Below are positions 1 through 64,000 of a stretch of DNA of 64,000 nt, one piece after another (positions within the stretch are counted from its first letter, which is position 1; each line of letters opens with the position of its first letter). The position numbers were made by a program, and so were the translations under genes. This DNA comes from Lytechinus pictus (taxonomy: Eukaryota), in contig NC_087245.1 of the NCBI RefSeq assembly GCF_037042905.1, positions 9,860,001 to 9,924,000 of the forward strand. Reading direction: 5' to 3'. The notes under the pieces are model-generated. The model was given only the letters and a program-made list of their open reading frames with translations. It was not told the origin of the DNA and did not search any database.

Positions 1-329
1 TTGTACATTTATATAGCGCTTATTACAGTAGTTTCTAAGCGCTTAACATTTATATCTTAACGTAATACATGTATAAGAATTGTGAAGAGCATAATAAATT
101 ATATTACATTACAATTGCATAATATTACATTAAATTACATTATATTAAATTACATTGCAAGATATTATAATAAGTAATTAAAGAAAACAGCAGGGGTGAC
201 ATGGAATCAGTGAATCGAACTACAGTCCATTGAATAGATATGTTTTGAGTCTGCTTTTGAAGGTGTCTACAGAAGGAGAATCACGGATTATCACTTTAAC
301 CGTTCCTTTCGTGGTCAGTATATTGAAAA

Positions 330-590
330 TTTCAGCTTGCGCTTCGCGCTCACGTTAATTCTTTAGTCAGATTCAAATCTTTTTCATGATTACAAAAACT
401 GCTCGGAATTTTTAATTTTTACTTCTTATTGAAATGTCCAAAAGTTGGAGCTTGCGATTCGCGCTCGCAACATCTCACAAGGATGCCCTTTTAACAGTAA
501 TTTGCGCCACTTTACCAAAAACCGATTTGTACATTAGATTTCAGTGAATTTTTTTTCACAAAACCGCTCGCACGCTACACTCTATAGCGG
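330..590. repeat. Interspersed repeat with recurring (G)CGCTTCGCGCTCGC-type motifs
   Basis: Motif variants near 336-352, 451-469 and 565-580; the same family recurs at about 63346-63970. Confidence 0.55.
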
Positions 591-904
591 AAAAATTAAG
601 CCTAAATATACATCTTATCATACTAAGTAATCACTTCAAAAAGGCTTTGCTCAACTTGATTAGGCCTACATAGGCCTCCGACTTCATGCAGATTATAATA
701 TCCTGGTGAAAATATCCGTGTGCAAAAAATGCCCATTTAGACATATACGTGCCTTTTTTGGCTTTGCCCCCCCCCCCCCCAAAAAAAAAAAAAAAAAAAT
801 GAAAATACTTTCCGCCGACTTCCTTCCCATTCTCATAACATATGTGTTTTACCCGTGCACGCTTGCCCTTCCGAGTTTCCCGGCTTCGCCGCAGATAACT
901 TCAT

Positions 905-1081
905 TTTTTTCGGATTAACGAGCCTTATTTCGTTTTCGGACTAACGAACCTCATTTTGTTTTCGAAGTTCGAACTAACGATCTTTAGGAATAACGAACCC
1001 TATCTATTTTGTTTTTCGGATTAACAGACATATAGGCCTATTATGGACAATTTACGTGTTTCGGAATTACGAACCTTCGGG
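905..1081. repeat. Short degenerate repeat array (TTCGGANTAACGAACC-like, about 6 copies)
   Basis: Variants ttcggattaacgagcc, ttcggactaacgaacc, ttcgaactaacgatc, ggaataacgaacc, ttcggattaac and ttcggaattacgaacc at irregular spacing. Confidence 0.6.
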
Positions 1082-1859
1082 AGATACCATCAAACCTATA
1101 CTTTCCTTTATAGCCACTTTGATGCCGCAATGATATAATATGTTACACACTGTATATTTCTTGCAGATTGTAGACAAGATTCCTGCCTACAGACTTACAG
1201 GCGAATTACAAAAGGAAACATGCTCTTGTAATGATAATTACTTTACGCTGCTTCCTGTCGGATAATATGAGCAGGCACATTGCTCACTTTTACAGGGGAC
1301 AGCAAAAATAAATGTTGCAATATTTCTTGAAATCTTATTTGAAATTACTCGACTGGTCGCATTTGGCCGCAGTTCTGACACATATATAGCATCACAATTT
1401 GATACATTCCAACAAACTAATCATAACATTTGTAGTGTGGAAGTGTGTGGGATTTTGTAAAATGTTGATTTTAAAAAATGTCAAATAATTCGGTTTTATC
1501 ACATTTCGAAACTGTTATCATTCAATATTTCAATATAATAGGATACGCCTATGTGATTATCAACGCTGTTTTTACAGAGAGTGAATAAAACGCTGTTTTG
1601 CGGAGAATAATACACAGCTAGTACACACACAGTGATTAAACTGAGATTAAAATCATATTATTGTTATAATAACAGTAGACAAAAATAAGAATGAAAATCT
1701 GATGTGAAAGAGTATAAGAAAGATCGATAGGAGAAAAGAGAGAGAGAGTGAGAGAGGGAGGGGAGAGAATAGATTTGCAAAAATTGTTCTTGTCAATGGA
1801 TGCAATGTAATGTGAAAAGAGTTTGAATGTCATGTTGGGTACTTATGTATGGAGCTATA

Positions 1860-2460
1860 GTGAATAAATAAAAAAAAATGTTTGGCACTTCTTTTGCTTG
1901 TATTTAAACATGAATATTCGTTATTGAAAGTAAGAAAGATCAAGTTTATTGGCATAGAAAATTGGATTATAGTGTGAGATTTAAAACCCTTTTTTGGTAT
2001 AATATGGACAATTTTCTTTTGGAGCAGGTAAAATTCGTCAAGATGAACTTTAGAAGCGTTTCCCCAAGCAAGGATACCGTGATAAAGATATAATAGAATA
2101 TCACAGTAGAATATAACATTAAGAGAGATATGGATGGCAAATAAAAGTTTAATTCCTTAATTGTTCCGATATTTCTGGAAATAGAATTACATATGCTGTT
2201 AATGTGACATTTCCAAGATAATTCCTAAAACATTAGTTGAGGTATAGCTTTCTAAAAACATGGTGTTGACAATGATTAAGACGCCTTGAAGATAAATTGC
2301 TAAATAATACAAATTTAGTTTAAAATGATTGATTGAAAATTTGTTTGATCTGATCCATTGTGAAATATTTATTAGTTTCGTATTTGCAGTTCTTAGGAGA
2401 ACATTTGTGTCTTGGTCAGATAATCGTCTGCAAATAGAATGAACGAAAGTAAGCGAGAAC
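1860..2460 (-). mobile_element. Decayed non-LTR retrotransposon (CR1/L2-like) reverse transcriptase fragment
   Basis: The minus strand reads FILFADD (FADD at 2423-2434). Frameshifted segments follow, including LINISQWIRSNKFSIN, VLGII and GILAWGNAS, typical of the LINE RT C-terminus; multiple frameshifts and stops. Confidence 0.75.
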
Positions 2461-2671
2461 ACAAATCGCGTTTTTTATGCGACAATTTAAGAAATAAAGT
2501 AACAATAGAATGATTATCAAAATGCTTAGTACATTTTTGAAAGACCGTCAGGGCGAGTACAGATGCAAACAATATGTTATACGGTTGATTTAGCCTGAAT
2601 ACAGACTGTGTTCTTTTTCTCTTCCCTGCCAGTTATGTTTTTATCATCAGATAATAGGCCTATTTGATCGA

Positions 2672-3345
<674 letters not shown>

Positions 3346-4029
3346 TCTTCTTCTCATCCTCCTCCTTCTTCTTCGATCTTCGCAAAAACTAAAGCTGGCG
3401 CTATAGTGATATTATTAAAAAAAATTGGGAGCAATACACGTAATGAATAATATGTTACAATTTTTTTTTCGTTGATTAAAAGGACATTGTGGAGTCAAGT
3501 CATGCTTTGATGAAAGTGGATGGTAAGATGTTTGATTTTTATCGTTGAACATCGAAATGTTTTTACTTTTTTTCTTTTGGTGTCCGTTTCTGATGGGCTG
3601 AAAGTCTACCTGCTGCTGCGCCGCATCCTCCACTCAGCAACAAGACGGCAAGAGTTATTTCACAAGTACCGGTACCAATGCGTACAATTTCTCTTGCACA
3701 CAATATCAGGCGTTTTCACGATCTCATGCTATTTGTATTGGAATAGCGCATGAGCGAAATCGTCTGCCACAGCATGTAGGTTGTGCGAGGTGTAGTGTGG
3801 TGTGTGTCTTTCCTTTTCTTGAAGCTATAATCTTATATTATTAAAATCATACAGCCAGCGTAATATCTTTCATGTCTCACCCACTCATACGTATTGCAAG
3901 GTTAGTAGGCTATGCTATACTAACCTCGCCCTCGCTCGCACTACGTCTACGACTACCGGTACGTATGGTCTACGAACATGATTTCATTGTCATTGATGGA
4001 TTTTTGAGTAGTCGGTTTACATCACTTGT

Positions 4030-4484
4030 CAGTAGAGGCGCACGGCCAATATTGGAGACTGTCTCCAATGTGGGAGATTATCTCCAATATCAAACTTTTG
4101 TAAAGAATTTGGGTATCCAATTTCAGAGACAGTCTCCAGTTTTGGAGACCAATTTCCTTTGTTTACATTTGCTGCAAAAGGATTACCTTGGGCGGGCTTG
4201 GCGGCAAATAAAAATGTGATAAGCAGATTCCTCATAAAAAATTACCCCTTTTCACCGTCTACTTTAAAAATTCACCGTCTACTTTTGTTTTGATAAGGAT
4301 TTTTGTTGTCAATCACACACAAAACAAATGGGCTTCTGACCTCAGTGAGACAAAATTTGGGGTGGAATAAATCATGCTTTTGTTGGCGTTGTTTCTTTTG
4401 TCCTTTTGCAAAGCAAGTCTCCAAAGTGGGAGATTGTCTCCCCTATTGGAGAGAGTCTCCCATATTGGCCGTGCGCCTCTACTG
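4030..4484. mobile_element. Non-autonomous DNA transposon (MITE) with CAG..CTG ends and a 5-bp TSD
   Basis: TIRs CAGTAGAGGCGCACGGCCAATA / TATTGGCCGTGCGCCTCTACTG; CTTGT flanks both sides (4025-4029, 4485-4489); subterminal GGAGAnnnTCTCC palindromes. Confidence 0.85.
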
Positions 4485-5699
4485 CTTGTTGACTGCAACC
4501 ATCCTGCCTGTGGGGAATCTACAGATAGGACTATGGTATGCCAATGGCAATGCTGTACATAGCACACACTTTAACAAATCATTAAAATATCACTTTTGTG
4601 ACCAAAATTACTAATTTCCATACATTTGCAATTTATTTTTCATTAGTAACTTGGGAATAATTTTGTAAATTGTCACTTTTTCATGTACACAAAGTCTAGA
4701 TGGGAAATGGAATTTCCATTTTCAGACATGCTGAAACGGTATTAAAGATTTTCTGAAACAGAAAATGCAATTATTAGAAATGGAAAATCACTGTCCCTAA
4801 AATAAAAGGGTTTTATTTCTGTCAGGGATATGCTCTGCTGAGACTTTGCCTGGCTTCGTGGCATCCCCTCCGTCATTCGTCAATAGACCGATGACAGCTA
4901 TTGGGCTCGTAATGTTGGGGCAAACAACTGCCACTTAACCACAGCGTCTATGGAGAAAGGGTGTGGTTTGCGCACCCTCCTTGGTTACTCTCAAATTTTG
5001 CTTTTTGAAGTGGTAAAAGGGAAGAAGTAATAAGATGAATTTATATTAAATACATTCAGCTTAGCACCTTTCCGAAAGTATGCCTGGAAAATATCAAATT
5101 TCAATGGCGAATAGATCAGGATCAGCCAGGTTCTTCTTCGATCGCTGTCAGTGTCAATCTGCTGGCGTGTCCGTACGCTCAGCTGTAGCTGACAGCAAAT
5201 GAAGAACCTTTGACTTTGCTTGATTAAAAACTTCAGTCAGGGCGTACATACTGTAGCACATTAATTATGGATTGTGTAAAAGTATTGTTATTTACAGTAC
5301 ATGCAAATACAAGTAGCCTGATCCTCGGACCCAAGGAGATATTTTCAGTCTGAAAATTAAAACAATTGGATACCTTTCAGAACAAATCGAATTAACAAAA
5401 ATTATATTCAAACATCTTTCATTTTGGTTGTTGTTGAATTATTTATGGCCATCTTCAGCTTCTCGACTATTACTGGAACGGGGAATTACGATGGCTTTTT
5501 CAAATAATGGCGGGAGTGATGTCGAAGTGCGCATGCTTAGCTACACTCATGAGTGTAAATCTGCCCCCAAAGGTAGAGGGACCAGGGGCTGGAAAATTTG
5601 ACCAAAAAAAGAAAGGTTTTCACCCAAAATGTAAGGTCATTTAGTCCAAAATACATGTTATTGATCAATTATTTCGATCAATTGTGAATGATTTTTCTT

Positions 5700-5803
5700 T
5701 CTCCATCATAAAAGACTAAAAATAGTAGGGGGGACATTTGATATTGTGTTCCCCCTACTATTTATGGTAGGGGGACACGTCCCCCATGGGATTTCTGCCC
5801 ATG
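5700..5803 (-). repeat. Interspersed repeat, reverse-complement copy of about 62936-63045
   Basis: aatagtagggggggacatttgatatt...gggatttctgcccatg matches catgggcggaaatccc...aatatcaaatgtccccctactatt at the other end of the window. Confidence 0.7.
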
Positions 5804-6107
5804 GCTACACTGTAGCTGCATTTCGTGCTTGCCCTTTTTTTTTTTACTCATATCCTGGCCTGGCGGAACTGCGAAGTGTGCTTAAAAGTTCCGCGGGCGA
5901 TCTTTTTTTTTTAAGTCCCTTTACCCTTTATAATTTTTACATGAGTAATTAGAGTAAAAGAAAATATTCAAAACTTAGATGAAATCAGGGGTAGTCCGGG
6001 GGGGGGGGGGGAATTTTGATAGGCGGTGGGGGAGCAAGACAAGCAAACAGGCATATCATTTTTGAAGTAAATGACCAATACTTGTTCCCTTTCTTTTTGT
6101 CTACACC

Positions 6108-6560
6108 AAGTAAGAAAAAATAGTCTGAAATAGATACAGACTTTGAAAATAAGGTAATAAAAATATCCTGACATCGTGACACTTTAAGTAAGGAAAATAG
6201 TTTGGAAATAGATACAAACCTATTACAAATTGGTGAAAAAAAAATAGCGTGGCATCATTACATAAAGTAAGAAAATCAAATTGAAATCCGATACAAGGTT
6301 CTTAGATTTGAAAAAAAAATATTCTGACATCATGACACCAAGTAAGAAAAATGATTCAAAAATAGATGCAACTTCCCACTATAAAAAATAGATACAAAAT
6401 AGCCTAGCATCATGACAAGTAAGTAAGAAAATTAGTTTAAACATAGATCTATATAAATTTCTTACAAATACAATATGGAAAAGTAGATGTAAAATAGTCT
6501 GCCATCATGACATGAAGCATTAAAATAGATACAAACGTCTTTGATTAAAAAATAGCCTTG
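6108..6560. repeat. Degenerate minisatellite, about 78-bp unit, 5-6 copies
   Basis: Recurring AAGTAAGAAAA...AATAGATACA...CATCATGACA unit. Confidence 0.7.
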
Positions 6561-6804
6561 CTAACATGGCAAGGCTAAAAAATAGCAAAAAAAAAATAGT
6601 ATGCGCATTAAGAATAAAAAATAGCCTATTTTTATTCTATTTCACCTGTAAAAATAGCAAAGAAATAGTCTGTGAGTTGAAAATAGGGAAAATTTTGTAA
6701 AAATAGTTTTAAAAAATTGTCCCGTTTGATAAAAAAAAAGTAAAAAAATAGAGAGAAATAGGAAAAATATATTTTTTTGCTACAAAAAACTACAAAGGCT
6801 TTCT

Positions 6805-6900
6805 TTGATTTCTGATTGGCTGAGAGGCACTGTTACTGTTCAGATAAAACAGGACTTGTCGGATAAAACATCTGACAAGCTCTTCCATGAAACGCTCCCC
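6805..6900 (+). promoter_or_regulatory. Putative ICA1 promoter (inverted CCAAT box)
   Basis: TCTGATTGGCTG at 6811-6822, about 250 bp upstream of the predicted ATG; the TSS cannot be determined. Confidence 0.35.
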
Positions 6901-7073
6901 AGATGGACTTTTGATTGTGCATTTAGACTTACATTCATAGTCTATTTTATATGGTTTCCTTCTCATTTCAGGCGAGAAATTCACAGACGTATCTGTAGCT
7001 GTTGAATAATCCAAAAGATTGTATAACAGGAACGCCAAATCATTCACTATTCAGCTGATTAGCAAGCATCATC

Positions 7074-27243
<20,170 letters not shown>

Positions 27244-28398
27244 CATGGTATCCATGCATTTAGTGACTTCATAGCAACCAATGTAAACATACAACTATCA
27301 TGTATATTTGCTCAACAATGGCAAGTGGAAGCAAGTGACAAAAGTTCCTGCAAAGAAATATGGGTCTGTCATTCAATTCTGTGTAGCCTTGCCTGACATA
27401 TCTCTGAGCAGTATGAGTGTTCATGCATGAAATCTGGCCCAAAAGAAGGGAACACTGGGTGAAATATGACAATTCACAAAATTTGTGTAGATATATCATT
27501 TTTATCCCTCCTGTCATTGTAGGGCAGCATAGTTTTGCTTTTTTATACAAGTTAAATCACTATGTGTATTATTGATGGTGCAGGGCCATTTATCTCAGAT
27601 ACTATTTGATATAAACCAGTTCACTATGGCTTTGATGTAAAGATGTATCGTTGGTATGGCGAACAAGATACATATAATTGTGGAATAAAATCAAGATACA
27701 TGAATGTATTAAATATCAAAATATATTTATACATTCACTAACCCCAATACTGTACAATATAGATTGTATTTTTCATACAATGTTTGTCATCTTTTTACAT
27801 TGATTTCTATGAAGTCATGATAAAGAACCCCTTGTATATTTGTTATTAGATAGGAGATAATGAAAAACAAATTATTACTAGAACTGACTGCATTCCATTG
27901 TTGTAAAAATGTGCATTCTCCAAATTGTGTAAGATGGATGGGGTAATATATCTAGCATTGGTAGATTTTCTTGTATGAGATGATGTATTTATGTGAAATT
28001 AGCCTTTGTAAAGATGAATGATCAAAGATGCATGTCTATTAAGTGATGAGGATAACATTGATAAGGCAGTTTGAAGAGATTCAACTAAGTGAGTAAATTT
28101 ATTTATTTCAGAGGATTTTTATGACAGGCACAGATCAAAAGATTCTTTTTGATAGTGGGGTCAGTCTTTATTTTACATGCCATCTAAATAGGCTTGCCAA
28201 ATTGCCCTTATTTTACTTTTCCATTTATTGGTTATTTTTTTATTACTATTACTTTGTTTGGAGGGGAAAGGGGGGGTCTTGATGTACGTAAAAATTGTGC
28301 TTTTTGCGGTTACATTCAATAGCTAGATTCTTTTTAACGCATAAAATGTTACATACAAAAAAAGTTCAGAGATTTTTCCCCTTGAAAAACATTCTTAA

Positions 28399-28983
28399 AG
28401 GAGAATGAAACCTTTGAAACAAGATAGCTTGTGTGAAAACAGAAAAATCAAAGAAACAGATCAACGAAAGTTTGAAAAAAATCTGACAAATAATGAGAAA
28501 GTTATGAGCATTTGAATATTGTGATCACTAATGCTATAGAGATCATCAAATTGGCAATGCGACAAAGATGTGTGATGTCACTGGTGAACAACTCTCCCCA
28601 TTACTTTAGTATATATTTCACTTAAATTGCCTCTTTTATCACATCTATCAGTAGATCATGTGTTCTTTCTATAGGAGGGCATGTAATACAGATTTTTAAA
28701 GAATACATCATGGATAAAGAGTTTGTATCACCACAAGAAAAAGTAGAAAGAGACATTTTGAGGGTATTTTATAGTCCATCACAGGGAAAGTTGTTCACAT
28801 GTGACATCACACATCCTTGTCGCATTGCCAATGGGAGGATCTCCATAGCATTAGTGATTGCAATATTCAAATGCTCATAACTTTCTCATTATTTGTCCGA
28901 TTTTTCTCAAACGTTCTTTGTTCTTATTCTTTGATTTTTCTGTTTCGACACAATTCTACGTATTCCAAAGGTTTCATTCCCCT
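28399..28983. mobile_element. Kolobok-like MITE with about 200-bp TIRs and TTAA TSD
   Basis: TTAA|AGGAGAATGAAACCTTTG ... CAAAGGTTTCATTCCCCT|TTAA; a decayed second copy lies at about 33830-34275. Confidence 0.8.
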
Positions 28984-31900
28984 TTAATTTAAACCAATAT
29001 GCTGCTTTATTCTCATGAATTGATTTTCATTACAATAATTGTTGTTTCTGTATCATAATCTATTCAAATTTCTTCTTTTAGTTAATGATAAAAACCAGTC
29101 CTGAAAAGTTTAATGTAAGTATTCAAAATGTTACCTTATCTGGGAAAGTATTCTACATTATGTCACCTTTGTTATTTTATGTTCAGCTGTCAGAAACTGT
29201 CCATGATATACTGTACATGTGATGTCTGTTCCATACCTGTCCTCCTCCCATTAAAAAATCAATAATTTAGTGGATAGATTGATGAATAAGTGAATAAGTA
29301 AGCAGACTGATAGATAATGCATAAATAAGTTATTGTTGCAAAAGTAGATGAATGAATATACAATTTATTTATTAATTCATTCATTTGTTGGTTGATTAAT
29401 TATTCATTCATTTGTTAATCTATTCATTTTGAATTATTGTAGTAGAAAGTTGGAATGATGAAAAATATTTCATTATTTGAATAAATAGGTGTCTTGCAGA
29501 GTCTTGAAAAAGTTGGGAATGTTTTGTTTGATTTAATGTGATAATGTTTAATTTACAACTTGTGATATTCATTCTACCACCAGCATAATTCATGTCATAT
29601 GATCGTATCAGGATAATAAAATACGAAATACTGATATTTAACAACAATAGTAATATAATCATACTATAATAATGCAACTGCGAAAGAGCACATATCGGTA
29701 TCCACTTTACCAAGTGCTCAAGGCACTGATATTATTACCCTTGCTTTAGCCTGGTTGGCAATCTAATGACATTTGTAGTATCTCCTTGTTTGTCTTTAGC
29801 CTGTAACTCAAATGATGTATTCTACAAATGTTTACTTAGTTCTTGTCTGAGATTGATATGTGACAGAAAGTGTCTCATAGGGATAGAGAAATATTGATTA
29901 TGATACAACCAATAATTATATTTATGCGGTAAGATTTTGTTATCATGGGGATGATCAGAAATGTATAAATTTTGCAAAGCGTCATATGCACGATACGTAG
30001 AAATACACGAGTGACAGGAATTGCACACAAATATTCATTCCAAGCATTTTGACAAATTTTTCTCTTTTTTTCCTTATAATTTGGTTTTGATGGCATCTTA
30101 AGAGGAATTTGTCGTGATGCATCCTAGGTATTCATCCTAAATAATATGATTCATAATGAAGGATGTGGAAAGTCAATAGTTCTTTTCACCTTTACGGCAT
30201 CTTAATGTTTACTTCATGGACTATGTCAAATAATATGAATTATTACCTGTATCAAACATCTGAGTTGGTCATATACAATATTGCCCTATATATCATGAAT
30301 GTCGGGAAGGGAAAGGTATATTATTTGCACTTTGTTTGGTCTCTATGCGCACTCTGACTTTGCACGCTGAGGATTTAAAATGCCTTACCAAAGGGCACTA
30401 CCGCACCAACTGGGAATCAAAACCCCTGCTCTTCTGACTGAGTATACTGAGATATATTTGATATTCCCCTCGAGGCCAGGCAATATTATATAATTATTAT
30501 CTATATATATTAAGGCATTATAATGATGTATAAAAACATGGAGGTAGAAACCTTATGATTAAAATGACATATTCTGGCCTGCATGAGACTGACAGCACTG
30601 ACAATTTTTTGAAAGTTTGCTTGTATTGTACTATTTTAGCTATCTTTGTTTAACTTATAGGTGTATTTCTAAGATATTGAAATTCATTATCCCATGGGTT
30701 ATTTTTCTCTAGATTGTATATTGGTTGTTTTTTTTTTTTCTTTGATTTTTGTAAAAAGTATTAAACAAACATTAAAAAAAAAAACTCTCAAAATGCTATT
30801 CAGATAATATGGAGGAAAGGAACTATCGGTACATATATATGAAATGGTTAAGTCCTTTGCATTTGTATTGTATGTCTCATGGTCGTTTTATACACTACAT
30901 TAGCATACATTGTATTTTTTTTCTCTCTTTTTGATATATTTCAGCAGTTGATATAATATAGGAAGTAAATAATGAGTCTGTCTTGATTTGAAATGAAAAG
31001 AAAAATGCTACTAATTTTCCTGTTGAATTACATGCTTTTGAGTATTACTATCGTGCAATCTGGATTATGAAACTTAAAACCGACTTTTTTTGTTCTATTT
31101 GTATATGAATTTGAAACTTTAATGTAGTATGTATGTAGCCTTGTTTATTTTTCAGTTATTCTGTGGTAGCTACATTGTTTAGTACTTCATGTTATTCATG
31201 GTCTATCTTGGGCTATATTCTGCAATAGTTTTCATTGTATTTTAGATTAGATTCCCAACCACCCATTGTATTGACATTAGAGGCTTAGAATCAAAGAATT
31301 AAAACCCTTTCTCACATAGTTGTATAGGAAATGTAAAACATACATAAACCAATTCTTCATATTGTGATGGGAAAATCACAGCCAACCTTCTGAAAATTGA
31401 ATAATTGAAGACTTGCATGAATAGCTGGGCAACTTGAAGGAATTTAAGGTGTGCATACATGTATAGCATGTACAGTATCCAACAGAAGTAAGCACTCCCT
31501 ACATGGGCATAACTGTCTATGCAGCTTCCTTTAAGATATTTTATGGTCGTAATAGATTAGGTATTTCGACACTGCTGTCATGTGCTCTCTATTCTTTGAT
31601 AATTGTTCTGATTTATGAACTGTCTTTGGAGTGAAGAGCTGCATTGAAAGGTCCGTGTTTGTGAGGGGTGTACTTGTCTCTGGAGAATATTCTATATCAC
31701 TAGACTATCAGGATAGTGTACATGTACTCTGATTTTAGCACTGACTTGGTCAGTTATTCAACTTACTAGTAATACCCAGTAGGGTATGGTTTATGACTTT
31801 GAATTTAGAACAGATTGATCTTTTATTAGAGCCATCCCATTTACTTTCTGTTGCATCATTTGAATATCAATCCCTGTTTCATCCTAGTAAATTCTCATTA

Positions 31901-33040
31901 ACTCTGTATATTTTGTGTCAAATGTTATTTTCTGGCAAGGTTTTGTATTCACAAAAATAAGAGTTAGGAAGATACCTCCCTCTGTTCTTTTATCATCAAA
32001 AACACAAACAAACCAATCATACAGTTATATTGTGTGCACATATTATAGGCATGGTGCTGGCAGCATATCTGATGTGTTTTCATTGTTAATATCCTTTCCA
32101 ACCAGTACTTTCTCTTTCAGTCACTATTATGTATTTTCTGTCCCTTGAAGTACTCTATATGATGGTGATTTTAGGATGGACATTCATCATAATAACCATC
32201 TTCTGATAAAGTATAGTACTACATTAGTTTTAATAATCACTCTTATTCATTGTAACTGTTGGTACTTGTATTTTCATGTGTTATAATACTGTTAATACCT
32301 TTTTTCACTAGTGCCATATTTTTGAGTCTCTATGTATTCACTATGACAGCGATGAATAGGTTTGTCTTTTCCACTTTGATGCTCTAACCTGCATTGGGTT
32401 TTATACATTTCATTTTTCCATTCTAATGCCCTTCCCATGACAGTTATGTAGAGCAAAGCAACTTTATTTGCTGTTGATATTCTTTCATGGTTCTTTTTAG
32501 GCTTTGTACATTCCCAAAAGCTAGAAGACATTCTTTCTGTTACCAGTACTGTTGAGTAGTTCTGCAGTAGCATACGATTGGTGAATTATATGTGGATTAT
32601 ATACAGATAAACAGATTGGAATAAAGAGTTTAATCCTTATCAAGAAACATATTTATCAGTCATGGATTCTCATTCTCCATTGATGCTTATATAGATCGAT
32701 ATTTGTTGTTGGAATTACCTCGGGTTTGTGTTTTTATGTTTGCAAAAGAGGTATTCAACTTTTTATCAATTCAGAGAAAAGAAATCTGACTGAAAGCTTT
32801 TGCACAGTGAATCTTATGAGCTTTGCATGGTGGATGGTATGTTAATAATAGACCAACACAAAGAGACAAGGGGGGCATAAGGGAGAGAGAGGTAGGGAGA
32901 AGAGCAACAGAGCGAGAAAGAGAGGGAGAGAGATGGGGGTAGAAAGATAAATAAAGAAAGGGGGTAGGAGATAGATTAGAAAGAATGGCGGGGTGTATGT
33001 GATAGATAAAAGAAGAAAAAGAACTAAAATTTGATAGAAG

Positions 33041-33208
33041 CAGGGGTATGAGAGTTCAGATTTTTATCTGATTTCAGATTTTTTTTTGGATTTCAGCTTA
33101 TTTTTGGCTTTCCTCTGTACAAAAAGTATGGGAGCTCTTTCTATTTCAGACTTTTTCAACACTCTTCAGCTTTTTTCAGATCTTTATTTGTGGCCACTCA
33201 CACCCCTG
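33041..33208. mobile_element. Short MITE with CAGGGG..CCCCTG ends and a 6-bp TSD
   Basis: TAGAAG flanks both ends (33035-33040, 33209-33214); internal TTCAG repeats. Confidence 0.75.
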
Positions 33209-34723
33209 TAGAAGTAAAATGAGAAATAAAAGCTGTTATTGAGAAAGTGAACAGAGCTCGCTGCTTTATACAAAAGGAATGAATAGGTAGTATGCATTAC
33301 CGTCTCCTAGGTATGCAGACAGATTCTTTAAATGCCTTTTATCTTTCCGGGTAAAACCAAGGCCTCAATGCATTCCTGTTCATTCATCTGTGAGTTCACT
33401 TCACTAGAATACCCATATTACATAATTCAAAGTTCTAAAGGAAAAGACCATTATTCTGCTTTTTCAAACACAGCCTTCTGCCATTTCTTACACCCTTTAT
33501 TTTGTTACAGCCTTGCTATATGTAGAAATCTCCCAAACTAAACTTTTGTTTGAAATATATAAAGCCATGTGGTCAAAAGTTCACCTAGATTTTTATTTAA
33601 CTGCAGCCTATGTTCTCATAATGCTGAAAATAATCATGAACTGGTTATGATGCAAACAAAGACTAATCTCTGTTCATTTTGAAACATAGATTGATTTTTT
33701 TTCAGCACAAAAATTTTAAACAAATTGATCACAAGATTCTTCTTATTAAGTATCCGATAGAAATAGATTTGCATACACTGAAATCCCATAAGTATAATGC
33801 CTCTAACATAAAAGGAGAATAAACCCCTGGTACCTACATTGTAGCTTGTGTGAAAAAGGAAGACCAAATAAACCAATTAATGAAATTTGGGACGAATAAT
33901 AAAAGTTATAATGATTTGAATGTTGAGATCACTAATGATGAGGACATCCTTCCTCTGGCAAAGCGACCAAGATGTATGATGCCCATAGAGATGTATACTA
34001 ATCTCTATGATGATGCCACACTTGCATAAACTCCCCAGTTACTTTATACTTACTTTCATCAAGTCTATCCATGTACTACTGAAGCATGGGCAAGATTGGA
34101 ACTTCTGTGATATAATCTTGGTCACATTGCCAATATGAGGATCTCCATAGCATTAGTGATTCCAACATTCAAATGCTCATAACTTTCTTCTTGTTTGTCC
34201 AGTTGTTCTCAAGTCTCATTGATCTTACTCTTTGATATTTCTGTTTTCATACAAGCAAAACTTTTCATTCTCTTTTGCTTCAATACAATTAATGCACAAA
34301 AATTGTTTTTGAAATACCATACCAGGATATGTATTTCCATTACTTCTTTATAAAATCAATTCCTTGTCTTATGAATCAAAACTTTCAAACAAATTGGTTT
34401 CCCTCTCATTTTTAATGAATCTTGGGAATACTGAGTTTGTTTGTCTCACCAAGTAGTTGCATTTCAAGGCATCTGATCAGTTTCACAAACACTACAGACA
34501 ATGTGTCATGGCTTTCTAGAATCTATGATCTCCAACTAAATAGTTGATATATCGCTACAAGGGTTCTGTTTGGTTTCATCTCACTCCAGGCATCTCACAT
34601 GGTCTAATCCTACTTCATCTACATCCAGTGTGTCTGCTAATCATTTCATCTAATTGACATTCAGCACTGCTACCAATTTTTCAAATTCCAGTTAGACAAC
34701 CTTTTTCATCTTATCCCCACATA

Positions 34724-34944
34724 CAGTTGTGCTCAAAAGTTAGTAAACCCCACAACAAAATGTACTCCATCCTGCCGAGTGTTCAATATAAACAGCACTT
34801 CATGTACAATGTTCGGCGAGCCCAGAGAAACAAAATACATTGAATGTAATATTTTATCATCTGACTTCACAATTAAAATATCTAACACATGGCAGAACTT
34901 GTACACATTTCCTGGTGGGGTTTACTAACTTTAGAGCACCACTG
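34724..34944. mobile_element. Tc1/mariner-type MITE
   Basis: TA|CAGTTGTGCTCAAAAGTTAGTAAACCCCAC ... GTGGGGTTTACTAACTTTAGAGCACCACTG|TA. Confidence 0.85.
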
Positions 34945-37388
34945 TATATGGTGCACAATGATCTGAGAGTTAGACCTTCTGCTTGAGGACCAAGTGGATA
35001 ACTATACAATAGACTAAACGGGTTTATATTACTGATACTTTGATATTTAATTTTAAAGCTTAAAAAACAGTACTTGGTAATTAATGTATCCTCCAAGAAA
35101 TGCCATCAAACAGACATTCATAGACAAATTTACTTTTCATGTACTAACATCTCCACACACGTAACAACAATTGAGGATTTTTTTAAAGGCAGGATTTCCA
35201 CCTGGGTTCAAAGTCTAAGTTGACACAAATATCCAATTGCCTTGGTACTGGATCTTTCTCAAATAGAGACTTTTTTGATGAATTAAAAAATGTAAATGTC
35301 AACCTGTTAAAGGTTACCCTAGAAAAAGTTGGTTTTGATAAAAAGCAGAAAAAAAGTGCTGGAAGTTTTTGCAGAAATCCAGAAAGAGTGTTAAGTTGTG
35401 GTAATTTGTAAAGTTTGATTTTGATACAAACATATGCAAGCAGCTACAGTATACTATATTGTGAAATATTACTTCCATAAATCTATTTTTTTCAATGGTT
35501 CATGAAAATATTTTTCTCGTAGCAGCATGTATGAATTGTGTCTGGCAATATATTGAACAGGTAAAACTATTTTTAGTTTTCTAAGAAAATGGCATTTTAC
35601 AGAATTTATGTCATACGACATGGAGAAACTGTCCGTATATGACTTCATATAATATAAACTTAAAAGATCCATAACTCTAATTGTCTCTTCATTTGAGACA
35701 GTTACATACAACAGCTCTATCCCACTTTTCTTTCTTCATGTTTTTTACTCAGCGTATAGAAATGCCTCGGCAGTGATATGCGCTATACAAGCACAGTCGT
35801 ATTATATAAAAACGACTTCACAGGTGGGTGAAGTTCCCCTTTAATGTACTGTCTGCTCTACCTTTGATTACATTGTACTAGACACTATAGTGTGGTAACA
35901 AAACAATTTTCAATGGTTTGAAATCATCCTGGTTCTTTTCCTCGTTTTCGAGGGATATAGAATGTATACAGGAACAACTGGATGTTAGCATATATAAGCT
36001 TCATGTGTTGAAGTGTTTTGTCTGTTGGAAAATGAATTTGATATTGCAAAAACAAAAGACCACTTATGTGATTTCCTATTACTCCTATTGATTGATGGTA
36101 CTTGGCCAGGTTACGAACCAAGCAGTGAGTCTGTCATGTGAACAATGAAAAACAGTTTATCATTTGATGTATTAACATTAAAGGCAAAGCTCAAGCTTAG
36201 CACCACTGTTCAATCCCTCTTTTGAAATGATTACCGGTTAATGAATTTTGTCACTGAATTTATGGCGTTTACAATCCTTAATCAAGATTAATTTCAGAAG
36301 TAAGCAAATTTAGCATGGATTCAATGCAACATGTCAGCTAAACATTATAAGAGAAATGTATGATACCTGGGGAGGTATTCAGGGATAACTATCATAAATT
36401 TTGTCATGAATTTTGTCATTTCTTTTCGAGATGAGTGATCGCTATGATTGTCACAAATCGGTATTCTAAAGATTGTCTCTTCTCTGTCATATCTCTTAAA
36501 GTTCCCGCCCATCTTCCCACTGACAAAGGATTTCTAAGAGAGAAAAGAAAAGGAAAGTGTGTATGGCCTCACTACTTGTGGTATGAAAATTATTTTTGAA
36601 AATAGTCATGGAGGATGAGTGAAACATATACAATAATCTGATCTAAACAATAGCATTGTGTGCTCAACATATAGTCATCATGGCATCAGGATATTATCAT
36701 ACTTAAAGAAATCACAAAATTTATGACTGCTAGATCCTGTCATCAATTTTATCATGTCTTTTGCCTGAAATAAATTATGCGATTTTATGAATTCACATAT
36801 TTTTGTGTGCGCTGTGGAGAAGAGACAAAATTTATGACAATTTTGATGACAAAAGTTATGACATCCACCAGAATACCAATCTGTCTTATCTCTAAAAAAA
36901 AGATCAAATATTGAGAAAAGTCAACGTTCAGAATACCGCTCCCATATATGAATATATTAGGCATAAGCCAGGTAAAAAGCAAATTATTGTTTTTAATTCA
37001 TTGCGGTGACTAGCATGTAGCCCCACGGAGGGAGGTGATGTATTTTTTTTCATGAGGTGATCATGGAGCCACACTGAACATTATGAACTATCAAAATCTT
37101 AAATCCAAACAAAACAATGAGAGACTGTAATAATTTAATCATATAATTTTGGATTTTTTCAGGGGGGGATACTTTGCATGGATATATTCAAACATAATTC
37201 TAATTTTAGAAAATATATATATTGCAACTTCAGTTCACTGCAATTTGAAATGGCTAATAATATTCAATTTATTTGTTACTTATGAGCAGCTCTGTGAAAT
37301 ACAGCTAACTCAAGTCAAATCTTTTGAGACCACAAACATTTGTTTTGACTATTATTATGAGAAGAGGACAAAACATGTTGTTAAATTA

Positions 37389-38180
37389 TGCCCTGTTGCA
37401 TAAAAGTTTAATTATGGTAATTTTGCTATCCAATGGTAACTACCATGTGGAGCGTTGTGGCCCAGTGGATTAGTCTTCTGACTTTGAAACAGAGGGTCAT
37501 GGGTTCGATTCCCAGCCATGGCATAATTTCCTTCAGCAAGAAATTTATCCACATTGTGCTGCACTCAACCCAGGTGAGGTGAATGGGTACCCGGCAGGAT
37601 TAATTCCTTGAATGCATGAGCGCTGAAAGGCAGCTCGAGCTAAAGCCGGGGTAATAATAATAATAATGCGCCTCGGAATAGAATATTTCTAGATAGATGG
37701 CACTATATAGATGCCTATTATTATTATTACCATGGTAACGCTGACCACCAACCAATCAAAATCAAGGATTTCATACAAATTGCCATTGGATGGCAAAGTT
37801 ACCATAATGGTAACTTTTATGCAACAAGACCCTGGTGGGTGTTTCATAAAACTGTTCATAAGTTACATGTACGAGCAACTTTAGAAACGACTGGTGATCA
37901 TTTCTTGTGATAAATGATATACACCAAATTTTCAATCATCTTAATTTGGCACCCAAGAAGAGATCACCAGTTGTTCGTAAAGACCCTCGTAACTTACAGC
38001 CATCTTTATGAAACACCCACCTGGGGACCGTAACACAAATATTTGCAATCAAATGCTTAATACCAATGACCCATCAAGATCATTGTTGCATGCACACTCT
38101 GTTTAAAATACTGACTGGGAGCCAATCAGTGCGGTTCTTTCATATTTGCAATTCATCACAAACCTTTGTGTTATAAGACC
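37389..38180. mobile_element. Chain of three abutting palindromic MITEs (about 37389-37831, 37835-38020, 38024-38180)
   Basis: Each has inverted ends; they are separated or terminated by CTG at 37832-37834, 38021-38023 and 38181-38183. Confidence 0.7.
37448..37727 (+). mobile_element. tRNA-derived SINE inserted into a MITE
   Basis: A box TGGCCCAGTGG, anticodon-like arm TCTGA-CTTTGAA-ACAGA, B box GGTTCGATTCCC, central domain, (TAT)n tail, TSD TACCATG (37441-37447, 37728-37734). Confidence 0.88.
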
Positions 38181-38506
38181 CTGGTTTAAAAATTGCTTTG
38201 ACTTATGGAAGGTCGACTTGGGCAAGATTATCTGTAGTGTACATCTGGGTCTTGAAATCAATTCATACAGCTGATTTGATCTTTCAACAGAAGAATACAG
38301 TAAAATGAATATACTAACCTATTTTTTTACAACTATTCCTGATTAAAATATTTTCATACCATTCAATTTGGATTTTGTTTACTCATGTGAATCTGATTTA
38401 TGAAAGATAGTCTATGATCTATAGAATTCATTAGAATACAGTCAAATGTTCACTACACAAAAGACAAATTAAAACAAGATGAAATAATAGAGAGACACTT
38501 AACATA

Positions 38507-38512
38507 TTTATT
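38507..38512 (-). terminator. Candidate polyadenylation signal of the tetraspanin (about 3-kb 3' UTR)
   Basis: AATAAA on the minus strand followed by U/GU-rich sequence; other candidates exist. Confidence 0.4.
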
Positions 38513-41500
38513 AGTAGTCATATAGTGTGAAATTAATTCCTGGAGTATAAATGACCAAATAGTTAAAGAAAATATGTCGCATCTGACATTTTTAAAGGGA
38601 TAGTATGCCCTCCTGATATATATATAATTTGTATTTTTGTATAAAAGTATGATATATAAATCTGAAGAAAATAGATCACATCATTTTGTGAGAATATATA
38701 AAATTTGTTTTTGAGTGATACGTTGTGCAAATTTACCAACTGTTCGATGTTTATTTCAACCCAGACATGTACATCAATTTGGTCAAAATATAACAAGAGA
38801 TAGGGAAGTGAGGTTCACAGCATTACCTTCAAACATAATACATCTTACTATAAAAAAGAAAGACATCTTAGTGACCAAATAAATTCCTTGATTATAACAC
38901 TTCACTTCAATGACAAAAGGGGTCTTTCACATTGGTAAACTGATGTACTTCATATATTCAAATTTCTTCTGGGAAATACATTTTGTATGAGTCTTGGACA
39001 CTGTTGGAGAAACCATGAAATTAAAGTTTTAAATGCATTCTTCAAAAACACATCTTTCTGGACAACACTGACTGAGTTGAAAATGAAATGAAAAATGCAC
39101 TGCCAGGAAACAAACCAGCTTTTGACAGAATTACAATCACGATCATATACCGTACATACGACCAGCTACTGCTTTAATACTCAATGCACACATTACAAAC
39201 AGGTCTACAAATGACTTTCTTTCAATGCACATATTTAGTAATCTACCAATTTCTTTGAAATTCTCTGGTCATCGTGATCAAAACAGTGCAGAAAAGGAAA
39301 CAAGTGTGTTCAGTTGCACTTCAAGACTACAGATAGTTTCACTGTCCTCAATATATATTTCCACATTACAGTACTTGTACATTCTATCCACATCACTTTA
39401 CACGTACATGTATGCAATACACCAACTAATTATGACTAACACTGTAGTTTTGATACGACTTACCATTCACAGAAAATTAACAAAGTTTAGAAACTTCAAT
39501 AACAGAAGTTGGCATAGAATGAGTTGACTTGTACTAGTAGATGGGAAGTATTATGTAAATTGAAGATAGCATTGCTAATGTACATGTAGATCGTAATGGC
39601 ACGATGGCATTTGAAAATGTTTACTGAATGATGTATACATGTAAAATATAAAGAATATCACTGGTTTTGGAGTCTATTTGCATTAATTACTGAAGTAAAT
39701 TGAATGTACATGGAAACAGTGTAAATTACCTATTTAAAGCTAATATATTAATAAATGATGCAATATTTACTGTAGCAGGTACTATGCTAACGTTACGTTT
39801 TAAGGATTAATGAACGATGTGGTTTTGTGAAACAGCACGAAATGATGCTAAATATATGCTGGTATAGAAGGGTGATGTCTCATTTCACAGAAAAGTGCAA
39901 AGTACATGTACATCCACGTACAAGATATAAACCTTTCTTATATGCATGCACATATATTCTTTATTGATTGTGATGACTTGAACATGTTTATGATGCTGTA
40001 TTCCTGTTACAATATTAATCTTAAGTTATCAATATAATACCCCAGACACTGCAGTATACAATGATGAATGATGAATTTGAAACCGATTGAAACCAGGTGC
40101 TACTTTCAATGTATCAACTGTCATATCACACTTGGAGATTGCAACAGATGGTGTACCAACATGGTGTGTATGTATTTGTATACCAGCAGAATATATCCGT
40201 CTATGGTCATAAGATGTATGCATGTAGTTTATACTTCAAAGTACTGTGAGTTTAGTACACATCAGAGAATATTAATTTACATTTAACAATGTTTAAAGAA
40301 GTACTGACGTGAAGAGTACTATACTCTCTTGTTGATTGAGATAATGTGAGACTTTTATAACAAAATTGATATTTCCATGACATTCATGGAAACTAAATTT
40401 GTAACATGCATGCTTCAAGCACAAATGACAAATTCCATGTATTTTACACAATTCTACCAGATTTACAAATGCACAATTATGAAGCTTATCCACTAGAAGA
40501 ATCACATAGCTTTGTAATGTCTAATACATGACATTATTCCCCTTTGATCTTCACAAACATTGGAAAGGGCCTTGTTCATATATCACAAAAAGAAACAATT
40601 AACTTTTACCGCTGATTTGTAATGTTTAGTGCATGATTTCACATAGACTTACAATTACTATTCATGGTATAGTCAATTGTATCTTACATGTACAGAGCCA
40701 AGATTACTACAAGTTATCTAATAGAAATATCTCTCTAGCATCATATGTAACATACATACTGTACAAGACATGACAAACTTGATATCTAGAAGTATTTTAT
40801 AGACATAAAGTGTACAAGAATAAAGAAAAATATGGACCTCGTTGAGATTCTATCAGACATGAAAAATAATTGAATTATAACTTGATTTAAAAAACTAGAA
40901 TGTACATAAAGATTTAACTAATTTCAAACTCGTTTATAAACCTTCTCTTATGAATTACTAAGCATAAACCTTTTCCCCACAGTCCCACACATCCTTGGAA
41001 ACTTCTTTTCCTACATTTCTAACACAATTTACTTTATGTCCAATTTACATAGAATAGTCTTGTAGTGTTCTCTTCCCTTCATTTATTTCACCCAATTATA
41101 AATCAACATTATAAACAAAAATAATCTGAAAATATGTCATTTATACTTTACACTTTCAAAATTCTTAAGTTATTTTCCTTTAAATTATTAGCATAATACA
41201 TACAGTAAACGATGTTCAAGAAAAAAAATCTATCATATCTCTTAACTTATACAAAATGAAAATGATAAAGTTTAATAAATAGATGACAGATCAGGAATAA
41301 ACATTCTAAGCCTTTTTGAGCAGTACTGTATACTTTATAAGCCTTCTTATATGATTAAAAAAAAAATGTTATAGCATGTTAATAATAAGACCAATAAGTT
41401 TTTATGCTAATCTCTCTAAACATCTTAAATTTCTCCCTCTGTTCGACTCAATAATGTAATTTTTATAAGATTGAAGGTTGAGGATGAGATCAAGGAACAA

Positions 41501-41536
41501 AGCCCAAAATAAATCTTTTACGATGCACATCTAACC

Positions 41537-41626
41537 CTAGGTACCTTGATTGGAGCTTTGAACAACCACCACATAGGGACCACTAACATACCTCATCAAA
41601 CAACATGCAAATGCAATTCCAAAGAT
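41537..41626 (-). CDS. Tetraspanin alternative terminal exon 6b (IFGIAFACCLMRYVSGPYVVVVQSSNQGT*)
   Basis: ttttgtttcag acceptor; the first 12 codons encode the same residues as 6a; TAG at 41539-41537. An internal AG|gtatgt donor is also possible. Confidence 0.8.
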   Translation of the reverse strand: MFGIAFACCLMRYVSGPYVVVVQSSNQGT

Positions 41627-44600
41627 CTGAAACAAAATGATAGATATCATCATTACTTTGCTAGTATTAATTATATACACCAATAATCCCAGATCATTCT
41701 TATTTTGTATTTCTTAATGTTTATGACTTATAAAATACTATTAACATGTGAGTTTTCAAAACCAAATGAGATACAAGATTAAGTTATAAAGGTGGAGGAT
41801 GAGATGAATGATTAGCCATCTTAAACCGTCTCATATTCGCCTTTAACAACCCTCATCAAACAGCAAGCAAATGCGATTCCAAAGATCTGTATTAAAATAG
41901 AATGATAGAAACCAAAATATATATAATGATGAATCAGGAAATAAACCATGATTAGTAGTACTATTCCCGTAGTCAACAAGGACCCTTCCCGAACCACTTG
42001 TATTAGTCCATATATATTGTAATGTTCAATATGAGCCCACACTAAAGTTTTCATCACTGGCAGGTTTTTATTCATTATAGCAACAGTGCTTTTCATCTTA
42101 GCAAAACAAAGGATATCATAAATATCATCTGTGGGTAATTTGTTACATCCTTCAGAAAATGGAAGCACGGAGGGTTCTTTCACAGACAACACCTAAAATC
42201 TATTAAGAGAGATCACATAAATTTCAAGAGATTCGATTGGTCTACCTCTTATTCATATTGATATAAAATATGTTAGTGAATAATACAAGGGTCCAATAGA
42301 ATGAAGAAAAATATGACAGATTAAGTATGAAATAATACTTTTTACAAATACAAGTCTGTAAAAAATCCACATCTCAAAACGTATTGCACATACCGGTAAT
42401 CATACTGCAAGGGTAATACTTGAAACTTGGTAACACATCCCCAAAATTAGTTAAATAAATATCACATAATCAATCAAGTGTTTCATTGCCTTTGTCAATG
42501 CTAAGCTGAACATTATACAAACCAACTTTAACATTTAAATTGAACAATGATAATAGAATGGCATATTTTCAAAACAGGATATGTACCCACCTCAATGACA
42601 GCAATGGCAATGGCTACTCCAGCTATAATTCCAATATTGCCAATCAGAAGATCTTTGAGTGCGGGGTAGCAAGCCTGAAATATCAAATAACACATCAGAA
42701 AATAAATTTCCACATCAAATGGATAATCATCCAATAGATGTGTCAGAAAAAAAAAACTTTCAACACTTTCTTGGGGAAAAATACCAAATCAGCAATAATA
42801 GAAAAATAAAAGTACATCTTATCAGCATTTGAATGCTACCTTGATGATATTTCTATGATTTAGCACTACTGAACACCATTGTTTTGAAAATATTTAGCAA
42901 AATTGCATTTGGTTCATTTGCAAAACCAACACAATGGAATTGAATTTAAACAGAAAATTGATTGTATACTAAAGGTTTTCTCAATAAGATTTTTTGTTGT
43001 TCCACATCTGCCCTTTTCAATAGCCTTTATATTCAAATTTGAAATTCTCGACTGATTTTCACATTCAGGTTCTTAATGAATTCATGCACAAATTTATGAA
43101 AACCAGTTTTTTAAGCATGATAAAAAAATTGATGCCATACATGTAGGAATCAAATAACGATTTCTCTCAAAACAAAGAATTCTCACAAAGGTCCCAAGGA
43201 CCATGTTACAATTTCCTAAACCTACTCTAGACGAATTATTAAGACAATACCTAATCCATTCCATAATTAGCTACCCAGACAAAAGCCAAGGACTGAATTT
43301 CAAAATTAAATGTTACATGTAATATCTACAATGAAATAGACACGTATCACATCCACTATATTCATTATTCAACACTTGATAATCTCTTTATCTTGTTGAC
43401 AACTAAATTCTCTGAATTCCTTTTGCTTACAACAGAGACCACTAGGTTCACAAAGAAAACAGGTTAATACTAGACCATATAAAGCTTACTTCTGTGTAGA
43501 TATCAAAGTTAGTTGATCCTGGTACGTTGCAGTTTGAAACAGAAGGTGACTTGCAGCATGATTGGGGAACCATGTTGGGATTCGAAGCGTTATACCCCAA
43601 CCAGTCAGTGTAGTTATCCGATCCACAGCATTCCAACTAATACACATACAACCATCGACACAGGGGGGAAAACAAACCATTCAAATACAAAATGAAGGAG
43701 CTGAAAGGTTTTTATTAGACTTACGTAGACATGTATTTTACGTTCTGCCACAAACGGATCGCGCGACACATCACTGTTACAGCCTTCTAGCATTGTAATA
43801 CAGCATGACATAGGTACCACGTTGTAGCCAGCTGTGTCGTTAAAGCCAAACCATGAAGTATAGTTGAGTGTTCCACAGCACTCCAACTGATGGGTTAGTG
43901 AAAGCAGGTATTTGCAGAGTAGGATGGATGCGAGTATGAGGAGAGTAAATGAGATGCGAGATGTATTATGGGTTAAGAGTGAAAAGCATGAGACTATATG
44001 AGAAAATGTTAGAATTCTGGTTAATTTTCAAGGTTGCAAACCAGACCTTGACACACTATCCTGCACTATCACTGGATCATTAAAAGCTCCAGACATGCGT
44101 GTACATTCAATATTTTTTGTTTTGAAAATTTACCCTCCCTATCAATAAATGCTTTTTTTTTCTTCGCTTGTTTATTTTGTGTCTGATGCTGCATGGTCTT
44201 TCCCAAAAAGTAATTGATGAAAATGCTCAAACATGTATAAATAATGAACATACTGATAAATGTCAAGAAAATCTGTACTCTGATCCCATTCAATGTGTCA
44301 AGCTCTGTATATTCTAAATTATGCAAAATCACACAACAACAATTAGAAAATACATACAAATATTTGGTGATATAAATGAATTACGGAGAGTTTTAGAGAA
44401 AAAAGAGACATGTAGAAAGAAATATACATGATGTGGAGCAAATTTGAAATGTAATTTCTTGAATTTAGAGTAACAAGGGGCAAACTTCTGTATATTATCA
44501 TCTCTGAAGATGTGTAAAAAAATGACATGTACATGTAGTCCAGGAAAAATAACTGATTTTGGGGGTCAACCGCAAACAAATTGCAATATAATTTCTTTTA

Positions 44601-47600
44601 CCACAATGCATTTTCCTGAAGTCCCCAAAATGACATACTAAAAGTCCAGAAAAATCCCAGTAGTGGAAAGACGTCTAATTTGCATAAATCCAAAATGGCC
44701 GCCAAATTTTCAGAAAATTTGAATTTTCGTACATACATTTTGACATGAACATTTAATTGCCACAAAATTAGTGTCATATGAAAGAAAAAAAAATTCCTAT
44801 AATTTGGTACTATTTATAGGGGATAAATAGATAATTTGGCTGAGATTTTTTAGTAGAAAACTGCATTTTTGTCATTTTCCCCAAAAATTGAAAATTTTGG
44901 AAATACATTATTTTATATAAATCTAAGAAAAATGGAGCAATTACCTTGAAATGTTCCAGAAAACTTTAATAATATACTATTATCATGAGGATGCAATTCT
45001 AAATTGGTGTCATTCTTTTAAACAAATTTATAAGGTATCAAAGTTGACTATTCAAATTTCACAAATGTCGCGTTTTGTATGCATTTTCGTACACTAATAT
45101 GTATAACGTATCTAGTGTATACAGTACAGTAGTTAAAGATTGTATGCATTTATATACGCTTTTTAACCACTTAGTTAAGATTAGGCTTTTCTTTATCAGC
45201 TACATAAAAAGGGCTGGCACATTGACGTCTACCCCTCTCAGGCATGTCAGGGGGCTGTCAAAGTCACGCCCTCTGGCTATATCATGTTGTACAGTGTGTA
45301 TCAAAATTAACGCAACCACATTACGTTCCAAATTTGTGAAAAATTTGTTAGCTTTATAGTCCAGGAAAAATGACTGATTTAGGGGGTCAACCTCAAACAA
45401 ATTGCACAAGAATTTTTTTAATGCAATGCATTTCCTTGAAGTCCCCCAAATTTCATACTAAAAGTGTTTTTAAAATCCATGTAGTGGAAAGACGTCTTAT
45501 TTGCATAAATCCAAAATGGCGGCCATCGCAAGAATTTTCAGTAATGATTACAAATAATAGTGCAAACACTTGTCTGATCTAGCACTTTAAAAAAATTATG
45601 ATTAAAGCATTTACCTTTCACCAGTGTTATATCTTACCATAGGCTTCGTCTTAAAATTGGGATGCAAGTCAGATTTGGCCTCTGCTGACCTCTAGAGGTC
45701 AATGACCTTAAGGTCAACGACCTCAAAATATCAGAAAATTGATGTTTTGCATCATTAGCTCATGATAAATATAATAATAATGCAAACAAAATTATCATTC
45801 AATATTGACTTTCAAGGTAACCTGATATTCTAGAAAGAATTTTGTGTATTATAAATGTTGACCTTTGACCCTGGACCACTGGAAAAGGTCAATAACATTA
45901 ACATATTACAATATTGATACTTAGCATCAGTGGTTTATGATAAACAGGCCTCTCGTGAAAAAATTGCAATATAATTTATTTCAGCACAATGCATTTCCAT
46001 GAAGTCTCAAAAATTACATACTAAAAGTCCAAAAAAATCCATGTAGTGGAAAGACATCTAGTTTGTATAAATTCAAAATGGAGGCCATCGTGAGAATTTT
46101 TATTTTTACAAATAATAGTAAAAACACTGGTCTGATCATAGCACTTAAAAAAATAATGATAAAAGCATTTAACTTTCACCAGTGTTATATCTTACCATAG
46201 GCTTCATTTAAAAATTCCAATGCAATTCAGATTTGACCTCTCCTGACCTCTTGAGGACAATGACCTTAAGGCCAATGACTTAAAAGTATTGATGTTTTGC
46301 ATCCAGAGTTCTTGATTAGCATCATGTTATATCAACTTGTGTTTGAAATTTGAGGATCTCTAAAGAAATTTGACCTTAAAATGTAAAAATATTGGTACTC
46401 GGCATCACTGGTTGATATGATAATGTTTTGAGGTAATTGACCTTTCACTTTCCTCAGCAGTCAAATGTTGAGATCTGCAAACTTTACTCAAATAATCAGT
46501 TAAAAATACCAAAACCATATCATCTGTATAGTTGTAAGTTTGTAACGCTAGGGGCACGTTTCATAAAGAGTAACTTTGCCATTATGGCAACTACCATGGC
46601 ATTAGGGTTCAGCAGCCAATCAAAATCAAGGTTACCATGGTAGTTGTCATAATGACAACGTTACAACCTTTGTAACTCTTTATGAAACGGGTCCCATGTC
46701 TGTTTTGGCTAGTACATTCCTGACTGAGGTTAGAGCATTGGGAGGTTTTGAAATGATATCTGAAATGCCTCAATTATTTTTTTGCAGTTATCATCTATGT
46801 ACACTACCCGAGAGACTTGCAAGTTTTCCCATCTAGATTGTAACCTGGTGTAGTTGCTCTTTAGAAGGGAGATGCAGCTTACCACGATGCTGGTTGGCAC
46901 TGCACTTCTCTTCCCGTAACTTGCATAATGGTGACTCTGTCAGAGGTTGGGCAGAATTAAAAATATGTTTCCTAGATTTTAGGCTTTTTCAACTAGTTTG
47001 GCATCATAGATTTGATGGACGCTATGTCTTCGCTGAGAGCTCTGTGGTATAGCTACTGATCTGCGTATATCAGATGGGAAATACCTGACAGGACATACAG
47101 ACTCTTCACATTCTTTGGCTTTAGATAGCCTGTGATAGTCCCACAAGTGTTGTCTAGAGGTAGACGTGTCCAAGACAGCACATGCATACTCTGTAGCAGA
47201 GTATTGGTGGAGGAGTTTGTCAGTTCCGGAGAAGGTTATTATGGATCCTCACTTTCCACCTTCACTCTTAATGTGACTGATAAAGGTTGACACCAAGATA
47301 TATTGCATGGTCGCAGTGCTGGAATGGAATTCAAACCATAGGTTTTTTTTAGTTTCCTCATAGCATGATGATTGTGGGGATGAAACAAGCTAACCTTGGT
47401 CTTTAGGTTTGAAGACTGGACTCAAGCAAGAACACTACCCTGAGAGAGTCGGTTCTTTTGAATTCTTTACCTGCTGGTCTTCCTGTTGAGCTCCATAAAG
47501 AGATGTCTGTTTTATAGTAGAAGTTTGATAAGTTTGGTCAGATGATTATCATCAATGATTTGTATAGTTGTACGAGTAGACCACAGTATCAGATGCAGCT

Positions 47601-50600
47601 GCTAATTCAACAAAAATTTTCTACACCCGTTAGTTAGTTACCGGATTAAGTCGGAAGTCCTCAGTGAACTGAGTCTGGTTGAGAACCTAGCTTGTATATT
47701 ATTTCCAAAGTTAAAAACCAGCCTGGTTAGGAATATGATATGTTGTTCTATAATGGGACCATTTATTTTTTAGATGAGATGCTCAAGTAGCTTGTAGAGA
47801 TATCAGAAAAGGGCGATTGGCCTGTAGCTTCTAGGCACATTTGGATCTTTCCAAGGTTTGAGGAATTACTTTAGCCTTCCTCAAAATTTCTGGGAGATGG
47901 GACTGTGTAGCACATTGTTAAACAGGCTGCCATTCTTAAGTATGGAAGCTTAAGATGTTCATATAATCATCTCGTCATGTCTACATCTCTTAAGGAAAAA
48001 AGATAAGATGACGAAATCTCGGATCTCGTCTTGTCTACATCCTGCGGGAGAGATGATCATGTGACAAGATCTTGGATCTCGTCATGTATACATCCTGTAA
48101 GAGAGATGATCGATGACAAGATCTGGGATCTCGTCATGTCTACAACTCTTAGGGAAAAGGATAAGATGACAATATCTTAGATCTGATCATCTCTCCCACA
48201 GGATGTAAAAATTGCGAGATCCAAGATCTTGCCATCTGATCATCTCTCACACAGGATGTAGACATGACGAGATCTAAGATATTGTCATCTTATCCTTTTC
48301 CGTATGTAGACATGACGAGATGATTAAATGAACATCTGGGTGGCAGATCAAAATGTTTCATTTACTCAGAGTGGTGTCACCGAAGCGTGCTGCCTTTCCC
48401 TTCTTTGTTCCTTCAGTTTCAATATCCAGGTGAAGTCTCCATTGGACTGGTCCCACGGAAGATATCCACTTTGGTGTATCTTGTACTGGGTTGTTCTATT
48501 CAGCAGAAGCTGGATAGTAAACTAGTTAAGATCAATATTCTAAATAAATTGATCTTTGAAAGTTTCAGGGTTAAAGGTCACAACTTATAATACTCGCAAA
48601 TTTTCTCATGTATCAAGGGACCTTATAAGTTAACAAATTATTATGATGCAAAACATAAATTTTTATGATATTCCGACGTCAATAATCCTTTAGGTCATTG
48701 CCTCTAGAGTTCAGCACAGGTCAATTCTAAATTGCATCCGATTTTTAAAATGAAACCTATGATAAAATTTAACAGTGATGAAAGTTTAACGCTTTAATCA
48801 TATTCTTAGTGTTATCATCAGACCAGTGTTTGTACTACTACGATTAATCATTTTGGATTTATGCAAATTAGATGTCTTTCCACTACATGGATTTTCTGGA
48901 CTTTTAGTATGTCATTTTGGTGACTTCATGGAAATGCATAGTGCTCAAATTAATTGTATTGCAACGTTTACACTAGAAGCCTGTTCATAAATCAGAGATG
49001 CTACGTGTCAATATTCTAAAATGTTAAGGTCATTGACCTTTTCCAGCTCTCCAAGGTCAAAGGTCAAGACTTATAACCCACCAAATTCTTTATAAAATAT
49101 CAAGATACCTTGAAAGTCAATATTGAATCATTTTGTTTTCATTATAACCATATTTATTATGTACTAATGATGCAAAACATCAATTTTCTGATATTTAGAG
49201 GTCATTGACCTCTAGAGGTCAACGGAGGTCAAATTTGACTTGCATCTTGCTTTCAAAATGAAGTCTATGGTAAGATATAACACTGGTGAAAGTTTCATGC
49301 TTTTATCATAATTTTTGAAAGTGCTATGATCAGAACAATGTTTGTACTACTATCAATAATCATCAAAAATTCTTACGGTAGCCGCCATTTTGGATTTATG
49401 CAAATTAGACATCTTTCCACTAAATGGATTTTTCTGGACTTTTAGTATGTCATTTTGGGGACTTCATGGAAATGCATTGCGTTGAAAAAAATTCTATTGC
49501 AATTTGTTTGCGGTCAAACCTTATTTTTCCTGGACTAATGTACACTAGTGCAACATTACAAATATACAACTAGCATGTATGGCTGAAACTTCAATGATAG
49601 TTATACAGAAATTAATCTCAGGCATCAACATCCACACAAATAATGTACGTACAGTATGGGCAGTACGAAACGTATGTACATGCACGTACATGTACATATA
49701 TAATTCAGAATGCTATATCATTTGGCAAATTGATTTAATGAAAAGAAAGAATACATTATCCAAAAGTTCTGTGAAAATCAATTACAAAAGCATGAAAAGT
49801 CTATTTGTTATTAGAATTATCAGATTTTCTACATGTACACACTGCCCATTTTTTTGTTTCTGAAGCACCCTTTGTACGTTGCATGTTCAGGCAAAATTTG
49901 GTGTAGAAACGATCGTTCTAAGGAAAGATATTGAAGAAAATATGCTGTTAAATTCCATTGACGCCTATGTACAAGTAAATGACAAACACACATTACTCAT
50001 TTACAACAAATTATACTTTTGTAACTTGCTTCCTTTTGCCAAAGTATGGCAGTACTGTACACATATCTTTCAAAGTGCAGCATGTCTAACTCTAACCGAA
50101 AAATGATCATGGGATATGTTTATATTGCTCTCTTCCAAAAGAGTCAAATAGCTTCTTAAATGTCAAGTCCACCCAAGGAAAATGTTGATTTTAATCAATA
50201 GAGAGAAATCAAAAGAGCATAACACTGAAAATTTCATCATAATTCAATGTAAAATAAGTTATGACATTTTAAAGTTTCATTTATTTTTTAACAAAACCAT
50301 TAGATGCACAACTCGGTGATATTCAAATGAGAGAGTCACTGGTGTTCCTCACTATTTCTTTTACTCTTGATTATTTGCATTGAATAATATTTCTATTTTT
50401 ACAGATTAGACATAAAGATCAACTTGACTGAGCCAAAAAATGTTAAAACAATGATTATTCCACATTTCCAGGGAGGTATAAAACTTTTGTTTCACATGAC
50501 AATGAGAACAAAATTACATAGACTGTATTTCATATAATACAATACAAAAGAAATACCGGTAGTGAGCAGGTGATGTCATCAGTCCCCTCATTTTCATACT

Positions 50601-53600
50601 GACCAGGATGTGAATATACTGTACAATGTACATGTAACTGTTTTGTGAATTTTCAGTGTTATACCCGTTTAATTTGTCTATTTTTATTCAAAATAATTTT
50701 TTGTTAAGGTGGAGTAATCCTCTTATATAACATTAACATGCAGAAAATCTGAAAATTGTAATATAGAACAAATAGTTCATTATAGCCTGGTTGCCATCTT
50801 GAAAAAAAGTGCCAATCGGTGATGATCACTTTTACTACATGTACATTACACTCTAGAAATTCAAATGAGACTTACAAAATCATAACTTTCTCATTTAAAC
50901 CAATGTTGATGGAAGAACCTTTTTTTTTCTTTGCTTCTCTCTATCCCCTAATTTCATGCCCATTTGATTTATAGTGAGTTAACATGTACATAAATATTTT
51001 GTTAAAATGCATTAACAATACATGCAGTACAATGGAGCGCAGTGCATACAATTGCAGGGTGATTGTATGAACACTATTAGCAGACAGCAAAAGTACAAGG
51101 CGACTTTGAATAGGAAATATTGCACAACAATGGGGGGGGTTGTATGGTTTTGGATATTGGATAATAAGATAATTAGTTCAAATTGCCATTCCCCATTTCA
51201 GACACAACTCTGATCAGATTCCTTACATGTACCACCACCAAAAAAATATATATAAGTAATGGAACAGATGCTGAAAATATAGTAATTACAAATCACATGT
51301 ACTGAATGAAAGCCTATAATGGGATTTTAAAAAATCAACAGATAATCAGGTATAAGTACATGTATGCATGCATTCATAAAGTACATGTACAGTACATGAT
51401 GTGCAGTGTAAAACATATATATATTTTTTCTCTCTCTCTCTCTTTTGGGGGGAGGGGGGGGGGCTAAAATTAGTACAAATAAGTGAAAAAGCACAACAGC
51501 TTATCAAAGTGCATTACATGTATATGAAAAGGGGATAAAGGATGGCAGAAAATTAGCATGCATGGTATTAAGGTGACAGAAAAGACAGTTAGCATGATTT
51601 AATAGAGAACTTTGAGTAAAATTCGAATAAAATGGCACTTGATTAAATGAAATCATACACAATACAGGTGATAATTAGCTATTTAGAGTTTTGGGGATAG
51701 TTAAAATGGCCTATTTTATATGAATAGGTGTACTACATGTAGCTGATTGAAAGTAAAAATGATTTTAAAATAATTTTCCTCTGCTGATGTCCTGGGGCAA
51801 TGTAAACCAAGATACGAAAAACAAATTATGAACAGGAACAGAATTAGAATAAAGAAATGATGTACAATGATACCAAATATTCCAGCTGTAACAGAGTGTG
51901 TACATGTACCTCCTATTGCACTTAACTAGGAATGGCATCTGAAATCATAATTTACAGTGTATACAAAATAAAATATCCAATAAAATGTCAAAAAGGAAAA
52001 TGTTCAGTAACTTTTGGAGGCATGATTAACCAAATTGAGAGAGCAATAAAATAAATATACAAATTAAAATTAAATTGAAAAATAAGGAGAAAATCAAGTA
52101 AAATATATACGTATAGAGATACTGTATAAATCAAGAAAACGAATGGAGGATAAAAATACATGTAGAAAATTCAAGTTCATATCCAGAACTGTGTCACATG
52201 CATGTACATGTACATGTAGTCTATTAAATGTCTGTACTGTATTAAATACATACTGTACATGAAGGTCCATACAGTCACTGAATCCATGATATGATAGAGT
52301 ACATGCATACATGTAATATGGAATTCATCTAGACTTTATGTATGGTATGTTTTGAACAAAGAAGAACTGGGTTGGTTTGTTGTCACAGAACCTCTGAGCA
52401 CTTTGGTAAATAAACTCATTTCTATGTGTGACTCTTCTATTTAGATATAGCATATTGCAAGCCTCTAAAGCAAGGGCACAATGTAGAGATCAGGGAGTGG
52501 TGACAATCACAATATATGAATAGAAAATACAAAAATACAACTTGTCAAAGACCGTATTTGAGGACCGATGAGCATCTGAATTTCTTAATACAAAACATAA
52601 ACATTTGGCTAAATGAAAAATGCTCTGCTTGCATTTGTGACTAGCACAGTGAATTAATTTTTAATAAAGCACTTACTGTATGCCCATGACAGGCAAATCA
52701 ATATAGCAAGGTTTATAGCTAAATTTAATCCCACACAACTACAATTTCTCTTTTTCCCTTTTTATTGATTTATTTGCATCAATTGCTTTGATATCTGACT
52801 CATTCACTTTGGCGTTAATAAAGTATAGACATGGATAGTATCAATTAGAGTTGGTATGGCGAGTAGGGTGAATTGAGAAAAGACATGTTTTTTTCTGAAG
52901 CAATCTCATAAATTATGTCATAAAATATTATGAATATATTTTCATCTATCAATAATTTAAATATACATTTCCGAAAAGAAGGTACACCTTGATAAAAGGA
53001 CCTTGTTAGGGTCTAGTAGAATCCTTTCAATTCCTCATATCCTGGCTTCACTCCTGACCTTTTCTACCAAGGTCATATTGTGGTCTTGTATATATCTGGG
53101 TAGATACCAAACTCTTCTATAATGGAACAAATTCATATCAGAAGTGAGAGGAAAACTTTGGACTGAGAAATGATCTGTGATGACATCCATTCATTTGTTA
53201 AATGGGCTTTTAGACTTCAATAGAGGCTTAGAAATCTACATCATCTCAATTACCGAAGGATAAGATCATTTTTAAAGTGCAAGTAAACAATGGTATCGGG
53301 TGAAAATATCAAAGAAATGGGCCTTCCTAGTTCCCACATCATGCACTAGAAAAAAAAACATGCACAGGTTTCCTTTAAGTGTCACAGACTGGTCAAATGA
53401 GTTCAGTAGTAAATATCACTAGGTCGGGTACTTACGTTTTTCTGCATGTTATCAAAGAGATCTTTCGTTGATTCACTTTCGTTATAAGTCTGTTGGAGTT
53501 CAGACATGTTGTCGTCGATCAGGTTATCAATGTCATCACGTTTAACATAGCCAGAGATACCAGCCGCCAGTTCCAAGATCAGGAGAAGAACCATGATGAA

Positions 53601-56600
53601 TGCAAACTACAGTGTGAAATAATAAAAATAACAGTGTATCAAATTACAGCCATCATACACACGCAAGCTATCACAGTACATGTGACTAGCTGGGATCGGC
53701 TGTCATATGATATCCATACACGTACAGAATTATTGGCCAATAGATGTGTAAATCTAGGATTTTTTTTTCCTGAAAGACACAGGTACCCAAATAAATATGG
53801 ATGATTCCATGGTCAGTCACATTATGCTACTGCATGTCTTTTCTATTACTTGATGCTGTCAGTTTTACAGGGGTGAGATTTCCTGTCAAGTTTATTATTT
53901 ATAAGTTGTAAAATTGTGCAGAGACTCATGCTAATATTTTTTTTCATTCAGTTGGCATAATTCAATAACGGAAGGACGCAAACAAGTAAATATTTCATTA
54001 ATAATCGCTAAAACTATAATAAAGGTCGAATTGAGTAATTTTTCAGTAAAGCAAGAAATCATATTTGCTATGTTTTTAAACAACCAGGGGGAGTTGCATA
54101 GAGAGTTTAACAGCAAGTCAAAAATATCAAGCACAAGTCCAGAAAGCATGCCTTTGATTGCTTAAAAATCATGTTGCTTGTGATTTTTAGAGTTGCGTTT
54201 GGTAAAATTCTTTCTGCAATGGGCTACAGGACCTTCACGCATTATACTGTACATGAGGGTAATGATGAAAACATGATTACAGTATTGAAGTCCAAGAGAA
54301 GAAATTTGATAAAATCAGGATAGTTTCCTTTGAAACAAATTTTATTAGAAGCACCAATTCGAAAAAAAAAACAATGTAATTATAACAATCAAACAACATG
54401 TGTACTAACCGTTGCCAGCATGCAGTAGTTCTCCTTGACTGCTCCGCAACATCCAAAGAATCCAGTAAGGAATATGAAGACACCAATACAGATGAGTGCT
54501 ATAGGGATAGCTGTTCCTGTATTACCGGTGAAGTCTACATACTCACTGTACAAGGTCAATGTCAAACTTCCTCCGATTATGATACCAAGACCGAAGATCT
54601 GCAAAAAAAAAGTATGAGAAGAATGTTATGGTATTAAAGGGAAGTTACATGTATAATCACAACCTTCCTATTTTCACTGCAGTCACTTTCAGGATAATGC
54701 AACGATTATTATGATTAAAATTTAAAATGAGGGAAAATATACATGTACATGTAGACAGCGAGTTGCATGAAACATCTTCAGTATTTGATGCTTTATAAAA
54801 AGGGATGACAATAAAACAAAACAAAACATGGCTGACAGGCACTAAATTTCTCCATATTTTAGGTTAAGGTCATTTTTCCGCAGGCACAAGTACAGGAAGT
54901 CAAGAAGACAAGAAAATTCTGGAATAAAGGGCAAAAATGACCAATGAAGTACATGTCTGTACATGTAGGCAAGGTCAATCAAAAGGATACTTGTGGCCTT
55001 GAATGTATCTAAGCCATGATGCTGAAAATAATCAATTAGCCAAATTGGAAGAAAGTGCGGCACTACACATGCAATATACAGTACATGTCAAAAATGAGGA
55101 TAGTGAAAACAAATAGTATTCACATGAGGATGATTACGACAATGATAGGCATTTCATTATATACTGCCATCTACAGTACATGTATCAAGAAATATTCTAT
55201 TCCAATGAGCACAGGAAAAATGGACAAAAATAAAAGTTTGGATGAGTGTCATAGTGCCAAAAATTGATAACATAAAATATAATACTCCAGTTTACATTTA
55301 ATGATTTGATATTTCTATTTTAATAGTAAATTTATTCCAAAGAAAAGGTGCTGGGGAAAAGGAAGCTAATTCAGGCTACTCATGTAGGGGTCTTTAGAAG
55401 CTCTTGTGATGATCTCAGGCTACGAGCTGGTACATATATATACAAACTAACTACACATTGTCGGGTTCAAGAAGGCTGAACTCTGTATCACCAGACTTCA
55501 AAGGGTTCATGAATATCACATGACATTGGCAGTTGGTACAAACACAGGCTTTTAACAAAAACACATGTACATATTCTACAGTATTGTATGTGAAAATCCT
55601 CTTATTATCCTTGGCAAAGATAATCTGAATGTTCTGGGTCATGCTGCATGCATGTTTATACAATTTTAAATCTATTTGCAAAAACAACAATGAAGGATTC
55701 CTTCTCTCTTTTTTTCCTTCCATTGTTTGTATTTTCAGGAAATCAATAAAGTCTGTTATCCGTTATCCATGAACAAACAACATTATCAGATGGTCAGCAG
55801 ACATCAGATTGACCTTAAACAATGGTCAAGGCCTTTGAATACATGTAATGCATACAGTAAAATAACATGAGATTCCTTAAAATATTTATCAATAAAGATA
55901 CCTATTTTCTGTGACTTCTAATGAGCACCTTTACTGCTTTTTTTAGAAATAGGTTATAATAATTATTATACATATTCAATTATACAGCAATCTTTATCAC
56001 ATACATTGATATCACTTGTACATTTTAGCTTAATAATGTCATTGAAAAATCACTGACAAAAAGCTTCATGAGATGCTCCTCTGACTGGGCAAAATATCTT
56101 CAGGTTTGATGAACAGTATACATTCGTTGTAGCAAATATGTTCATGTAGCAAACATAATTAAAAAGTAACCTTCCCAAGTCATGCTTGAATACTTGCATG
56201 CATTGTAGCACAATAAGCAGTCATGGATGGTGTACTTTTTGCTAATTACATTGCAAATTACATGTATGAATATGGGTATGGGTGTGTTGATGTGATAGCA
56301 GCCTGTTATGCACTTGAGGTCTCATATTTTATGCTAGTCACCGAACCAAACCTAAGTACCAGCACTTAAATTTAGCAGCCATATCATTTTATAGGGATTC
56401 GTCCTTGATTCCAACTGCAAAACATCTCTCATGATCATATCCATGCTACTTTACAGTACTGGTACATGTATCGATGTACATGACCTGCATAAAATCATGC
56501 GTAGTGGCTCTAAATGCAATGCTTTCTGCATGCGTTAATGCATGTACACCAATTATAAAGGCCATGAAATTTATAAACTGTCAATGGATAGGTGGACTTG

Positions 56601-59600
56601 CGCAAAATGGTATGGGAAATGTAGGTACTGTTGTACTGCATCCAACACCCAAGATCCAACATGTATGCACTTCACATTTTCTTCAATGTTTCGACATCCT
56701 TCTTCCCAGGAATTTGACAATTTAATATAAACCACAGTAAATGCAATCATTAAAAAATATATTCTTGGCCAGTAATCCTTGGTTCCCCTGATCATTAATA
56801 CATTGTAAACAGATCATATTCATATTACACACTATTGTATACAAGATGTACAGTATGTTACAAATGAGGCCGCCATCAATTCAAGCCTAACCGCTCACGA
56901 TGGTGGTCTCCTGCGTTCATTTATTACATTATATATATATGTTTACATTTATAAAAGATTAATTTATACTCACACTCTTATTTGTATTTATCATGTAATA
57001 TGACTACATTGTTTATATTGTGAATTATTTTGTATATTGTAATTGTAAATATTTTTGTATTGTGTTTTTGAACGCAGAAATAAATGCAAGCAAACAAACA
57101 AACAAATCAAAATGGAATCCAGCCCAAATTGCAAGATTTGTCCCAAAAGCAAATTACTCAGTGGACATGCTATCCATAATTGGAAAAGCATGATTGGAAA
57201 GCATCCCATTTTTTTTAATTCCCAAGTCAGGAAATTTAAGAAAATGTGGCATTGATCACTGTCTTGTAATGATAAACAAGTGGAATGCCTCTGGCCGTCT
57301 CACCTGCATCACGCGATTCAATATAGCAGCAGTGCTGATTTTGAAAACTACTATAACTCGCACAAGATGTTCAGTGATACTTGGTTACTCTTATTTCCAC
57401 GTTTTATGAACTAGACCAATACACTTATAGAGATATGATGGCAATTCAACAAATACCCCCAACGTGGCCAAAGTTCTTTGACCTTGATCATGTGACCTGA
57501 AACTCGCACAGGATGTTCAGTGATACTTGATTACTATTATGTCCAAGTTTTATGAACTAGACCAACACACTTTCAAATTTATGGCTGTAATTCAACAAAT
57601 ACCCCAATTTGGCCAAAGTTCATTGACCCTAAATGACCTTTGACCTTGATCATGTGACCTGAAACTTGCACAGGATGTTCAGTAATACTTGATTACTATT
57701 ATGTCCAAGTTTCATGAATCAGATCCATAAACTTTCAAAGTTATGATGGTAATTCAACAGATACCCCCAATTCGGCCAAAGTTCATTGACCCTAAATGAC
57801 CTTTGACCTTGGTCATGTGACGTGAAACTCATGCAGGATGTTCAGTGATACTTGATTAACCTTATGTATAAGTTTCATGAACTAGGTCCATATATTTTCT
57901 AAGTTATGATGACATTTCAAAAACTTAACCTTAGGTTAAGATTTTGATGTTGATTCCCCCAACATGGTCTAAGTTCATTGACCCTAAATGACCTTTGACC
58001 TTGGTCATGTGACATGAAACTCAGGCAGGATGTTCAGTAATACTTGATTAACCTTATGGCCAAGTTTCATGAACTAGGTCCATATACTTTCTAAGTTATG
58101 CTGTCATTTCAAAAACTTAACCTCAGGTTAAGATTTGGTGTTGACGCCGCCGCCGCCGTCGCCGCCGCCGCCGCCGTCGGAAAAGCGGCGCCTATAGTCT
58201 CACTCTGCTATGCAGGTGAGACAAAAAGTAATTTGGTGATTAAATAAATTCTCTATAATTATGATTCTATGATTAAGCACCTATTTTACTCTATGCATAT
58301 TTAATGATCATACATGTATATCACAATATGAGCAAATGCAGCGAGGAGTAATTACTTATAAAGAAATGTGCATCTTCATCAGCCAATGTACAATCTTTTA
58401 AAATGCATGTAAACAATGGTAGGGTGAAAATGTCAAATAATTGGGGTCTTCCTACATCATATCAATCTTTTTTTTATCACCTACAATTTTCATACATGTA
58501 GCTTGATAGAATAATATGCTTTCAAGCAAGTCCAAGAACTCACATATGTTATACATGGGACATTTCAGAGGCTGCATGCAAAATAGTGTTAAAGCTGTCT
58601 TTATCTTTGGTATTAAAGGGTTAGTAATGTGAATCTTTTTTTTTGTACCTCCAAACAAGGAACTTATCCAGACATATAATTCATCACACGTGTCAAACTG
58701 AACATCACAATATATTTAACATTTTCTCTTCTTCAATTCTTTGTTTGTAATTATTCTATTTTCTATTTCTCTTACAAATGGTATAGGGGAAAGTGGGGTA
58801 AATAAGGCCACCTGTTAGTTTTTAGCTCGCGGCTCGAGAATGGTAGGGTCAAATGTATAACTGTTTTTTGTATAGTATTTGAGAGGTCCTTAGCACAGAT
58901 TTTGAGCATTCAGTGTAGTAAGTCTCACAGCCCAGTGCACATGGCCAGGAGCAAAAACCCAGGAGCAAATTACGCATGCGCGGAAATTGCGTGATGATAG
59001 GACTAGATCTATAGCCCTATCACAAATTTTGCCAAATATTCATAAATTTCCGCGCATGCGTTATTTGCGTTTGCAATGTTTTAGAATCGGCAGTGAATAA
59101 ATACGTGTGAGGAACCCGATACTGGCTCTAAATCACCAATTTTTAGACTAACCGTAGGATTGATATGGATTGAAATTAGAATGAAAAGTAGGAAGATTAG
59201 TGTTATATTCTTTTTAAAATCGTGTTGGTGCACGAGTTTTATATTTTTCCCCCCATAAAATCCCACCTTTGTCACTCGGAGTACCAGAGTTCACGACCTT
59301 GATGTTCGCGTAGGTGTAGCGTAGATCTAGTGTAGCGGTAGTGAAGTGGAGCCTACACGAACATCACTTGAGGTAGGATAAACGGTATGATGGGGGGCCT
59401 AAAGCTACGCACTTTGTTTACAAACGATAACTATGCCAATTTTAATATTCTAACAAATCATCTTTCACAAATTTGTGTTAAATATTGTAAAGATTCATAA
59501 CCAAAAAGAAAATATCACAAAACTCACTAATACGAAAATCCCACCGTGTTTTCCGAACACCTCTTGATTTCGCCGCCCGATATACTATAGAAGGGGTCCT

Positions 59601-61482
59601 AAAGCTACGCACTCAATTTATCATGCAAAGAAAAAGTATTTCCTGTGCCTAAACTTCTAAATAATGTTCATATTCTTATAGGAAAATATGGAATCAAAGT
59701 GAATATAACTCCAAAATTCCAAACAGTTGCTGGTTTTCTCTGTAGCTGTATTTAGCGATTTATTGGCTTTTATAAAATAGGTGTATTATTTCAAGCATCG
59801 CGATTGGCCAATACGCGTCACATGACATCCAACTTTTTGGGTGCACTGCACTACAATACAGTGCGCAACGAAAATTGACATTGCACGCTCAAGCAAACCA
59901 ATGCGGTAGAAGTCCCGGGAGAAGTCCAACAATTAGATATGAGAAGTCAATTTTCACCAACTTGCCCCACTGCCTCCTTAAACTTTTTGAAGCATGAATG
60001 AAGCAGACAAAATTAGAAGATGGACCTGGAAGCTCGACTGCTAATTCAGCATTCTTCCAGTATTTGCGGTAAGGTACATGTAAGGTAAGACTGAACTGTA
60101 ACTTTTTAAGAATTTGTTTCTGTGTTGCTATTTTATAAAACAAGTAATGCACTTGCTCTGTCGTGCGTAAAAGTAAATGCAGAGAAAGCTCGGTTTCTTC
60201 AGATGGTGCACACTTGGCACTCGCCGCCAGCGGCTCGTGCACAGTGCGGCACCTATCTAAAGAAACCCCGCATACCTTTCGAGGTATGATTTGAAGGACT
60301 GTGTGGAATTGAGGTTTTTTATTCCTGGTGGGAGATTGTTCCAGTCTTTTTATTGGTAAAAAAAAAACTCCTCAAAAACAGACGGCTGCAAGCTGTCTAC
60401 GACTGGTACTGGTAGTGGTATACCCAGTGGTACTTTAGTCATGGTTGTGTGTCCGGACGGGTTGTGTGTACGGACGGGTTGGGTGTCCGGACACATGATT
60501 TTTACTCTCAATTTTAAAAAGTTTACAAGCAATGTCTTTAATTCTTTTTAGCACAGAATCTAAGAAAATATTATAAAGAACAAATATTGATGGTGAAAAA
60601 AAACTATTCAACCTATATTTTTGGTTTATTCCTGAGATAAAAACAAGGCTTCATTTCTGTTAACTTTAACGTTAGTGTTACGTGTCCGGACACCCAACCC
60701 CCCACCCTAGCCAGGCGGCTTCTAGAGAGTAAAAATCATTTACTAACGTAAGGTCACTCTCATGAAGCCAGGGCTTCCGTCATATACTTTTGTGTGTACC
60801 ACCAAAAAACCTGAAACTTTCGCCCCCGAGATTTCTACTTTCTTTCTAAAAGATCTAGCCCTAAATCATGTACATGGGATAAAACTTCATTTCCGACATT
60901 TCTACGCTCTCGTTGTTATTTTTGAACAAGAATTCATCAAAAAAATGAGAGAAATATTGTGTAAAGACGGAAGAGACTTGCCCGATGTTTACGCCGCCAT
61001 CTTGTTTTCTATTGTTCTTCCCCAACGTTACCCGACGCACGCGTCTGTAACGTTAGCGAAGAACAATAGGAAACAAGATGGCGGCGTAAACATCGGGCAA
61101 GTCTCTTCCGTCTTTACACAATATTTCTCTCATTTTTTTGATGAATTCTTGTTCAAAAATAACAACGAGAGCGTAGAAATGTCGGAAATGAAGTTTTATC
61201 CCATGTACATGATTTAGGGCTAGATCTTTTAGAAAGAAAGTAGAAATCTCGGGGGCGAAAGTTTCAGGTTTTTTGGTGGTACACACAAAAGTATATGACG
61301 GAAGCCCTGGCTTCATGAGAGTGACCTTACGTTAGTAAATGATTTTTACTCTCTAGAACTTAGAAGCCGCCTGGCTACCCCACCCTACGTTACTTATAAA
61401 CGTTAGATCTAACGTTACTTACGAAAAATATGAAGTTAAAGAAGAACATCAAATATTTGATGCATTTTGCCGATCCTTCCAT
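41537..61482 (-). CDS. Tetraspanin, 6-Cys EC2, CD63/TSPAN7-like; 6 coding exon positions with duplicated alternatives at positions 4 and 6
   Basis: Exons 61482-61423, 54598-54410, 53606-53436, [43886-43725 or 43636-43490], 42674-42591 and [41886-41821 or 41626-41537], all phase 0 with GT-AG. Four TM segments, KCIKYLMFFFNFIF, GFFGCCGAVKEN, CCG, PxSCC and a C-terminal YxxPhi. Exact orthologue not assignable by eye. Confidence 0.95.
41821..41886 (-). CDS. Tetraspanin terminal exon 6a (IFGIAFACCLMRVVKGEYETV*)
   Basis: tacag acceptor, TAA stop, terminal YxxPhi motif. Confidence 0.93.
   Translation of the reverse strand: MFGIAFACCLMRVVKGEYETV
42591..42674 (-). CDS. Tetraspanin exon 5 (ACYPALKDLLIGNIGIIAGVAIAIAVIE)
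   Basis: tttcag acceptor, GAG|gtgggt donor; last EC2 Cys and start of TM4. Confidence 0.95.
43490..43636 (-). CDS. Tetraspanin exon 4b, variable EC2 (LECCGSDNYTDWLG...VPQSCCKSPSVSNCN...DIYTE)
   Basis: tattag acceptor, GAA|gtaagc donor, 147 nt open, 5 Cys. Confidence 0.92.
43725..43886 (-). CDS. Tetraspanin exon 4a, variable EC2 (LECCGTLNYTSWFG...VPMSCCITMLEGCN...KIHVY)
   Basis: catcag acceptor, TAC|gtaagt donor, 162 nt open, 5 Cys. Confidence 0.9.
44536..49537. mobile_element. 5-kb composite non-autonomous DNA transposon, Academ-like (TAG..CTA ends, 3-bp TSD ATG)
   Basis: TAGTCCAGGAAAAATAA ... TTATTTTTCCTGGACTA with ATG on both sides; a second left end at 45357; about 1-kb diverged inverted arms (45357-46430 vs 48560-49537); no intact ORF. 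Confidence 0.75.
47964..48326. mobile_element. Foldback-like MITE built from about 57-bp internal repeats, nested in the 5-kb element
   Basis: TAATCATCTCGTCATGTCTACAT ... ATGTAGACATGACGAGATGATTA, with repeated GATCTCGTCATGTCTACA units in both orientations. Confidence 0.8.
53436..53606 (-). CDS. Tetraspanin exon 3 (FAFIMVLLLILELAAGISGY...LFDNMQKN), TM3 and constant EC2 helices
   Basis: tgtag acceptor, AAC|gtaagt donor. Confidence 0.96.
54410..54598 (-). CDS. Tetraspanin exon 2 (IFGLGIIIGG...GFFGCCGAVKENYCMLAT)
   Basis: ttttgcag acceptor, ACG|gttagt donor. Confidence 0.96.
57275..58227 (-). mobile_element. DINE-1/HINE-type (Helentron-associated) element with an internal tandem array
   Basis: Subterminal IR GTCTCACCTGCAT (57297-57309) / ATGCAGGTGAGAC (58210-58222); five 147-192-bp units starting CARGATGTTCAGT; (GCC)n microsatellite; terminal stem-loop; A/T-run flanks. 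Confidence 0.75.
60708..61377. mobile_element. 670-bp near-perfect palindromic element with TAG..CTA ends and an 8-bp TSD (hAT-like MITE)
   Basis: About 315-bp arms, apparently identical except a 7-nt insertion near the right end and a few central mismatches; CCCCACCC at 60700-60707 and 61378-61385. Confidence 0.92.
61423..61482 (-). CDS. Tetraspanin exon 1 (MEGSAKCIKYLMFFFNFIFF)
   Basis: caaaATGG start context, TTC|gtaagt donor, canonical tetraspanin N-terminus and TM1 start. Confidence 0.93.
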
Positions 61483-62935
61483 TTTGACTGTTTTTCTTTT
61501 ATCACTCCTTTGGCTTTAGAAGAAGAGATGGACGTCAAACTCAAACTAAGCAAAGGTGGTGCTGTACAATTCCTCAGCACAGCTCAGATGTGTATGTAGC
61601 GCCGGTGTACGTGTCGCCTGATCCTGCAGCCTATACGTCTTCCTGATCCTCTGCACGCAGATTACCTCGATACAATGCACACAGTACAATACACGTCACA
61701 TCTCAGTCAACATGCACAAAATACTGTAAACAAATGATGAGGTGCCTGTTTCCTGCAAATTTAGCGCTCGAAAATCATACGCGGTTTAAAAAGATAGGTC
61801 TTTTTTTTTTATAGTGTTAATAAAAATCAGGTAATTAATTCTCCAAAGCAATATCAGAACAACTATAGATATTAATTATGAATTAAAACTGATAAAAAAA
61901 GATAGATCATTTTTGCAAGAAAATAGCAAATAAATGAAATGGCATGACGAATCACCTTATTTCTTGAACTTATTATAATTACGCATCCTGATTACCGAAA
62001 CGTCATTAAACTTTTTTAGAGGATTAGCTCACAAGTTCATTCATCATCACATGGAATACTATAGTAATCACGTGCAGTTTGAGATGAATAGTCCCAATAA
62101 CAATGTTTATGGGGGCCTGTTCCGGGGGTTCCGGGGTCTGTTTAAAACAATAACCAAAAATGCACTACCCGGGGTACTATTCCCTTTTTCTTCAAAAGTT
62201 GAAACAAAATATTTTTATATTTAATTATAATAGCCTTTGCGGTAGATAAAATGAGTTAGAAATGAATATTAACAATAATTTCGTTTTCATTGAAAAATAT
62301 TCATGAAAATTGAATGCCCCTTGCCGATTTGTAGGCCTACTAAATTCTTCTTTTGCGGGGAGGGTGAAATCAAAAATAGGGGCCTACATATAAATCTTGA
62401 GAAAAATAATTAACAAATAATAGAAAATTTATGAGCATTTGAATTGAGATATCTAATGGTGCACATAATACGGTATTATACACAGGATGTATTACTTACT
62501 GCCACTTTTTAATTATCAAGTACGTCTATCAATAGCTAGGGTTTTTTAATGGGGTGACATATAATTCAGGGCCAGCTATAGAATATATCGAGTGGACTCC
62601 GGAGTGGACTATGGGCCTCAATCCACACGTGAATCTTGAATCATCATTGTAATTGATGATTGATATTATCGTTCAAGTGACTGTGCATGATTAACGTTCG
62701 TAATTCTAATCTAAATTAGTTCACACGTGCCTCATTATAGCCTTATTTTTCACTTGAATCATCATTCAAATTACGATTTTTTTTTTTTTTTTTACCATGT
62801 GAAAAATGTACTAGTCAAATTAGATAATGGACAAAATTGATGTTTTAGACTTTTGGTGTACGGGAGCACTGGCGGATCCAGGGAGCACAGCAGCCGGTCC
62901 GTATTTTTTTCATGGATGAAATGCACAATTTGGGC

Positions 62936-63970
62936 ATGGGCGGAAATCCCAGGGGGGACAGGGGGGACGTGTCCCCCCTACTCAAAATAGTAGGGGGGAC
63001 ATAATATCAAATGTCCCCCCTACTATTTTTGGTCTTTAATGATGGTAAGAAATACATCATTCTAAATCGAAATAAAACATTTATTTTGGGACGAGACGAC
63101 CTTACTTTGGCGATGATAACCTTTTTTTTGCTTGTCAAATTTCCCCGCCCCTTGACCCCATAGGCGGATCCAGGAAGCCGAAAGCCCCCCCCCCCCCTTG
63201 GCGGAGCAAAAAAAGGGAAAGAAAGAAGGAAAAAAGGAGGGAAAAGAGAGGAGAAAAGGAAGAGAAGAACGACGAGTGCATAAGATAAGGTGAGGGGAAG
63301 ACTTGGAAAATAAAAAGAATCTTTCGTGCCACTATAAAAAAATTTCGCTCGATCTTCGCGCTCGCATTGCCTGTTGGGTGATTTACATATCTTGTTCAAT
63401 ATGGAGTTGGAATATCAAGTTTGGAACTCCAATATACAAAACGTATTTCACCTCGGAAATCGAACTTTCACTATTTTGTATAATTTACAAATTGGTTTTT
63501 AAAAAGTGCTCTGTAAAAATTTCAGTTTTATGGTCTAAATGTTAACATTTGCTGCTCGCGCTGCGCGCTCGCAAATTTTGATTGATCAGGTACCTATTAT
63601 TTTCGTGTATTCCATAAAGTTTTCAAAATATCCCTTTTCAGGTCTGATTGTCAAGACGTATCAGCTAGTGCGCTGCACGCTCGCATTTTGATTGGCGAGT
63701 TATATAAATGTTTCAGTATTGATTATACAACAAACTACTTAAAATCCCCTTTTCATGACAGTTTATCAAAAAAAATTAGCTCGCGATTTGCGCTCGCATT
63801 AATGGTTAAAAATATATTAACTGATGCATCCTATTCATATAATCACAAAAGTGAAATGTTCAATTTTTATGCCATGATATCATCAGATTTCGCGCCCTCA
63901 TTATATAGGCATTAATAACTATGATATTAATTTAATAATTAAATTGTCCCTTTTGTTTCATCTCGCGCTT
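62936..63970. repeat. Interspersed repeat cluster (GGGGGGAC/GTCCCCCC family and CGCGCTCGC-motif family)
   Basis: Matches repeats at 5700-5803 and 330-590. Confidence 0.6.
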
Positions 63971-64000
63971 AGCAGGAGGAATAGGAAGATAGTCATCATT

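Follow-up and report, generated by a model that had tools for sequence, protein, structure and literature searches.

The stretch of Lytechinus pictus DNA analysed here, a window of 64,000 nucleotides, carries on its minus strand a tetraspanin gene that is annotated in RefSeq as “CD63 antigen-like”. A protein search with the peptide of exon 3 (6 hits among 29 candidates) returned the L. pictus proteins of that name at 100% identity and the Strongylocentrotus purpuratus orthologues at 79%. The upstream minus-strand frames are tetraspanin exons, with three of the seven exon-bearing frames matching the Pfam family PF00335, and the full-length proteins match this profile whichever of two final exons, 6a or 6b, they end in (198.8 bits, E 1.3e-58, profile positions 1-223 of 225 for the 6a form; 199 bits, E 1.1e-58 for the 6b form; cut-off 32.1). 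With hydrophobic stretches visible in the protein and the profile covered end to end, the product is a tetraspanin with four putative transmembrane helices. The first-pass annotation of this DNA, which had spoken of duplicated last exons of a tetraspanin, was thus right about the family (PF00335, E 1e-58), and right about the exons as well, each copy being the terminal coding exon in RefSeq models.

All exons of the gene lie on the minus strand. The coding part of exon 1 occupies 61423..61482 (MEGSAKCIKYLMFFFNFIFF); exon 2 (54410..54598, 189 nt) runs from the end of TM1 to TM2, and exon 3 (53436..53606, 171 nt) contains TM3 and the start of the large extracellular loop (LEL). The CCG/variable-loop exon is found in two versions, an alternative one, 4a (43725..43886, 162 nt; RefSeq X1 and X3), which protein comparison places before the Lytechinus-Strongylocentrotus split, and that of the main mRNA, 4b (43490..43636, 147 nt), and the CCG motif and the conserved cysteines of the loop, in the arrangement LECCG...SCC...C...C, are present in 4a and 4b alike. 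Exon 5 (42591..42674, 84 nt, with AG/GT borders) encodes the last LEL cysteine and the first part of TM4 (ACYPALKDLLIGNIGIIAGVAIAIAVIE), and its donor feeds exon 6a or, by the RefSeq models, exon 6b. The lengths of the internal coding exons (189, 171, 162 or 147, and 84 nt) are all multiples of 3. In the RefSeq 90%-identity clusters, L. pictus and L. variegatus have four predicted isoforms each, namely X1 (251 aa, 4a+6b), X2 (246 aa, 4b+6b), X3 (243 aa, 4a+6a) and X4 (238 aa, 4b+6a), and when the exons of the window were joined, all four L. pictus isoforms were reproduced exactly (4/4). The alternative tail is, therefore, already in the public annotation as RefSeq predictions from two species, and the models of L. 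pictus may draw on the proteins of L. variegatus.

The last coding exon is present in two copies. The coding part of exon 6a (41821..41886, minus strand), known from junction reads and from RefSeq X3 and X4, reads IFGIAFACCLMR followed by VVKGEYETV and a TAA stop, and that of exon 6b (41537..41626, minus strand), known from RefSeq X1 and X2 of L. pictus and L. variegatus, reads IFGIAFACCLMR followed by YVSGPYVVVVQSSNQGT and a TAG stop. Their acceptors, at 41886 and 41626, are spaced by 260 nt, and each opens with IFGIAFACCLMR. Within this 36-nt core the copies are identical at 33/36 positions, the three differences (ATC/ATT, GCT/GCA and TGC/TGT) all being synonymous, and the score of the match was reached by 0 of 500 shuffles (z 15.4). 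The first-pass description of two acceptors with a common opening, three synonymous differences and diverging tails is accurate in every part. Over a longer stretch, 6a and 6b form a direct repeat of 75 nt, ungapped, with 77% identity and the same spacing of 260; the homologous 27 nt of the tail are identical at 16/27 positions, and two flanking islands of similarity are found, 20/23 (41474-41496 vs 41789-41811) and 16/20 (41630-41649 vs 41895-41914), which together imply a duplicated unit of at least about 125-175 nt. No further copy was found in the six frames of the window, and in the 812-Mb genome the core has two matches, i.e., no third copy. Since 6a and 6b are homologous, lie in tandem and each possess an acceptor and an in-frame stop, they have the make-up of alternative terminal exons.

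The acceptor of 6a reads ...ttttaatacag/ATC and that of 6b ...ttttgtttcag/ATC (acceptor sequence tatcattttgtttcag), with pyrimidines at 13/17 of positions -20 to -4 in 6b vs 11/17 in 6a. The 194-nt spacer between the copies (41627..41820, minus strand) belongs to the 3'UTR of transcripts that use 6a; in those that use 6b it would form the end of a 964-nt intron. Neither AATAAA nor ATTAAA occurs in it, exactly as the first reading had it. Downstream, poly(A) signals and RNA depth delimit a 3'UTR common to both forms (38500..41536, minus strand), with signals starting at 41276 (ATTAAA), 41087 and 39965 (AATAAA), 39178 (ATTAAA), and 38755 and 38512 (AATAAA); in the whole window, AWTAAA has 312 matches vs 320 expected.

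We assessed the use of the two copies in three raw stranded RNA runs of one study labelled L. pictus (X19, X20 and X21), about 6% of each being read, and a contig set from a close relative, organism B (X6), was compared too; the region covered was 36200-56000. Four minus-strand GT..AG joints of the gene were recovered in every run, with the following reads in X19/X20/X21: exon 2 to 3 (53606/54410), 117/135/52; exon 3 to 4b (43636/53436), 148/188/71; exon 4b to 5 (42674/43490), 105/163/86; and exon 5 to 6a (41886/42591), 89/172/70, or 331 in total. Among the 15 of 169 joints listed, for each of which reads and contig depth add up to 51 or more, there was no joint of exon 5 to 6b (42591/41626) and none of exon 4a. 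Of the two junctions that the first-pass annotation proposed to compare, only the one leading to 6a was thus seen among the joints listed. If the joints are ranked by the sum of reads and contig depth, the 5 to 6b joint would have at most about 50 reads vs 331, a share of no more than about 13% that may even be zero. With 331 reads for 5 to 6a and no listed joint for 5 to 6b, 6a dominates, and 6b is at most a minor isoform in the RNA examined.

RNA coverage is single-stranded and unbroken from 6a through the spacer and 6b to about 38.8 kb. The spacer is transcribed (depth 51-149 at 41651, 41660 and 41809), and in run X19 the strand-specific depth is 17-56 from 41487 down to 38844 and 11 in 38183-38843. 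An organism B contig from set X6 (depth 1254) shows the 84 nt of exon 5 joined to 41886 and continues unbroken to 41221. As the coverage is continuous from 6a through 6b, the main mRNA includes 6b as part of its 3'UTR; in other words, a second, diverged copy of the last coding exon sits inside the gene's own 3'UTR. The same continuity to shared sites bears out the suggestion that the two forms have a common downstream poly(A). We also considered whether local depth might reveal additional 6b-spliced reads, since X19 has a depth of 87 at 41809, 51-59 at 41651/41660 and 90 at 41466/41473. This hint was dropped, as X20 has 149, 62-71 and 92 at these places and the depth elsewhere in the UTR swings just as much, from 17 (41356) to 133 (40958). 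Further downstream, no tRNA gene was found in a repeat of very high coverage at about 37440-38050.

The way in which the two copies have diverged is uneven. Their flanks resemble each other no more than shuffled sequence does (z -0.5 for up100, -0.2 for up51-150 and 0.1 for down2; range -0.5 to 1.9), and the identity of the core differs from that of the tail (Fisher p 0.0046). Within the core there are about 3 differences per 7 synonymous sites vs 0 per 29 non-synonymous sites (Fisher p 0.005, with three substitutions only to enter the test), and the probability that three random changes in the core would all be synonymous is about 0.007-0.014. Under neutrality, three or fewer differences in 36 nt would be expected with P 0.002 at 30% divergence and 2.5e-5 at 40%. 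This pattern suggests that the duplication is old and that the membrane-proximal codons of 6b have been under purifying selection, a reading that rests on three substitutions, and it argues that the codons for the end of TM4 in 6b are translated and constrained. Taken together, the comparison of the copies provides moderate evidence for 6b as a constrained coding exon, and we infer that it would be translated at a meaningful level. The earlier proposal that both copies are under selection is thus supported for the core; it does not extend to the 17-residue tail specific to 6b, in which no constraint could be detected. An open run of 17 codons arises by chance at 25-31% of positions in this 3'UTR, and the single change per 17 residues (Q>E) between the L. 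pictus and L. variegatus tails is what neutrality would predict (1.6 nt per 51 nt).

As for the age of the duplication, the window and the organism B sequence differ by 3.2% mismatches (21/666) over 41221-41886. The divergence of the two copies is more than ten times that value, so the duplication probably took place long before these close relatives split, even if few sites enter the estimate. The organism B contig is free of indels in 6b, for the 5 gaps listed, which account for all 16 gap letters, all lie outside 41537-41626.

The most serious alternative is that 6b is a non-functional relic decaying in the 3'UTR, whose good acceptor is used only as splicing noise and which entered the automatic annotation as X1 and X2. 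Several observations are in accordance with this idea: all exon-5 junction reads among the listed joints (331) go to 6a, 6b lies within transcribed 3'UTR, the alignment indicates that the ancestral stop was lost in 6b with the tail reading on into former UTR, this open tail is no longer than chance permits, and it was not seen beyond Lytechinus among the proteins searched. On the other hand, a neutral copy as old as the flanks would be expected to hold many, mostly non-synonymous, differences in its core, and only the three synonymous ones are there; moreover, the acceptor of 6b and its polypyrimidine tract are intact, and the same models appear in two species. We thus regard decay as rather unlikely, while giving it more weight than any other alternative.

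The near-identity of the core might also be due to short-tract gene conversion by 6a, with no selection acting on 6b. Tandem copies just 260 nt apart would be suitable partners, and the identity is indeed concentrated in one tract of about 40 nt that includes the CAG of the acceptor. However, three synonymous differences have been kept, giving a synonymous divergence of about 0.43 per site, which is similar to the divergence of the tail and flanks. This gives the core the same age as its surroundings, and it speaks against recent homogenisation and for purifying selection on the peptide in both lineages. As the flanks offer almost no homology from which conversion could start, and as conversion would not favour synonymous differences, this explanation seems very doubtful to us. 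Least credible of all, to the point that we would hardly expect it, is that 6b is a 35-nt internal exon spliced to a further exon downstream through the putative AG/GTATGT donor within it (41590..41592, minus strand, cut between 41592 and 41591), a site noticed in the first-pass annotation and recognised by sequence only, for in spite of its good donor consensus no joint from 41591/2 is among the 15 of 169 listed, RNA coverage is continuous downstream of 6b, the donor is unused in the RefSeq isoforms of either species, and the sequence downstream contains neither a third copy nor another tetraspanin-like frame.

If 6b is indeed a coding exon, the question is what its tail would change. Among solved structures the best match to the protein is human Tetraspanin-7 (TSPAN7; E 5.5e-36), and the alignment extends into the 6a tail (CCLSRFITaNQYEM vs CCLMRVVK-GEYET), the human tail ending in ...NQYEM(V), which supports the earlier comparison with the terminal YEMV of TSPAN7. 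A tail of the CD63/TSPAN6/7 type has YxxPhi at the extreme C-terminus near TM4. Only 6a is built in this way (...MRVVKGEYETV-COOH); the 6b tail, which has its YVVV at an internal position and terminates in -QGT, falls outside the type. A class I PDZ ligand has the form x-S/T-x-Phi-COOH, and as judged by this motif, -E-T-V of 6a is a putative ligand and -Q-G-T of 6b is not. It follows from the sequence that 6b loses the C-terminal PDZ-type ligand. It had been supposed that 6b removes the terminal ligand and moves YxxV to an internal position, and both points stand, yet the tyrosine is found at the homologous position in both tails (GEYETV in 6a vs GPYVVV in 6b). As 6b retains YxxV there, what is clearly lost is only the C-terminal position together with the -ETV ligand. 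The trafficking switch first proposed is plausible: the 6a and 6b isoforms may be sorted differently and may not bind the same PDZ proteins or adaptors.

Both copies are kept in L. variegatus, where the same four isoforms are predicted and the 6b tail is one residue apart, so that the 6b frame is preserved in a congener as the first-pass annotation would have it, although at about 3% divergence such preservation has little power as a test of conservation. The S. purpuratus orthologue models compared end in ...KIKNEYETV, i.e., they are of the 6a type only, and a protein search (5 hits among 16 candidates) returned no 6b-type tail outside Lytechinus, nor was there one among shorter proteins. The sequence of 6a is the ancestral TSPAN7/CD63-type tail, YETV-COOH, which is also present in S. 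purpuratus.

The explanation that we favour, and consider probable, is that 6b is a genuine alternative terminal exon whose use is minor or confined to certain conditions. In this scenario, the last exon and some of its flank were duplicated in tandem long ago, in a CD63/TSPAN7-type tetraspanin gene of Lytechinus, and this would have given rise to 6a and 6b, both of them competent as 3' terminal coding exons and competing as 3' splice sites for the donor of exon 5, with the downstream poly(A) sites common to the two forms. The proximal 6a would be the default, encoding the ancestral tail with YETV-COOH, and when it is chosen, 6b would merely be part of a 3'UTR of about 3 kb. In a minority of transcripts, or in unsampled tissues or stages, splicing would skip to 6b and thereby remove 6a. 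The resulting protein would have the same end of TM4 and the same palmitoylatable CC, followed by the longer tail YVSGPYVVVVQSSNQGT, in which the homologous tyrosine is kept and the C-terminal YxxV and the -E-T-V ligand are absent. A competing RNA structure or inverted repeat able to loop out 6a was sought between 41400 and 42700, and none was convincing (the best were 12-13 nt).

A bolder version of this explanation, which we put forward tentatively and regard as quite conceivable, is that 6b is a selected second tail, many times older than the split of L. pictus and L. variegatus, that strips the protein of its C-terminal YxxV/PDZ signal in some unsampled tissue or stage. Combined with the older 4a/4b pair, it would yield a 2 x 2 set of tetraspanins in which binding on the outside and sorting on the inside vary independently. 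If the use of 6b is regulated, the gene provides a natural pair of isoforms set apart by nothing but their C-terminal signal for sorting or PDZ binding, and a second pair (4a/4b) in which only the variable extracellular loop changes. The role of the tail in endosomal or exosomal routing could then be studied cleanly, the sea-urchin embryo lending itself readily to injection and imaging. Otherwise, it is a routine tandem exon duplication, already represented by X1-X4 in RefSeq for two species.

The closest known counterparts are the cytoplasmic tails of human TSPAN7, TSPAN6 and CD63 (CD63 family). One paper (PMC12203959) states that the GYEVM end of CD63 binds AP2 and AP3, that CD63 and Tspan6 bind syntenin, and that Tspan7 binds PICK1 via its PDZ-binding end. 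The 6a tail is like these in its C-terminal YxxPhi, as in GYEVM of CD63, and in its possible PDZ ligand; 6b is unlike them in having YVVV followed by 9 more residues ending in -QGT. In a literature search of titles and abstracts, none was seen to describe an alternative last exon arisen by duplication in TSPAN7, TSPAN6 or CD63. The CD63-like structural group is described by Garcia-Espana and DeSalle (PMC2650405) as having six LEL cysteines in the arrangement CC-CC-C-C and phase-0 introns at ancestral positions, and the gene studied here fits the group so described in its CC-CC-C-C loop cysteines and phase-0 introns, with 5 coding introns found vs 6 in the CD63-like consensus. The same source mentions splice variants of CD82, TSPAN32 and TSPAN5/14 in which alternative splicing at conserved tetraspanin intron junctions alters parts of the protein. 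As presented there, these are exon omissions, unlike the duplicated homologous exons of the present gene.

The kind of event is already known, namely the alternative use of tandemly duplicated exons. Three papers (PMC9013439, PMC9741552 and PMC8373072) describe tandem homologous exon copies that are chosen one at a time, with duplicated exons possible in UTRs, and they include homologous terminal exons such as those of Drosophila pip and the 3' variable regions of PGRP-LC. No description of the present tetraspanin case was found in the titles and abstracts of the papers retrieved. Like pip and PGRP-LC, the tetraspanin gene described here has duplicated-exon modules, two of them, 4a/4b and 6a/6b. 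Unlike them, it has just two copies of the last exon, which are used very unequally in the RNA sampled, and an mRNA spliced to the first of them retains the second as UTR.

The 3'UTR of about 3.2 kb (38600-41820) of this minus-strand CD63 antigen-like tetraspanin gene was found to differ from the window at no fewer than 28 positions, or about 0.9%, counting the best-supported differences listed, and in each of the three RNA runs few if any reads lack these 28. None of the differences listed falls within 41474-41650, the part containing 6b (the second, diverged copy of the last coding exon), where 1.5 would be expected, so that this gap is not significant.

Two repeat-like stretches, at approximately 37440-38050 (just past the 3' end of the gene) and at 46570-46610 (within its large intron), showed RNA depth of hundreds to thousands on both strands. 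Many joints in the RNA reads link the two, and loose ends there also number hundreds to thousands. ARAGORN found no tRNA gene at the 37440-38050 repeat. Both stretches probably represent an abundant expressed interspersed repeat. Separately, the 9.8-kb intron that separates exon 3 from exon 4b contains a joint between opposite strands at 50278 and 50649. Its read counts, 108+164, 99+141 and 215+280 for the respective runs, suggest an expressed inverted-repeat element.

The tetraspanin gene bears a second tandem duplication, that of the CCG/variable-loop exon. Its copies, 4a (43725-43886, minus strand, 162 nt) and 4b (43490-43636, minus strand, 147 nt), are both in phase 0 with AG/GT borders and are separated by an intron of 88 nt. 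RefSeq isoforms carry either 4a or 4b, one per isoform, and among the 15 of 169 joints listed for the three RNA runs and one contig set, those of exon 4 involve 4b only. An 1100-nt contig of organism B, a close relative (depth 31.7), covers 43724-44469 and 49538-49797: it begins at the 4a donor, where 29 letters place elsewhere, crosses 4a and the acceptor of that exon, continues as far as 44469, and then jumps to 49538-49797. This contig may be a minor transcript containing 4a, whose upstream part would be unspliced or alternative.

Orthologous exon-4 pairs of L. pictus and S. purpuratus (identity of 35/54 and 31/49) are closer than the paralogous 4a-4b pairs (21-25/48), and thus, judged by sequence identity, the duplication is older than the Lytechinus-Strongylocentrotus split. 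One S. purpuratus protein model, P0005 (metaclust, 298 aa), has 4a-like and 4b-like segments in tandem, and its 4a-like segment is not the same as that of another protein, P0004. Either P0005 was wrongly joined in prediction, or it points to an additional copy or allele in S. purpuratus.

Follow-up and report, generated by a model that had tools for sequence, protein, structure and literature searches.

How much diversity can a single tetraspanin gene draw from splicing when two of its exons have been duplicated? The question is raised by a CD63-like tetraspanin gene on the minus strand of a 64,000-nucleotide stretch of Lytechinus pictus DNA (contig NC_087245.1, positions 9,860,001 to 9,924,000; hereafter the window), whose 3' half consists of twin exons for the large extracellular loop (EC2), exon 5, and twin tails. 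The original prediction read this arrangement as a two-by-two matrix in which either loop could be paired with either tail, the two choices perhaps being coupled. The analysis reported here favors, with a probability of about 0.68, a single CD63-like tetraspanin gene whose two splice choices are unrelated, one between ancient either-or EC2 exons and the other involving a younger tail acceptor of Lytechinus.

Structure of the locus

The gene has two independent duplications around the 84-nt exon 5, at the predicted place on the minus strand (Table 1). Each isoform, as read from the sequence of the locus, has five coding introns, all of phase 0, with AG/GT at every internal junction. The four proteins foreseen from the exon combinations all have open frames, namely 243 amino acids for 4a+6a, 251 for 4a+6b, 238 for 4b+6a, and 246 for 4b+6b, and these are letter-identical to the RefSeq L. 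pictus "CD63 antigen-like" isoforms X3, X1, X4, and X2, respectively. Lytechinus variegatus has the same four RefSeq models. In both species these are automatic models that carry no phasing, proportions, homology, or age. An assembly or haplotype artefact can be set aside, since annotation of other species has these pairs too and RNA reads connect exon 5 with 6a as well as with 6b. Within the window, a search for a third exon-4 copy gave none under E 0.1, a profile of exon-4 segments found 4a and 4b only (E 3e-22 and 2.9e-20), and no additional exon-6 copies were found. The hexamer AATAAA occurs in the region of the shared 3' UTR at 41087, 39965, 38755, and 38512.

Table 1. Features of the tetraspanin gene, in window coordinates.
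Feature	Position	Strand	Description
Exon 1, coding part	61423..61482	-	Start codon and first half of TM1, 20 aa; equals the RefSeq N-terminus
Exon 2	54410..54598	-	Remaining TM1, small loop, TM2; 63 aa; Pfam Tetraspanin, 47.4 bits
Exon 3	53436..53606	-	TM3 and constant EC2 helices; 57 aa; its end matched by loose ends of reads at the 4b acceptor
4a acceptor region	43887..43996	-	AG-free over 105 nt, 35% C, 8 YCAY; candidate regulatory element
Exon 4a	43725..43886	-	162 nt, 54 aa; EC2 variable domain, rare; RefSeq isoforms X1/X3
4a-4b intron	43637..43724	-	88 nt; branch-point-like motifs 10 and 32 nt from the 4a donor
Exon 4b	43490..43636	-	147 nt, 49 aa; dominant EC2 variable-domain exon; RefSeq isoforms X2/X4
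Exon 5	42591..42674	-	84 nt, constitutive; sixth EC2 cysteine and first half of TM4
6a	41821..41886	-	Proximal acceptor; TM4 end and tail with terminal YXXΦ (YETV), stop; read joints
Proximal 3' UTR of the 6a form	41627..41820	-	Spliced out when 6b is used; lacks AATAAA/ATTAAA; YCAY-rich where it begins
6b	41537..41626	-	Distal acceptor; duplicated TM4 end, longer tail (internal YVVV and 8 residues), stop; RefSeq isoforms X1/X2
Long shared 3' UTR	38800..41536	-	Continues past 38800; one-strand read depth unbroken in all bins

Of the large outer loop, exons 4a and 4b each encode the variable half (CCG motif to just before the last cysteine), and both align to positions 141-172 of the Pfam Tetraspanin domain. 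The two share 21 identical residues and retain CCG and PxSCC; each has five cysteines and two N-glycan sequons, and the last two loop cysteines are spaced by 19 residues in 4a and 14 in 4b. With the single cysteine of exon 5, either exon yields, at the level of sequence, the loop cysteine pattern of tetraspanins. Exon 2 alone scores well above the PF00335 cut-off of 32.1 bits, exons 3, 4a, and 4b give fragment matches below it, and the same domain is precomputed for protein record P0001. AlphaFold2 models, each built on a 60-sequence alignment, predict a four-helix tetraspanin fold with a large outer loop for both 4a+6a and 4b+6a (pLDDT 85.2 and 87.5). In Foldseek the top matches of the 4a model are Tspan15, CD53, CD9, and CD81, and the CD63 loop superposes with an rmsd of 2.2. 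Databases name the protein CD63-like, while the best sequence match in the PDB is TSPAN7 (9w2b, E 4e-38), whose alignment to the final loop segment of 4a is free of gaps. Two relatives, P0014 and P0019, differ in the exon-4 segment, where they carry seven cysteines in place of five, the extra pair lying in the loop; one of the two is a brittle-star protein.

The introns hold repeats of their own. In intron 1, about 65 nt past exon 1, an inverted repeat (60720-61358) with arms of 312 nt, 99% complementary around a 15-nt loop, looks like a young foldback insertion, and the pre-mRNA would carry it as a long hairpin. The 9.5-kb intron 3 contains several diverged copies of one interspersed repeat (44528-46316 and 48643-49544), which lie in both orientations, reach 917 nt, and are 73-89% identical, and at 47953-48337 there is a tandem array with a 53-nt unit that is self-complementary along its whole length.

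Age and distribution of the EC2 exon pair

Neighboring, homologous, of the same phase, and similar in length, 4a and 4b fit the tandem-duplication criterion for mutually exclusive exons. Annotated isoforms of both the 4a and the 4b type, with one tail each, are present in Strongylocentrotus purpuratus, Diadema antillarum, and Diadema setosum. A tree of 11 urchin exon segments splits by exon type and not by genus (support 97/98). A topology that pairs the two Lytechinus copies is rejected (p-AU 0.0008), and one that pairs the Diadema copies is rejected weakly (p-AU 0.041). Given that the exons group by type and that genus-wise duplication is rejected, a single duplication before the split between the diadematoid and the camarodont line is indicated, the urchin relationships being taken from PMC9339218. 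The tree does not discriminate (p-AU 0.11) between roots of the pair with and without 4a and 4b as a single urchin clade against the outgroups. Splits inside the diadematoid group are dated to the Triassic in PMC6293586; on that date the 4a/4b duplication is at least Triassic, which is a lower bound. Judged from sequence comparison, then, the pair is ancient and was duplicated before Diadema parted from Lytechinus and Strongylocentrotus. The relatives in sea star, brittle star, crinoid, and hemichordate have one form each among protein records.

Both exons have diverged at similar rates. Across orders the identity of orthologues is 50-60% for 4a and 55-63% for 4b, and between the two Lytechinus species 51 of 54 and 46 of 49 residues are identical, 94% in either case. 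This counts against over-reading a single divergent record, P0010 of MetaClust, which from exon 2 onward matches the isoforms of S. purpuratus, all 49 residues of 4b included, except in 4a, where it agrees with them (P0008/P0011) at only 46 of 59 positions. The difference reflects either very different alleles or two tandem copies of 4a, that is, a third tandem exon. Since 4a alone departs while 4b and the rest are identical, diversifying selection or a third tandem exon would suit the pattern. From this one may construct a picture in which 4a supplies a recognition surface that diversifies fast and is confined to certain cell types, gametes or immune cells for instance, on an otherwise housekeeping CD63-like protein. 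A YCAY-binding factor could set loop and tail alike, so that partner and compartment would change jointly in those cells. The picture as a whole is improbable. Wider searches for 4a added little: a short-protein search for further urchin 4a transcripts gave none, a metagenome scan yielded 11 loci, all of them distant (26-39% identity), and five of the eight matches in a 50%-cluster search were unrelated repeat proteins.

The locus had also been taken to diversify by splicing in place of gene duplication. Splicing is not the only route, however: in S. purpuratus gene duplication runs alongside exon duplication, there being paralogous genes with a 4b-type loop exon (P0022, P0024, P0134, and P0135), whose altered tails have no terminal YXXΦ.

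Use of the alternatives in RNA

Four of the 21 listed runs were compared with positions 38800-44100: the RNA runs X19, X20, and X21 and the contig set X5 (organism B). About 6% of each of the three raw runs was read, their tissue is not given, and joints were listed from three reads upward. Exon 4b was joined to exon 5 in 105, 163, and 86 reads (X19, X20, and X21, here and below), and exon 5 to 6a in 89, 172, and 70 reads as well as in one contig of X5. Joints of exon 5 to 6b numbered 0, 6, and 10, which puts the 6b share at 0/89, 6/178, and 10/80 (0-12.5%), and the runs differ (chi-square p 0.0003). At the 4b acceptor, 140, 165, and 71 reads had loose ends matching the end of exon 3, a match judged by eye because exon 3 lies outside the stretch compared. 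The bin covering most of 4a had a depth of 0.51, 0, and 1.27, which translates into an approximate share for 4a of 0.4%, 0, and 1.7%.

The RNA seen is thus dominated by 4b+6a, at about 87-100%. The form 4b+6b exists by arithmetic, or else 6b sits on molecules that skip both loop exons, for which there were no loose ends among those listed; in these runs 4b+6b is the most frequent of the minor forms. The two-by-two matrix is borne out insofar as both tails are used and four RefSeq forms exist, but it is a lopsided one in which 4a accounts for less than about 2%. In X21, where 6b use is highest, two alleles are present at 41809, 40374, and 40819, X19 and X20 having essentially one; 6b use could be allele-dependent.

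No joint of exon 3 to 4a or of 4a to exon 5 is among the joints listed for the three RNA runs and X5 at the threshold of three reads. Joints of 4a to 4b are likewise missing, but with 4a near absent this has no bearing on mutual exclusion. Among the X5 contigs listed, one (depth 15) consists of 4a with its upstream intron and ends one base past the exon end, at the point where spliced and unspliced paths would fork, and offers a weak hint of 4a splicing. Gene models and conservation suggest that 4a is spliced. In the favored account 4b would be the default, with 4a kept out of the transcript in the majority of cells and its inclusion probably confined to a particular cell type or stage. That 4a is instead silent or decaying and merely carried over by gene prediction, leaving the gene effectively single-isoform, agrees with its near-zero depth, with the missing joints in the three RNA runs, and with its appearance in X5 only beside a retained intron, but is very improbable given that five species have retained its open frame, splice sites, cysteines, and sequons over a span reaching back to the Triassic or earlier and that it changes between the Lytechinus species at a rate equal to that of 4b.

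A second acceptor for the tail

The tails 6a and 6b form a direct repeat 260 nt apart with 77% identity over 75 nt. The original prediction treated 6a and 6b as duplicated exons, but 6b does not form a separate terminal exon with an end of its own, being a second acceptor in the 3' UTR of 6a. Neither AATAAA nor ATTAAA occurs in the sequence separating the 6a stop from the 6b acceptor, and reads span the 6a UTR, 6b, and the sequence onward beyond 38800. Alternative last exons with separate poly(A) sites are ruled out on these grounds, and 6b is consequently a distal acceptor within one long last exon. A strong GT donor motif stands at 41591, 35 nt into 6b, exactly where the similarity to 6a falls off. 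Use of this donor to make 6b an internal exon was considered and rejected for the reads in question, which extend 60 and 73 nt past the 5-6b joint with no joint listed there.

The tail duplication is known only from Lytechinus, where RefSeq annotation gives 6b models in the two species, and appears from sequence to be younger than the 4a/4b pair. It probably arose when the last acceptor was duplicated at a distance of 260 nt, which would have left 6b as a minor distal acceptor inside the 3' UTR. The 12 codons for the end of TM4 differ between 6a and 6b by three changes, all synonymous, and codons 13-21 differ at 11 of 27 nucleotides (Fisher p 0.005). The ancestral stop has been lost and 6b reads through it, and five of the nine codons of the tail now specify another residue. 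Like 6a with its tyrosine motif, 95 of the 135 proteins compared end in YXXΦ. In 6b the YVVV aligned to it is followed by eight more residues, and the YXXΦ, whose tyrosine and hydrophobic fourth residue are retained, becomes internal.

As for consequences, mutation of the terminal tyrosine motif of CD63 abolishes AP-2/AP-3 binding and leaves the protein at the surface, according to PMC8289845; by the same token 6b may shift the urchin protein toward the surface. The loss of a terminal position would probably weaken lysosomal sorting and PDZ binding, and use of 6b would shorten the UTR. The predicted exchange of a sorting module is a modest one, since 6b retains a YXXΦ that is simply shifted inward from the C-terminus by eight residues.

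The strongest rival grants the 4a/4b switch and takes 6b for splicing noise, a recent duplicate with a leaky acceptor and a decaying read-through tail that has no selected role. The narrow annotated distribution, the low use, the lost stop, and the changed residues all agree with this, and given that the 3' UTR region of Lytechinus is similarly conserved in organism B, the conservation of 6b is no special sign. Against it, the TM4 part differs from 6a synonymously only, an outcome with a probability of about 0.007 under neutrality if all changes fell on the 6b side, although they could all be on the 6a side. The retained tyrosine and hydrophobic residue and the significant difference in use between runs also speak against noise. 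This account is possible, and we regard it as the less probable one.

Control of the exon choice

Inclusion of both loop exons, or of neither, keeps the frame, and decay therefore cannot enforce the choice between them. RefSeq models in five species use either 4a or 4b, the exception being D. setosum isoform X3, which skips both; record P0010 joins both. What separates the exons is an 88-nt intron with an AG-free tract of 62 nt and motif-predicted branch points near the 4a donor. In alpha-tropomyosin, exons 2 and 3 exclude one another sterically, with a branch point near the upstream donor and a long AG-free tract. The urchin intron resembles this layout, its branch point being a motif prediction only, and would fit exclusion of the tropomyosin type. 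Because double inclusion stays in frame and the branch-point-like motifs lie too near the 4a donor, exclusion is probably steric. RNA structure was considered as the excluding device and discarded: the 4a region folds worse than shuffled sequences (z +2.27), and no notable inverted repeat joins the exons.

The acceptor of 4a is unusual in composition. Its C content is 35%, against 8-17% at six other acceptor-side stretches, and its eight YCAY put it at the top of 581 non-overlapping minus-strand windows, at a dinucleotide-shuffle p of 0.18 and for a motif chosen post hoc. A second YCAY-rich stretch begins at the 6a stop. The YCAY- and C-rich makeup suggests repression of 4a and perhaps a shared factor. 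In a search for Esrp control, no "tetraspanin" or "cd63" entry was found in six supplementary files of PMC5703972, which concern one embryo stage and depend on gene naming, and the sole row with 147, 174, or 177 nt in their sea-urchin sheet belongs to another gene.

The original prediction that the two choices might be coupled can be put in its most specific form as a cell-type program in which one regulator, such as a YCAY-binding factor of the Nova type, acts at both sites to produce a specific pair of loop and tail, for example 4a+6b. Two of the ten minus-strand stretches with at least 7 YCAY per 110 nt do fall at both choice points (upstream of 4a and at the start of the 6a UTR), windows of this density make up 0.56% of all on that strand, and in C. 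elegans unc-32 one factor governs two exon sets in one gene, as described in PMC3585155. The motif, however, was picked after looking, and the cluster at 4a is within dinucleotide expectation. The 16 joints of exon 5 to 6b in X20 and X21 stand beside depths of 0 and 1.27 in the 4a bin. Were 4a strictly paired with 6b, about 18 joints of 4a to exon 5 would be expected in these two runs; fewer than three are listed in each, at most four could hide under the threshold, and the probability is about 9e-5. Strict 4a-6b pairing is therefore rejected, and a coupled program is unlikely. With two unrelated splice choices, as favored here, the exon-4 and tail choices would be largely independent.

Comparison with known systems and implications

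The feature is real, its mode of splicing is ordinary, and its isoforms are already RefSeq models; the worthwhile part is the ancient EC2 exon pair. A full-text literature search, with subscription journals outside its scope and PMC4203478 included, turned up neither a description of the gene nor one of EC2 exons that are homologous and used either-or. The closest likeness is to FGFR1-3, where tandem homologous either-or exons, IIIb and IIIc, swap part of the extracellular binding domain and have long been conserved (PMC5703972). As in those receptors, the scaffold of the urchin protein is fixed, an extracellular exon is swapped, and the arrangement has been kept over a long time. Unlike there, the swap concerns the EC2 variable domain of a tetraspanin, and the pair is not found in the sea-urchin Esrp list of that source. 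The gene unc-32 likewise has two separate splice choices in one membrane-protein gene (exons 4a-c and 7a-b). Both of its sets are mutually exclusive internal exons with a demonstrated shared regulator (PMC3585155), whereas in the urchin gene the second choice lies between acceptors and a strict link between the two choices is rejected.

Among tetraspanins, the six-cysteine EC2 and the terminal tyrosine motif of 6a resemble those of human CD63 (motif from PMC8289845). Human tetraspanin splice forms, as far as the available portion of PMC6773723 describes them, are deletions or truncations and not homologous swaps as in the urchin. A polymer switch of the TSPAN7 type was entertained and dropped, as the interfaces of the TSPAN7 spiral reported in 10.1101/2024.06.27.600806 map to the constant exon 3 region and not to 4a/4b.

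Phase-0 introns bound the tetraspanin variable domain (PMC2650405), and an exon for that domain would on this account be easy to duplicate in frame. In the mechanism favored here, such an exon, encoding the variable half of EC2, would have been duplicated in tandem and both copies retained as either-or exons. Given that the variable EC2 domain determines the partner specificity of tetraspanins (PMC6773723), the exchange of 4a for 4b should change partners, and inclusion of 4a would present a different partner-binding surface on the same scaffold, as between FGFR IIIb and IIIc.

The tetraspanin family usually diversifies through gene duplication; here, an exon pair swaps exactly the domain that chooses partners. 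In a laboratory sea urchin, 4a and 4b amount to a natural domain-swap experiment in which the scaffold is constant and the surface altered. Similarly, the 6b acceptor sets up a natural experiment on whether a tyrosine motif has to stand at the very end of the protein to direct sorting.

Follow-up and report, generated by a model that had tools for sequence, protein, structure and literature searches.

Among animals, twin exons of which only one enters each transcript are common. For exons 2 and 3 of alpha-tropomyosin, the choice is governed by steric hindrance between a donor and a distant branch point. In tetraspanins, the variable subdomain of the large extracellular loop (EC2) is held to set the partners of the protein, mostly on the basis of paralogue comparisons and engineered chimaeras. 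A human survey of mutually exclusive exons (Hatje et al. 2017, PMC5740500) treats a donor-to-branch-point distance of < 50 bp as potential steric interference, and tetraspanin, TSPAN, and CD63 have 0 mentions in its main text. Splice variants have also been described for human tetraspanins (Hochheimer et al. 2019, PMC6773723); these lack pieces of the loop or membrane segments or have an altered topology, and the word "mutually" is absent from the text of that paper. Phase-0 introns 4 and 5 are conserved in CD63-like tetraspanin genes (Garcia-Espana et al. 2009, PMC2650405), and alternative splicing has been suggested as a possible reason for their retention; the passages of that paper relevant here describe no duplicated exon.

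We analyzed a 64,000-nt stretch of the Lytechinus pictus genome (NC_087245.1, positions 9,860,001 to 9,924,000; hereafter the window), which carries a tetraspanin gene on its minus strand (RefSeq name: CD63 antigen-like). In this sea urchin gene, the exon for the variable EC2 subdomain has very probably been duplicated in tandem, giving a mutually exclusive pair of exons, 4a and 4b. The coding part of exon 1 (61423..61482, minus strand, as are all exons below) encodes MEGSAKCIKYLMFFFNFIFF, the start of TM1, and ends at a GT donor; exon 2 (54410..54598, 189 nt), flanked by AG and GT in phase 0, encodes TM1, the small loop, and TM2; and exon 3 (53436..53606, 171 nt) encodes TM3 and the constant EC2 helices A and B. 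Two alternative exons for the variable EC2 subdomain follow, 4a (43725..43886; 162 nt, 54 aa), the minor form in the RNA sampled, and 4b (43490..43636; 147 nt, 49 aa), the major form, separated by an intron of 88 nt (43637..43724). Exon 5 (42591..42674, 84 nt) supplies EC2 with its sixth Cys and with helix E and also covers the beginning of TM4. The last coding exon is present as 6a (coding part 41821..41886), which encodes the end of TM4 and the major tail, RVVKGEYETV before the stop codon, and as its duplicate 6b (coding part 41537..41626), which lies within the 3' UTR of the 6a-type mRNA and encodes the minor tail, ending in RYVSGPYVVVVQSSNQGT and a stop codon. All introns of the gene are phase 0, and the window exons, when joined, gave the RefSeq proteins X1-X4 letter for letter (4/4). 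Elsewhere in the window, a weak tblastn match at 11121-11219 (E about 0.1) was stop-rich in the one frame translated and was dropped.

Exon 4a translates to LECCGTLNYTSWFGFNDTAGYNVVPMSCCITMLEGCNSDVSRDPFVAERKIHVY and exon 4b to LECCGSDNYTDWLGYNASNPNMVPQSCCKSPSVSNCNVPGSTNFDIYTE, each between AG and GT splice sites. Both are phase 0, encode 5 Cys and the variable part of the large extracellular loop from CCG to the fifth Cys, and carry two N-glycosylation sequons at matching positions (NYT, and NDT or NAS). With 44% protein identity between them, and with each matching positions 141-172 of the Pfam tetraspanin profile (E 6.8e-4 for 4a and 2.5e-6 for 4b), their likeness is, judged on sequence, homology rather than chance. 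The two exons are neighboring, homologous, and equal in phase, with intact splice sites on both. A first-pass annotation of the same DNA had described two intact phase-0 exons with canonical splice sites, and the window sequence bears this out, including all four of the splice junction coordinates that it named. It had also counted 11 EC2 Cys for joint inclusion, and recomputation gave the same number in an in-frame protein of 292 aa with 18 Cys in total; skipping of both exons is likewise in frame. Its statement that the upstream exons and exon 5 are single copy is incomplete: exon 5 is single copy, but the tandem duplicate of the last coding exon had been missed.

All four isoforms matched the Pfam tetraspanin profile (PF00335) at 178.9-199 bits, above the cut-off of 32.1. 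AlphaFold models of both forms (mean pLDDT 89.5 with 4b and 88.1 with 4a) contained four membrane helices (2-38, 50-75, 78-104, and 191/196-237/241) and two EC2 helices from exon 3 (106-122 and 128-141), with the alternative exon lying between helix 128-141 and the helix running into TM4, so that the swapped part forms the tip of EC2 between constant helices in the models. The CCG and SCC motifs and the fifth Cys are encoded by the alternative exon and the sixth Cys by exon 5. The profile score for the whole protein, the four membrane helices, and the CCG loop with paired Cys identify a tetraspanin. As a candidate member of the CD63-like group, expected to show six EC2 Cys, a C-terminal Tyr-x-x-hydrophobic tail, and a CD63-type intron pattern, the protein has six EC2 Cys and, in the 6a forms, the tail ..EYETV, and its introns are phase 0, as in the family. 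By sequence, however, TSPAN7 was the best solved relative (E 5.5e-36), with the CD63 loop behind it (5e-13). The best Foldseek matches were TSPAN15, CD9, CD53, and CD81 (E 1e-7 to 1e-11), with the CD63 loop matched at TM 0.81 and 0.83. With one of 4a and 4b placed after exon 3 and before exon 5 in each mRNA, the swap leaves the membrane helices (all four) and helices A, B, and E of EC2 as they are; it exchanges the disulfide-bonded tip, which runs from CCG to the fifth Cys. From the structure models and knowledge of the family, we infer that one gene would present two extracellular surfaces, and the two tips may serve as two partner-binding surfaces.

RefSeq contains four L. pictus isoforms, X1-X4, combining either 4a (X1 and X3) or 4b (X2 and X4) with either 6a or 6b. 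The L. variegatus isoforms X1-X4 each have 4a or 4b and never both, and the pair of isoforms is also annotated in S. purpuratus, Diadema antillarum, and D. setosum, so that all 5 echinoid species represented by RefSeq entries in the matches have 4a-type and 4b-type isoforms of one gene. Of 13 RefSeq isoforms inspected for this orthologous gene in the 5 species, which as XP models are automatic predictions, none (0/13) included both exons. D. setosum X3 (191 aa) skips both 4a and 4b, and the one-of-two choice may not be strict everywhere. A UniParc model, P0015 (298 aa), has 4a and 4b in tandem; it is nameless, with an aberrant N-terminus, as is typical of an ab initio model. When P0015 was used as query against 1.84 billion representatives, 150 matches were listed and 148 were screened, of which 3 had at least 2 EC2-type CCG motifs; two of these three (482-493 aa) look like fused tandem genes, and the third, P0192 (290 aa), in which two CCG-to-TM4 units stand in tandem, is a lead only.

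Usage was examined in three L. pictus raw-read RNA runs from one study (X19-X21) and in a run of contigs from a second organism (X6). Reads were aligned to 40800-44000 only, giving fine depth bins and avoiding the repeats of intron 3; because of this restriction, joints with exon 3 appear as loose ends only. At 43636, the 4b acceptor, 140, 165, and 71 loose ends were found in the three runs, with a consensus equal to the end of exon 3 (agreement 0.98-1.0), and 4b was joined to exon 5 by 105, 163, and 86 reads (354 in total), with the loose ends at the exon 5 acceptor matching the end of 4b. For 4a, the joint to exon 5 with 4b skipped (43725>42674) was found in 2, 0, and 0 reads, that is, in 2 of 356 donor joints, both from X19, and the joint from exon 3 (53436>43886) was not seen in the RNA sampled. 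Depth in the L. pictus runs was 86-190 over 4b and 0-1.4 over 4a. No joint from 4a to 4b (43725>43636) rose above the listing threshold in the three runs, an absence that, at a 4a depth of at most 1.4, says almost nothing about strict exclusivity in RNA that contains 4a. The second organism (X6) yielded a contig joining exon 3, 4b, and exon 5 at a depth of 1295 and another joining 4a to exon 5 at a depth of 31.7; the latter continues into the intron upstream of 4a and not into exon 3, and may derive from partly spliced RNA.

Usage in these samples looks mutually exclusive and is strongly skewed to 4b, which is the default form there, with 4a as a rare one. The path from exon 3 through 4b to exon 5, the joining of 4a to exon 5 with 4b skipped, and the lack of a RefSeq isoform with both exons all fit one exon per mRNA, at a 4a depth that is very low. 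The mutual exclusivity put forward in the first-pass annotation is supported by the RefSeq models and by the raw RNA reads. Exon 4a may be used in a cell type or stage outside these samples.

Double inclusion could not be prevented by a frame shift, since both exon lengths are divisible by three. We applied the steric criterion of Hatje et al. (2017, PMC5740500), a donor-to-branch-point distance of less than about 50 nt, with the branch point here a motif match only, in one species. The 88-nt intron contains just two YTNAY motifs, with the branch A 10 and 32 nt from the 4a donor and a pyrimidine tract following them, and the motif is absent within 55 nt of the 4b acceptor. An intron of this length, with its best branch-point motif 32 nt from the 4a donor, would block joint inclusion of the two exons by steric hindrance, and the odds that this is what prevents it are, on these motifs, about even.

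Exclusion may instead be real without being steric, arising from competition of the strong acceptor of 4b with a weak one at 4a under tissue-specific splicing factors, or from competing RNA pairings, and we give this a chance just short of even. A length of 88 nt is not clearly below the size of a spliceable intron, there is almost no pyrimidine tract between the CTAAC motif of the 4a acceptor and its AG, as fits a regulated weak exon, and the strong skew to 4b fits a scheme of default plus activator. The positions of the YTNAY motifs speak for the steric account and against this one. Docking or selector RNA pairing was searched for with RNAduplex, a crude and weak test, between three intronic stretches: 500 nt ahead of 4a, the whole 88-nt intron, and the intron from 4b to exon 5. 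The energies lay within those of mononucleotide shuffles (z -0.52, +1.21, and -0.67).

In a tree of 19 exon-4 segments, 4a-type exons formed one clade (support 82/85) and 4b-type exons another (82/95), the latter with two S. purpuratus paralogues within it. Because the tree groups 4a with 4a and 4b with 4b, the duplication is older than the Diadema/Echinacea split. Both exons date from before the separation of Diadema and Lytechinus and have stayed intact: disruption of one of them in relatives, which the first-pass annotation had named as a point that would tell against it, was not found, with intact 4a and 4b types in 5/5 echinoid species. Between L. pictus and S. purpuratus, 35 of 54 residues are identical in 4a and 31 of 49 in 4b, and 123/140 and 40/49 in the constant parts; on these comparisons, 4a and 4b evolve fast and at like rates with every Cys retained. 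The single exon of a 251-aa relative, P0019, has ..DVSRNPEVAGQ.. in common with 4a; over its whole length, though, it is no nearer to 4a (45-46% identical) than to 4b (42-46%), and it has no firm place in the tree.

It is very improbable that 4a is a pseudo-exon, a duplicate in decay or out of use, whose rare joints to exon 5 are splicing noise so that only the 4b form matters. The low read depth of 4a, its 2 donor joints, and the run of the 4a contig of the second organism into the upstream intron speak for this account, but an unused exon would not have stayed intact over such divergence. Exon 4a has retained its frame, splice sites, 5/5 Cys, and both sequons, its orthologues form a clade of their own, its rate of divergence equals that of 4b, and 3 of 4 differences from the second organism, among the differences listed, are synonymous. 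Also very improbable is that 4a and 4b are independent cassette exons with both-in or both-out forms as regular products, for although double inclusion and double skip preserve the frame and P0015 has both exons and D. setosum X3 neither, the loose ends at the 4b acceptor are exon 3, those at the exon 5 acceptor match 4b, no joint from 4a to 4b was listed, no inspected RefSeq isoform has both, and P0015 looks like an ab initio model.

A mutually exclusive pair thus remains the preferred reading of 4a and 4b, and the gene has a further tandem pair at its 3' end. Exons 6a and 6b are 77% identical over 75 nt of DNA and are a second duplication, younger than that of 4a and 4b and seen only in Lytechinus. 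Joints from exon 5 to 6a numbered 89, 172, and 70 in the three L. pictus raw-read runs and those to 6b numbered 0, 6, and 10, and RNA depth was unbroken from 41886 down through 41537. The choice between 6a and 6b gives either the ..EYETV C-terminal tail or a longer tail, and crossed with the choice between 4a and 4b it yields a 2 x 2 set of isoforms.

More tentatively, and with rather more room for doubt than for belief, the old switch may show two partner-binding tips, with 4a reserved for a special cell type or stage (gametes or immune cells) and for a different partner, and Lytechinus may cross this switch with one of sorting tails. If so, sea urchins would offer a natural domain-swap experiment on the role of the variable EC2 subdomain, and one Lytechinus gene would supply surface and trafficking variants in a 2 x 2 matrix. 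Two versions of the subdomain have been kept in one gene across a deep sea urchin split on an identical membrane core; with the core shared, any partner or phenotype specific to one isoform could be traced straight to the variable EC2 subdomain. Because L. pictus serves as a laboratory species, knock-outs of single isoforms and expression maps are feasible in it.

In the searchable literature, outside which lie subscription journals and supplements, no description of a tetraspanin with a duplicated EC2 exon that can be switched came to light. The first-pass annotation knew of no described case, which is true of that literature, but the isoforms were already in RefSeq. As a type of splicing the case is ordinary, belonging to the known class of mutually exclusive exons that arise by tandem exon duplication, with its isoforms already in public gene models. 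Like the mutually exclusive duplicated exons treated by Hatje et al. (2017, PMC5740500), 4a and 4b are adjacent homologues of like length and equal phase that appear one per mRNA and cover one structural element. The arrangement also resembles exons 2 and 3 of alpha-tropomyosin in having an upstream donor near the putative branch point of the downstream exon with a long pyrimidine tract after it, unlike which the branch point in the urchin gene is a motif match only. Phase-0 introns flank the alternative urchin exon at the variable loop domain, as in the CD63-like genes of Garcia-Espana et al. (2009, PMC2650405). The human tetraspanin splicing described by Hochheimer et al. (2019, PMC6773723) likewise alters either the C-terminus or the large extracellular loop; unlike those human variants, the urchin gene replaces a complete folded variable subdomain with a homologous one.

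The CD63 antigen-like tetraspanin gene was located on the minus strand of the window, which has a G+C content of ~34% and a gene density that is not prokaryote-like. Its coding exons were identified, all on the minus strand, as exon 1 (coding part, 61482-61423), exon 2 (54598-54410), exon 3 (53606-53436), the alternative exons 4a (43886-43725) and 4b (43636-43490), exon 5 (42674-42591), and the last coding exons 6a (41886-41821) and 6b (41626-41537). All internal exons were bounded by AG and GT and were a multiple of three in length. For all 4 exon combinations assembled from the window, the protein was identical to the RefSeq isoform concerned (X1 to X4). When exon 4a was used as a protein query, a single match with 100% identity was obtained, a 251-aa protein named "CD63 antigen-like isoform X1 [Lytechinus pictus]", and exon 4b likewise led to isoform X2 (246 aa). 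Among the 90%-identity clusters, L. pictus X1 and X3 were 4a forms and X2 and X4 were 4b forms, and the same 4 isoforms were found in L. variegatus.

Exons 4a and 4b, which encode the variable part of the large extracellular loop (EC2) from the CCG motif to the fifth Cys, had 44% protein identity. At the DNA level they resembled each other mainly in the initial ~85 nt, and the introns on either side were dissimilar. Either exon alone matched the Pfam tetraspanin profile at positions 141-172, and N-glycosylation sequons were present at positions 8 and 16 in both. The coordinates, phases, motifs, and Cys counts that the first-pass annotation had reported for this pair were all right on recheck against the window sequence.

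We analyzed exon choice in 3 raw-read RNA runs (X19, X20, and X21; same species label, one study) and in a contig run from a second organism (X6), all aligned to 40800-44000. The first mate lay on the plus strand in all reads, which fits a stranded library of a minus-strand gene. Depth on 4b was 86-131, 106-190, and 46-91 in X19, X20, and X21, respectively, and depth on 4a was 0.5-1.0, 0, and 0.9-1.4. Joints from 4b to exon 5 numbered 105, 163, and 86, and those from 4a to exon 5 numbered 2, 0, and 0. At the 4b acceptor, 140, 165, and 71 loose ends were found, and because their consensus, once reverse-complemented, corresponds to the end of exon 3 (agreement 0.98-1.0), transcripts reach 4b from exon 3 rather than from 4a. 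One X6 contig with a depth of 1295 joined exon 5, 4b, and exon 3. A second (1100 nt, depth 31.7) had exon 5 spliced straight to 4a, followed by sequence of the intron that precedes 4a. Splicing from the 4a donor with 4b skipped therefore occurs, but this contig may derive from partly spliced RNA. The proposal that 4a and 4b are mutually exclusive was supported by the path through exons 3, 4b, and 5 and by the rare joints from 4a to exon 5; over 40800-44000, no 4a-to-4b joint attained the 3 reads needed for listing. Counting against it, 4a contributed only 2 of the 356 donor joints in X19 to X21, and a joint from exon 3 to 4a was not seen in the RNA aligned to 40800-44000.

The first-pass annotation recognized the 4a/4b duplication and overlooked a second one in the last coding exon (41537-41886, minus strand), where 6a and 6b are 77% identical over 75 nt. 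Exon 6a ends ..RVVKGEYETV, resembling the ..EYEVV/..EYETV terminus of nearly all relatives; the longer tail of 6b, ..RYVSGPYVVVVQSSNQGT, was found in the 2 Lytechinus species only among the isoforms and relatives aligned. Joints from exon 5 to 6b numbered 0, 6, and 10 in X19, X20, and X21 versus 89, 172, and 70 to 6a, and since RNA depth runs unbroken across both copies, the coding part of 6b lies within the 3' UTR of the major (6a) mRNA. Further downstream, depth fell to 8-18 at 41121-41334 and was back up to 76-158 at 40907-41120, with AATAAA at 41087 and ATTAAA at 41276 (40800-41340, minus strand); the 40907-41120 signal may reflect the 3' end of this mRNA, another transcript farther downstream, or a repeat. 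All L. pictus RNA reads differed from the window at 3' UTR positions including 40958, 41466, 41473, 41651, and 41660, and a synonymous 42627 A>G was carried by 136/136, 233/233, and 106/106 reads in the 3 runs. These mismatches are reference-individual alleles or assembly errors.

Repeats were also present in the introns. A near-perfect inverted repeat in intron 1 (60720-61358; 312-nt arms, 99% complementary, 15 nt apart) is located shortly downstream of coding exon 1 and probably represents an insertion of the foldback or MITE-like type. The 9.5-kb intron 3 contained several copies of one short repeated element, direct and inverted, at 44536-46289 and 48892-49514, and tandem arrays were found at 47969-48294 (period 53) and 57476-58144 (periods 163 and 192).

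Exclusion could be enforced by steric hindrance, in which a putative branch point too near the 4a donor would block 4a-4b joining. The 4a-4b intron is 88 nt long and has only two YTNAY motifs, which would put the branch A 10 or 32 nt downstream of the 4a donor; a long pyrimidine-rich tract follows the second motif, and the 55 nt preceding the 4b acceptor contain no YTNAY motif. A donor-branch point distance <50 bp is taken as potential steric interference by Hatje et al. 2017 (PMC5740500). Judged from motif positions in one species, hindrance across this intron has about even odds. A regulated, weak 4a acceptor could act instead, and that acceptor has its CTAAC motif ~9 nt before the AG and hardly any pyrimidine tract in the gap. 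A crude search of the introns around 4a and 4b for competing RNA pairings found nothing, and a frame shift is unable to enforce exclusion because the double-inclusion and double-skip forms both remain in frame.

With full-length X1 as the query, 133 proteins were identified at E <= 1e-10 (120 of the 133 listed); among the matches listed, we looked up clusters and aligned 21 proteins. S. purpuratus had X1 (XP_030829577.1, 4a type) and X2 (XP_030829578.1, 4b type), Diadema antillarum had X1 (XP_071488805.1) and X2 (XP_071488806.1), and D. setosum had X1, X2, and X3 (XP_072181104.1 to XP_072181106.1), with X3 lacking both alternative exons. In these 3 species, isoforms of one species were identical except in exon 4. 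Across genera, 4a orthologues were 54-63% and 4b orthologues 56-63% identical, versus 44-54% between 4a and 4b. Maximum-likelihood analysis of 19 exon-4 segments (one identical row, mc298_2, omitted) recovered a 4a clade (support 82/85) and a 4b clade (support 82/95, including two S. purpuratus paralogues), a separation with moderate support for segments of only ~50 columns; deeper nodes had no resolution, and four rows had long branches. Diadema (Diadematoida) and Lytechinus (Echinacea) both belong to Euechinoidea, and as the clades span both genera, the duplication is older than the Diadematoida/Echinacea split of roughly 200-270 Myr ago. When L. pictus was compared with S. purpuratus, 35/54 residues of 4a and 31/49 of 4b were identical, with 123/140 in the N-terminal and 40/49 in the C-terminal constant parts. 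Both exons thus diverge faster than the rest of the protein, at similar rates and with every Cys kept, the pattern expected of two functional variable binding regions and not of a dead copy. Two related database proteins, P0019 and P0024 (brittle star Amphiura protein), had two additional Cys in the equivalent exon, and a 4a-like ..DVSRNPEVAGQ.. stretch in P0019 prompts one to ask if 4a-type exons arose before echinoids. Another, P0192 (a predicted tetraspanin of 290 aa from another organism), had two tandem units, each spanning a CCG motif to the beginning of TM4; the prediction may have read through a duplicated exon pair, and it hints at similar duplications elsewhere.

AlphaFold2 models of X4 (4b and 6a) and X3 (4a and 6a), built on alignments of 107 and 105 relatives, had mean pLDDT of 89.5 and 88.1. 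In both, exon 3 formed helices 106-122 and 128-141, the alternative exon formed a Cys-rich, mostly non-helical tip (residues 141-189 or 141-194), and the long helix becoming TM4 started in exon 5; the 4a tip had an additional short helix (184-187). Foldseek against the PDB ranked TSPAN15, CD9, CD53, and CD81 first (E 1e-7 to 1e-11), and the CD63 loop crystal structure matched the models at TM 0.81 and 0.83; the best solved relative by sequence was TSPAN7. In tetraspanins, partner specificity is established to reside in the subdomain that extends from CCG to the last Cys, and we infer that the 4a and 4b tips bind different partners.

The 4a/4b finding is real and, in kind, ordinary, being mutually exclusive exons via tandem duplication, and the isoforms are already in automatic RefSeq models of five species. 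It is useful as an old, clean, and naturally occurring exchange of the variable subdomain of a tetraspanin, in an animal that is experimentally accessible. Full-text literature searches found no description of a tetraspanin whose EC2 exon is duplicated and switchable, and tetraspanins are unmentioned in the main text of a survey of human mutually exclusive exons (PMC5740500). Garcia-Espana et al. 2009 (PMC2650405) noted phase-0 introns flanking the variable loop and speculated on splicing; unlike 4a/4b, the passages found there describe no exon duplication. A survey of human tetraspanin splicing (PMC6773723), from which the word "mutually" is absent, reports variants that are deletions and topology changes, whereas the urchin gene swaps one exon, 4a or 4b, for the other.
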